A stretch of DNA of 63,689 bases, filler included, from Hyphochytrium catenoides (taxonomy: Eukaryota > Protista > Hyphochytriomycota), in NCBI GenBank assembly GCA_900088475.1. It is 9 parts of 9 records of this genome, joined end to end, with 100 filler letters (N's around TTAATTAATTAA, not from the genome) between each part and the next. Parts side by side here need not be neighbours in the genome. Positions count along the whole stretch, not along the records: positions 40,157 to 57,944 come from FLMG01003209.1; 8 more parts are not named here. One strand, written 5' to 3'. The notes beneath the pieces were generated by a model, which saw nothing but the letters and a program-made list of their open reading frames with translations, was not told the origin of the DNA and ran no database searches. The translations under genes and the position numbers were made by a program. Positions 1 to 63,689 of the stretch are shown here, piece after piece; position 1 is the first letter of the stretch, and each line of letters begins with the position of its first letter.

Positions 1-413
1 ACTGTCGTTGCCCTTGGACTGGCTCCATTTTTCTCAGGAAGGCAAAGTCATCATTAAGTTCTGAGATCGATATTAATGGGAGAAACCGCTGTTGTTAGTA
101 AGTGAGGCCTTTTGCTTCTAGGGCTATCTACCATCCATCCACCCTGACCTGGCCTGTAGCCTCTATCTAAGGACAACTGGGTGTCAGTAATCCTCAGCAT
201 CCTGAACGTCTTGCAATGGAGAAAGTGTAGCCTGTTAGTCCGAGGCCTTCAGGTTTGCTGTCATTCTCACTCCTCGGTTCTAGTGATTAATGCAATATCC
301 AAGGACTACTCAGTTAGCGGGGAAGGCGGCGGCCTGCCTGCACGAATCGGCGGAACAGGGATTTACTTAGAAACTGGCTTGCCGAGTCTTCCAGGTGTAA
401 TCGACAGCATTTC

Positions 414-638
414 CTAGGCTTCTGGTTTCTTTGGCACTTCCTTGGCAGCATTTGCCAGTCGTTGCGACGCTTCTGAAGCCTTTTTGGCTGCCTCTTTCGC
501 CAACTCTTGAGCATGCACCTCAGCCTTCACCTTTGAGGCGATGGTTGCTGCGTTCTTCATCACACTTCTGCCGACTGCTGCGAGCCCCAGGGCACCTAGA
601 ACCACCATAACGGTTCCGGGTCTCGGTACGAACACCAT
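414..638 (-). CDS. Small hypothetical protein (74 aa) with an N-terminal hydrophobic segment and an Ala/Lys/Glu-rich helical tail
   Basis: True ATG in gccATGG context. The reading frame is non-repetitive, with a hydrophobic stretch VMVVLGALGLAAVG followed by a coiled-coil-like tail. No homology recognised. Confidence 0.5.
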   Translation of the reverse strand: MVFVPRPGTVMVVLGALGLAAVGRSVMKNAATIASKVKAEVHAQELAKEAAKKASEASQRLANAAKEVPKKPEA

Positions 639-1445
639 GGCTGTCGGAGTGACTGGTAGTCAGAGACGCTGACTTTCTTGGGTCTTACTCCTTTGTGGCA
701 GTGCGCAAAAGAAGGAAGAGTCCGAAGAGCGAGTCCGTGAACTCAACCTTCTTAGAAGCCCTTGACAGTATTCGCAGTTGAGCTCCTGTGCTGTCCAAAT
801 GCTATATAGACAGGCCACAAGTATATGAGTGTTCACTACTTCTTTAGCTTGTAAGGAGTTAGTCCCCAACGGTGCTTCAAGGTAGGCGTAAGATCAAGGC
901 TGACTGTTGTTCTCCTCTGCCTGAAGCTCCATCCATCTCCTGTTATTATTGCCTATTGGAGCTTCGCGACGAGCTCTGTCTCATCTATTGACATCGGGTC
1001 ACAGACAATGATGATCTCCTGCCATCAAAGCCTGCAGATTCAATATAACACGTATATAACTGTACCATACCTTGGATAGAGCTTGATCTATTCATGATAT
1101 CAACTCCACCCACGGTCATTCAGTTACCTCTTAAAATATTATTAGTAATCTCTCACTCAGAACTTCAACTTAACACTCTTAAGAGGGGTCGATGTGGCTG
1201 AAAGGGTCATAGATACCTCGGTTAAAAAGACTCTCCCTCATCATTAGGGACAGAGAATAACTGCACAGCCGCCGGTCAGAAAGTCTTCGACAAACTTCTT
1301 TTAGCGCCGCTGACACCTGAACTCTAAGGCTTAGCGGAGAGCTGCGGCCTCTGCCAGACAGATCTGTGAGTTGCAGCTCAAACGCATTCGTCCTTGTAGG
1401 CCCAATTGCGTCTTTTCTTTCATTCTGGCGGCATTGTTTTAGACC

Positions 1446-4180
1446 ATGGTGCTACTACGAGGAGCTGTGGTGCTTGCGGCGCTGTTTGCGGCCACCACTC
1501 ATGGTGCAGATGAGAAGGACCAGATCCAGAAGCTGCCTGGATGGCACGCTCCTCTGCCTTCCAAACAGTATTCAGGCTTTCTTGATATTGGCGACAGCAA
1601 GCACCTGCACTACTGGTTTGTAGAGTCAGAGAGAGACCCTGCCACAGACCCGGTTGTTCTCTGGCTGAACGGAGGCCCAGGCTGCAGCAGCCTGGATGGA
1701 TATCTCTATGAACATGGCCCCTTCCACGTAAACCCAAAGGACCACAACCAACTGTACCGCAACCGCTGGTCCTGGACTAGAATAGCTAACGTTATCTACC
1801 TCGAGGCGCCTGCTGGGGTTGGCTTCAGGTGAGCTTTCAAGGTCAAGGACGCTCGAGGAATAACTTTGCAGCGGCAAGAACTGAAGACGGGGCATGTCAC
1901 CATATCGTACTATTACTCTTTGTGACCTTGTTGACTTAGAGGACGCCCCTCTTCAGCTCTATCGATTGACGCATATTTCCTCATCAGCGCGTCTCCTCTT
2001 TACTCTCTCAAGCGTGCCTGTTCTAATGTTAGCTTCTTGCAGTTATGCTGAAGACAAGAGCCAGTACGTTACTAATGACGATAAGACGGCTGCTGATAAC
2101 CTTAAGGCCATGGACGCGTTCTTCAAGAAATTCCCAGAGTATCGTGAGCACGACCTCTATCTCACTGGAGAGAGCTATGCAGGTACTATCACTGTAGATA
2201 GCCAGTCCAAGGAGAAGGGAGAAGAGCCTGTTGACACTTTACCCGTGGGCGGAGGACAGTCTGAAAAGTGCCTGCTACCAGCGTCACGCTATCGGACTGT
2301 AACGTTAGAGCTTGGCTGCTTATGTGGGGTTGAGAGTAGAGTGAATCCCCTAACATTTTATGACCTGCCGTCTCTGGCTGCCGCGCTCTTTTGTGATTGC
2401 ATCGTTAGGCATCTATGTCCCGACTCTAGCTGAGGAGATCATGAAGGCCACTGATAATGGCCAGATGCAGTTTAATCTGAAGGGCTTTGCGGTGGGCAAT
2501 GGCTGCATCGGCTCGGAGATTGGCGTGTGCAGCCCCCAAGGCAATAAAATACGCCTAGATTTCTGCCATATGCATGCGATGTTCAGCGATGAGCTCTATG
2601 ACAAGATGACGGAGGTTTGCAAGGACTGGGAGAACCCCGATGCGCGCTGTATGAGGTTGGTCGACCAGGCCTTGAATGAGGTGAGCGTCTAATAAGGATC
2701 ACCGACCACATAAGAAGCAAACTGCGACAGAGAGAAGCTCAGGGTAAAGATCTGGATGGGAAGAAGCAGTACTGAGTCAACATCAGGGCAAAACTTCAGA
2801 ACAATGACGATGTGACTATCGGCTAACCCTTTACCCGTGCATCTGCTGCTGTCTCTCTAGACGGGGCCCTTTGACATCTATAACATTTATGGAGATTGCA
2901 TCATTGATGAGGACAGAGCTCACCCTCTTTCCTCCTCGGTCTGGAGCTCGAGCGCAGATCCTCTTGTCCAGATTCAGGGTCGTACGTCCTCTCGAGCCTT
3001 CCGAGTGCCCGGTGTTGGCCCTCTTAGCAGGGCAATTCCCGAATGCAAGGAGGACACTGCGGCGGCTGACTGGCTGAACCGCCCTGATGTTAGAGAGGCA
3101 ATCCACGTCTCGCAGTCTCCTCTGGGATCGTGGTCTGTGTGCACCAACCAGATCCATTACACGGTGAGCAGTGTGGAACCTTCCTGTCTCCTCACCTTTC
3201 TCCTCTTCTGGTCTTCTCTGCACGTCTCCTTTGCTCCCAGTATCTTTTCTCTCGTCCACCTCTCTGCGGCATCTTCCCGTGTAGGGGCCATAACTTTCTA
3301 GCCTAGCAGAGAGAGAGGCTTTTCTTCTGGTTGCAACCCTTCTTCCGCCTAGTTGTCTTTCGGCACTGAGAGGGATGCTGGCCTCGGCTAGTCCTTTAGC
3401 TACTGATCCCAACTGACGCTTCTTCCCGGGGTCACAGAGACGTTCTCCATTGCTCTCTTCCTATCTATAAATGGAGCCACGACCAGCTGTTTCGCCTTTC
3501 TTGCTTTTGCTAAACCTTTATCATCTCTCCCGTCGAGTTACCTCCTTCTCCCAGTAACTCTCGTCTTTCTTTCCCACTTTACGGCGCAGCCCAACCGGAA
3601 GAACCTTCCCAAGGAGATCTATCCAACCCTGATTAACCGGTACCGCACCCTAATCTTCAACGGAGATGTCGATGCGTGCGTCCCATACATTGACAACGAG
3701 AAGTGGACGAGAGACATGGGATTAGACGAGAGTGAGACCTGGAGGCCTTGGATTGTGGACCATCAGGTGGCGGGCTATGTGACGACCTATAAGACAAATG
3801 ACAGCGCTCTGCCCTTCACCTTCCTCACCGTTAAGGGTGCAGGACATATGGTAAAGATGAGAACCCACCACTGTCTCTCTTCTACTTCTTCTCCTCCCTC
3901 TCTCGGGCTCGACGTGCGTGGTCATCTGACACTGGATTCTCGTTGCCAAAGACTCGGCTCCGTTTTGTCAGTCTCTCTTTCGCCGCAATGCTTCCTATTT
4001 CTTCATCTCATGGCCTGACAGCGCTCTACATGGTGGGCAGATGTTGTCCTTCACACTTTCCAGGTTCCTTCCCTCTTTGGGGCCTGTTTGACCTCTCTTT
4101 CTGCTCTTCAGGTGCCCCAGGTGAAGCCTGTTCAGGGTTATGAGATGTACAAGCGCTTCCTGGAGGGCAAGGGCTACTAA
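1446..4180 (+). CDS. Serine carboxypeptidase, peptidase family S10 (cathepsin A/SCPL-like), secreted or lysosomal; 6 exons
   Basis: Exons ~1446-1828, 2043-2182, 2409-2680, 2861-3163, 3590-3850, 4112-4180, all with GT-AG introns. Signal peptide present. Motifs: [30 protein letters not shown] (catalytic Ser), NGDVDACVP (Asp), [10 protein letters not shown] (His). Confidence 0.96.
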
Positions 4181-4748
4181 GAAGGACAAAAGAGGAATCA
4201 GATAACCTCTTAGAGTTGGGATAGACCTATAAGATCCCATAAGTACATTGTGTTGCTGTGGAAGCACGGCGAGAGCTAAGGCAGATATCACTCGTCCTCT
4301 TTTCTCTCTCTATCTCTCTCTCCGTTCCCTTACTTCTCCATCCATCCTCTCTCTCTCTTTCCTCACTCTTTTTTCTGGCCACTACCGCTGATCTGTATGT
4401 TGAAATTATCAAGAGGTGCAGTGCAATCAATAGACTTTATAGAAGATTTAAGGTGATGTCCAGGCCTCCTGGCGTCATCCCCCAGCATGTAAACAGAGCG
4501 GGAACCTGGAGCGAGCAGGTCCGCCCGTCCCCACGCCCGGCTCTCCCTTGCAGAGAAAGAATCAGCTGAAAAACAGGGGAAGAGAGATGAAGATAGCCCC
4601 TTCCGTTTACTTCCTATCGGTCTTGTATAACCCAACGTGGAAAGAGAGTGCAAATGTAAGGGATAGATCCGAATCAAACGCTTAGGTGCTACCGAAGGCA
4701 TTGAGAACTTTCGCCATTCTCTCTCTCTTTCTTTCTCTTATAAGTCCT

Positions 4749-7700
4749 CTATTCCTCGTCAGAGTCTTCCAGGTTCAGCGCGTCGAAAGCGTTCAGACTC
4801 TTCGTAGCGGGCTATATGGAGAACACGAATAATGTGCCAGGGGAGAGTGAGAGCGAGAGCAGGAGAGAAGGTTTGCGGAGATGAAGGTTGACGTCCGACA
4901 TGGCGAAAGGAAACGATGAGAAGGAAAGGCAAGACAAAGAGTGAGAGTGGGAGAGTGAGTCCATGGACTTTGGGAGAAGGAGAAAGAGAGGTACAGCAAC
5001 TGAGAAGAGGGAAAACTATAAGCCAGATTTTGTCCTCTTTTTGCCCTGTCTCTCTCTTCTTTCTCTTCCTGTCTCTCTTTCTCTCACACCCTCTCTCTCT
5101 CCCTTCTTTCTCTTGGTCTTTCATTCCTTCTTCCTCTCTCTTCCTCTCCGTCACACTCACTCTCTCTACCTCCTCCTCTCCACATATTTCTCTCTCTCTC
5201 TGGCACTTTGTGGTTCTCTGCCTGAGTGCTTATAGTCTCCGTTTGGCCTTTGTCCCTTCCTAGGATCCTTCCTTTCCCAAAAAGCTTACCGCTGGCTCTT
5301 CCTTGACCACAGCCGGCTTCCTGACCGGCCTCCCACCCTTAGCAGGGGCAAAAGAGTCCGCAGATTCTCCCTCAGGCTGCTTCTTAGTCTATTGCAAGAG
5401 GGTTAGGGCCAGAAGCTTGGAAGAGAGAGAGAGATTAAAAGAGCAGGTGTGACCTAAGCTCTGAAACATAGCTCCTTCTAAGAGACGACATGGCAGGAAA
5501 GGTGTGCGAAGGAGAGAGAAAAAAAATTAGAACATCCAAGGAAGGAGGAGAGAGAGAGAGACGAGAGAGAGAGAAAAAGGCATCAGGAGAGAAAGTGCTA
5601 GCTGAACCTTGTCGGTCTCCCTTCTCTCTGGTCTTGGTCCTCTTCCACCGCTTCTTCCCCCTTCTTCCTCGACTGGAGGAGAGCGGCGGCCCGTGCCACG
5701 CCCTCGACCACCTCCGCGGCCGCCCTCTCCACGACCACCCCTGCCGCCCTCACGCCTCTCAACGCTAAAACGGAGAGGGAGAGAGAAGGAAAGTCAGAGA
5801 GGGAGAGAGAGGTCCGCGTCGGAGAGGGCCCGTGGTATGGGGCAGGAAAGGGAGGGTTAACTAGGATAAAACAGGACCAAGAACATGCGAACGTAGGACA
5901 AGGAAGACATTGATAATAACTTACCCTTCGGATTTCTCCCGTCGTGGCCTCTCTTGGCCTCTGCCGCCTTGACGGCCAGCCGGACCTTGTCCTCTCTCTC
6001 CTCGGCCGGCTTGTCTCTCTCCTCCTTCTTCCAGTGCAGGAGAAAGAGGAGAGGCTGCTTCACCCTCTTCCTCTCTGCGCTCCGGCCTTTTTTTTATCTG
6101 TATGGGCCCTTTCATCTCTCCCTCTCCTCCTCTCTGAGAATCGCGACGAGCTTCTCTTCTTCCCCCTTCTCGTCCTCGTTCTCCTTTCTCTCCCACTGCC
6201 TCTTCCTCCAAAGTCTGTGCTGCCTCCTCAGCCTTCTTTCTTTCCTCCTCCTTCTTTTTCCGTTGTTCCTCCATCTGTCTCTTCTTCTTCTCATACTCCG
6301 ATACGTCCTGGGGCCTTCCAGCTCCAAAGATGCTGACCTTTCTCTCCTTGTTCTCTCCTTTGTCGGTTGCCGTTGTCGGCGCCTTGCCCTCCCCTTTCTT
6401 AAGGAGCTTCAGCTGTCAAGAAGGAGAGGGATGGATGAGAACTCGAGGGAGTTCGAGAGAGAGAGAAAGGGAGAGAAAGAAAGAGGAGAAAGAAAGGGAG
6501 AGAAAGAAAGAAAGAGAGAGAGAGAGAAAAAAGAGAAATGCGAGAAGAAAGGCTGGGATGAGAACAAAGAGGGATATGTGACCATAGGGGCCGTGACGGA
6601 ACAAAAAGCGCTATAATAAGCCTCAGACAACCAACCGAACAATCTCACCTTTGGCCGCTCCTTTGGTGGCTCTGCGTGGTCCGTTGGTCTAGGGAAAGGA
6701 TAAAGAAGGGGCGATGTTAGTCTGTTAATGAACGCGTCGTACGAGGAAGAGAAGTGTCGTCATAGCACGCGAAGGATGGAAATGAGCAGCAGCCAGGTAA
6801 GTTGAGAGGAGAAGAGGAGCAGAAAACCTATACTGCCCAAAAGAGCGGGAGAGCGGACGACATACGATAGAGAAAGAGAGCGGGCGAGAGAGCGGGAAAG
6901 GAGACAAAGAGAAGATAGGGAGGCGGAGTGAGGAAGCATTAGAACGAAAGAAGCGGCCTTGTAAAGAGAGATCGCCAGGAGGTGTCTCTGTCTCTCTCAA
7001 CTTACGGCTCTTCTCCGATACTCTCCCGGTGCGGCCTCTCCTGTCTGCTGAAGCGCCGACCCTGGTCATATCCTCCACTGTCTCTCCTGTCAAAGCCTCC
7101 GCCTCTGTCCTCTCTGCGATCAAACCCTCCTCTGTCTCCTCTTTCGAATCCTCCTCTGTCGTCTCTCCTGTCGTATCCTCCTCGCTCTCCCCTGTCATAG
7201 CGCCTGTCATATCTATCTCCTCCTCTTCCACCGTCTCCACGGTCATAGCGATAGCTGTCTCCTCCTCCCCTGTTGTCAAATCCATAGCCACCACGGCGGT
7301 CGCCCCTAGAACATCAACGACGGAGACAGTCTGGATTAGCCGAGCCAACTCATGAGACATTGTCAAGGAAGAAGAAGGAATCTGCAAGAGAAAAGGAGTG
7401 TGGATGCAGATAGGAAAACCTACACTCGCAACGCGGTAGGGAGAGAGAGGCAGAGAGAGAGAGAGATCCGCCCTAAGCATGAGAAGAACCACTTCTCCAA
7501 CTGTTAACCGAAATGGAAAGAGAGGGAAGGACATGTAGAGGAGAGAGATGGAAAGATAGCCCCTTCTCCCTTACACTATGCTCTCTACTAGGCCAGATAA
7601 CTGCCACGCTACTCTCGACTTCTTGTCTTCTCTCTCTTTCTCGAGACCCGCTTTCCCCATCATTCCACTCAGATCTTCAGCAGGCTGCCGTCCGGCGTCT

Positions 7701-7903
7701 TACCTCTGTCCTCCAGCTCTCTCCGCAGCAATATCGATCCTAATCTCTCGGTCGAACAGTCTGACGTTGCTTAGAGCCAGCGCCCGGACAAGAGACTCTC
7801 TATCGGCGAACTCAACGTATCCAAAGCCTTTCTTCCTTCCCGTAGTATAATCCATAGGGATACGGATGCTCACCACCTCGCAGTCGCGGAAGAAGTCGCG
7901 GAT
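4749..7903 (-). CDS. EIF4B: Eukaryotic translation initiation factor 4B-like, 5' end lost at the scaffold edge
   Basis: RRM exon 7704-7903 (RNP1 KGFGYVEF). DRYG-rich exon 7006-7305 (RGDRRGGYGFDNRGGGDSYRYDRG...). Also PPKERPK, a SIFGAGRP motif, a coiled-coil region, and last exon PATKSLNAFDALNLEDSDEE* (stop 4749-4751). Confidence 0.85.
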
Positions 7904-8003
7904 NNNNNNNNNNNNNNNNNNNNNNNNNNNNNNNNNNNNNNNNNNNNTTAATTAATTAANNNNNNNNNNNNNNNNNNNNNNNNNNNNNNNNNNNNNNNNN
8001 NNN
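7904..8003. other. Artificial scaffold-joining spacer (44N-TTAATTAATTAA-44N)
   Basis: Identical 100-bp spacer with stops in all six frames; recurs 8 times in the window. Confidence 0.97.
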
Positions 8004-11000
8004 AGGAAGAGAGAGGGAGAAGGAGATCCACCATTGAAGTAAACGAGCGGCGGATCTTTCTGTAGTGCTGTCTGAACGCTGTACTGATGATTCACCTTGT
8101 TCTCTCGCACTCTTCTCCTTCCCTTCTCGTAGTCCTAAAAAAGGTCACTCGTAGAACTAGATAGGGGCCAAAGGAAGAATTGCAAACCATTAGTGAGGAC
8201 ATCAACTACTCTATTACCCTTAGGGAAGACCCAGATCACATATATCTGCCAAATATCGCCATTGTCCATCATGAAGACGCCCAAAGTTGAGGACGGAGAG
8301 AGAGTAGACAAGAACCTGAGAGAAGGAGAGAGAGAGAGATGAAGCGACGCGCAGGAAAGAGAGAACGGAAGATGAGGCAGAGACAGAAAGAGGATAAAGG
8401 AGACAGGGAGAGAAAGAGAGGGACACAGAGAGAGAAGCCGATTGAGAGAGACAGAGAAGAGGTGAAGAGGTAAGTATACTGAGAGAAGGAGAAAGAGAGA
8501 AAGGAAGAAAAGCAGAGAGAGAGAGAGAGAGAGGAGCGAGAGAGAGANNNNNNNNNNNNNNNNNNNNNNNNNNNNNNNNNNNNNNNNNNNNNNNNNGAGC
8601 GAGAGAGCGAGATAAAGCGGGAGGAAAAGGAAGGGCAGCAATCAAGTACGGTGACTCCAGTACTAGCGAAGTACGCTTACTCCGCGCCCATTTATGATAG
8701 GGAAAACGACTGTTGTCATAAGTGCAAGTTCGAACTACGTACCACTACAGTTGTACGCTACAATGCTTGTTTATAAAAAACAAAGACGAAAGGCGGTTGT
8801 TTTACAATCCAGTGGTCACACATCAGTTCGCCCCCGTTTCCCTTCCCGGTACTTATCTTTTTATTAGGTTGCCAGGTGGCCAAATAGTAGTACTTGACAG
8901 ATACTCTCTGGGAGTAATTACTTGGCATCGACATTCTTATGGTGAATGTCGACATTCTTTACAAGTAGCGAGGGCTTGGGCGGAAGGAATGTGAGGACGC
9001 AGAACTATCGCCCTAGATATGTACAGAGGTCCTATATATCGAGTTCCGTCTACTCGTCTGCAGCGGGGACTGGTACAAGTAACGGCTGGCTCCTTCCAAG
9101 GGGGAGTGCTGGGGTTGTTCGTACAATGAGGATGATGGTCAGCTTTTGGTACAGGCGAGGGAGCTGCAGAAAGACCTCCTAAAGGCGGTAGCAGAGCGAT
9201 TGATAAAGGCCCGCTGCCGCCCCAACAATAATTGCCAGCAGTCTCAGGAAGAAAGGTGCAGTCAGACGAGACTCTACGAGCGGGGATGTTGTGAGGGCGG
9301 NNNNNNNNNNNNNNNNNNNNNNNNNNNNNNNNNNNNNNNNNNNNNNNNNNNNNNNNNNNNNNNNNNNNNNTCTTTGAGGACGGTATGCATCAAAGCGACA
9401 CGATGAAATCTCTCCTGCTGATGACCTCGTCATTGGCATTCGTGTCTCTCTCTTTTGTCTCGCTGTGCCCCTTCTGCTGCTGTTTTTGGTTTTCTCTCTA
9501 TTTGTCCCTTGCCTGTCCTTCCTGTGTAGTCTCTATATTCTTGGTTGTCTTGTCTGTTTGTGTAGGTGTCCCTTCGAACTCTCCACCCTCGTAAGCTGCT
9601 ACTCCCCTCTTTCTCCATCTTGCCCTTCTTGTTCTCTCTCTAGCGCTCTCCTCTCTTCCCTATCCCTCTTTCCGCTCCTTTTAACGGCTTTTCTCCTGGT
9701 CTCACTTGCTTTAGCGCTTTTCATTCTATCCTCAACAGGTTCTATCTTTGTACAATTTGCGGTATCGCATCATGGCTTTAGCAGCTGTTTTCCTACGCCG
9801 CCTCCGAGGTGCTGAGGAGAAAGCTGAGTAAGCCTTTTGCTGCACCAACAATATTCAGGCCAAGACTACTAGGCGGGGAAACAGAAGAGATCACATCAGA
9901 CCGCGGATACTGTTCGAGAGCTAAAGCGAGAGGGATGCAATGTATGTGACTTAATAGGGAGTGCCGCGTGCCTTTCCTCACGATGCAATCTCGTGACCAC
10001 AATGCCCCCGCGACCCTTTTTCTTATATGCATCACAAACTGCTGCAAAGTTGAGTGCCTCCCATTCTGAGATCTCATCATCTTAGGCAGGCACACAGCAG
10101 GTACCAGGTGGCAGACTAGTAGCCTGGGGTCACCGCCAAGTTTGCTGTTCTCGTTGACAGCGGAGGTGGAGGGCGCAGCAAAGAGGGAATCTAGAGTAAA
10201 GTCTGCAACAACTTCTCAAGAGTAAGGTCTCTATAATGATCCGTCATTCTGTTTTTCTCCATATTTGCCTCCTCTGTTTCTGTTCCGCCTTGCATTCTTA
10301 CTTTGACTCTCTTTCTCTTCTCCTTATTATGTTGCACTATATCTCCCTTTCCTCTTCTAATTGGCCATCTGCCTTAACTTTTCGGTCTTACCTGACCTCT
10401 TCCCTATCTAGTGCTGGGTCTTTCCTCTTTCTCTCTTCTTATCTCTCTTTACCATGACTGCCTTTCTTCTTACTCTTCCTCCTCCATCAGGCCTTCTTCT
10501 TGTTTCTCTTTCCCCTCTCCCTAGTTACAATCTCTTTCTGTCGCTGTTCGCAGATTGATAGGCAGAGCACTAAGTGAGACACAGTCATTCAGTCAATTGA
10601 CACATAGTCATCATCAAGTCCCTTTGTTACATTTACATCTAGACAAAGCTCCAGACATCATCAACATCTACCTCTGCTAAAGGTCGTCAGGTTTCTCTTC
10701 ACATTCTCCTTTCTCCGTGTGTCTTTCTCTCTTCCTGTCTTCTGATCTCTCTCTCTCTCTCTCTCTCAGCAGTCAAACTCTCCCTCACTTTCTTTTCTCC
10801 TCGTTTTCTCGCGTTATTTCTCCTCCTTTATTCTTCTTTGCACGCTCTCTCCCTCCTCGTTCAATGTCACCGACCTTATCCCTCCTTAGTCATGAACCTT
10901 CCTATCCTCTCCCTCTCGCTGCTACTCTCCCAACCGCTTTCAAAATGGCATCACGCATGGCATCACACATACTCTTCCTCACTCAGATCTGCCTTCTTTA

Positions 11001-11365
11001 TGATAGGTCGACATAGAGCCAAGCACGAGATTCATGTCAGAATTGAGTTGCGCTCCCTGAGAACTTTGATCAGGTAGAGTGAAGATGTAGGGAAGGAGAG
11101 TAAAGAATTTCTCTTCTCAGGTTGACTCGTCTCCCATCGCCTTCACCATGACCCTCTCTCGTTGTGTCGTCTGCCTTTCTCTCTTTCTCGCTCTTTCCTT
11201 TCTCCTTTCCTTTTCTTCCCGGACTTTCGTCTTTCCTCAGTGCCCCCTCCTTTTCGCTTTCTACACTCCTTAACTTTGCCTAGTTATACTCTGGAATAGG
11301 AGCTATATGAACCGACGCTTTCCGCCTCAGCAGGTCTCACCAGGTGCCTCTCTTTCTTAAGATGC

Positions 11366-11398
<33 letters not shown>

Positions 11399-12172
11399 TA
11401 AATATATATATAGAGAGATATGTTTGCTTCTCTCCTTCAGTGCACTCCACCACTCCTTCTTTCATTTACTCCCTTTTAATCTTGCCCTCCTCCTGGTGAT
11501 CTCTTCTTGGTGCCTCTAAGTTCAATCTCTCTTGGTGTCTCTATCGCTTGGGGGTTGATAGGTAATCTGTAAGCTGTTGCATGTTTCACTTGTTCTATAT
11601 AGGCCCTCCATGTCCCACTTGCCTCATCTCTTAGGGTTGTAACACTTCCTCTTTTTGTTGTCTTGTCTTTTTGTGTCTGCACCCTCTAGGTGGTTCTCTT
11701 AGCTTGATCTCCGCCTTGGCTCACTCTTACTTGGCTCTTCTCCGTATATATTGGTTCATTCAGGCCGGATCCCATCTCCTTCATTTCACCCTCTTGGCTA
11801 CCCTTCCTTGTCCTAGTGAATAGCTCACCATTCTTCGCTTTCTTGTAAGCCTTTCTACATCCGACTGCCGCCTTGAGCTTCGCTTTCTCTTCTTGCTTAT
11901 ATTGCTTAGCCTTGATTGCTGTCCTAGCTGGCCGTACTCTTGCAATCTATTCAGCCCTCCTTCCCTTCCACGCTGCTGCTTTGCGGATCATAGATACTGA
12001 ACAAAAATAATATCCCTCCTCCCTCTCGACTCAGTGTCTTTTCACTTGAGGCCCTCCGCCTCCCTCTACTCTGTCTCTTTTGTGCTCTCTGTCTCGTCGA
12101 AGTTGCCTCATGCTTTCCTTCCTTTACGTCCGCTTGCTCCTACTGGACATTTCCTACCTGTTGCCCTGAATT

Positions 12173-12272
12173 NNNNNNNNNNNNNNNNNNNNNNNNNNNN
12201 NNNNNNNNNNNNNNNNTTAATTAATTAANNNNNNNNNNNNNNNNNNNNNNNNNNNNNNNNNNNNNNNNNNNN
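12173..12272. other. Artificial scaffold-joining spacer
   Basis: 44N-TTAATTAATTAA-44N. Confidence 0.97.
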
Positions 12273-12658
12273 CGTCGCGGCCTGCAGTCTGCGGCATCGT
12301 GGGAGTCTGTGGCCTCTTTGCCCCCGGTCCCTTGACAGTTATCTCCACACTCTCTCCCTCATTGCTCTCTCTTTCTCTCTCTCTCTCTCTTTTTCTCTCT
12401 CTCTCTCTTTTTCTCTCTCTCTTTCCCTCTCTCTCTCTCTCTAGATCTCTTCTGTCTGTGCGATGTCTCTTTTCGCTCTTGTGCCTCGTATGTCTGTCAA
12501 AGTTCCCCTGACCCTAGTAGGGCCAGCAAGCTGCGCATCATCTCTTCTCTCTCTCTCTCTCTTTTCGCTCTTCTCTCGCCTCCTGATGACTGATGAGCCA
12601 TCACCTGTAGCTGTCCTCGAGGGCAGCTCGACCTCCTCATGCAGTCTCCCTCTTTCTC

Positions 12659-12705
<47 letters not shown>

Positions 12706-12906
12706 TTCTTCTTTTTCTCTCTTCCTGTCCCGCGGACTCTCCTCCCTCCACATGTAAGCTGACCACTCTGTCTCTCTCTCTCTCACTCCGTCTTCTTTTT
12801 TGCCTGTCTCTGCCTTCTCTTGAGTAAAGAATAGCTCATGAGGAAGCTTGATGAAAGGCCTCATTCGCGGTCTCTCTCTCCTGTATCTCTCTCACTTTCT
12901 CTCTCA

Positions 12907-12955
<49 letters not shown>

Positions 12956-13534
12956 TCTCTCTCTCACACACTTTTTTTGGGCAATTTTGAATTTCCTCCT
13001 TGAGGTGACAGGTTTGGCCCAAGTAGATGAATTATAAGTACAAGAGAAATACTTACTTATACAAATGAAGCAATAGAAACGTTGCTAGTCTTGATAATTA
13101 TTAACCCCGGAATCCTCACAAATACCAACTACAAGTACAACTTTATAAATATAAAGGACAGAATGAAAACAGCACATTTTCCCGCCTAAATGGGATTCTT
13201 ACCGCAAGGAGGCGGTAAGTACCAGGTAGAAAGAGATCTTCCCTTTCTTGCTCGGTTTTTGGAAGTTTCCTGCGTTCTGAGTCTTCGCGTCTGGCGGCAT
13301 TTGAAGCTTTTCCCAGACGCTTTCCGAGCGCAGATCGAAGACGCAGCGCCCGTTGAAGCATCTCCTGTCATCGTCAGTAGGTCTATTATATCACCGACGA
13401 GTTGAGAAAAAAGTGTGAGGAAGAAGAGATAGAAGCTGAGAGAGTCAGGCAGCCCTAGATCCATCCCTTTGGCAGGCGCAGTAAAAGAGAGTGAAGCTGT
13501 CTAGTACCCGCAAGAGCCCCTTCTGCTGGCCAAC

Positions 13535-13872
13535 ATGAGAGGCGGAGGTCTGATGAAGCCTCGACGTCTGTCCAGCGGGCTGTCCAATCTGCTTGGGGTC
13601 CGTGAAGCGTCAATGGCTGACTCAATCAAGGGAATGTAAGCCTCCTTGTTTCGCTGTATAACTTTCTAGTTGACGATCAAGAAGCGCTCTAACTTTGTCT
13701 CTGTCTCTAAAGTTGGGCGTATGTGAAGGAGAAGAAGCTTCAAGATCCATCAAACGGCCGCGTCATCCTTGCTGATCAAAAACTTAAGGAAGCGCTGAAC
13801 CAGGAGAAGATCAAGTTGACAGAGGTTCCAAAGCTTGTAAAGGAGAACTCAGAAGCCATGCCAGGCCCTTGA
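13535..13872 (+). CDS. Stand-alone SWIB/MDM2-domain protein; 2 exons, possibly with an extra upstream exon
   Basis: Exons 13535-13635 and 13713-13872 (GT-AG) give MRGGGLMKPRRLSSGLSNLLGVREASMADSIKGIWAYVKEKKLQDPSNGRVILADQKLKEAL..., which contains the SWIB signature W.Y.K...LQDP...R.I..D..L. Missed by the ORF track. Confidence 0.88.
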
Positions 13873-14021
13873 ACTAGCTTAAGAAGGAGCCAGAGCTCTG
13901 CTTGTCTTATGGGCTAATAAATACTTAGGACATTGCAGGAAGGAGAGGTCTTCTCCGAGCACGTGGAAAGAGAGACAGAAAAGGAGTGTGAGAGAGTGAG
14001 ACACAGAGGAAGAGAAAAAGG

Positions 14022-14055
<34 letters not shown>

Positions 14056-14087
14056 GAGATGGTAGGGTCTCCTTACGCGTTCAATGG

Positions 14088-14714
14088 CTACTTGAGATCT
14101 GCGATCTTGTGCTCGTTGAAAAATGCCCAGAGCTCCTTCTGCACAGCCACAATCCAGCTGTTAGAGGCGGCTGGGAGAAGAAAGGGGACTGTGAAGAGAG
14201 AAAGAAAAGAGAGAGAGAGAGAGGAAAGTAGGGAATAGAGGCTTGAGGATATAGCAGCAGCGCCGCCTGCTAGGGAGAGTCAGGAAGAGAGAGAACTCCC
14301 ATCAGATTCTCTAACCTCAATCGCCTGCATTCCCATCGCAATCCTAAGTAAATCCTCGGGAGTAAACTGCCCCGATGGCGTCCCATCTGCCGCCTCAATG
14401 CCAATGCGGCAGAAGAACTCTCTCCTACTGGGAGAGGCGCCTAATGCGGCCACTACGGCGCGCTGGACGATCCAGGGATGGCGCGAGGAGAGCGTCTCTT
14501 GGTAAGCTTTGGCCGCGCACTTGGACAGCTCCTCAGGCATCTGCACGATGTTGCTCTGGAAAGCCTGTACGAAGTCTACGAACCACATCAGACGTAAGAA
14601 GCACCTGGAAATGTGGGAGGGGAGACAGAGTAAGGAGTCAGACGCTTGGGAGATGGCAAATAGATGAAGAAGTGAGCGAGAGAGAGACACAAAGAAAGAA
14701 GAGGGTTCAAAGAC

Positions 14715-14755
<41 letters not shown>

Positions 14756-15793
14756 GTAATTAGAGCCTCCTGCTGTAGAATATCAGTAGAGGCGAGAAAG
14801 GTAATGATGGAGGGAGGAGATACTGATGGAGAGCAAGGGTGAGTAAGGGACAGCGATAGAATGAGAGAGAGGAAATGGACGAGAGAGAGAGACAAACAAC
14901 GCAAAAGGAAGTTAAGAGAGAGAGAGAGACGGACGGACAGAGAGAGAGAGAGATCGAGGTACGACGGAGAGAAGAAGATGAAAGAAACCTCCCGGCGTCG
15001 CAAAGTAGAGAATCAGTGGAGAGAAAGGCTTAATGAAGGAGAAAATGCTAATGAAAACCGAGGAGTGAGGCGCGATGGAAATGAAGAGAGAGGAAATGAA
15101 CCAGAGAGAAGGCCATTAGATGGCAAAAAGTGAGGGAGGAATAGCAATAAAGAAGAGTTTCGCGTGGGCTCACTAGAGGAGAAGCAAAGGAGAGAAGTGA
15201 AGGAGAGCAGCCACGGAGGAGAATTAGACGCGGAAAGTCAGAAAGAGGAAGTGAACATCGGGGAGAGAAGAGAAAGGAAGAAAAGAGCAAAACGTAAAAG
15301 AGAACGACGGAGGTGAGACTGTCAGAGGATATGGAACGAAGCAGAATGAAAAAGGTGGGTGACAGGGGCGAGAGAAAAGGAGAGGACGGCGGAGAGAGAA
15401 AGAGAAAGAGAGAGAGAGGGAGAGATAGACAGAGAGGGGGAGAGACAGAGGGAGAGAGAGCAAGAGGAAGACAGACAGAGAGACAGACAGAGAGACAGAG
15501 ACAAGGATAAAAGGAGAGAACCTTGCTGCGGACGGGTTGGCTTTAGTTGAGGCTTCAATGTCTCCGTTCTCTTTCTCTCTCAGTATCCAGCGCTGGATGC
15601 TCCATCCTCCCGCGCCCGGGCCCGGGCTGGGCGGCAGCTGCTGCAGCTTCCCTTCCAAGAGGTCGAGATAGCGGTTGACGGAACTGAAGGCGAAGTGCAG
15701 GGCGGAGCCCAGCAGTCCGAAGAGCTTGGTTATCTCTCGGCACAAGCTGATATAGTGCTGCGCCGGCATATCCTGGAAGAGGGAGAGGGAAAG

Positions 15794-15826
<33 letters not shown>

Positions 15827-16624
15827 CACAGAGAGACAGAGAGAGAGAGAAACACAGGGAGAGACAGAGAGGGTAAAAGAGAGAGCGAGACAGACAGACA
15901 GACAGAGAGAGACAGAGACAGAGAGAGTGAGAGGGTTATGTGTGTGTGAGAGAATCAGAGACAGAAAGGGAGAGAGAGAAACGAGTTAACGAGAGTGACA
16001 CTGGAGAAGAGAGAAAACGAGTGTGAAAAGTGGAAAGATTTGATAGCGAGAAAAAAGAGAGAGCGAAGGAGGAGCGAGAAAAGAAGGCAGGAAGGGAGAG
16101 AGGAGGCGGATAGAGAGAATAGGATAGAGAGCAGAAAGAGAGACAGTATGAAAAAAGGAGAGACAGAGACAGAGAGAGAAAGAGACGAAGAGACAGAAAT
16201 AGAAGAGAGAGAGAGAGGGGAACAGACAAACAAATAGACAAAATGAAAGAGCCAGTTGGCATAGAAAGAGAAGAGGCGAGCTGCAGAGGAGACAGACCTT
16301 CAGATCCGCCGTGAGAAGAGACACAAGTTCGTCGAGTCTCTCTGCACGGAAGTCCTCCGTAGACTCAATGTCTCCCACATCCGGACGAAAGTCGCCTTGC
16401 AAGAGCAGAAGAGAGACAGGAAAGAGGGGGTAGAGAGAGAGGGAGAGAAAGTGAGAGAGAGACCCGAAGAGCGAGAGAGAGAGTGAGCGTGGGACAGCCA
16501 GGAGACAGGGAGAGAGATCGGCAAGTGAGGCAACGAGAGAAGAGGTGACCAGATGATCTCGTTCAAGGGCCTTGCCCGCCATCGACAGTAAGCCTTTAAC
16601 CGTTTGTCGGCGAATGTATCTTCA

Positions 16625-16658
<34 letters not shown>

Positions 16659-17211
16659 GCTTTCTCCCTTTCATCTCTCTCTCTGTGTCTCCCTCTCACT
16701 TGCTTTTCTCTCTATTACCTTGCGTGTCTGAGTCCTCGACGTCCTGACTCTTGCCAGTTTCACTGTCACTTTGAGAAACAGCGCAAGGTCGCTTTGCCAG
16801 CGCTGCAACTCTTTTGGGCCGAAGAACAGGAGTAAGCGGCGCGCTGCTCTGGCTCTTAGGAATATTCGCCGCTGGAGAGAAGAAGGCCAAACGAGTTTCA
16901 TCGGCGATGACGAGAGCCACGAACGCCGTGAGAAGAATCCCCGGCTGTGTCGCTTGACAAAGGAACCAGAAGCCATAGTCTACGAAGAAAGATTGCTGCA
17001 CCTCATGAGAGAGCCATCCTTTAGAGAAGAGACTGCAGGCAAGCTCTCGTATAGCTGCCATGCTTCCAAAAGCTAGGAAGTAGATAAGATGATAACCCGA
17101 GAGCTGATCATACTGAACACAAGGAGCGGGATGCTTCGGAGCTCCCTTCTTACGGACCCGCTTACGCCGTAGAGCAGCGTCCCCTCCTACAGGGGTAGAT
17201 GGCGGCTCCAT
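14088..17211 (-). CDS. Glycolipid transfer protein (GLTP) fold, CPTP/ACD11-like, with an N-terminal hydrophobic extension; multi-exon
   Basis: Exons encode YISLCREITKLFGLLGSALHFAFSSV, SAAR|CFLRLMWFVDF, AAKAYQETLSSRHPWIVQRAVVAALGASPSRREF and C-terminal LWAFFNEHKIADLK*. ATG at 17211 is in gccATGG context. Some junctions (16300-16620 and the last intron) are unresolved. Confidence 0.8.
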
Positions 17212-18318
17212 GGCGTCTGTCAGTGTGCCACAATGATGAAGACGAGCGTCAGGAAGGCAAGCATTCGCTATGAAGGCCGTGTCGGCGAGAAGAGAAGAAC
17301 GACGAAGGCGATGATGCAGCTTTTGTGAAGCTGCAATGATCTCCGTTAGACAGCTCCTCAGACTGTACGGAAACCTTTGAAACTTTACTATCATTGAACT
17401 ATTTGCAAATATGGAGTGTATTTTACACAAACTTTATTTTGGAATCAAGGAGCTGAACAAATGTGAAGTTTGCAATATTTGCAGGTGTTTTCGTTATTTC
17501 ACAGGTAAGTTTATTGTCAAATTTGACGCTGGTTGGCGAGGCGACGAGAGACAAAAAAGTTAATTTTCTTGGTCTGTCGGTCTCTGTGTCTCTCTCTCTC
17601 TCTCTCTGTCTCTCTCGCTCGAGCTGCAGATTTCATGAGTGAATCCCATTGCTGTCCTTGCGCACTCTCCTATCCTCTCCTTTCTTTAGCATTAGACGCA
17701 GAAGATCAGGAGGTCTCGGTGCTGGCATCAAGCAGTGCGCAGTGGAGTTGGTCGTTCTCCCTCTCTAGCCTCCTGTCTCTTCTCTCTCACCTTCTCTCGA
17801 GCTCTGTTTCTATTGTCTCTCTCCAAAGAGCTTCACCTAATCTCTGTTCAGTCTCTTTCTCTCCCTGCCGGCAGCCGTATGGCAGAACAGAAACTTCAGT
17901 AGATTCTCTTCCGCGGAAATGATCATTAAACGCTGAGGTGCCAGAAAGAGAGAGACAGAGAGAGAGATTGCCATGGTGGTGCGGAAGAAGAAGAGAGAGG
18001 ATGGNNNNNNNNNNNNNNNNNNNNNNNNNNNNNNNNNNNNNNNNNNNNNNNNNNNNNAGAGAAAAAAAAAAAGAGAGAGTGAGAGAGAAAGAAAAAGAGA
18101 GAGAGAGAGAGAGATGGAAAAAAAAGAAGAGAGAGAGAGAGAAAAGAGAGAGAGAGAGAGAAAAGAAAGAGAGAGAGAGAGAGAACGCAGGGCGATGATC
18201 GGATAAAGATAAATGTAAAAAGAAGAAGAGGGCGGAGGGAAAGGCTGAAAGAGAGACGAAAGAGAAGGAGAGAAACAGAGAAGAGAGAGAAATGCTAACT
18301 CTCTCATATACTTCTCAG

Positions 18319-19130
18319 ACGACGAGATAGCAAAGCTCGAGAGAGAGCTTCAAAGGGGAGAAACAAGCTCGGATCTCTCTTCCAGTCTCTCCTCCTCTGA
18401 CTCCGAAGACGACCAGCAGGACTCCTCATCCTCTACTGACAAAGAAAGAGCCGAGAAGAGAGAGAGAGAAAGAGAGAAGAACGCTATGAAAAAGCCTAAG
18501 AAAGAGACGAAGAAACAGGAAAGCCCGCTCATTCTTCGCTCTCTCGAAGAAGAGAGAATTGTGCCTCTTCCCAAGGAGCTTCTCCCTGCTTCGAACTGCA
18601 AACCTGGCCTCAAACGGGCGCAAAAGACACTGACAGGCCTGCGCGCCGTGGTGCAGGAGACCATTCAAAGCTATGAAGTTGCCGATCATCGGCCTCTCTA
18701 TTGCCGCGTCTGCAAATATCAAGGAAGCTCTGTAGATGATCTGCAGATGCATAGAGCTTCAGAAGAGCATCAGAACAAGGCAGAGATTGAGAGAAAGGCG
18801 ACGTTCTGTCGCGCCTGCAAGAAGCAGTTCACGAGCCCCGCGCAGCTGCAGGAGCATCTCAAGGGAAAGAGCCATAAAGAGACAGTCCAGCGGTTCTTAG
18901 CGTTCAAGAAGAAAGACGGCGGCGGCGGAGGAGGTGGAGGAGAGGGAGAGATGCGCGTCTGCTATGCTTTTAGAAGAGGAAATTGTGGGAAGGGAGAGAG
19001 CTGTCGGTTTGCTCATGTTGCTCCGGAAGAGAGAGGAGAGACGGCGGCTGTCGGCGCGGTGTGCCGCTATTATGCACAAGGAAGCTGTTCCTTCGCGGAC
19101 TCTTGCAAGTTTCGGCACGAAAAGGCGTAG
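18319..19130 (+). CDS. Zinc-finger RNA-binding protein (two U1/matrin-like C2H2 fingers plus two CCCH fingers); last exon, 5' exons uncertain
   Basis: YCRVC..H..SEEH and FCRACKKQFTSPAQLQEHLKGKSH, then CYAFRRGNCGKGESCRFAH and CRYYAQGSCSFADSCKFRH. The frame is open upstream to an AG acceptor at 18317-18318. Confidence 0.85.
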
Positions 19131-19163
19131 AGAAGCCATTTCAAGACTCTTCGCTTGAGATCG

Positions 19164-19194
<31 letters not shown>

Positions 19195-19411
19195 TTCTCT
19201 TCCTCCTGTCTAGTGTTCCTATTCATCTCTCTCTCTCTGTTCTCCTGCCTACACGGCTCTTTCGTCCCTCTCCTTTCCGTCTGTTTCTCAATCTCTCTGC
19301 TTCTTGTGCTTACTAGCTCTCTCTCTCTCCCTCGCTCTCTTCCTTTCTTCTCTATGCTCTTCCTTATCTCTTTCCTTCTACGACTCCTATTTAGCCTGTT
19401 CAAACGGTCAT

Positions 19412-19472
<61 letters not shown>

Positions 19473-19533
19473 GTCTCTCTTCTTGGACTCTCTGTCTCTC
19501 TGAAGAAGTTGTGGGAGAAAACCTTTTAATCTT

Positions 19534-20315
19534 TTAGAGCTTTGACTTAGGCTTCGCGGCGTCGAAGATTGGCCCGAGCTTCATGGCAATGCCCATGTTT
19601 CCCTTCGCCTTCAGCTTGCCTTTCATGAAAGCCTGAGAGAGAGAGAGAGAGAGAGAGAGAAAAATACAAGCGTCACTATGGGGTTCAGCCGGGAGGAGAC
19701 AGAGAGGCAGAGCTGAGGCAACACGATAGTACTGACAACGAAAAGACAGAGAGAAGAGAGAGAGAGAGAGAGACGTCTTCCACGGCAGGGTTTAGAGGAA
19801 AAAAGAACAGAGCAGACGGGAAGGGAAGAGGGACATTGAAAGGCAGGATAGATATCTGCCGGGAAAGCAAGGGCAGAGAGACAGACAGACGGAAAGAGAG
19901 AGAGAGAGAGAGAACTTCCTAGAAGAAAAGTGACAACCAAAATCATCCTTTCCTCTTCATACAAAACGCCAGGCAAAGCCCAAGAAGCGAGCCCCAGAAG
20001 GAAAGAAAAGAAGGTGGCACGAGACGGAGAGAGAGAGAAAAAGAGGAGAGAGAGAGAGAAAAAGAGGAGAGAGAGAGAGAGAGAGAAAATATCCCACCTG
20101 CTGAGGGTTCAGCTTGCCCTGGGAAATTGCTAAGAAATCGTCATCTGCGACGGTGATGGTGAGATCCGCGGGCTTCTTTCCCTTGGAGACACTTCCTGAG
20201 CCATTCTTGAGGTCCAAGGTCCAGGCGCCGCCAGGAGAGATCTCAAAGACAACGACGGCGTTTACTTTCTTTACCAAGCTCGCGCCGTCTGCCTTGATGC
20301 CTTGCTCGATCATCT

Positions 20316-20346
<31 letters not shown>

Positions 20347-21297
20347 GCGTTAGAAGAGAGAGAGAGAGGGGTGAAAAGCCTAACTAGAGACCGGGGAGAG
20401 AGAGGAAAAGCGGGAGAGAAGGAGCCCTTACACTCAAAAATAACAGTCGTTAAGAGAAGGCGTGAGGGTCAGAGAGAGAGAGAGAAAGAGAGAGAGAAAG
20501 CAGAACAGCATGAGGAAGAAGAATGTAGGAACCAATGACACCGTTATGAAGAGAGAGAGAGAGAGAATGTCCATGCCGCTATAAGCTGGGTATGGACATG
20601 CAACGCCAGCGGACAGAAGAAGAGAAGAGAGAGGAAAAGAGAATAAAAGAGAAAGAAAAGAGAGAGAGAGAAAAGGAAAATGAGGCCTCAAATAAGAGAA
20701 AGAGAAAGACGGGAGAGAGAAGAAGAGAAGACCAACTAACTTTGCCGAGACAAGAGAGAGAGAAGGAGAAGTAAGAGAGAGAGAGAAAAGAAAGAGAGGC
20801 GTTGGAGGCTCACGTCAAAGATGGGAGCGGACTTCAGGCTGCTTCCTCCTGCCGCTGCTGGGGCCGCGGCCTTTGGCGCTGCGCCCTGAGACTTCTCGAA
20901 CTGCTTCCGCGCGGCGTCCAAGACAGTCTGAAGCTTCATCGCCAGCGCCATGTTGCCCTTCACCTTGATCTTTCCTTTCATAAACGCCTAGAACAGTGGA
21001 GAGAGAGAGAGAGAAAGAGAGAGAAAGAGAGAGAGAAAAGGGTGTGATAAGGAGGAGAGGAAAGAGAAAGGGACACCGCGCGAACATAGAAAAGTGAAGG
21101 GCGAAGGAGCCAGAGGATAACAACCTTTAAAAGTTCAGGAGCGTGGATTGAAAGGGACAGAGAGAGAGAGAGAGAGGGAGAGAGAGAGAGAGAGAGAGAG
21201 CAGAGAGGCAGAGAGAGGGGGAGAGAGCAGACTCTACCTGCTGAGGGTTCAGCTTCTTCTCGGCGAGGGCGATAAAATCAGGCTCGCTGACCTACAA

Positions 21298-21339
<42 letters not shown>

Positions 21340-22002
21340 AGATGAGAATACGGCGAGTGAGAGACTCGTAGAGAGAGGGAGAGAAAGAAAGAGCAAGGAA
21401 GGGAGGCCTAATGAGAGAGGAAGGGGGTTAAAACGAGAGAGAGAGAGGATTGGAAAGAGAAGAGGATAGAGAGAGAGACAGAGAGGGAGAAAAGAGGGAC
21501 AGAGAGAGAGAGAGAGAGAGAGTTCCTACACTGATAGTGATATCTGCAGGGTCATTCGCTCCTTTCTTCAGTGCGCCGCTTCCATTCTTGAGGTCCAAGT
21601 ACCAGACCGCGACATCCTTCACGTCAAACTAGGAAGAGAGAGAAACGGGTGACTCTTTCTCCTTTTCCTCTTTGCATTCTCTCACAAAGTTTTTTTAGAT
21701 TGTCTCTCTCTCTCTCTCTTTCTTTCTTCTCTCTCTCTCTTCCTTGGCCGCGCCCGTGTAACCTCTGGCTGGGGCTCTCTCTCTGCTATCTTTATCAGTG
21801 TCCAGCCATTTAAGGGTCTTTTCTATGGTGATGTCTCTCCTTCATTGACATCTTTCTCTCTTCTCTCTCTCACTCTCTCTCTCTTCTCTCTCTCTCTCCA
21901 CACACACACCTTGATGGTCCCCTTGACCTTCTGCACAAGCTCTCCGCCCATCTCCTTCACGGCGGCGTCCATCTGCTGGAAAAACTCTTCGGCGGACGGC
22001 AT
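19534..22002 (-). CDS. SCP2: Tandem (2x) SCP2 sterol/acyl-CoA carrier domain protein with peroxisomal PTS1; 6 exons
   Basis: MPSAEEFFQQM...W.LDLKNGSG...ADITI...LNPQQAFMKGKIKVKGNMALAMKL, an Ala-rich linker, then a second copy ...LNPQQAFMKGKLKAKGNMGIAMKL..., ending AAKPKSKL*. Confidence 0.93.
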
Positions 22003-22176
22003 TCTTGCGACAAAATGTTAAGCCGGAACTCTCTCTCTCTCTCCTTTTCTCCCTCTCTCTCTCTCTCTTTCTTTCTTTCTTTTCCTGCTTGGCGGCGCGG
22101 ATGGGATAGCTGGAGATCCGGAAGCTGAGAAATGAGGCTGGATCTTTGAAGAGAGAAGAGCGGGTCAAGAGTTGAG

Positions 22177-22215
<39 letters not shown>

Positions 22216-22243
22216 TGAAGAGAGAGACAAGATACACCTGGAA

Positions 22244-22620
22244 GGACAAACAGGGCTAGCCACGAGATACGAGAGAGAGAGTCAAGAGACATGACAGGAG
22301 AGAGCGACAACGACAGGGAAAGACGAGAGACAGAAGAAAGAGAGAATAGNNNNNNNNNNNNNNNNNNNNNNNNNNNNNNNNNNNNNNNNNNNNNNNNNNN
22401 NNNNNNNNNNNNNNNNNNNNNNNNNNNNNNNNNNNNNNNNNNNNNNNNNNNNNNNNNNNNNNNNNNNNNNNNNNNNNNNNNNNNNNNNNNNNNNNNNNNN
22501 NNNNNNNNNNNNNNNNNGACAAACAGGGCTAGTCACGAGATACTAGAGCGAGAGTCAAGAGACATGACAGGAGAGAGCGATAACGACAGGGAGACGAGAG
22601 ACAGAAGGAAGAGAGAATAG
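22244..22620. repeat. ~105-bp near-identical direct duplication on either side of an N gap
   Basis: gacaaacagggctag...gagagaatag occurs at 22244-22349 and again at 22518-22620 with a few substitutions and indels. Confidence 0.8.
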
Positions 22621-22630
22621 AGAGCGAGAA

Positions 22631-22682
<52 letters not shown>

Positions 22683-22846
22683 TTTTTGCTCATACTAGCG
22701 ACGTGAGACTACTATTTATGAGTAGAGGTATTAGATATGGAAATCTATACTTCAAGATATTACTACGAGAGAATCCTCGTTGACTTTATCCTAGATTCCG
22801 ACGTGACCGAGGGAGAGAATTGAACAGACACCTCCAGAAAAGCGAA

Positions 22847-22891
<45 letters not shown>

Positions 22892-23194
22892 GAGAGAGAG
22901 AGGGAGGGAGAGAGAGAGAGGAGAAACGAAGAAGAGAGAGATGGGCGGTTGGAGAGAGAGGAGAGAGAGAGAGTGACAGAGAGTGACAGAGAGAAAGAGA
23001 GCGAGCCTAGGGAGAGACAGCGAGACAGAGAGAAAGAGAGAGAGAAAGAGAGCGAGAGAGAGAGACGACTTCCCAAGCAGCAGGTGAGTGACTCTAGTGA
23101 CTCGCTTGAAGGCCGACTCACGGGCAGACATTCTCTTCAGAGTGACTCCGACGGGTAGTTCTAGTACAGGAGAGACCAGAGTGAGAGAGAGAGA

Positions 23195-23294
23195 NNNNNN
23201 NNNNNNNNNNNNNNNNNNNNNNNNNNNNNNNNNNNNNNTTAATTAATTAANNNNNNNNNNNNNNNNNNNNNNNNNNNNNNNNNNNNNNNNNNNN
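23195..23294. other. Artificial scaffold-joining spacer
   Basis: 44N-TTAATTAATTAA-44N. Confidence 0.97.
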
Positions 23295-24236
23295 TGTTTG
23301 TTGAATATTTAATGCCAATTTTCCTATCTCAATAAAATATTCTATTGAAATGTCACGTCCACCTCCTCAAACATTGACCACTAAAGAATCTGATGACACG
23401 TTACCCAATCGCTGGCCACCCTTTATAGGGAATAAGATACTAAGGATTATCTACTACTGATCACCATTTTTCTTAGCCCTCTAGATTTATTTATAGCTGG
23501 TATTAACCTAGGGAAGTGGACCCAGGCTGTCCCGAGATAGTCGCCTGATAGAGTCTCATCCGTTTCAAAGCATCAATCACCCGTTCGATGCTGGGAGTAC
23601 GAGAGAGAGAGATAAGGGGAGAGACAGCAGAGAGAGACAGAAAGAGAGAGAGGGAAAGATTCAGGCATAGAGAGAAAGAAGAGGAGAGAGAGAGAGAGAA
23701 CAAAGGTGGAGAGAGCGAAAGGAAGAGCAAAGAGGGAAAGAGAGAGGAGACAGGACGAAGTAAATGTACGCAGAGGAGACTGATGCTTATTAGAAACTTC
23801 ATTCGAATCACCTTTGGCCGCATCAGAGAGAGAGCTACAGCGGGCAGGAGGACGTAAGATGAGGGAAGGCAATCGCAGGGAGAGTTGTGCGAGATGCCAT
23901 CTCCACAGAGGGCCAGGGGCCACACTGGGTGAATGCTAACTCTACACAGGTGATAGTGAGATAGCTAATAGTGAGAAGGGTATTTGTGAGACTATACTTC
24001 TCCTAGACCGCGCCCTCCGATGAGCCGGCCTATAAGCTAGGAGAGCGGCCTCTGGCTTCACTAAAGCTTCAAACTGCTTATGTCTCCAAGTAGTAGCTAG
24101 TTAGCTATATTCAAACTGGACAAAAGCTTCTCTCGGAGGAGAGACTGAAAGAGATAGGAAGAACAGGCAGGTGGAAAGAATAAAAGAGGCAAGAGTCCGA
24201 GCAGAACGCCCTGCCTTCGACTGATAGCAGCTAGAG

Positions 24237-26786
24237 TCATCGGTCACTCGTCATCCTGGTTGCGGTCGCTAAAGACCCCAAGATTCTTCCATTCTCCTTT
24301 TCCTGCCTCTTCTGGCTGACTTCCCAAGTGAGCTTATGATATTCAAAGGCCCTTCGCAGCACTGCGTATTCTTGGCGGTTGAGGCAGGGCTTCGCCACTT
24401 CCTTTAGAAATACTTCCGCTCTCTCAAGGTAGTTGGCATAGCCATAACATTCGAGCATGGCGCGACAGAGAGAAAGAGTTGGTACCACATTCTTGCCTTC
24501 CACCTTTTCTAGAAAAAAGCGCTCTGCATGGGCTGCTTTGCCAGCGGCGCCGTACGCAGCTATAATGTATGCCCATACATCCTGGCTGTCTCCAAATCCT
24601 AAAGCCTTTAGCCGCCTGTAGCATCGAGCAACGTCCTTTCGCCTTCCCAGAAGCCCATAGCCTGCAAAGGCTTCTCGGAGAGCTCGGTTTGCGAGCTCTT
24701 TGTAGCCACTTGCTTGAAGCATCTCAGCGACGCTTTCAGCCTCGTCGGGTATTTGATATAAACAATGCAGATATAGGAGACTATCAATCTGCCCACTGTC
24801 AATAGGCGCCTCACGGCGTAGTAGATCTGCAAGGACACGCTTTGCTCCTTTCACATCCATTACCTCCAGGCTGGCCGCTAACAATAGCTTTGACATTGAA
24901 GCCGTAATGGGATGGCCGAGAGACAAATAGCCTTGCAAACAGTCCACTCCTGCGGGAGGGTCGTATCTGAAATACCAGGATGCAAGCTTTTCAAGAGCCT
25001 GCGGAGAGATGTCTCCTCTACTTTGCAAGATCTCCTGCACGAAGACCTTCACTTCTGCCATGCGCCCCTGACAAAGGAAGGCAGGGAAGACCTTCTCATA
25101 TATATATCTTGGGATTGGCTCTGAGTGAGCGCGAAAGATGTAGAAAAAGCGTCGAAGGTCATCCAAAGTGTCATCCCCGCCTAATGTGTAGACGTCCAGA
25201 ATCTCTTGCATATTGACGTCAAAAGACACCTTCCGGGATGGCAGGAGTGGAATAATGGCGCTTATTTGATCAATCTGTCGAGACACTAAGTAGAGCCGTA
25301 GAAGTGAGTTCAGCACCTCAGGAGACATCCTCTCACTCTTAGATAAGAGTCCCTCTGCGAGAGCTGTGGCCTCAGAGAGAGGCATGAACGCCTTCTTTGA
25401 GTAGAAAGAGCGACTGATTATGTCCACTACCTTGTAATAATCAATGCCCTTGCCATACACAGGCCGCAACAAAGGGTGGGAGCTCCCCAACGCTTCCAAA
25501 AGTGCTGTAAGCTCCTGAAGAGCTACCCCTGCCTCGTCCAATGAGACAGAGTAGAGATAGTCTAGTATCGCGTTGAGCCCATCTGTCTCTAAGCAGTCAT
25601 GTCTTATGAGACGAGAAAAGAAAGCAGTGGGAGATTCTGCCGCATGATGCTTCGGAAACCATTGAAGGATATATTGGATGTCTTCCCCAGTGAGCTTCCA
25701 GTTCCACGCCTGCATTATGCCGATGGTCTTCTCTAAGGCTTCTGGGTCACACAATTGGTCAACTAGCGCTTCTCTGAAGACCATATCGGAACTGACGAGA
25801 TCTCCTTCTCTTTCTGCAAGGCTCTTCGTGACTTCGGACGGTAGAGAAGAGAGATTGCTAACGATACTCCTTACAATGATAGAGGTGAGCGTCTTCTCTC
25901 TTGCAGGCAAACTGTTCTTAGCAGGCAAGGAAGCTCTTATACGCTGAGCCAGCAAGAGAATCTCCTGTGCATCTGCATAGCGGCTCATGAGAAGTAGGGC
26001 TTCACAAGTATTGAGAAGATCTGTGGCCACCTCTTCGCGTATGGTCTGCTCTGTCTTCGTTCGTTCCCCAGCTGCTCCTCCTATCTCTTTCACCTCTACG
26101 GCTCTGATTAGAGGGTTTACTACGCTTTTGACGCCATCGAGGAACGCCTCCACCTGGTCTGCCCCTTGTAGGAGCTCCATCGCCCGATCTTTGTTCTGAA
26201 TAGTGACGCCGCCGCCGCCCAGAAAATTTTCTCTCAGTGGCTGGAGCTTTGGATGAGGCATTGTCAAGTATCTGCAGAAGTCTGGAATGACTCTCAGATC
26301 TCTTTCTCTTGAGCCCAAGGTTTCACTTACTCGATAGCGGTCCGCATGCGCTAGGTACCAGCGCATGAAAGTCACGGCTCGGCCTCCCTTAAGCAGTTTT
26401 TGAAAAAGAAGTCGCCATTGCACGACTTCTTGGTTTTGACCATACTTACGTCCCAGCGTAAAGATAAGCAACTGAGCGCTGGGCAGTGAAAGAGCAATGT
26501 CAGGGGACGGGACATCGCGAAACTCCCGTAGTAGCTCTATAAAAGCAGAAGCAGGGACGACAGAGGTTCTCGAATTCGCAATGATCTTCTGGGCCATGAT
26601 ATCCAAGTGAGACATCAATGAAGGTGTCCAGTGTTGCAGGTTCGATGATGGCGCCTTCGGAAGAGGAGATAACGATGAGAATCTCGAGAGGCACGGCGCT
26701 TGGCTACCAGGATGAGAACGCAGTAGCCTCCGCTTCACCACTTTCGTTGTCAACCAGGGCCTCATAGACCTGCTGGATGCCATCAT
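24237..26786 (-). CDS. Intronless pentatricopeptide-repeat (PPR)-like helical protein, probably mitochondrial (~849 aa)
   Basis: Long ORF with first ATG at 26786. The R/S/L-rich N-terminus has no acidic residues. PPR-like units include VLNSLLRLYLVSRQIDQI and VWAYIIAAYGAAGKAAHAERFFLEKVEGKNVVPTLSLCRAMLECYG. Confidence 0.8.
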   Translation of the reverse strand: MMASSRSMRPWLTTKVVKRRLLRSHPGSQAPCLSRFSSLSPLPKAPSSNLQHWTPSLMSHLDIMAQKIIANSRTSVVPASAFIELLREFRDVPSPDIALSLPSAQLLIFTLGRKYGQNQEVVQWRLLFQKLLKGGRAVTFMRWYLAHADRYRVSETLGSRERDLRVIPDFCRYLTMPHPKLQPLRENFLGGGGVTIQNKDRAMELLQGADQVEAFLDGVKSVVNPLIRAVEVKEIGGAAGERTKTEQTIREEVATDLLNTCEALLLMSRYADAQEILLLAQRIRASLPAKNSLPAREKTLTSIIVRSIVSNLSSLPSEVTKSLAEREGDLVSSDMVFREALVDQLCDPEALEKTIGIMQAWNWKLTGEDIQYILQWFPKHHAAESPTAFFSRLIRHDCLETDGLNAILDYLYSVSLDEAGVALQELTALLEALGSSHPLLRPVYGKGIDYYKVVDIISRSFYSKKAFMPLSEATALAEGLLSKSERMSPEVLNSLLRLYLVSRQIDQISAIIPLLPSRKVSFDVNMQEILDVYTLGGDDTLDDLRRFFYIFRAHSEPIPRYIYEKVFPAFLCQGRMAEVKVFVQEILQSRGDISPQALEKLASWYFRYDPPAGVDCLQGYLSLGHPITASMSKLLLAASLEVMDVKGAKRVLADLLRREAPIDSGQIDSLLYLHCLYQIPDEAESVAEMLQASGYKELANRALREAFAGYGLLGRRKDVARCYRRLKALGFGDSQDVWAYIIAAYGAAGKAAHAERFFLEKVEGKNVVPTLSLCRAMLECYGYANYLERAEVFLKEVAKPCLNRQEYAVLRRAFEYHKLTWEVSQKRQEKENGRILGSLATATRMTSDR

Positions 26787-27949
26787 CCTTAATATTCGGC
26801 TCACGCCGATGTTAGGAGAGTCCAAAGTACCATCATCTTCGCTTGCTGGGGCTCTTAGCTCCTACGCATTCGAGGCCCGCACCCTATCCTCCTGCCTTCT
26901 CTAACTATATACCTGATGTCGCACGGTCCTCGCGAGGTCATGAAGCGCAGTTAAGCGCCATTACAATGAGACGCTTTCCCTTCTATGACAGCGGCGAACG
27001 GAGGGATGAAAGAGCACTGGAAGGTCAAACAGCTGGCAATCAATCATCTGCCTGAGATGCAGCGCATCAAAATGGCCAATGACAGGTAAGCGAGACCGGC
27101 GAAGCTTGAAGCTTCAGAACCAGTCTCTAAAAATGTAAAATCATCCGCACCAGGCTGGCCGTTAGCGGCCGTCTGGTGAGGCAGGATTGCCGTTAACGTA
27201 CATTACCGACTGAAGATTGGGCCCGGTTCTCAATCATTTACAGTATCAGTATTACAGGCTCCTTACTATTATCAAGGCCTTCTACCAGAACTATGACAAA
27301 GGCTGAGATTGTTAGGGGATAAGAAGGAGAAGACGATAGATGTTGGGCTCATTAGACCAAGTCGTTGAGCATGTTTGCTTCTCTGTCCTCGGCTTCTTGT
27401 TTCTTCTCTTACTAAGGATCATTGTGAGCTTGACTGTGGACGGAGGGATAAAAACAGTATGTGCGATACAGAGATGAGCTGTGGTTTGAGACGACTACTG
27501 CGGGGCAGCAAGTTCTAAGCCATTGTACAGCGTGGGACCCCACAGCCTTCTTCTCTATCATGGTGAGCTTCCAGGCCTATTACTTCCTACAATGGCGATG
27601 TATTGCTCTGCAGCCCAAGGTCTTCCGTCATGCGTCCATTCTCAATGAGCTATACGCCTAACCTGGCTATTTTTCTACTTCCTTATCGGGTAGGATAGCC
27701 TGGGTATCAGCTGGCCTCCAGGCAGCATACTCATCAGGGACAAGCGCGATGCTAAGACAGTAGCAACCTAGCTCCATTGTCAAAAGCTGGGTTAGGTGTC
27801 TCTCCGGCCGGGCCAGTCAACAGTAGGATAGAGAGAACGAGTGCAGAAGCGTGACCCCTCGCTCAGATGTTAGAGAGTAAATAGTCACCATTTCCATTCA
27901 AATCCCGTTATAGCTAGCTGGTCCTCCTGTAATTGTCACTAGCATGTCC

Positions 27950-28582
27950 TTACTCTTCGTCTTCCTCCTCTTCCTCTTCCTCCTCATCGTCTTCGCTCTT
28001 GAACTTGCTCCAGTCAATGTGATGGTATAATCTCTGTGAGATGAACAAAAGACAGCTTAGACATCAATAGGGGAACACCGAGTTCTTTGGCTGACGTAGT
28101 AGTCTCCAAGACGCTACATAGCGGCGTCCTGCACAAGAATGCTTCAAGAGCTCAAGAGCTTTTGAAGAAATCGTAATGGAGGTCGAGAGAGAATCAGGAC
28201 CCAGGAGGACGTGGCCTTATACCCTAAAGTAAATCGTTGTGCTTCGCAAAGAATATAACCAAGGAAATGACTAACAGTGGACGGTACTGGAGGTTCATGT
28301 GAGGCCACTTACCCCTCGGTTGACGCTCTCCCAGACGGCGTCAGTGACGGTGCCATATACATACTCCATTGTCACAGCACCAATAACAATGTAAGTGACA
28401 TAAGTGATATGAGAGCGCCAGAACTTCTCATAGATCATGCCCAGAATGCCGCCATTCTGTCTCTCTCGGCTGTTAAGAAAGCGGGTAGAGAGCTGTCTTG
28501 AGGAGATTTGGGCTGCCGGTCTGCCGGAGGTCAGACCGCCTACCCTGCTTGCCAAGGGCCTGAAGCTTCTAAGAGCATTCAT
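27950..28582 (-). CDS. QCR9: Cytochrome b-c1 complex subunit 9 (QCR9/UQCR10)-like; 2 exons
   Basis: Exons 28313-28582 and 27950-28033 give ...IYEKFWRSHITYVTYIVIGAVTMEYVYGTVTDAVWESVNRG|RLYHHIDWSKFK.... This has one TM helix and the D..W...N.G+L pattern of QCR9. Confidence 0.85.
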
Positions 28583-30190
28583 GATAAGGTTGCTTGTACT
28601 ATTAAAGCTATTCCTGAAAGAGCGCAAAATGTTAGAAAGTGTGTGTACGTAGGTACTGAGAGAGTCACAAGAGAGGAAAAAGCGACAACGAAGGGCAGGG
28701 GGGAGCGCTAGCTCGCGGCTAGTTCTTATAGGTCTTAGAACCTTTCCTAGTCCAAACGAAATCCCATCTGCAGCGCTCTTACCTTTGAAGGATGTCCTTC
28801 AGTTGGTCAAAGGCAGTGATTAAAGGGGTGCTGGCGGGCTTGGCGAGCGGCAATGCTTCCCTCAAAAGCTCAAGAAATAGCAGAACGCAGGCTCTGAAGC
28901 AGAGTTTGAGGTCTCCCTTCCAGTCTTCAGACTCACACAAAGCATTATTGGCAATACTGGCACGTCACTTCCGAGCGCTTGCTGATCGCCAAATAAATCA
29001 ATTTTTTCTCGTTGCATCTAATTCCTGTATAACAGCTACGGTTTATAGGGTGATTATGTGTCCTCTATTGACTACCCGTCCTTTATCCTGCGGCCATGAA
29101 GCTCTTGTCCTTAGCCGTAAGCGTCTCAACGTTTGATAATGGCTATGGCGATTGGTAAGCAGTAAAGCCGGTTAATGTACTATAGAGGATCACAAATTAG
29201 ACAGGATCCGAGGTCTTTCATTTCTGATATTGTCTTTATTATCAATAATCGGCTTAGCAGCTACTTTCGCTAATTCTGTAACTAAATAAGGAAGTATAGC
29301 TTTCTTTTAGATGTGGGTGCTATTGTTGAGCGTTCAGTTTTGGCAAGTCCAGTTACTAAGTTCCACCCACGAGCGGTATTTTCGGTGTCTTTGAAGGCTG
29401 TATTTGCATGTGAAGACTCAGAAATTCGTCAGATGAAGCTCTTCCAAAGATCGCTAAAAGTTTCAGAGATTTTGCTTCTGGAGAACAGAGACGCGATGAC
29501 AGAAAGGAAAGGATGCCGCTCGCCGCTCATTGAGGAATAGTTCTTCAGAGGAATCAGGTACACACGAAGATGCTCCATGCTGGGCCAAGCGAATGATGAT
29601 GATTGCGTTTGGAGTCAACAAGGACCTCTTCGAAAGAGTTCATGGCACCGATAAGGAGCGTAACAGAGAAGGAGGGATCGGTCTCCAGTATAACTGGAGC
29701 ATCCACTGTCTAGCAGCCATGTGGTGGTCTGGACTTCGCTCTTGTCGAGCTGATTTTACGAAATCCTTGACTATGGGAGGACTGAATGAGAGCTTATGCG
29801 CCATTGGAGGTACATAGTACTGCTTCACCCCAGGAGTTATGAATGTATTGTCCAACAGAGAACAGAGAAGCGAGGGAAAGCTGGTGCATAGAGCTCATTA
29901 GGTAGATATGACGGAGTGTTGGGCTTCATTCCATCAGCGATAAAGACGCTTTCCATTCCCAGCGCAAAGACTCTCCGCAAGTCACAAGTATTGATTTATG
30001 ACCGGAAGCCTGCAAGGCTAGGCGTCGCATTTCTATGTGGGTTCAGGTGCTTAAGGCGCTTTATGCCAGAGGGTAATAGAGATAATACCTCTTACTGTTA
30101 GCTAGTAGCTCTCACTATAAGGCAAGGAGTTTCTCAACTCGCCAGCACTCATCTGTCACTCTTTTGCTCTGTTTCTCTCTTTTTCTTTCT

Positions 30191-31345
30191 CTAGTTCACT
30201 GCTGCGCTCTGGTAGGTTGGGATAAGATACTTGATGTTTATGAAGGCGTCCTCCCCTCCATGCAGCTCAAAGACTGTCAGCGTCTCTCTGATCAAGTCAC
30301 CAAGGTTGTTCTCCTTTCTCTGAGAGTAGTCAATTGCGTCTCCAATATTGACTGAAGACATAAGTAAAAGAGCAGAAGAACGGCTATCAGGACGAAGGAA
30401 GCTAGAAATATCGTAGAGTCAGACTTGATGACGAAGGAGAAGAAGGGCGAAGGAAATAGCAAGAAACGAAGAAGGTATGAGATAGTCTGAAGCCGGTCAT
30501 TCGCCACAGTGCGCTCTCCAGAAGGTAGACGACTAAGCAGAAGAAGAGAGAGAGGAAACGAAATGACGAAGAACGTTTGAGGCATCGGAAGAAGAGCTTT
30601 TACCATTCTTGTTGATGAAGATGTTGAGCACAGGAAGGATCTGCCGATAGTAGGGCACCAGCGCCTGTCCGATGAGGCAAGAATCATCAGACTGAACCAG
30701 TCTTTGCATTACTTTTAGAGCCTTCAATAGAACGTCAGGGTCACGCGTGTTGAGGGCAGCTGGTGGTCCGAAGTCGTTGGGGCAGAGCATTACAAAGTGA
30801 ACGGGTGAGAAGAGGAGAGAAGGAGGAAGACAGAGTGAGAGACAAGAGAGAGAGAAAGAGAAAGGAGAGAGAGATGAGAGGGAGCAGGGAGAGGGAGGAG
30901 AGGAGAGTGCGACAGGGGCAGGAAAAATGTGTCAGATGGTTATGAATGGCGCTCAGTCCGCTAGCAGTTGACGCAGTAGAGACGTCAGAAATGGGAAAGA
31001 GAGCCGCATGACAGAAGAAGAGACTGAAGAACAACGGAGGACGGGAGAACAGGTCAACCGATTAGTGAAATAAGGCACAGGCAAGAGGAAGCACAGAGGA
31101 GGCAAGATATCTTCATCGACTCTGACTACTGGTGGGGGCACCGCACTTTTGATGGGGAGGATGAGCTGAGGAATCACCGGCAGCACTTTCTTGGGTCCCG
31201 TCTGTAGCATGTCATAGATTCCCTGGCAGGAGGCAGGGAGAGAAGCAAAAGAAAAAGATTAAGAAGAAAATAATGGCCATGACCGAGAGAAACAGTACCA
31301 GAGGACCAGAAGGAGAGGAGAGAAGAATGCGGCGGAAAGGGAGAC

Positions 31346-31377
<32 letters not shown>

Positions 31378-31462
31378 CACCCAAGAACGGACATTAAACA
31401 ATAAAGAAAGCTAGATAACTAGGTATATAGATAGGTGTACATATAGAGAGAATAACAACGCT

Positions 31463-31500
<38 letters not shown>

Positions 31501-33546
31501 GAACAGAGAGATGGGAGTTGTAGAACTTATGGCACGTGGTACCTGTTCTGCCAAGAAGGCATAAGGTTCTTCTACCTCCCTCAGCCCGTCAAAGAAAATG
31601 GGCAGGTAGTGATGGAAGTCAAGCTGCAAGTGGACGGAGGATAGTTATCTGTCAGACCTTGGTACAAGAGCAGGGAACAGGGTGGAGCCACCAGCGGGTG
31701 AAACAGGATAGAAAGAGAGAGACAGAATGAGAAGGAGAACAGAGAACAGAAAGAGAGAGAGAAGAGAGAAAGCTGACTTAATAAGAATCGAGAGAAAGCG
31801 ATGCCCAAAGCCGATTCCTAGCGCTTGATGCTTCTCTTTCTATTCAATGTCCTCCCTTCCCTATCCAGATCCTTTTTCTTCTCTTTCCGTTTCTCTTCTC
31901 TCTCCATGTCTCTATTTTATATTGCAACTTGCCGTACTCTTTCGTTGCTCCTCCGGCCCTGAGCCCTCACCTGCATAATCTCTACTTTCCAAGCAACTTT
32001 GTTCTTAAACGCGCCGTGATCGACGTGAATAGGAAGGTCTCCACGCTCATAGAACCTGAACCAGCATTATCGAGTGGAAGTGCCAAAACATGGTCAGAGG
32101 GAGGGGAGAAAGTGGAGAGACACATGCAATGAGAGACCATTTCTGTACAATGGGAATGACAGAGAGACAGACAGACAGACAGAGAGAGAGAGATGAGAGA
32201 GAGAGAGATCGATGGTTGATCCCAAGCAAGAAGGTGAGGCAGAACTAAGGCATAAACTTTGCTTGCGCCGGGAGGAAAGAGAGGGTCCAGACCCTGCCTC
32301 AGGGACACGAGCTCTGGAGAGGCATGTGAGGGAGAGAGTTAAAGAGAGAAAGAAAGAGAGAGAGAGAGGCTACAGAGACAGCACCAGAATGATAGGATGA
32401 GCAAGAAAGACCGGCAAAGACACACAGAGAGACGAGACGACAGTCAGACGAGATAGGGCATATGGTGTGACCTTCTGAACTCTGTGTTCGGCGGGTTAGC
32501 TCGGGGTTTGAGGGCCTGAGACGGACCTGGCGAGGATTGCGCCCTTGTCGTCCTCTTCTCTTCCATCTAAAGAAAAGATGGAGGAGGAATGGCGTTTGAG
32601 GCTATTGATGTCCCTTTTTGAAGAGAGAGTGGGATAGAGAGGGGTGGTAGCGAGAGAGAGATTGAAAGGAGAAGTGGGAGAAGAGACAGGAAAAGAAATG
32701 GCGCGAGACCAATCGCCAGGGCGAGGGAATAGCAAAGTTGAGAGGAAGAGAAAGCAGGGGAAGGCGCCGGTAGGAGAGAGAGCGAGAGAGTGACAGACAT
32801 TCTTCAAAAGTAAGAGTTAGTACGGGCAGGCCAGAGAGAGAAGAAATGCGATTGAAAGGATGGACAAGGGAGGCTGCTTTCTCTTCCTCTCCTACCTCTG
32901 CTTTAGCGCCGGTGGTGGATCGTCCTCCTAGTCCCTCTCCTTTCTTGGTCCATTCTGATGGTGAAGGCTTCTCTATCTTTTTGCTGAAAGAGAAAGCCTC
33001 GATGTTCACCTCAGCATTATTTGGCTGGTGTCCACCAGCGCGCTCCTGAGGAGAGAGAGAGAGTGAGACAGTGAGTGAGAGAGAGAGAGAGAGTCAGACA
33101 AGGAGGAAAGACAGAGCAAGGAGGAGAAACAAAAAGAAAGAGTGTGCGGAGGGCAAGAAGAGAGAGGGACAGAAGAGTCATCAGCAACTCTAAAGAGAAA
33201 CTAAAGGGAGACGCACAGCGGGAAGTAGGAGACACGTCTGACGGCCATTGTGGAACCAACAGAAGCAGGCACAGGGACTAACGTGACATGAAAGGAAAGA
33301 ATGTGACATCAGATGGATGGGGAGAGAGAGATAAAGAGAGAGAGGAAGAGAGAGAGAGACAGACAGGCAGACAGACAGAGAGACAGAGAGACAGAGAGGA
33401 AGATGGAGAACAGAAGAGGGAGAAGAGGATCAGTATCAATTTCTCACCGTTGGTCTGATCTGTGTGACATCGAAACAAGAGCCTGTGTCCTTTCCTATCG
33501 TCCTTCGCGCACTTACGCGAGTGGGTTCGTTTGGTGACAACGGCAT
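30191..33546 (-). CDS. PACRG: Parkin co-regulated gene protein (axonemal inner-junction protein); multi-exon, start codon tentative
   Basis: Spliced product [18 protein letters not shown]...[28 protein letters not shown]...[20 protein letters not shown]...[18 protein letters not shown]...[12 protein letters not shown]...[18 protein letters not shown]. Confidence 0.95.
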
Positions 33547-33964
33547 CTCTCCTTCTCTCTCTTTCTTTTCCCCTCTCTTTCTCTCTTGCTAAAGGGAGCA
33601 ATCAGTCCCCCGATCTTCTTTGAAGATGCTTCTCTTCCTCCTCGCTATTGTTTGATAGAGTTCCTCTTCTCTTTCTTTTATCTGAGAGATAAGCTCTTGG
33701 CGATGCAGAAGAAGATACGGAAGAGGAGGAATATGCGACTGTCAAGCTCCTGGTGGATTTAGCAAGAGGTTCCAAGAGCTTAAGCTACTTGCTTGCCTCG
33801 ACGCTAAGAAGAGAGAGAGAGAGAGAGAGAGAAACAGATGACCAAAGGGAGAGAGCGGCGCCACAGCGGGGCAGGTCACTGGGGAGGAGAGAGAAATGTT
33901 GATAGGGCTGCGTGTCCTGTGTCCTAGAGGACGGAGATGCATAGCGCTTCAGTTTGCAAGTATA

Positions 33965-34064
33965 NNNNNNNNNNNNNNNNNNNNNNNNNNNNNNNNNNNN
34001 NNNNNNNNTTAATTAATTAANNNNNNNNNNNNNNNNNNNNNNNNNNNNNNNNNNNNNNNNNNNN
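33965..34064. other. Artificial scaffold-joining spacer
   Basis: 44N-TTAATTAATTAA-44N. Confidence 0.97.
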
Positions 34065-34645
34065 AGAGAGAGAGAGAGAGAGAGAAGGAGAGAAGGAGAG
34101 AGCTTATAATGGCAGCAAATATTTACCGAAGACAGCGTCGTAAGCTCTGGACTGGCGACTCATTTTTAAGGAGAGAGAGAGGCCAAGAAAGAGGCTGCGT
34201 CTGTGAAGGAGGAGTGAGAAGAAGGGAGCAGGGGAGAGAGAGAGAGAGTTGCTGTGGCTGTCACTTTCCGGAGAAAGAGACAGGGAGAGAGAGAGAGTCT
34301 ATGAATGGCTGCGAACAGGTGCGCCGCTAGGGTTTCCGTCCATCCTGTTGCTGATCAAGGAAAGCAGTCGTGTCTCTCTCTCTTGTCTGTTGGGTGGCCC
34401 TTGGAGGTGCTTGTCGCGTTTGTCTGCTCTCTCTCTCTTTCTCTTTTTCTCTCTTGCGCCAGCAGACTGAAAGTCCTCGCTACCCTGTGCTTTTATAAAA
34501 AGGAGACGTTCTTCTTTTATCTCTTCGTCTCTGGGTCTGGCGCTCAATCGTTTGGACAACTTTCTCCTCTCTCCTTTCTTCAAGCCCCTTTCCTCTCCCT
34601 CAGATGTCTCAATCTAGGCTCCCTCATTTTTCTTTGTGATAACTC

Positions 34646-34676
<31 letters not shown>

Positions 34677-35524
34677 CTCTCTTCTTTGATGTCCTTCATC
34701 CTTCTTCTGCATCCACTTTTCCTCTATTTGTCAGCCTCGCCCCTTGATCCCAAGCTCTTCTTCATCATCCCCGCTGCTCTCTCTGTTTTTATCTCTTTGC
34801 TCTTCCTCTCATTATCTCTCTTTTGCTCTCTCTCTCTTCTTCTCGCTCTGGTTCTCTCTTGGCTGGCCGCCCCCTCCTTTTGCTTTTGGCTCTCATTGCC
34901 TCTCCCTGTGTCTCTCCCTGTCTCTGCCCTCTCTTTTGTATCTCCCAAATCCACCTCCTCTCTCTTTCTCACCCTTCCCTCTCTGTCTGTCTCTTTCTCT
35001 GTGTCTCTTTCTCTGTTTGTGTCTCTCTGTCTCTCTCTCTGTCTGCCTCTCTCTGTCTTTCTTCTCTCTGTCTCTCTGTCTCTCCCCTCTCTCTCTTCTC
35101 TGTGTGTGTGTATGGCTCTCTCTGTGTCTCTCTCTCTCGTCTCTCTGTCTGTCTGTCTCTCTACTCTGTCAATCTGCTGGAGGAGGGAGTCGTTACACTC
35201 TGCGCACATATTTTCCCTAACGCTGCCTAAAATAGCGAATCCCGGACTTTCAGTGATATATATTAAGCCAAAAAAAAAGAAAAACAGCACAATACTCCGA
35301 GAATCAGCTTTGAGGAGATCAGTAAGGTGTTAACTCCGCTAGCGGCTAGATAGGTGCCAAAAGATTACTTTAATTATTTGTGACAGTGGAGGAAACTGTT
35401 TGAGTTATCAGGGATAATGGGGCACATGTGGGAGAATAAATGTGCGCTGGAGAAAGGAGGATCCACCTGGAGACTTGATGGCCGCTTGAAGAAAGTGTGA
35501 GCTTCGCATCTCCCTTTTCTTTCG

Positions 35525-35567
<43 letters not shown>

Positions 35568-35875
35568 TGTCTCTCTTTCTCTTTCCCTCTGTCCATCTCT
35601 CTCTTTCTCACCAAGCCTCCTCTTCCTCGTGCATTCTTTCTCCTTTCTCATGTTCCTTCTCTCTCTCCGGTTCTCTCTATTTCTCTCTCTCTCTCTCTCT
35701 TCTCCAACGTTGGACCTCTGGTCTCCCTCCCTTCTCTGCTCCTCCTCTGGGCAAGCTCTGTCTCCGCAGTTATTATTATACATAGAAAGGCAGATCGCTG
35801 ACTGTCAGAGCTCTGAAATCCACTTCTTCCCCTGCTAAGGAAGATTTAACCCATTCCTGTTGATAAGAAAGAAGC

Positions 35876-36598
35876 ATGGCATCTGGTACGCTCTCTCTCT
35901 CTCTCTCTCCTCTTTCTCCTTTCGGCGGTTCTCTTTCCTTGCCAGCATATCAGCGCCTGATCTGTTCCCACTTTCTCTTTATATTCCTCTCTCTCTCCAT
36001 TCATGTGTGTCTGTGTAGAGAGCCCACTTTCCTCTATTCCTCTGGCCCTTCTCATCGCCCTATCGCATTTTACATCCTTTGTCTTTTCTCTAGTCTCTCT
36101 GTGTGTTTCTCTCTCTCCCGTTCTCCTCTTTCTTTCTTCCTGCTCTGTCTCACCCCTTCTCTCTCTGTCTCTCTCTCTCTCTTTCTCTCTCTGCACAATT
36201 GCAGGAAAGGCGACAGTCAAGGCGGTTCTCTCCGGAGACACCCTCGTCCTAATGGGGAGCGCCACCAACGGGCCGCCGCCAGAGATGCAGCTCACACTTT
36301 CCTCTCTCGTGGCACCCAAGCTTGCCCGCTCTCCTGAGGCCACTGACGAGGTAGAGATAGATGGATGGAAAGGAGAGAGAGAGAGAGGGGGCACCAAGAG
36401 AATTGAGAAGCGTACACAGTGAGAGAGAGAGAAAGACACGAGGAGATGTTGACTTGCTCCCTAGCACTCTCTCTCTCTCTCTCTTGTGCACCCGACATAT
36501 CACCTTGTAATAAGTCCTCCGTTCCAGCTCTCTCCCTCTCTGTCTCTAGCTTTTCCCGTCGTGTGGTGTCCCGGCCTCCCTACCAGTTCTACCAATCT

Positions 36599-36643
<45 letters not shown>

Positions 36644-36794
36644 CTCTTTTACTTTCAAACGGCCAGCCTCACCCTCCATGCTGATCTTTACATAGGCCTC
36701 ACAGCTTACTATTCTCTCTCTTCTCTCTCCCCTTCTTCTTTCTTCTTCTTCCTCTCCTTCTCTCTTCTTCTCCCTCTCTTTTCATCTCTTTTTA

Positions 36795-36835
<41 letters not shown>

Positions 36836-37086
36836 TTCTCGCCAGCCATTTGCTTGGGAGAGTCGGGAGTATCTCAGGAAGTTAGTGATTGGAAAGCCTG
36901 TCTCGTTCAAGGTCGAGTACAAAGTCGAAGCCATCGGAAGAAGCTTCGGCGCTGTCTTTCTTCCCTCGGGAGAGAATCTCTGTGTGCTGATGGCAGAGAA
37001 TGGATGGGCGAGAGTGAAAAGTGCGGAAGAGAGTAGGGGGCAAGTCTCTCAGGTGAGCTATCAACCTGTGGCCAGAGAGAAAGAAG

Positions 37087-37123
<37 letters not shown>

Positions 37124-38219
37124 CAAAAGGAGAAAGAGAGAGGAGATGGAGAAGACAGAAAAGATTATGAGGGCTAAGTGAGAGCGAAGAAAGAAAACGC
37201 CCACAAAAATGAGTGTGATCTGCTGCCAAAGAAGTTGACAGGTGGAGGAGAGAGGAAGAGAGAAACATTAATAAGAGAGAGATCTGAAACACATAGAGGA
37301 AGGAATAGACAGGGGCACAGAGGGAGAGAAGGACTTCAAAAACAGAGAGAGAGCCAAAGAGGAGAAAGGGAGAAGGCCGAGAGAGATTGAGGTCATCTTC
37401 TCTTCGTCTTTAGGACCACGAGGCAATGCTCCGGGCCCAGGACTTGGCCATCTCGGGAAAGAAAGGAATTCACAGCGGGGAGCCGGGTCTCGTGCGGGAC
37501 ATCAAGGTAACATGTCAGACAGAGAGAGACAGAGCGTGAGAGATGGGGATTGTTATTAGATTGGCGGAGAGAGAGAGAAAGAGAGAGAGAGAGGGAACGA
37601 CGAAAAGATCTTCCTGTCAGTATAGCTGTCGAGCTGTCTAACCCCTCCGCTTCCTCTTTAGTCTTCATAACTTATTCTATCGGCTCTTCTCTCTCTCCTT
37701 CATTGAGTCGATAGCACATTCCTTCTCTCTCCTTATTTACTCCTTGTTTTCTCTTCTTAGCAAGATGCAAGCTGCCCTCACTAGGTCTTCTTTCCTTCTT
37801 TCTTTCAACAATAACAGCTTCTCACTAATACTTTCTCTCTCCGTCTGGAACTGTTATCTCTTTGCTCTTTTTCCTTCTCTCTCTCTCTCTCTCTCTTCTC
37901 TCTCCCTTTCTCTCTCTCCCTTTCTCTCTCTCTCTCTCTCTCGCTCGCTCGCTCTCGCTCTCTCTCTCTCATATTATAGTGGTCTGGCTACAACGCTGAG
38001 GCTCTGCTGGAGGAGCATCGCGGAAAGACAGTGACGGCGGTGATCGAGAATGTCATGAACGGAGCAGCGTTCCGCTGCCTCCTGCTTCCCTCTTTCCACA
38101 TGGTAAGTGCAGTCTTTCCTTCAATTTGTCTTTCTCTCATCTGCGCTACACCTTCTGCTATTCCCTCTGCCAGTCCCAAGCATCATCCCTCCTCTAGCTT
38201 TCTCATGTAGTCTTTTTGG

Positions 38220-38288
<69 letters not shown>

Positions 38289-38871
38289 TCTCCCTCTCTC
38301 TCTTTCTGTCTGTGTTATTCCCGCTGAATCAGTTAGGACCTTTGCTTTTCAATTACCAAAGGCTGTTTGCGTTCTTCCTTTCTCAGCTCTCTTCAGTCTC
38401 TCCCTCCCGTTTCCCGTCTTTGATCTCTCTTTTCCTTCATCTCTCTTTTCTCTCGTTCTCCATGTCTCTTTCCCTCCCTTCCCTCGTTTTTCCTTCGCCT
38501 TTCTCTTCTGCTCTCCAATGTTGAGCCTTGAACTTTCTCTCCTCTAATGTGCGATGACCCTAACGCTTAACTTGCTGCTCTCTCTTGACCCAGGTCACTC
38601 TGATGCTGGCAGGAGTTCAGTGTCCAAAGCTCAACACTCCTCCTCGAAGAGAGAATGCTCCTTCTTCCTCTTCTTCCTCCTCTTCCGCGGCCGCTGTCGT
38701 GGCGCAGCAGCCCGCCGCGGCTGCTCTTCCTCCTCCTGAACCGTTCAGTAAAGAGGCGAAGCATTTCTCTGAGGTCCGCGTCCTCAACAGAGAGCTTCAG
38801 GTTAGACTGGAAGGAGTAGACAAGTTCGGGGTAAGTCAATCTCTTTCTCTGTCTCTGACTATGTCTCTTTG

Positions 38872-38903
<32 letters not shown>

Positions 38904-39327
38904 CTTTTCTTTCTTGCTCAAACCTGCCGGAAACTCTGATTGCTCTCATGTCCATTGGCTGCCTGACTATTTTGTCAGGCACTTAGCTCTTAATCTACCT
39001 TCTGCCTCTTCCCCTCTTTTTGTGTGATAATAGTCCTTCCATTTCAGTGTCTCTCTGTCGTTTGCTTTCTCTCTTTCTCGCTCTCGCTCTTTCTCTCTGT
39101 CTCTCTCTCTGTCTCTCTGTGTGTGTGTTCGGTTGACGCCATCCGCTTTCTCTTGCGTTATCCTCTCCATTCACTTCTTTCTTATCTGCCCTGCGCTCAT
39201 CATGCAGAACTTCTTCGGTACTATTCTGCATCCCGCCGGGAACATTGGGGCAGAGCTGCTGAAGAATGGCCTGGCCAAGATGGTGGACTGGAGCGCGGCC
39301 TTCACCAACACAGCGGACAGGTCTGCG

Positions 39328-39371
<44 letters not shown>

Positions 39372-40056
39372 TCTGTCTCTCTGTTTCTCTCTGTCTCTGT
39401 CTCTCTCAACTCTCCTTCTCTTTGACCGTCTCCCCTTTCTCTCCATGTCGAGCCAAGCAGCGCTGCCTGTGTGTGGACTATACAATGTGCTTCTCCTACT
39501 TTTCTTGCTCTTGTCCTCGATCTCTTGCTTCTGTACCCATAAAATGACTCTCGGCTCCGATACCATTTCTTTCACCAAAAGATTGTCCTATCTCTCCTTT
39601 CCCGCTCACCATCTCTTTCTCTCTGTCTCTCTCTTGCCCCGTTTTCCCTCTATCTCTCTCAGAACGGCCCTTCGCAATGCGGAAAGGCAAGCAAAGCTGT
39701 CTCAACTCCGTGTCTGGAAGGGCTACACGCCGCCAGTCTTCCAGGGCGCTAGGGAAATGACCGGCAAAGTCATTGAGGTAGGAAGAAGAGGAAGAGGGAA
39801 AGATAGATGTAGAAAGAGAGAAAAGTAGAACAAGGAAATGTTGATGGCGGGAAGAGATAGAGAAGGAGGGTGGTGTAGGCAACCTGATCAAAGAGAGAGA
39901 TAGGAATTGTCTCTGCGCTCTCTCTCCCCTTCTGCACTCTCTCTCTCTTTCTTTTGTCTCTTTGTCACGCGCAGGGTGGCTAAATCCTGTTTCGTTTCTC
40001 TCCCTCTTCAAAGGTGGTTAGCGGCGACTGCATCATTGTCCTGGTTCCGGAGGCTG
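35876..40056 (+). CDS. SND1: Tudor staphylococcal nuclease (Tudor-SN/p100), 5' part (SN1, SN2, start of SN3), truncated at the scaffold edge
   Basis: MASG|KATVKAVLSGDTLVL...PPPEMQLTLSSLVAPKLAR...DE|PFAWESREYLRKLVIGKPVSF...EPFSKEAKHFSEVRVLNR...NIGAELLKNGLAKMVDWS...LRNAERQAKLSQLRVWKGY...IE|VVSGDCIIV; GT-AG introns. Confidence 0.95.
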
Positions 40057-40156
40057 NNNNNNNNNNNNNNNNNNNNNNNNNNNNNNNNNNNNNNNNNNNN
40101 TTAATTAATTAANNNNNNNNNNNNNNNNNNNNNNNNNNNNNNNNNNNNNNNNNNNN
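40057..40156. other. Artificial scaffold-joining spacer
   Basis: 44N-TTAATTAATTAA-44N. Confidence 0.97.
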
Positions 40157-40849
40157 GCTTGAGCATGAACCCATCCTTCCTCCAAAGCGCTTGCTTTCAA
40201 ACGTCACAATCTCCCTTTCTTTCAGTTCTTAGACCTGGGCAACCGAGTGCTCAGCTCCCGGCTGAGAGACTTCAGTAAGTGAGGACGAAGCTGTCTGCAG
40301 ACGGCAAGCTGGGGCTAATCAGTGGGATAATTAGGGACGTGAAGCTTTTATCGGCTTGTTCAAGAAGAAAGTATTGGGATGTTCCCTTCCCGCTTATTTT
40401 CGGTGTTGCCGGCCGTTGTGCAGTAAGCTCCTAGGGTCAGAAGATAGCTTACTTTCTTACTATCGTCCCAAGTTTCGGTCGCGGGTGAATTTCCTCCTCT
40501 CTGAGCTGCGTGCTACGATGATCTGGTGGTTTTATAAAGATAAAGCTCCCGAATTTACCCACTCGAGTCCGCAAAAGTACGACGTTATTTCTTTTGTACA
40601 AAAGTGAAATAATGTGTCAATAGATTCTCAATTGATTTTGCCTTTTATGTATATTCTTGCATAAAATGAAGAGAGGCTGTTGGCTGTTTTTGCTCTCTTC
40701 TAATCATTAGCTGTGGCTTATTTTTTATTATCGAAGATATAAAAAAATCTATCGAGTCTCCATCCTCATGGCCGCCGCTCCTTCCGCATCGGCTCACTGC
40801 GTCGCTGCGGCCTTCATTCAGTTGCTGACCTTCTTGGGCGGCGCTTTAC

Positions 40850-41555
40850 CTGCTGCTTCTTAGCCTTCCGTGTGCGCGCGCTCATCTGAGTAGAGGATGG
40901 ATAACAGTAGAGATGCACTTTCTTGCGACAAAGGGTCCCTTGATGGCGATTGAAGCCTTCTTGCATCTTTTTATGTGCCGCTTCAGGGGTCAAGAGATTC
41001 TGGTTCCGCTGGAGGTAGATGGAGACTGAACATCCTCTCCAGGAAGTTGATCTGCTGGGGTGTGAACTTGTGGAGCTGCGGAAGTTGCGTCCTCTCTTGA
41101 TGTACATGGCCATCTTCACAGACTCGGCTTAGTAGTTCTGGTTTGTGGTCCATGCAAAGAGACTCGGTAACTACGGCGTTATGGACGTCAAGGAGGAAGA
41201 GGCAGACTACTTCTCGGTCGCGGGATTTGCCAAGCCTTATCTTGACTCTTGCTTAGCCTGCAGGCAAGGCTGCAGCGCAGCAGCTGCTGACAACAGACAC
41301 AAAGCAGCCACAGATTCTCAAGTTCGCACTCCAGCAAATCACCATTCTGCAGAAGACGTTAAAATCTCCACCTAACTTAGCCGCAACAGAATCTCTTGAC
41401 CCCTGAAGCGGCCCATGAGAAGAAGCAAGAACGTTTCCATCGCCATAAGAAGCCCTTTGTCGCAAGGAAGAGCGTCTGTACAGTTACCCACATCGGGCCA
41501 AAGTATTAGCTCTTTTTGCCAAGCACTCTCGCACGGAACGCTCAGAAGGTGCAGT
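40850..41555. repeat. Diverged inverted repeat (arms ~40850-41087 and ~41302-41555) made of degenerate coding fragments
   Basis: Exact 26-nt inverted match between 40977-41002 and 41387-41412 (cagaatctcttgacccctgaagcggc), with alignable flanks on both sides. Confidence 0.8.
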
Positions 41556-42087
41556 CCAGCCAAGAAGCCCAGCAGGATGCCGTAGAAGGGACACTTATTG
41601 GAAAAAGACAATGACTAAAAAAAGACTGGGAGCAGGGAGCAGATGAAGGCGGAGCGAGGCCACAGAGAAGGAGCTGAGATGTGATAGTTAAAACCGCGAC
41701 TAAAGCTCATATTCAAAGATCGCCAGCAACCTCTCTCTCTCTTCACGGTATACAATTACATGGAGCGCGTCGCAGTACGAAGTAAGCTCCCCTCTCCTGC
41801 TTTGTCTTCTTTCTCTTTCGTCAGTCTACCGGTTTGCTGAGTATCAGTAGCTAGGGCCCGCATGTAACACCTTCTTGGGCCGTTTGACTTTCAAGCAAGA
41901 ATGTGTTGAGATCCTTATGCTATTCATTGTTCTGTGCCGCGCAAGTGCCTCAGATGAGAGATAGATGATGGCGAGGCGTCAAGCTGAAGCTCTCACTTCA
42001 GATCGACGACGTTAGAGGACTCTCTTTCCGCTGTCAACAGAGATTGCTATCCGCAAAGGTGGTCGGATGGCCAGGATATAGCGACAG

Positions 42088-44655
42088 CTAGCAGCCAGCT
42101 CTTCCCTCTCTTCTGACCAGATACAGTCCTGGATGCTGAATGACCTAATAGAGGCGAAGACTTAGAACGGGTTGGTAGCACTGCGGCAAATGTCACTAGG
42201 ATTTCCTTGCCTCTTGACCTCCCTGTGCGCCAAGGCGGTGATCCGGACTACTAGTGAGGAGACTTCTGAAGGACAACCAAGGTAAGCAGCCAGTACGTCT
42301 CATCTACGTCGTCTACCCCTCTAACCTCTGCTCCCATATCCTTATCAGAAGAGTACCCTCTCAGTTCTGTTCTTCTCTCTGGCTCCCTCCTCTCCCTCTC
42401 CCGTTCCCTCCTACCATTCTTTCCTGGCCCCGCTCCCGGGTTAGCGTCTGCAGACAGATAGACAACCCCCGCGCGCTCTTCTTTTGCAAGGTTCCTCGTA
42501 GCCTTTGTCCTAGCCTTTGCCTGTCCTACGCAATTTCTAACAAGCAGACAACATATCTCACCGGACTAGATCAATGAGAGCTTGGTCTTCATCGGGGCAA
42601 CAGCGCAGCAGAGATGTCTCGGTATAACCTCCAAGAATGCATCTTTTTATCTCTTCAGAGGGTAGTGCAGCGTCCCTCTTATCCTTTTTGTATGAAAACG
42701 GAGGTATACCCGTCAGAAGCTCATGAAGCAGAATGCCCAGCGCCCTTGTCCAGAGAGCGACATCAAGCCGTGAGCACCAGGACGAACAGGGTCCCAAAGC
42801 ATATGAGAGATGAGGAGGTCAGAGAGACAGCTGACCAAGAGAGAAGAAAGAAAGATAGTGGACGAGCAACAGAGAGAGACAGGGGAGAGAGAGAGTGTAG
42901 AGAAAGAAGGCTTCTGAGGAGTTCTTGGCTTACCACCAGTCCACTTGGGTCCCATAGCCGTCGTCTCTGATCATTTCTGGAGCCATGCAGTGGAAAGTGG
43001 TCACCCCAGTCTCTTGCTCCTCTTTTGTGAGGCTGATACACAGGTTTGTGTCCTTCTCCACTCTGCAGGCGCTGTTGAAGTCAATCAGGCAGGCGTCTCC
43101 CCGGGCATCTAAGAAGTTATAGAAGAGATTTAAGGGTCATCAGATCGTTCTTGGTTCATGCTAGATATATTTCTCTTTCCGACATCCTCTCTCACAGTCC
43201 TATCTCTTCTCTTGCCTAACTAGTGGGCTAACTCGATAGCGGAGAGATAGCATTATCCTTACCAAGCAGTACATTGGTCGTCTTTAGATCCCTATGACAA
43301 TATCCAAGGTTATGCACAGCGCTGAGGGCAGTAGCTATTTGCCTTCCAGAGTGGCGCACGTCCTTGCAAGACAGACGCTGTTCTGGAGTAGAGAGGAGGA
43401 TGGCGCGCAGGCTGCCACCTGGTAGATAATCCAAAGCTAGATAAATGTGATCACAGTCTGAGGGAATAAAAGGTAGCGTTGGCGAATCAGAGTGAGTTGG
43501 GATGGTTGAAGAAGGCAGCGTGCGGATTGGGAGCCACGATATTGATCCATCTTATGGACAACCGTAGGAGCATCGAAAGTGATCTCAGGAATCAAGCAAG
43601 GGAATGAGAGGAAACATCTGAATAAGAGGGAAAATAGGAGGAGAGACACAGGGCGAATTGATGAAGGATGCATTTAAGAAAGAAGAAAGCTTCCACCGGA
43701 AGGAGCGGAACAGATAGAATGAGGAGGACTGGTAGGCAAGCTCCTCAGAACCTTCAGCTACGCACCATTAAAGGTCTCAAGGAGCCCTACGATAAACCTT
43801 TGTCCTCGCAGGGCCAGAAGTGCCTCTTTCTCCATCAGACACCGTCGAAGAGAGAGCTTGGTGCGGATCTTGTCCCTTGGAATAACCTTCAGCGCTAGAG
43901 CACCAGAGAAATAAAGAAGAAAGCGGCGTTAGAACGCTTGAAAAAGGAAGGTTCTCTCCATCTTACTGAAGCAGACAGTGATCAAGAAACTGCCGGTCCA
44001 TCAGGAAGCCAAATACGTAAAGTAAGAGACAGAAGGGACAAAGAGAGCGCGAGCGCGATTGAGGGCAAGGGAAGAAGAGAGAGAGAGAGAGAGAGAGACC
44101 ATAGGCAATAAAGGGCGAGTGTAAAGGCGAGATAGAAAGGACGAGACAACGAAGGGAGAATCACGCAGCAACCAACAGAGGAGAGTAGGAGAGAGAAAAG
44201 AACGTAACCACCGTGCTCCGCAGGCGGATCAATGGACGACCCCCAACTGAGAAGCAAAGACTAGGAATAAAGAAACGTGAGCTTTCTCTCGCCCGGGCTT
44301 GGCTCATGGTTTGTAGAAGAAAAATTGCTAGGCAGAATGGACAGAATACTGGGGAGGAAGCAGTAGCTGGAAGTTACGCGGTGACAAAGAAGAAGAACAG
44401 TCAGTGTGACTCGGCGTACCGCATTCCTTCCCGGAGAGGTGATGACGGCAATGATACACGCTGCTAGTGCAGAGATGCCAATGCATTGAAGAAAGTTAAA
44501 GCACTACCGAGCGAGTTAGGAAGGACAAGACGGCAGAAAGATAAAGATGAGTAGAGATCAATGCTCGGGGATGACAGCGAAGGACGCCACAAATATAGAG
44601 AGGACTGCAAGCCAGACAGACATTGGACATAGATCAAAGTTAATATTAGCCAAGG

Positions 44656-44701
<46 letters not shown>

Positions 44702-45043
44702 NNNNNNNNNNNNNNNNNNNNNNNNNNNNNNNNNNNNNNNNNAGAGAGAGAGAGAGAGAGAGAGAGAGAATGCAATTGGCATAGTAGGGAAGGAGGAAGG
44801 AGGTAGGTGCTGCTCGTGGTCAGAGAAAGCAAGAAGATACGGGGTAGGAGGGAACTACGGGTCCCGGCCCTAACTATCAAGAAGCTCGTGTAACCTCCAA
44901 CTCTCGTTCTCTCCCATCGATCGTCTTACCAAGCAAAGGCTCCTCGGCCCAGCACTCTGCCAGTTGTCCAGCCCTTGTGCTCCCGCAGCACCAGCAGCAG
45001 GGAGCTCTGGTGTCGGCCTTCGTTTTTCTCCTTCTTCATCATA
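42088..45043 (-). CDS. Divergent Ser/Thr protein kinase (AGC-like); multi-exon, start uncertain
   Basis: Spliced motifs [92 protein letters not shown]. Confidence 0.87.
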
Positions 45044-47366
45044 CTTGGTGCAGCAGGAGACTCTCCTTTCTTCATCACTCTCCTGTTCCTCTCCTGGTCC
45101 TTTCTCTTCCCTATCTGTTTTCTTTGTTGGCCGTGCGCATACCAGGTCCCAGCCTGGCTCCTCCTCTGGATGGGGCGTGGAAAGTTGTTTGAGGATGGCT
45201 AACAGCTGCCTCACAAGCCTACCATCGTGGCAAATCTAGCCAGAGGAGAAGATGATGGGACAGAACCCCACGGTGGCTGGCTCTCCTCGTTTTAGCAGCT
45301 GTGGATACTAGAAGAAGGGCAAGGTGCCCCTCCCGTTAACCAACAGCCGCAATCAGAAAGCCAACTGGAACTCGACGACGGCCGCTTCACTCTTTCTGGT
45401 GGCCACACGCTTGATGATTTGCCTCCTAAGTTTTCTACAGGACGCCTTGGCATCTTATTTCACTATCTTCAGTCTAGCATCTCCACTCAGCCAGCGGCAA
45501 GAGGACGACGAGCATGCATAAACTTGACAGCTCCTCGAGCAGCACAATGGCGCTCACGAGAAGACAGGGCTGCGGCCTACGACCACTTCATTGCACCTCT
45601 AGCTGCGCCTCTCCCGTCACTTCGTCGCATGATCAAGCAGACAAGCGGGCGAAAGGCACAGAGACAGCAACAGCACGGGCAGGGCAGCAGCAGCAGCAGC
45701 AGCCCCCACTGGCTGCACCACCGGCAGGTTGCTCAGCTGGTCATCCGTCTCTCATGTAAAGCTGGCAACTTCACACTGAAAGTCTCCCAACCCCCCTGCG
45801 TTTCCCTTGTTGCCCGTGGGAATATTAACTATGGCCTTATTAAAGCTGTATTAATGTATGTACTTGGCACGTCAGAGTGCGGTGCCCTGGCGGAGGATGG
45901 AGCTGGCAGCGGACAGCCGCTGGTGCCCGACCACGGCGCGACGCTTCATACTTCAAGGATATAAAGCACCTGCTAAGTCGTCCCTGCTGACAGAGTCCTA
46001 TCTATAAGATCATTCATGCTGCGCCATGCGGGACAGCTAGACGCTACCCTCAGCACCCTCAGCAGCGAGAGCGATGAGTCCATGCATAATCAGCATCACG
46101 ACGGAGAGACACCGCGCCCTCATAATAGTGCTTGGGCTTCACAAGCCTCTCCGTTCATAAAGCGCCGCTGCAGGACCACTCCGCCTTAAAACTTATGGAG
46201 GTAGAGAAACCTAAAGAGTCCTCCTCTCGCTAGGCAGGTCTGCTGAAGATGCCCTTTGATTGTTAGAAGAAGAAGATGGGGCCTTCCTTGTCGGTCACCA
46301 TCGCAGTCTGCTGCTGCTGCATGATGTGTATATATATAGAGAGAGAGCGAGAGAGGACTAAGTAAGAGGTCCTACTCTTCCTATTATTCTGAGTGACCTG
46401 GGATTGGTGGCTCAGCAGACCGACCCGGAAAGACGTGAAGACTTCTTTCTCTAGTGATTTCTTAGGCCAGGGATGTGCCAGAGAGCAGGTAAGATATGTG
46501 TTCTCGCGTTCAAGGATGATGATGACGCGGGCTTCAAAGGAGAACACGCATCGTCAAGAAGGAGAATGGCAGAGTCAACAGCGGCGTCTACTGAAGAGGC
46601 AACACAAGCAGCAGCAGGATGGACGCTCTAAGATTTAAGGGCAGCTGCGCAAGCCGGAAAGCCTGGGCAGAAGTGCTTGTCAGCCAGACAGGAGAAGCAG
46701 CGCTATTTATTAGTGCTTCTTTTTCCTCGGAGTTAAAAGCTGCCTCATAATGCGCTCTCTTTATTAGCTTGTGCAGCCGTGGGTTCCCCTTCTCCAAGAG
46801 AGAAACTTCGCTAAAGGATCGTGTTGTCTGGTGCTGAAACCTAGTAGACGATACGCCTTGCAACGGCGATAAGCTCTATCCATAAGATTTGAGGCGGATG
46901 AAGGAAGGAGGAGCGGGATCCACTGATGATTATGAGCAAGGATGCGTACCGGCCGATTTGTCCTGCAAATGATCGCATGGGTGCGGCGCCGAGCAGCTTA
47001 GGAAGCCTGCGATCTCAAGGACGTCACGAAGATTGTCCAAAGAAGTAGCAGTAACAATCGGTATGCACAGGAGGAGAGCTTTGCGCCAGCTCCAATCGTC
47101 AGGTCTTCCTGGTTCCTGTCACGATGAGTGTGTGGAGGAGTCACCTACAAGCCCCTCGATGTAGGACAACAGGATGTAGCACTGTCGAGCATCTGTGACG
47201 AGGGATATCGCTATGTTCCCATTCGACTTAGAGTCAGGCCATCAGGGCCCTTTCACTCGCCAGGAACCTAACGTCCCACCTGTCTCTCATTCCCCGAGCA
47301 GTGGCGCGCATTGTAGGGAGTCAGAGGCCATCAACGTCATGGCTCTGTCTCACCCTACTAAAGAGC

Positions 47367-48919
47367 TCAAACATTTCGGTGCCAAGAAGAGACCATGAAG
47401 CCTCTTCTATCACTGACGTAAGCCAAATAGTTCTCTTGCATGCGCTGCCAGCCATGCTGAGCAGTGGAGCGTGAATATGCGTACAAGCCCGCCTCATAGA
47501 TCTTACGGCTTCGTATTTTGTCCTGCTCCTTAGAGAGCCACCACGCAATGATTCTCGCGAGTTCAGGCGCTCTCTCCTCCATAATCACATCGTGGACATC
47601 CACCACAAATTTCGACCAAATGGCATGAGGAGTGGGTGACGTTGGCACGTTACCCATGAGCAAAGCTCCTGACATAGCAACCTCCACGTATTTGCGTAGA
47701 TCGTAGTCCCGGATAGATCGCGAGACAAGAGCCACCTTGCATTGGAAGAGAAAGTCAATGTACCTCTCATATTGTTGCTCCAAGACCGTAGCGCTGATGC
47801 CAAACCGGCGCCTCTCTGCCTCGGGCAATACTTCCGTGTACCCGAAGTGGGGCAACACGTGAGCAACCAGCCCATACTTCGCAAAGGTACCATCAGCTAT
47901 CCAGTCGTCACCTTTGTCCGGACGGGATACCAGTAGCGGTCAACCCGGCCCATGAGGCAGAAGTCATAAGGTCTTTCCTCAAACCTTCTTTTGCTTCGCT
48001 GGTGTTGCTTTAGCATCCTATAGAAAGTGCCAGGGAGGACAGTTTGAGGGAACAGAGAGATCAATGTCTCAGGATATTGCCTAACCAGCTTCGTCTCTGG
48101 ATCTGCAAGGTGATGGAACAGCGCCTGGAAATCGTTCTCGTAGGCCAAAAGGATGATCTGGAAGAGGCGCCATGGCCATTTCTTATGGGGACCCCAGACA
48201 CAGTTCCAGCGAGAACTATCGTGGTATGGCTTCTCGTTCAAGACACATTCGTAGCGATATGTCATATACACGGCGCCGGAGAGGTTAATATCATCAGGAT
48301 CGTCTTTGGCAATGACCAGAGAGAAAGGCTCCCGCCAACGCTTCTTGATGTTCTCTTCAACCGTGATGGAAGCATTCCAGCCGGGCCAACCCGGTCCCCA
48401 CATGATAACCCTATCGCCGCGCTTTCCATCTGCGGCGAAGGCTCCGCAATAAGTATGGAATAGGTGGCGATCCATGACGGCGTCAATGTACCACCATTCC
48501 ACGAAGAACAGGGTTCGCGGCCCTCCTTGCCTTTCGGCTGCCGGTATGGTCTCGTGCGGCGATAGTAACAGGGAAGAAGGATCGGAAAACCTGCAGGACC
48601 TTTCATATTGCGCGTGCAATAGTAACGTCAGTCTTAGGCATTCAGAGCCGTCGAGCTCCATCCCGGGAACGCCCATCAGATCTATGGCACTGAGTAGGAA
48701 AGCTCCATCATCGTCATCATCGGCTGCAGAATATGCGCTGCTGTTCTTGCTCTCTTTCAAACCACCAGCTTCGTGTTCCAACTCGATGGCCGTGGGACAC
48801 GTCTCATCTTCATCGGTTGCTGAAGGAAAGCTCGTGAACGACGAAACTTGGTCATAACCAGAACGCAGCAAATATAAGCAGATGAGCCGAACCACCAGCA
48901 TGCCGCAGATCTTCTTCAT
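47367..48919 (-). pseudogene. Intronless type-II membrane glycosyltransferase-like gene (GT-B C-terminal, YkvP/CgeB-like) split by a 1-nt frameshift near 47900
   Basis: N-terminal TM segment, MWGPGWPGW, FCLMGRVDRYWYPVR, then in the next frame IADGTFAKYGLVAHVLPHFGY...YIDFLFQCKVALVSRSIRDYDLRKYVEVAMSGALLMGN. The frameshift could be an assembly error. Confidence 0.65.
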
Positions 48920-50004
48920 CCCTTTCTGCAGAAAAAGAACCAAGCACTCTTCTTGACTTCTCGATCGTGTCTCAAACCTTCATTATACCCAGAACCATGA
49001 AGGTCCGACAGGTACACAGCAGCTTCAAGAGCTTAGATACAGAGGGGTCCGAACGAGCCTCTTGTCATCCGACTCGGTGATGATGGGACGGACAGAGCAC
49101 CGCGGAAAGATCGGCCATTGAACCCGAGTGGAATGGCTGGCAGATCCCTCGATGGTTGGCTCTGACACACGGTGGTATGAGCCCTTCGTCTCTGGCTCAC
49201 AGGCCGCGAGACCACAGCCCAGGGAGCATCAGCATCAGACAGAATGCTGATGAGGAGCGAGGAGGAGGCGAGGCCGCCCGCGCCGCCGCGCCATTTCACA
49301 ACTTCAAGGTCTTCTTTCACCTTTGATGGACCAATAGAGCCGCTAACGGAGATATAATCCATTTCTGATCTACATTCCGTAGAGATTCCGCTAAACGCTG
49401 GAGCCTTGTCTTTGGAAGTGTAGTGGCTCTAAAGTAGCGGTAGAGTTTAGCGGGATTCCTATCCCTATTTAATAGCCTTTGAGATTTACAAACCGACAAA
49501 AGCAGGAGTAAGGGCTCTCGAATCCTTCGCTGATTATTAGGAAGGATAGATTCTATCTCCATAAAGAGTGGGCTACTAGCAGAGTTCGGGCCACAACAAC
49601 GACGCACAGATTCGGCGGATTGCTCGATTGGCCCCTGGGGGATGTCTGAATTGATGCTTTGCCGCCGCGGCATCATCAGCCGATGATCTCTAGAAATGAA
49701 AGCTCAAAAACTCATTCTCCCTGTTGGCGAGTGCTCTCTCTTTGTCTCTCTCTTCTCTCTCTGTCTAGGAGAGCGAGCTCTTATCTTTTCTCCTCTCCCT
49801 TCCCATTCCCATCCTCTCTCCGCTTCTCCCTGTATAGCTCGCGCCTACCTTGCATTGTGTTCGAGTCCCTACTGTCTCGTCTTCTCTCTCTCCGTCAATC
49901 ACCTCTTTTCTTCTTTCTTCACTGTGTCAGTGGCCTCCCATCTCCTTCTTCAGTGATGCTGTGAAAGTATCTTAACGTCTAGAGTGCACCCGTTATAGAC
50001 TTTC

Positions 50005-53000
50005 ATGGATAAGAGAGAGGAAGTTAACAAGCCTCTCCACGGACTGCTGCGTCGAACCCAGGTTTACTTAGAGTGAGTCTCCCCTTGGCACGACATCGTC
50101 ATCTTCCTCCACCTTCCTGTTCCTCTTCCTTGTGTCTGTCCTTCCGTCTCCTATGGCTAAGTCTGATAAGCACTCTTCCTCCATCTTCTCGCAGAGATCC
50201 ACCGTCTCTCTCTTTACTGAAGCGCTCTTGCGTCCTCCAAACCTCTGCGGAGCAGAAGGTTCTCGAGCATTGGGTGCGTAAGTTTATCCTTGGCTTGGCA
50301 GATAAGGCAGCTGGAAGCTGGGCCCTCGATCTGCGGACAGGTGAGAGCGAGCTTGATAAAAGCTCTAGCGCTGAAGTAGGAGAGTATGGCTATGAGCAAA
50401 CAGCAGCAGACGCCGAAGAAGAGGAGGTACGGAGGCTATACTTTCTCTTTGTCGTCTGGTCATCATTAGGATCCCCGTCTTTTCGTTCTTGCGACGCCGA
50501 TCGCTCAATGCCCTGACTTCTTTCTCGACTCGCTATCTCATGTGTGCTTCTCACTCTCGCTCTCTCTTTTCTCTCCCTCTCTCTCTCTCTTGTCTCGCAC
50601 GCACACACACGGTCATTGAGTCCCTTTCTCGCTACTCACACTCTCCAGATATTGTCATACGAAGAGCTCTTAGCACGACATGGCGCTCTCGGCCAGCTCC
50701 CAATGAGCTTCGGTGGAGGGGAGAGCTCGGACAAGCGACACAAAGGACAAAGGAGACAGAAGAGGCGGACTAAGGGACCAAGGCCATCAGTTCGGACCTC
50801 GGACAACGACAGCAGGAAGGAGAAGGAAGAAGATTCTCTTCCTCCTGCCCCGTCGGCAGTCTTAGAGACAGATGAAACACCACCAAGGCCTCCGCCGTCT
50901 TCCGCAACCGTAGCTTCTCTACCTTCACCCTCTTCTCTTGTCTCTTCTCCTCGTTGTGCTGCTTCTCCTTCTCCCTTCGTCCCTGGGTCGCTTGTGGAGT
51001 GTCGGTATGATGCCGATGGGCTATGGTACCCGGCGCTGGTGGGGCGGGTCGAAGGGGAAGATGAGCAAAAGACGGCTGACGTTGTTTTTCTATGGTACAA
51101 TAATCGTCAGACCTCTCCTCTCTCTCTCCTCCGAGAGCCCAGTTCTTCCTCTGTTCAGTATTACCATCAGCTCATGGCATCTGCTCAGCAACAAGAGGAA
51201 ATAGCGGCCACACAGGAAGCCGGAAGTGTTTTGGCAGACGGGACTGAGATGACCTTGGATAGCCCCATGCTAGACCGAGAGACTTGGGAGGAGGAAGAAG
51301 GAGCAGACGGCGAGGAAGAGGTGGAGTTACAGACTAGCGAAGCCGTCAATCAGGGAGTGAAACGAGATAGGAAGCCAAGCAAGCGCAGCCAGTGCTCTAG
51401 ACGAAGCCGGGACCAGGATATTGAGAATCCCTACGGCAAGCATACTATCCCTTTCTTCTCTTTCATTAGATGCGTCTCTCTTTGCTGTCTCTCTTTCTCT
51501 CCTGCCCTCTTTCTTCTTCATCCTGTCACCTCTCTCTCTCTCTCTCGCAGTCTCTCGTTACTCTTCTTTTGTCTACTCACCTTAGTATCATGCTTCCTCC
51601 CTCTGCTGGCCGCGGCACATCGCTGCTCTTACTGTCAGACCAACGTCTCCCTTCTGCTTGATAATCCTTGCAGGTTGTACGACCCCTGAAGTCATATCGT
51701 ACATTCTTCCCTCCTATCCTACTCTCTTTCTTTCCGTCCATCACTTCCTATCTCTCCTCTTTCCCTTAATGTTCCTCATGAATCTGACTCATGAGACTTC
51801 CTCTCATGTTCCACAGCATCCGTACACCGCAAGTATTGGTCTCAACGCTATCGTTTCTTCCACAAGTTTGATGACGGCGTGCAGCTGGATGCAGAGGGAT
51901 GGTTCTCGGTACTCTCATATATCTTGCCTTTCTCCCAATATCTCGGGGCTATCCGTCCAGTCTTTCGCTCTCCTGCACCTTTCCCCTTTGGAGTTGTGCC
52001 TCTTTCTGTATGTTCCTTCACCTTTCTTTGTCTCTCTCTCCGCTGTTCTGCTCCTTTCCTATCCTCTCCCATTCTTATCGTTCTCTTCGTTTGGCAAGCC
52101 GTATGCGACCTTTCTGCCATCCCTTGGACCTCTTGGCTCGGAGGTTGTCTGCCACTCGTACTTGGCGCTATCGAGCCTTGGTCTCCTAGTTTCATATCTT
52201 TCACTATCAGACTGACTAAGCTTGGCGCCGCTTCTCCTTCTCTTTTCAGGTAACCCCTGAGACCATCGCGAAGCATCTTGCCGCGCGGTGTGCTTGCTCC
52301 ATCATAGTGGACGCTTTCACTGGCTGCGGGGGAAACGCAGTGCAGTTTGCCTCCTACTGCTCTCTGGTCTTGGCAATCGATCTAAATCCAGAGAGGCTTC
52401 ACATGGCGCGGCATAATGCGCGCATCTACGGCGTGGAGGATAAGATTGAATTTATTTTAGGCGACGCGACTAAGATTCTTCCAAGGTCGGAGAGTGGACT
52501 GTCAAGGGCGGACAGAGAGAGGGAGAGAAGAGACTATTAGAGGCAGATATTAGGGTTACTGAAGCTCTAGGAGGTAGACATCAAGAGAGAAGAGAGACTC
52601 AAACGGGCGTCATCCTCAACCAAGAGGTCCTTACCACTGTCGTCAGCTCCTATCTATCTTCCATACCCATCCTAAGCTATCTCCTCCTTCTCTCTCTTTT
52701 TATAGGCTAAGAGCGGACGTCGTCTTCCTCTCACCCCCATGGGGAGGGCCGGAGTATATCAACGCTGAGGTATGTAATTGGCTGCCGATGTCTGTGCGGC
52801 TTTCTGTCTGTCTACCAGGCTGCTTATCTCTTTCTCTTCCTTTCCCTTCTCTCTTTTCCCTTGTCCTCTGCAACGGTGCATGCCCCGTAAAGTTCACTGG
52901 TACTTAGCTCTGTGTCGAGGCTGTACGGGCACCTCGCGCTTTAACCTCTGTATCTTTGCCTATCTTCAGGCTGCTGCCTCTCATGAGCTTGCTTCTCTTT

Positions 53001-53332
53001 CGCATGTCTAACCAAAACGTCTTTGGCTTCGGGTTCTATAGTCGTACGACCCTCAATCAATGCTGCAAGTAAGCGGTTTGAATGGCGGCCAGCTTCTGTC
53101 CTTGGCGTTCCAGGCGGCCGAGAACGTGGTTTACCTGTTGCCGCGCAACACTGACGAACAAGGGTTCACAGCGATGGGAGGACCATTGCAGGAGGTGGAG
53201 GAGCAATACCTGGATGGCAAATTGAAGACAATCACCGCCTACTATGGTCCACACTTCCAACACCATGAGGAGCCCATTATAGCAGAAGGAATGCATGAGG
53301 GTGAAGAATTGCAAGGGAAGGAGGAAAGCTGA
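50005..53332 (+). CDS. TGS1: Trimethylguanosine synthase (cap hypermethylase) with an N-terminal SMN-like Tudor domain; multi-exon
   Basis: KYWSQRYRFFHKFDDGVQLDAEGWFS|VTPETIAKHLA, DAFTGCGGNAVQFA, HNARIYGVEDKIEFILGD, ADVVFLSPPWGGPEY, YLLPRN, ITAYYG. Tudor segment at ~50976-51135. Confidence 0.93.
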
Positions 53333-53936
53333 CATGCTACCCTTGGTGTTCTGAAGATTATAAACTCTTCTCCTGTCACACGACGGACAGCACATACAGG
53401 ACAGGACTGGTGCCTACAACGGCAGTCCGTGCGAGGAATAATCGGCATGCGGAACGGCCTCCGAGGAAGTACATCCGAAAGGCCAACATTGCACTGGCTA
53501 CGACCCTGGGTCATGGAAAGCACGGACGCGGGGGAAAGTCGAGTAAGGTTGTCCCAGACGCGTGCATGCATCCGTTAGTTGAACGCCAGAAAGTCAGTGT
53601 TTGTGAGAAAGAGAGAGGAAAAGTGGTAATGCTTGGGCACAAGCACGGTTAAAGGCCGAAGGAGCTCTATGGAGCTGGCGGGCACTCCAGCGCAAGAGGC
53701 ACATGTGGTAGCGCCATGGGACGCGATGATAGCTGATGTCTCATAGCGATAGCGGTAGGCAGCTCCATAAGGAAGCGCGAAAGGTTATGAGTGCACGACA
53801 TGACCGCTGGAGTGACAGCAAGGGAATGCAGAGAGGGCAATGACAGAATAATTATCTTATAAGTTAGTGGGGTTGAGGCGTATTCAGAGAAGCTCGAGCT
53901 AGACGTGAAGAAAGAGCGACACGATTCATAGATTTC

Positions 53937-54748
53937 TTAGCGTCTGTATGGCGCGCCAAAGTATTGTCTCTCTATGAGCCTGTGGTGCCTCTGGACCATC
54001 TCTGGATCCTTATTAGTGCCTATAATGTTATGGGCAGCAATCTTCTCCTTCAGCACTGCTCTGCCCTCCTCTACCCCATCGCTTGACTTGCTGAAGACAA
54101 AGTGCTTTCTCCCAGTGTCACCTAGAGAATGGGCCAGAGAGAGCAAGATGCGACCATGAATGAGATGACCGAACCAAACAGAAAATCCTCAGGGGATGGA
54201 CGTTTCCATATGTCGAAGTAGAGGGAGAACGTGGTTGGCAGACAGAGAGCAAACGATAAGAAGAGGGACACGTGGATTGAGAGATTGGTGTCCAGAGCAA
54301 TGTCCTAGCGATGCCAGGTGGAAACCCAGCGGCAGAAGGAAGGAGAGCGCAAGCTTGCTCGACATGCCTGTGATTCTTTCCCGCTTGGGAGTCACAATCT
54401 TTAGATATCCTATCTTTCCCTGTGCTTCCCTTAGCATTCGAGCTACCCTGCAAACAGAGGCATGGTCAGGACCTTTAGCGTGGCTAGAGAATTGTATGAG
54501 ACAGGAGTGTGACACCGGACAAAGTCGTGCCACGCTGCCAACAAAGAAACTGATAAACTTCAAGCACCACACCAATGTGTGTTCCTTCTTTGGACTTACG
54601 TTTCCTGGTCCGTGACTGATTTGTTTGTTCTGAACTCTCTCTGAACTTGCTCCGTCACCTTCATCCGTTTGTCACCAGGAAGGGAGCGAGCTAGCTTAAG
54701 CAGCTGTCTGTACATGCGCAGCGTGCCTTCACGGTTCGATGCAGCCAT
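53937..54748 (-). CDS. LYR-motif (complex 1 LYR family) mitochondrial protein; 3 exons
   Basis: MAASNREGTLRMYRQLLKLARSLP...VQREFRTNKSVTD, then VARMLREAQGKIGYLKIVTP and a C-terminal DPEMVQRHHRLIERQYF. Confidence 0.82.
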
Positions 54749-56362
54749 ACTTTCTGACCCTGATAGGTACGTAGCTATAAGCTCTAGAGGAGAGAGTATA
54801 GTTCAAGGTCCACCGCGGTCGATGAATGTTTATAAATGAAGATTATTGCGGCTCTGATCTCTTCTTAGTAGGCGACTCAAGAGGTTTGCCATCATCCCAA
54901 AGCAGAACGCGAACAGTGACAGCAGGCCCGTTAGCAGCTCTTAAGAACGGCCCGTGGTTTCATCCATGGTTCCTTGGTCTGCTGCCCATAATAATATAGT
55001 AATAAAGGGCAGAAGAAGACAGCGGCGTGCTACTACTAACGCTATTTGATGTCCAGTAGACGACAGGTTAGTAGGGGGAATGGCGGCTCAAACGACAAGA
55101 AGACGGAGAAGAACGATAGATGAAGAAAAGACGAGAGATAGAAGATATCTGGCGCTCCATACAGAGCCCAGCCTAGGTAGCGCATGATGACCACCTCTCT
55201 TAGGGTAGGGACAGGGCGTGGTGAAAGGGGGCGACTCCGCAAGGGGGCAATGTCAAGGTAACCGCACTGGGTGCCCCACCACCCATACAGCCATCAACAA
55301 TCTATAATGGCGGCAACCTGCTGCGCGGGCCCCGCCTACTAGCGTCGTCCATTCAGGCAATAGAGTGGGCGGGACACTCCTACTGTGCGTTTTAGAGCGC
55401 CATGTGGTTACAGCTGCTCTATTGAAGATCAAGAGAAGGCAGGTTCGACGTCACGGAGCAGGATACCGAAGCCATCATCATTACCCTCCTGCTAGCACAA
55501 CAGAAGGATATCATCACAATGCTGGAAACCGGGACTCTCGTCATTCTCCCTTTATCCTTAGCAGCATAGCTAGCACAGAAAGACTACTACTAACTAATGC
55601 TTCACTTTCTCCTGTCGTCCAAGAGATTGATGACTTGCCCTTTTGCCGTCGAGCTGATGGAGGGGTCTGCCAGTGTTGCTTCCTTCCTCCCTCTCGTCAT
55701 GATGCCGCTACACCACAGCTAAGAACATCACTGCTAGCCATGCGGCGGGTAAGGGCTAATCAACGAGAAGACCGCCACAGATCTCTTTTAGCTGCTGCCC
55801 TCTTCTTAAAAGTCGAGGGCAATTCATTGCGCAAGCAAAAAGAGCAACACCATGCCGGGCAATCTAAGGACGGAAGATGAAGATTTCGTATTATTGAGCT
55901 TGAGATCGCGATGATGATTCTTTTTTGGCAATGAGCTCCATGCAAAAAAGGGCTTTAAGTCCGTAGGTCAGAAGGCCTCTGTCTCGAACAGTAAGCACTT
56001 CATTTTACTGTTACTAGATAGACCGTTGATTGTTTGACAAAGGCACTGTAAAGAAAGCTTGAAGTTTGACTTAAAGACCTTGATAATTCCTGGATGAAAG
56101 AAACGAATGTTTTCATCTAAGCCCAATAGTATTTATGCCCTTGGCCTTCAGGTCAAGGGTCTGACAAACGAAATTGTGTTCGCTGAGCGTAAGCGAAGCG
56201 TCTAGTGGATAGGGCATGAGCCCTCCCAATAAATCATCAAAAGCCAAGCACAGAAAAGCAATGCCTAGCGAAGAAAGACAGAGAATAAGCACAAACACAC
56301 AAAGCAAGGGAGAGGGGAGAAAGGGAGAAAGGGAGACTTCAAAGAAAAAGGCAAATGATGTG

Positions 56363-56402
56363 TGTATGTATGTATGTATGTATGTATGTATGTATGTGTG
56401 TG
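56363..56402. repeat. (TGTA)n tetranucleotide microsatellite
   Basis: tgtatgtatgtatgtatg... read directly. Confidence 0.9.
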
Positions 56403-56881
56403 TCACTCTAAATATAACCCTCATCAAAGCCAAGCAGAAAAAAAACGCAGAAAACCCAAAGAAAGACAGTGATTGGTCAGAAACAGTAGTCAAAAGCTCA
56501 AACGAACCCTCAAACCACAAAGATGGTGCGTATATTTACGAAAACCAAAGGATAGCCTATTTTCAGTATTCCCAAAACAAACACTTAGCGCTATTCCCCA
56601 AGCCTGTAACCGATTATAAATGGAGCTCTCAAAAGAATGACGTCAAAATCAGAAGCTTGGAGGAACAATAGTTCTATACAAAAGAATCCACTATGTAACG
56701 CTTCAACAAAGAATAGTTCCATACACAGGAATACGAAAAACAAGGGATAGTCTACTTTCAGGGCTGACAAGACTTGGTTCTGTACAACAAAGTCAGTGCT
56801 ATTCCCAAAGCCTGTAATCTAGTCTTATTATTAGAGCACCAAAAAGAAACGACAAAATTAGAAGCCTGAAGAACAATTTTA

Positions 56882-57296
56882 CAAAAGAAGCCACTTTGGA
56901 GGCTGGTGGCAGTAATACGACAAATAGGAGACACTGTCATCGAGGACAACGAAAGATAACATTCTAGAGCGATATCCAAAATAAAAAACGAGAGAGAAAC
57001 AGAAATTTGAAGCACAATACACTCATAAGGCCTTAGTATGGGAAGAGATGAGCCACAATATACAAAAGAAGCCACTTTGGAGGCTGGTTGGCAGCAATAC
57101 GACAAATAGGAGACACTGTCATCCAGGACAACCAAAGATAACATTATAGAGCGATATCCAAATAAAACAGGAGAAATTTAAGCACAATACACTCAAAGTA
57201 TGGGAGGAGATGAGCCACAATATACAAATGAAGCCACTTTGGAGGCTGGTTGGCAGCAGTACGACAAACAGAAGACATTGTCTGTCATCCAGGACA
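56882..57296. repeat. Degenerate tandem repeat, ~2.4 copies of a 160-180-bp unit
   Basis: Units beginning caaa(a/t)gaagccactttggaggctgg start at 56882, 57063 and 57225. Confidence 0.88.
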
Positions 57297-57944
57297 GAGC
57301 TGAACAAGGAAGGAGCATCCAAGTACGGAGAAGGATCAGAAGGGGAGAGGGAGGCTGTATACAGCAGGACATAATAAGCTGTGCAAGGATGATGAAAAAT
57401 ACAGGAAGCAGCAGCAAAACAAAAGGCAAAAGCAGGACAACTGAGGACACAGAACAAACAAGGAGCAACAGCAGCACAGAAAGAAGCATAGACATCACTA
57501 TCAATGCGACAAACAGAAGTCACTTTGAACGAGCCTGTGAGACAAAACCCCAGCAACCCAAAGAGAGACTGAAGAGAGACGACAGAGGTAGGCAGAAACA
57601 GTAGTGACATAAAACTACCAAAAAATTGACTCGTCAAAAGGCAGGCGCAGACAGACAAGCAGGGCGTACCAAAGAGAGGCGGAAGCAGTGAATACACAAG
57701 TAAGGAGCAATAATAGTAGCAGACACCAGCAATCCAACAACCATTACCAAGCAAGGTAACAGAAGCAGCAAAAAAACAAGAACACAGTAGCAACAACAAT
57801 CAAAGAGCAGGTCACATCAGCAATGAATGAACAAGCAAGAAGCAGCAAGGGCAGTAGCAGCCCCAAAAAGCATTTACCAAGCCAGGCAACTAACTAACAG
57901 CAGAAGCAAAGCAGCGCAATGTGGCTGCTCGCTTACGCTCAGCG

Positions 57945-58044
57945 NNNNNNNNNNNNNNNNNNNNNNNNNNNNNNNNNNNNNNNNNNNNTTAATTAATTAA
58001 NNNNNNNNNNNNNNNNNNNNNNNNNNNNNNNNNNNNNNNNNNNN
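57945..58044. other. Artificial scaffold-joining spacer
   Basis: 44N-TTAATTAATTAA-44N. Confidence 0.97.
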
Positions 58045-60005
58045 GTTGCAGAGGAATCTTCTTCGTCTCTCTCTCCCTCTTCTCTCGCTAGCTCTGCCAA
58101 CGCTGAACAGCGGGAACAGATGGCGATCCCTGGAAGAAGAGGGCCGGTCTGGCAGTGTCTGCAGGTCCCGAAAGGCGTGACAAGAGGGGCAGAGATGAGA
58201 TGCGCAGCATCTTCTCTCTCGCTGATCACCACTGCCACCGATGGCTCAGTTAGTGCTCGTTCTCTCTCTCTCGTTCTCTCTCTCCTCGCTTCCAAACCTC
58301 TCTCCTCTCTCCCATGTGGCTCCGTCCCAGAGAGAGAGAGAGAGTCTCGCTTCTCTCCTCCTGCAATGGTTGACGCTCTTCCTCGTTCTCGAAGAGGCAA
58401 TAAAGTACGTTGAAGTCTAAAGAAACTCGGCTCATTGTCTTCTCTTTCTCTCTCTTCTCCTCCTAACGTCTGGGCTCTTCTCTCTCTTCTCTTCTTTCTC
58501 CGTACCCACAGCGCCACAGCCGCGATGAGAATAATGAAGAAGAATCCTCCTCCAAAGACGAGAGGAGAAGGGAAAGAGTCGCTTTCTGAGAGAGACGCCG
58601 TCGGAGGAGGAGAGACAGAAGGAGAGAGAGGAGGATCTTTCACTCCTACGGGAGGAGGAGGAGAAGTACCTTCTGGCGGAGAGGAAGAGGGAGAGGAACT
58701 GGGAGGGAGAGAAGGAGAGGGAGAAGGAGGAACGCTCTGGCATTTCCAAGCTTCTTCCTCTCCCGTCCCACTTGGAGGGACACAGAGAGAAGGCTGTGTC
58801 CCCGCTAGCGCCTTTCTCTTTCTCTCTCTCTTTCTCTCCCTAAAGGAACTGCTCGCTGGGGCCCAGAGAGTCGAAGGGAAACAAGGTATCTTGGTGTTGG
58901 AGATATCCCTATAATAGAGAGAAAGACACACAGAGAGAGAGAGAGAGAGACGGAGAGAGAGGGAGAAAAAGAGAGAGAAAGAGGTTATTACTATCCTGAC
59001 ATGGTGAGAAGAAGTTTTACATGAGACGCAACTTGACGCCGTATAAAGAGGGAGAGAAAGAGAGAGAGAACTAACTTCGGGCAAGGGGGATAGTGCAGCA
59101 TGTCTTTAGAGTTGAGCACGCTGCACGGAGAGGTTGGAAGAAAGAGAGACAAGACGGAGAAAGACTTAGAGTTCAGAGAACAAAGGTTTGAAGGGAAGCA
59201 TGAGCCGCGGAGGCTGGCAGCACCATTATTAGCCTTTGTATGTTCAAAGAGAGAGAGAGTGAAAAAGAGACGCGGGCGCATAAGGAGAAAGAGAGAGAGA
59301 GAGAAAAGGGGGAGAACGTCTCTTCAGTCAACAGGGGAGACGATGACGAGAAAGAGTGGCAAGCGCTGGACTTACAGGACGAGGTTTTGCGTTGGAAGCG
59401 ACGGGAGACAGGAGAGAAACGGATTATCGGCTAAGTCCCTGGCGAGAAAACGGCGAGATGGAGAGAGAGATGAGAAAAAGAGAAGAGAGAGAGAAAAAGT
59501 TGAGACGCAGGAAAGAGAGGGTAATCCAGGCTTCGACTGGTCAGGGATATAAGAGGGGAAGAGTACATCCCAAAAGAGAGAGGGAGAGGAGAGATGAGGG
59601 ACTATGTGTGAGGGGAGAGAGAAAGAAAGAGAGCAGAGAGAAACAATGTGAGCAAGAGACAAAAAAATGGGAAGAGAATGCTCCAGACTTCGGCTCACAA
59701 GTGTGTCAGATTTCCCGATATCGAGGCCTCAAAAGAGAGAAGAGATGTGTTCCGGAGAGACCTAGGAAGGCGCAGAGAGGGTTAAGAAGAAAAGAAAAGA
59801 CCTGGAGCAAGAAAGGAGGGAGAGAGAGAGGAGAGAGGAGAGAGAGAGATAAAGCCACCTTTTAAGGATGAAGTTGTTTTTGGCATAAACAAAAGAAGGA
59901 CGATGGGTCTCTTCGAGAGAAAGGGAGGAAGAGGAAGGGGAGAAAAAAAAGAACAGAATAAATGCACAAAGTCAGAGCACACTACTTTAAAGTTGAGAGA
60001 ATGAA

Positions 60006-60037
<32 letters not shown>

Positions 60038-60244
60038 TCACGGAGAGGGAGAGTGGAAGCTGAAGTGGGAGAGAGAAAGACAGAGCCAACGAATCGAGAG
60101 TGAGACACAGAGAGAGAGAGAGAGAGAGAGGATGAGTCACAGAATATGAGAAAGAGTAATAGGAGAGAGACTTCGACTCACAGGTACTGAAGGTTGGAGG
60201 GGAGTGTGCCTGTGAAGAAAGGGAGCCTGTTCCCGTCAAGAACG
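58045..60244 (-). CDS. Partial LRR receptor-like membrane protein: LRR exons, Pro/Ser stalk, single TM, cytosolic CxxC..CxxC motif
   Basis: Exons 60182-60244 (VLDGNRLPFFTGTLPSNLQYL) and 59376-59438 (DLADNPFLSCLPSLPTQNLVL). A large exon from 58908 encodes DISNTKIPCFPSTLW...GGGFFFIILIAAVALWVRRKKRR...CRHCQTGPLLPGIAICSRC. Both gene ends are missing. Confidence 0.7.
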
Positions 60245-60510
60245 CTGCAATTGGAAGAGAGAGGAAGAGAGAGATTCAGTTCCCTACTCAGACAGGAAAG
60301 CTCTTTCTATCAGGGGCACAAGGGAGGAGAGAATGAGAGAAAGAAAGAGAGGGCAAGAGAGACACCAAAGAAGAGGAAGAAGAGAGAGACAGGGAAGAGG
60401 GCAAAAATAGAGAGCCAGGAGAGAATGTGATCCAGAGAGAGAGGGAGACAGAGAGAAAGAGAGAGAGAATGAGAGAGAGAGGGTTCGAGGTACAGAGACC
60501 CCATGTAAAC

Positions 60511-60610
60511 NNNNNNNNNNNNNNNNNNNNNNNNNNNNNNNNNNNNNNNNNNNNTTAATTAATTAANNNNNNNNNNNNNNNNNNNNNNNNNNNNNNNNNN
60601 NNNNNNNNNN
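60511..60610. other. Artificial scaffold-joining spacer
   Basis: 44N-TTAATTAATTAA-44N. Confidence 0.97.
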
Positions 60611-61894
60611 GACCACACGGTACGACCTTGATGCGAGCCTATCACGTCCTTATAATGTACCAGCTACCTGCCTCTCAGAAAGACATGATCCACTGCCTTC
60701 ATCTCTCTCATTTGCCTCTCTAGTCTGATCCCTCGATCCCATTAGGTCATTTACAGAGCATCAAAGCCCAACTTCATGTGCCTATCATTCCTTCGCCTAT
60801 CGTTCTCAGCACTAGCTCCTTCGGAGGGAAGACACATCATCAGAGGCAAGGCTGACCGTGTGAGCCGAAGCTACACACACCACAGTGCGTTGGATCTCGG
60901 GAGCCTCTATATGATACGCCCTTGTGGCCCTACTGTCACCAATCGAGGTGATTGAAAGGGCAAGACCGAGGACCAAAAAGCTACAATGGACTCCTGAGCG
61001 ATTGCCCTGTCACCTGCTTAAGCCATAGCACATTGTGCCTTTCTCCTACTTCGTCCCAGGCTGTGCACAAGGAAGGCAGAAAGGCGGATTTCACGTTGGA
61101 ATGTACGGTCGGAAAGCATGGAAGCAGCGCAGCGGCCGGGTGACTCCCACCGTGGTAATCATGGTATAGCATTCCAGCCTTCTGATCACTGCAAGGCAAG
61201 GCCGTGGGGAGTTGTTTAGGGAGCGAAGGTATTATGATGACGCGGTCACCCACTCGCTCTCTCTCGAATCAAGTAGTGAACTGTGAGAGAGAAAGGAACA
61301 GACTCATTAAATCTACCACCATGCCAGCAGAGGCTCAAAAGAGGGTCTTCTTTCCTCTGTTCCGACTGTGACTGACAGCCACCGCATGAGAGGCGTAGAG
61401 GCAGACTGCAGAATATTCAATGTTGAAGCTTACGCGGAAGGACAGCTCCAAATTCTTTACCTCGTCGTCCGTCCCAATGCCCACCAAATAATTATAATTG
61501 AGCGGCAGCAGCAGCAGTCTGCTATCAAGGATATCGAGCCTTTCTTACTAAAGCGCCATCGGAAAGAGCATTTCTTCAGACCGCGCGCTTGGAACAGAAA
61601 TAAGGCCAGAGGAGGGAGCGAATGGCAGAATACCTCTATTAGCACACTATGGTGTATGTGCTTCAAGTGCGATCTGCGCTGTCTTCTTCTGCCTTGCAAA
61701 AAAATAAATCAGGTAGTCCTTCTTCCCTGTCAGCGGTGCAGCGAAGGTGCACCACTGCTGAGGCGCTATGCTACACGCATGGCCTACGTCAACAGTCTTT
61801 TGCTGTGTGTCTACACAAGTTGCCAGCCCGCCCTTGGACTTCTCCTTCCATCACCTCAACAACCATTTCCCGAGGTGTCCCTCTCTTCCTTGAT

Positions 61895-61994
61895 NNNNNN
61901 NNNNNNNNNNNNNNNNNNNNNNNNNNNNNNNNNNNNNNTTAATTAATTAANNNNNNNNNNNNNNNNNNNNNNNNNNNNNNNNNNNNNNNNNNNN
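61895..61994. other. Artificial scaffold-joining spacer
   Basis: 44N-TTAATTAATTAA-44N. Confidence 0.97.
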
Positions 61995-62483
61995 TTTCTC
62001 TTTCTCTTCCCTGTCTCTCATTTGTTCTCTCTCTCTCCGGGTGATGAACTCTAGGTCATCAGCCCAAAGAGAGATGCTATAGCTGCTGTTAGGCAGGGAA
62101 GAAGAGGTGGAGAGAGAGGAATGAGAAGCAGCAGTGAGAGAGCTCTCTTTCTTGTGCAGCGGGCTTATGGGCTCCACCCAAGGTTTTCTCTTTGTATCTT
62201 CCATCTTTTCGTCTCTCTCTCTTCTGCTGTCTTCTCTTTCTCTCTCGACGTTGTTCCTCTCTTTCTTCCAGCCTCCTGCCACTGGCGAGCCAGAGTGTAG
62301 GGGCTTCTTCTTAGCGCTCGAGAGAGGTGAAGTGGGAGAGAACGAAGGGGAAGCAAGATAGCTCTCTCCTCTCGATGCCAAGAGAGACTTGTTGCTCGTC
62401 AGAGGGGAGAGAGCGGAAGAGAGAGGCTTCTGAGAGGGAGAAGATCGGAGAGAGAGAGCTTCAGGATGTTGTGACGCAGCCAT
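61995..62483 (-). CDS. Hypothetical Ser/Pro-rich protein, 5' fragment running into the spacer
   Basis: Open frame from the ATG at 62483 (MAASQHPEALSLRSSP...LWADDLEFITRRE). Low complexity; no domain recognised. Confidence 0.35.
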
Positions 62484-63370
62484 TCTGTTAGAGGTTGGGG
62501 TGGTGGCCGTCCTCTCATCTCTGTCCCTCATGACCCAGTTCAAAAGTAGGGGGAAGAGAACGGAGAGAGAGAGAGAGAGAACGAGAGAGAGACAGACAGA
62601 CAGACAGAGAGAGAGTGGCAAAAATATTTGAGAGGCCTAAGTCTGCCTCATGCCTTAGAGGACTGAGAATATGGAGAGAACCCCAGCAGGTTGCTATGCA
62701 TGTTGCTCCTCTTTTCTCCTCCTTTTCATCTTCATTCTATCATCTTAGCACCCTTCTGCCGCCTGTCAGGAGACAGAAAGCGCGCGACTGACAAGAAGTG
62801 AGACGAAGAGAGAAACGCGAAGAGACGAGGAAAGAAAGAGAAAGAGAGAGAGAGAGAGAGAGAAGAGACAGAAAAGAGAGAGAGAAAAAGAGAAGAATAC
62901 AACGACGATAGAGAAGGAGGTAGGGGCGGGGCAGAGACAAGAAAGGTAAGAAGTAGAAGCCAAGGATTTGAAGAAAAGCGCTGAACAGAGACGAAATTGG
63001 AGAGAAAGAGACAGAAAGAGAGACAGAGAGAGAGAGAGAGAGTAGATAGAGAGAAAAGAGATGTCTCCCAGGCCCCCGACAAAGTGTTTCACCCTTTCAC
63101 TTGTTGAGCAATCCCCTTCAAAGACTAAGGAGAGAGAGAGAGAGACAAGATCCTCGCCAGGATGAGGGGCAGCGATTGCGGACGGAGACAACTCACTAGG
63201 AGGCCTCGGCGGCAATGAAGCTGAAGAGCCAGACGAGGATGATGGCCCCAAATGACGATTGAAGAGAAAGGGGAAATCAGCGAGAGCGAAGAAAGAGAGA
63301 GAAAAGAGAGAGGGAGAGAGAGAGAAGAAGGCGCGAGAGAGGGAGAGAGAAAGGAGCGAGAAAGGGAGAG

Positions 63371-63423
<53 letters not shown>

Positions 63424-63689
63424 ATTTGTAACGTCCACGACGGGGGCCATCAGCCCTCCCCTGTCTACTAATAATTCATAGAGGTTGATAACACATTCTT
63501 ATGTTCTCATAAATAAGCCGCCACCTCCTATAAATGCCGCGACCTAGCCGTCATAATACCCAAACATAAGCCGGTCTAGACCACAAAATATCATGAAGCG
63601 AGGCCAATCAAGCACTGAAGGTAGGGTGAGAGAGAGAGAGAGAAGCAGACAGGCAAGAAGAGAGAGAGAGAGAGAGAGAGAGAAGCAGA

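What the first reader, a model, noticed from the sequence alone, without database searches (positions are those of the whole stretch)
50005..53332. TGS1 fused to an SMN-type Tudor domain with an intact aromatic cage
Seen: VECRYDADGLWYPALVGRV...ADVVFLWYNNRQTSPLSLL lies in frame upstream of the TGS1 methyltransferase. It aligns by eye to SMN Tudor (AIWSEDGCIYPATI...VVYTGYGNREEQNLSDL), with cage positions W102/Y109/Y127/Y130/N132 read as Y/Y/F/Y/N. Established: in animals the SMN Tudor binds symmetric dimethyl-Arg tails of Sm proteins and SMN interacts with TGS1 during snRNP cap hypermethylation; human and yeast TGS1 lack a Tudor domain. Inference: a Rosetta-stone fusion that lets the cap methylase read methylated Sm cores directly, a potentially SMN-independent snRNP maturation route.
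Basis: partly seen in the sequence, partly recalled or inferred. Interest (0 to 1): 0.7.

Follow-up and report, generated by a model that had tools for sequence, protein, structure and literature searches.

The report
TGS1 cap methylase carrying a Tudor domain
An intron-containing eukaryotic gene encodes the snRNA/snoRNA cap hypermethylase TGS1 with a methyl-arginine-type Tudor domain in its N-terminal part; the same unreported architecture occurs in several other protists and would let the enzyme dock directly on arginine-methylated RNP proteins.

Summary
On the + strand, one multi-exon gene ends at the stop codon at 53330-53332. Exons 2-5 encode a complete TGS1 methyltransferase. Exon 1 (50649/50703-51435) carries a roughly 55-residue Tudor domain (core 50985-51146).

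An AlphaFold model (pLDDT 89) superposes on the SMN, Tudor-SN and TDRD3 Tudors at TM about 0.8.

The case for one gene is strong but rests on comparison, because no RNA run was listed:
- The Tudor lies between two TGS1-specific elements.
- Exon phases fit.
- Tudor-TGS1 homologues align collinearly across a GC-AG intron.

The fusion is not unique. Fifteen of 253 TGS1 proteins collected carry it, including a brown alga, a TARA picoeukaryote and an MMETSP transcript. I found no paper describing it.

The cage composition matches that of TDRD3, whose first-position Tyr selects asymmetric dimethyl-arginine, so reading of symmetric marks on Sm tails is not the only likely reading. SMN independence cannot be tested on a 17.8-kb piece.

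The parts
50196..50426 (+). Tentative upstream coding exon. It is acid-rich, in the same frame, and would join by a GT-AG phase-0 intron at 50427-50648. It has no in-frame ATG, so the true start lies further upstream and is unresolved.
   Evidence: frame, GAG|GTACGG donor, CCAG| acceptor. It has no Pfam hit and no homology support. This part is inference only.
50649..51435 (+). Exon 1 as far as resolved; the first in-frame ATG is at 50703. In order it holds the TGS1 N-terminal motif, a basic cluster, a Ser/Pro-rich spacer, the Tudor domain, an acidic linker, a second basic cluster and 'ENPY'.
   Evidence: Open frame. The tblastn HSP of the Tudor-TGS1 homologue P0034 runs from 50799 to 51434 and resumes at 51819.
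50661..50720 (+). Conserved TGS1 N-terminal motif (acidic ... L ... G-L-P-x-x-F-G), read here as EELLARHGALGQLPMSFGGG.
   Evidence: GLPxxF preceded by an acidic/Leu-Met stretch occurs in 56 of 253 TGS1 proteins from animals, fungi and protists, always N-terminal to the methyltransferase (alignment A2).
50967..51146 (+). Tudor domain (four-stranded beta barrel in the model; core 50985-51146). Cage codons are Y 51006-51008, Y 51027-51029, F 51087-51089 and Y 51096-51098; the Asn is at 51102-51104.
   Evidence: HMMER alignment to SMN Tudor; family profile against PDB: SMN at 3.9e-8 and 1.1e-10; pLDDT 89.3; TM about 0.8 to SMN, Tudor-SN and TDRD3; alignment with Tudors of other TGS1 proteins.
51436..51816 (+). 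Intron 1, 381 nt, GC-AG (ACG|GCAAGC ... CCACAG|), phase 1. The split codon G+CA encodes Ala.
   Evidence: This junction restores the spacing 'NP + 6 residues + KYW' seen in the homologues (A2) and matches the HSP ends. The junction is inferred and has not been seen in RNA.
51817..51908 (+). Exon 2: the helical N-terminal extension of the TGS1 catalytic domain (KYWSQRY...EGWFS). It has no in-frame start codon of its own.
   Evidence: tblastn gives 55-61% identity to the homologues. The extension is essential for cap binding in human TGS1 (PMC2709555).
51909..52249 (+). Intron 2, 341 nt, GT-AG, phase 0.
52250..52485 (+). Exon 3: the AdoMet-binding part of the methyltransferase (VDAFTGCGGN, AIDLNP).
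   Evidence: Pfam PF09445, 70.3 bits, E=1.9e-19. In the exhaustive search, 2915 proteins hit at E<=0.001, with best identity 69%.
52486..52705 (+). Intron 3, 220 nt, GT-AG, phase 2. The split codon AG+G encodes Arg.
52706..52769 (+). Exon 4: the cap-binding motif FLSPPWGGPEY, including the Trp that stacks on m7G.
   Evidence: Pfam PF09445, 27.8 bits. W766A abolishes activity in human TGS1 (PMC2709555).
52770..53041 (+). Intron 4, 272 nt, GT-AG, phase 0.
53042..53332 (+). [quoted passage not shown] KLKTITAYYG), with the stop codon at 53330-53332.

Best explanation
The region holds one protein-coding gene of an unidentified intron-bearing eukaryote. It encodes trimethylguanosine synthase (TGS1), the enzyme that converts the m7G cap of snRNAs, snoRNAs and telomerase RNA into the m2,2,7G cap. 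Counted from the ATG at 50703 the protein has 471 residues, and probably more upstream.

A single canonical Tudor domain sits in the N-terminal region. It lies between the TGS1-specific 'GLPxxFG' motif and the catalytic domain. The catalytic domain has every motif needed for AdoMet and cap binding, so the enzyme should be active. The Tudor has the fold and the complete four-aromatic cage plus Asn of dimethyl-arginine readers.

The most likely mechanism is that the Tudor docks the methylase on arginine-methylated RG/GAR tails of proteins already assembled on its RNA substrates. Candidates are Sm B/D1/D3 on snRNAs and fibrillarin or Gar1 on snoRNAs. Cap hypermethylation would then be coupled in cis to RNP assembly. 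In animals that contact is made through Sm tails and SMN.

Shown here: the gene structure (by comparison), the identity of both domains, and the recurrence of the fusion in other protists. Inferred: methyl-arginine binding itself, the isomer read (sDMA or aDMA), and the target proteins.
For: TGS1 identity:
- Pfam PF09445 matches exons 3, 4 and 5.
- Exon 3 is 60-69% identical to hundreds of TGS1 proteins.
- The motifs VDAFxGxGGN, SPPWGGP and PRN and the KYWxQRY helical extension are all present.

One gene:
- Five collinear tblastn segments from Tudor-TGS1 homologues cover the Tudor and exons 2 to 5 in order.
- The P0034 match ends at 51434 and resumes at 51819, exactly at the proposed GC-AG junction.
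- The conserved 'ENP-x6-KYW' spans that junction.
- The TGS1 N-terminal motif lies upstream of the Tudor.
- Exon 2 has no start codon.
- The exon lengths sum to 1416 nt, which is 472 codons.

Tudor identity.

Recurrence:
- Fifteen proteins in 13 clusters, out of 253 TGS1 proteins collected, carry a homologous Tudor.
- They include Scytosiphon promiscuus, a TARA Oceans scaffold and an MMETSP transcript encoding both domains in one ORF.
- In two of them the Tudor passes Pfam's gathering score: P0071 with SMN_Tudor at 23.4 bits and P0156 with TUDOR at 27.8 bits.
- Tudor-bearing proteins cluster on the methyltransferase tree, needing 5 changes against a mean of 13.7 in shuffles.

Background: TGS1 binds SmB and SmD1, Nop58 and Cbf5, and SMN (PMC2709555).
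Against: - No transcript evidence exists for this genome. No RNA run was listed, so all splice junctions, including the non-canonical GC donor of intron 1, are inferred.
- The start codon and the 5' exons are unresolved.
- The window's Tudor alone is below Pfam's threshold.
- No binding data exist for any TGS1-linked Tudor.
- In half of the family members the Asn is replaced by E, D, K, H or A, and in one the third cage residue is Leu, so ligand binding may not be uniform across the family.
- Close relatives without the Tudor exist (Nannochloropsis, Aphanomyces, Pythium), so the domain is dispensable for TGS1 function as such.
Confidence: 0.65

Rival explanations
1. The Tudor reads symmetric dimethyl-arginine on Sm tails as SMN does, and this provides an SMN-independent route of snRNP maturation.
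For: SMN Tudor is the best PDB match of the family profile. Sm tails are the classical sDMA ligands, and TGS1 is known to contact SmB and SmD1. Cap hypermethylation of snRNAs depends on the Sm core (established knowledge).
Against: The first cage residue is Tyr in 9 of 12 family members and Phe in 3, and it is never Trp. In TDRD3 a Tyr at this position selects aDMA and excludes sDMA, and only the Y566W change allows sDMA binding (PMC3526276). Whether SMN, Gemin2 or PRMT5 are present in this genome could not be examined. TGS1 acts after Sm-core assembly, so a Tudor on TGS1 would not replace SMN's assembly function.
Confidence: 0.25
2. The Tudor is a TDRD3-like reader of asymmetric dimethyl-arginine. 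It would target TGS1 to GAR/RGG proteins methylated by PRMT1-type enzymes, for instance fibrillarin and Gar1 on snoRNPs, and so serve snoRNA or telomerase RNA capping rather than Sm recognition, or in addition to it.
For: The cage composition Y/Y/F/Y/N is identical to TDRD3 Y566/Y573/F591/Y594/N596. The model superposes on the TDRD3 Tudor at TM 0.80-0.89 and rmsd 1.1-1.3 A. snoRNAs are TGS1 substrates.
Against: In overall sequence the family is closer to SMN (44 bits) than to TDRD3 (35-37 bits). Cage composition alone is a weak predictor of isomer preference, and SMN itself binds both isomers. No experimental data exist.
Confidence: 0.3
3. The Tudor exon belongs to a separate upstream gene, and the apparent fusion is an accident of adjacency.
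For: There is no RNA evidence. Intron 1 needs a GC donor. The frame of exon 1 stays open to 51689, so a Tudor-only product ending there is formally possible.
Against: TGS1-specific motifs flank the Tudor on both sides. Exon 2 has no start codon. The same order and spacing occur in single ORFs of other organisms.
Confidence: 0.04
4. The domain has the Tudor fold but serves another purpose, such as methyl-lysine reading, RNA binding or self-association.
For: Tudor-fold domains are functionally diverse. The Asn and one cage position vary within the family.
Against: All PDB matches with E<1e-4 are methyl-arginine readers. Methyl-lysine Tudors (PHF20, PHF19) score far lower. The window's own copy keeps all five key residues.
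Confidence: 0.1

Closest known systems
TGS1 / PIMT (human) and Tgs1 (yeast): RNA cap guanine-N2 dimethyltransferase, Pfam PF09445
   Same: The catalytic domain has the helical N-terminal extension and the AdoMet and m7G-binding motifs. The 'MGLPxxFG' motif in the N-terminal region is shared with animal TGS1.
   Different: Human, other animal and fungal TGS1 proteins retrieved here show no Tudor. They reach methylated Sm proteins through direct tail contacts and through SMN. Here a Tudor is built into the enzyme.
SMN Tudor domain (PF06003; PDB 1mhn, 4a4e)
   Same: It is the best sequence and fold match, with equivalent cage positions and Asn.
   Different: The first cage residue is Tyr, not Trp102. 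No Gemin2-binding region or YG box was detected: Pfam found only TUDOR on exon 1. This gene is therefore not an SMN orthologue.
TDRD3 Tudor domain (PDB 3pmt, 2lto)
   Same: The cage composition Y/Y/F/Y plus N is identical, and the fold match has TM 0.80-0.89.
   Different: The sequence score is lower than for SMN. The TDRD3 context of OB-fold and UBA domains is absent.
Plant and green-algal TGS1 with a WW domain
   Same: A small peptide-reader module is inserted at the same place, between the N-terminal motif and the catalytic domain. WW domains were found in the Bryopsis and Calypogeia TGS1 proteins.
Tudor-TGS1 proteins of other protists (P0071, P0039, P0034, P0156, P0157, P0159/P0269, P0004, P0155, P0010, P0001, P0160, P0068, P0022)
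   Same: They have the same architecture and a homologous Tudor that is 25-39% identical to the window's.
   Different: All are unnamed and uncharacterised. The window's copy has a roughly 65-residue Ser/Pro spacer before the Tudor and a three-residue insertion in the beta2-beta3 loop.

Membership tests
TGS1 (RNA cap guanine-N2 methyltransferase, PF09445) | Profile match above the curated threshold | tested here: met
   Exon 3 scores 70.3 bits and exon 4 scores 27.8 bits, against a cut-off of 22. Exon 5 scores 15.8 bits, as a partial C-terminal match.
TGS1 (RNA cap guanine-N2 methyltransferase, PF09445) | AdoMet motif VDxFxGxGGN and the acidic residue of the second strand | tested here: met
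   IVDAFTGCGGN and AIDLNP are in exon 3. These columns are invariant in A2.
TGS1 (RNA cap guanine-N2 methyltransferase, PF09445) | SPPWGGP motif with the Trp that stacks on m7G | tested here: met
   FLSPPWGGPEY is in exon 4. The role of W766 is described in PMC2709555.
TGS1 (RNA cap guanine-N2 methyltransferase, PF09445) | Helical N-terminal extension (KYWxQRYxxFSxFDxG...EGWxSVTPE) needed for cap binding | tested here: met
   It spans exon 2 and the start of exon 3.
TGS1 (RNA cap guanine-N2 methyltransferase, PF09445) | Cap dimethylation activity | not testable with these tools
   This needs an enzyme assay.
Tudor domain, methyl-arginine-reading type (Pfam PF00567 / PF06003) | Profile match above the curated threshold | tested here: not met
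   The window sequence alone scores 15 bits on PF00567, against a cut-off of 23. Homologues in the same family do pass: P0071 at 23.4 bits on PF06003 and P0156 at 27.8 bits on PF00567. The family profile hits SMN Tudor at E=1e-10.
Tudor domain, methyl-arginine-reading type (Pfam PF00567 / PF06003) | Tudor beta-barrel fold (four strands in the model) | tested here: met
   The AF2 model has pLDDT 89.3 and four strands. Foldseek gives TM 0.78-0.89 to SMN, Tudor-SN, TDRD3 and SPF30.
Tudor domain, methyl-arginine-reading type (Pfam PF00567 / PF06003) | Four aromatic cage residues plus the H-bonding Asn | tested here: met
   Y, Y, F, Y and N fall at the positions of SMN W102, Y109, Y127, Y130 and N132.
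Tudor domain, methyl-arginine-reading type (Pfam PF00567 / PF06003) | Binding of dimethyl-arginine peptides | not testable with these tools
   This needs ITC, NMR or pull-down.
SMN protein (orthologue of survival motor neuron) | Gemin2-binding N-terminal helix and C-terminal YG-box oligomerisation motif | tested here: not met
   Pfam reports only TUDOR on exon 1. The flanks are TGS1-specific.

The most novel reading that the evidence does not exclude
A lineage of protist TGS1 enzymes has taken on a TDRD3-like Tudor that is selective for asymmetric dimethyl-arginine. Trimethylguanosine capping would then be licensed directly by the arginine-methylation state of RNP proteins (snoRNP GAR domains, or Sm tails methylated by a type I enzyme), without an SMN-type adaptor. 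This would be a cis-wired 'methyl-protein to methyl-cap' relay not known in animals, fungi or plants.
Probability: 0.25. Interest if true: 0.65.

Novelty: new variant of a known kind. Interest (0 to 1): 0.5.

Why it matters
TGS1 must recognise assembled RNPs, not just capped RNA. In yeast and animals this is done by loosely defined contacts with Sm, Nop58 and Cbf5 tails and with SMN.

A TGS1 with a built-in methyl-arginine reader is a natural Rosetta-stone link between protein arginine methylation and cap hypermethylation. It offers a simple, testable system: one domain, five residues, and defined peptides. That system can address how RNP assembly licenses capping, and whether sDMA or aDMA is the signal outside animals.

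Plant and green-algal TGS1 proteins carry a WW domain at the same position. This suggests that the N-terminal region of TGS1 is a slot for interchangeable targeting modules.

Tried and rejected
- RNA evidence: the look-up of sequencing runs listed no RNA run for 49600-53700.
- The search for homologous proteins on the exon-1 ORF (region 54-300) gave nothing among proteins of 210-667 aa. That blank is limited by the length window.
- AF2 on the single sequence was poor, pLDDT 55. It was replaced by the model built with alignment A1.
- The ESM Atlas feature search of exon 1 scored 0.82 or lower and was uninformative.
- An exact look-up of the window ORF found no record.
- The organism could not be identified. 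The neighbouring 347-aa ORF hits only JGI 'hypothetical proteins' at 37-41% identity. Neighbouring ORFs have no Pfam hits, and there are no Rfam hits. A coccidian origin, which I guessed from the CT-rich introns, is not supported by any search.
- The placement of the window on the methyltransferase tree, using 78 columns of exon 3 only, is unresolved.
- GT donors for intron 1 in the right phase exist at 51226, 51487, 51550, 51571, 51634 and 51691. I rejected them in favour of the GC donor at 51436, because only that one reproduces the conserved NP-x6-KYW spacing and the HSP boundaries.
Full report
**What is there.** The piece (40157-57944) has about 50% G+C. Between 50.6 and 53.3 kb on the + strand lies a set of short open segments separated by CT-rich stretches. 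Four of them encode the TGS1 catalytic domain:
- 51817-51908 (KYWSQRY...EGWFS)
- 52250-52485 (VTPETIAKH...GDATKILP; Pfam PF09445 at 70.3 bits, E=1.9e-19)
- 52706-52769 (FLSPPWGGPEY; PF09445 at 27.8 bits)
- 53042-53332 (YLLPRN...KLKTITAYYG, then the stop codon; PF09445 at 15.8 bits)

The intervening sequences have GT-AG ends and compatible phases. The AdoMet motif, the cap-stacking Trp and the helical N-terminal extension, which PMC2709555 shows to be essential in human TGS1, are all present. The enzyme part looks intact.

**The Tudor.**
- phmmer of the exon against all PDB sequences returns six hits, and all are Tudor domains: Drosophila Tudor-SN 2wac at E=0.0014, then SMN chains.
- The printed alignment to SMN puts Y, Y, F, Y and N of the window on W102, Y109, Y127, Y130 and N132. 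These are the cage and the H-bonding Asn (PMC9481570). The by-eye alignment is therefore reproduced.
- Pfam on the single sequence is sub-threshold (PF00567, 15 bits against 23), so I looked for relatives.

**Relatives with the same architecture.** An exhaustive HMMER search with exon 3 found 2915 TGS1-like proteins at E<=0.001.
- Among the best 150, eight carry a segment homologous to the window's Tudor in their N-terminal part (phmmer E down to 1e-7 in that set; iterated profile E from 1e-15 to 1e-27).
- A profile search with the full-length fusion proteins added five more clusters. The total is 15 proteins in 13 clusters out of 253 collected.
- Two pass Pfam's own thresholds for Tudor families: P0071 on PF06003 at 23.4 bits and P0156 on PF00567 at 27.8 bits.
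- Known origins are the brown alga Scytosiphon promiscuus, a TARA Oceans 0.22-1.6 um scaffold, an MMETSP transcript and one EukProt entry. The rest are unnamed Logan, ENA or JGI contigs.
- In P0001 and P0269 both domains lie in one uninterrupted ORF on the contig, and P0269 comes from a transcriptome assembly.
- On a FastTree of the methyltransferase domain the Tudor-bearing proteins are clustered, needing 5 changes against a mean of 13.7 in shuffles and 0 of 500 shuffles as low. They fall into two main groups. One sits in a clade with Nannochloropsis relatives that lack the Tudor. The domain has therefore been gained or lost more than once, or lost repeatedly.

**Domain identity with the family profile.** A 10-sequence alignment of these Tudors (A1) hits SMN Tudor best in the PDB (E=3.9e-8). 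A 12-sequence alignment (A3) gives E=1.1e-10, followed by Drosophila Tudor, TDRD1, SPF30, SND1 and TDRD3. Methyl-lysine Tudors come only at E>1e-4. AlphaFold2 with A1 gives pLDDT 89.3 and pTM 0.71, with four strands. Foldseek ranks Tudor-SN, SMN, BmPAPI, TDRD3 and SPF30 Tudors first, at TM 0.78-0.89 and rmsd 1.1-1.7 A.

**Is it one gene?** No RNA run was listed, so the argument is comparative. It has five parts.
1. tblastn of seven Tudor-TGS1 proteins against 49-54.5 kb gives collinear segments: Tudor (50985-51137), then exons 2, 3, 4 and 5.
2. The P0034 match runs through the whole linker to 51434 and resumes at 51819. A GC-AG intron at 51436-51816 (ACG|GCAAGC...CCACAG|) is in phase. It creates one Ala codon and reproduces the conserved 'ENP + 6 residues + KYW' of the homologues.
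3. Exon 2 has no in-frame ATG.
4. Upstream of the Tudor, at 50661-50720, lies the motif 'acidic...L...GLPxxFG'. I found this motif in 56 of 253 TGS1 proteins, including mammals, lancelets, molluscs, fungi and protists. The Tudor is thus bracketed by TGS1-specific elements.
5. From the ATG at 50703 the five exons sum to 1416 nt, or 471 codons plus the stop.

The conserved motif begins before that ATG, right after an acceptor at 50647-48. The true start is therefore probably in an upstream exon.

**How it probably works.** TGS1 contacts SmB and SmD1, Nop58 and Cbf5, and, in humans, SMN (PMC2709555). It is established knowledge that snRNA cap hypermethylation needs the Sm core. A methyl-arginine reader in the enzyme would supply such a contact in cis.

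The specificity is open, however. The cage Y/Y/F/Y plus N is identical in composition to the TDRD3 cage (Y566, Y573, F591, Y594, N596). Sikorsky et al. showed that Tyr566 is the selectivity filter for asymmetric dimethyl-arginine, and that SMN, SPF30 and SND1 have Trp or Phe there (PMC3526276; see also PMC3281842). Across 12 TGS1-linked Tudors this residue is Tyr nine times and Phe three times, never Trp. The Asn is kept in six.

By overall sequence the domain is nearer to SMN, and by cage it is nearer to TDRD3. An aDMA reader would point to GAR-domain proteins of snoRNPs at least as much as to Sm tails. 'SMN-independent' cannot be judged from 17.8 kb. In any case TGS1 acts downstream of Sm-core assembly.

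**Novelty.** Full-text searches for TGS1 or trimethylguanosine synthase together with Tudor found only papers about SMN's own Tudor. The architecture is detectable with Pfam, since PF00567 was precomputed on P0156. However, none of the carriers has a functional name, and none was listed as coming from UniRef. I rate it a new variant of a known kind: a known enzyme and a known reader domain in an undescribed, recurrent combination. The TGS1 proteins of Bryopsis (a green alga) and Calypogeia (a liverwort) carry a WW domain at the equivalent place, which suggests a modular targeting slot.

**Limits.**
- The organism is unidentified.
- Splice junctions and the 5' end are inferred.
- No binding data exist.
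- The joined protein was neither searched nor folded.

Noticed in passing
window 50661-50720; proteins P0231, P0253, P0205, P0071 and others: A short N-terminal motif (acidic stretch, L-M, then M-G-L-P-x-x-F-G, usually followed by a basic cluster) is shared by TGS1 proteins from mammals to protists (56 of 253 collected). I do not know of a described function for it.
   Followed up: partly
P0058 (Bryopsis sp.), P0127 (Calypogeia fissa), P0084: TGS1 proteins from a green alga (Bryopsis) and a liverwort (Calypogeia), plus one unnamed contig, carry a WW domain (Pfam PF00397; P0084 scores 32.1 bits) at the position where the window's protein carries the Tudor. The N-terminal region of TGS1 seems to accept different reader modules.
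   Followed up: partly
window 51436-51816: The best-supported first intron has a GC donor (G|GCAAGC) instead of GT. The other four proposed introns are GT-AG.
   Followed up: partly
window 47367-48943, minus strand: Two adjacent long ORFs (348 and 163 aa) are probably exons of one gene. They have no Pfam hit, and their only relatives are three JGI 'hypothetical proteins' at 37-41% identity (E about 1e-43).
   Followed up: partly
window 44663-44769: A run of N (an assembly gap) is flanked on both sides by (AG)n microsatellite, 19.5 and 13.5 copies.
   Followed up: no
window 55657-57656: G+C drops to 40-43% with a strong excess of A over T on the + strand (AT skew up to 0.44). An (ATGT)11 microsatellite lies at 56358-56401.
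   Followed up: no
P0068 (Scytosiphon promiscuus), residues 140-308: The Tudor of this annotated brown-alga protein is split in two halves (140-163 and 281-308) by about 117 residues. This looks like an intron retained in the gene model.
   Followed up: no
window 42558-42797, minus strand: This ORF reads like protein-kinase subdomains IX-X (…LGILLHELLTGIPPF…) by eye, but Pfam gave no hit at E<=0.01.
   Followed up: partly
P0153 (Daphnia pulicaria, 488 aa), P0154 (Allomyces macrogynus, 707 aa): These two score far above all other TGS1 proteins against the full-length profile (698 and 571 bits) although they cover only about 44% of the query. A duplicated methyltransferase domain is possible.
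   Followed up: no
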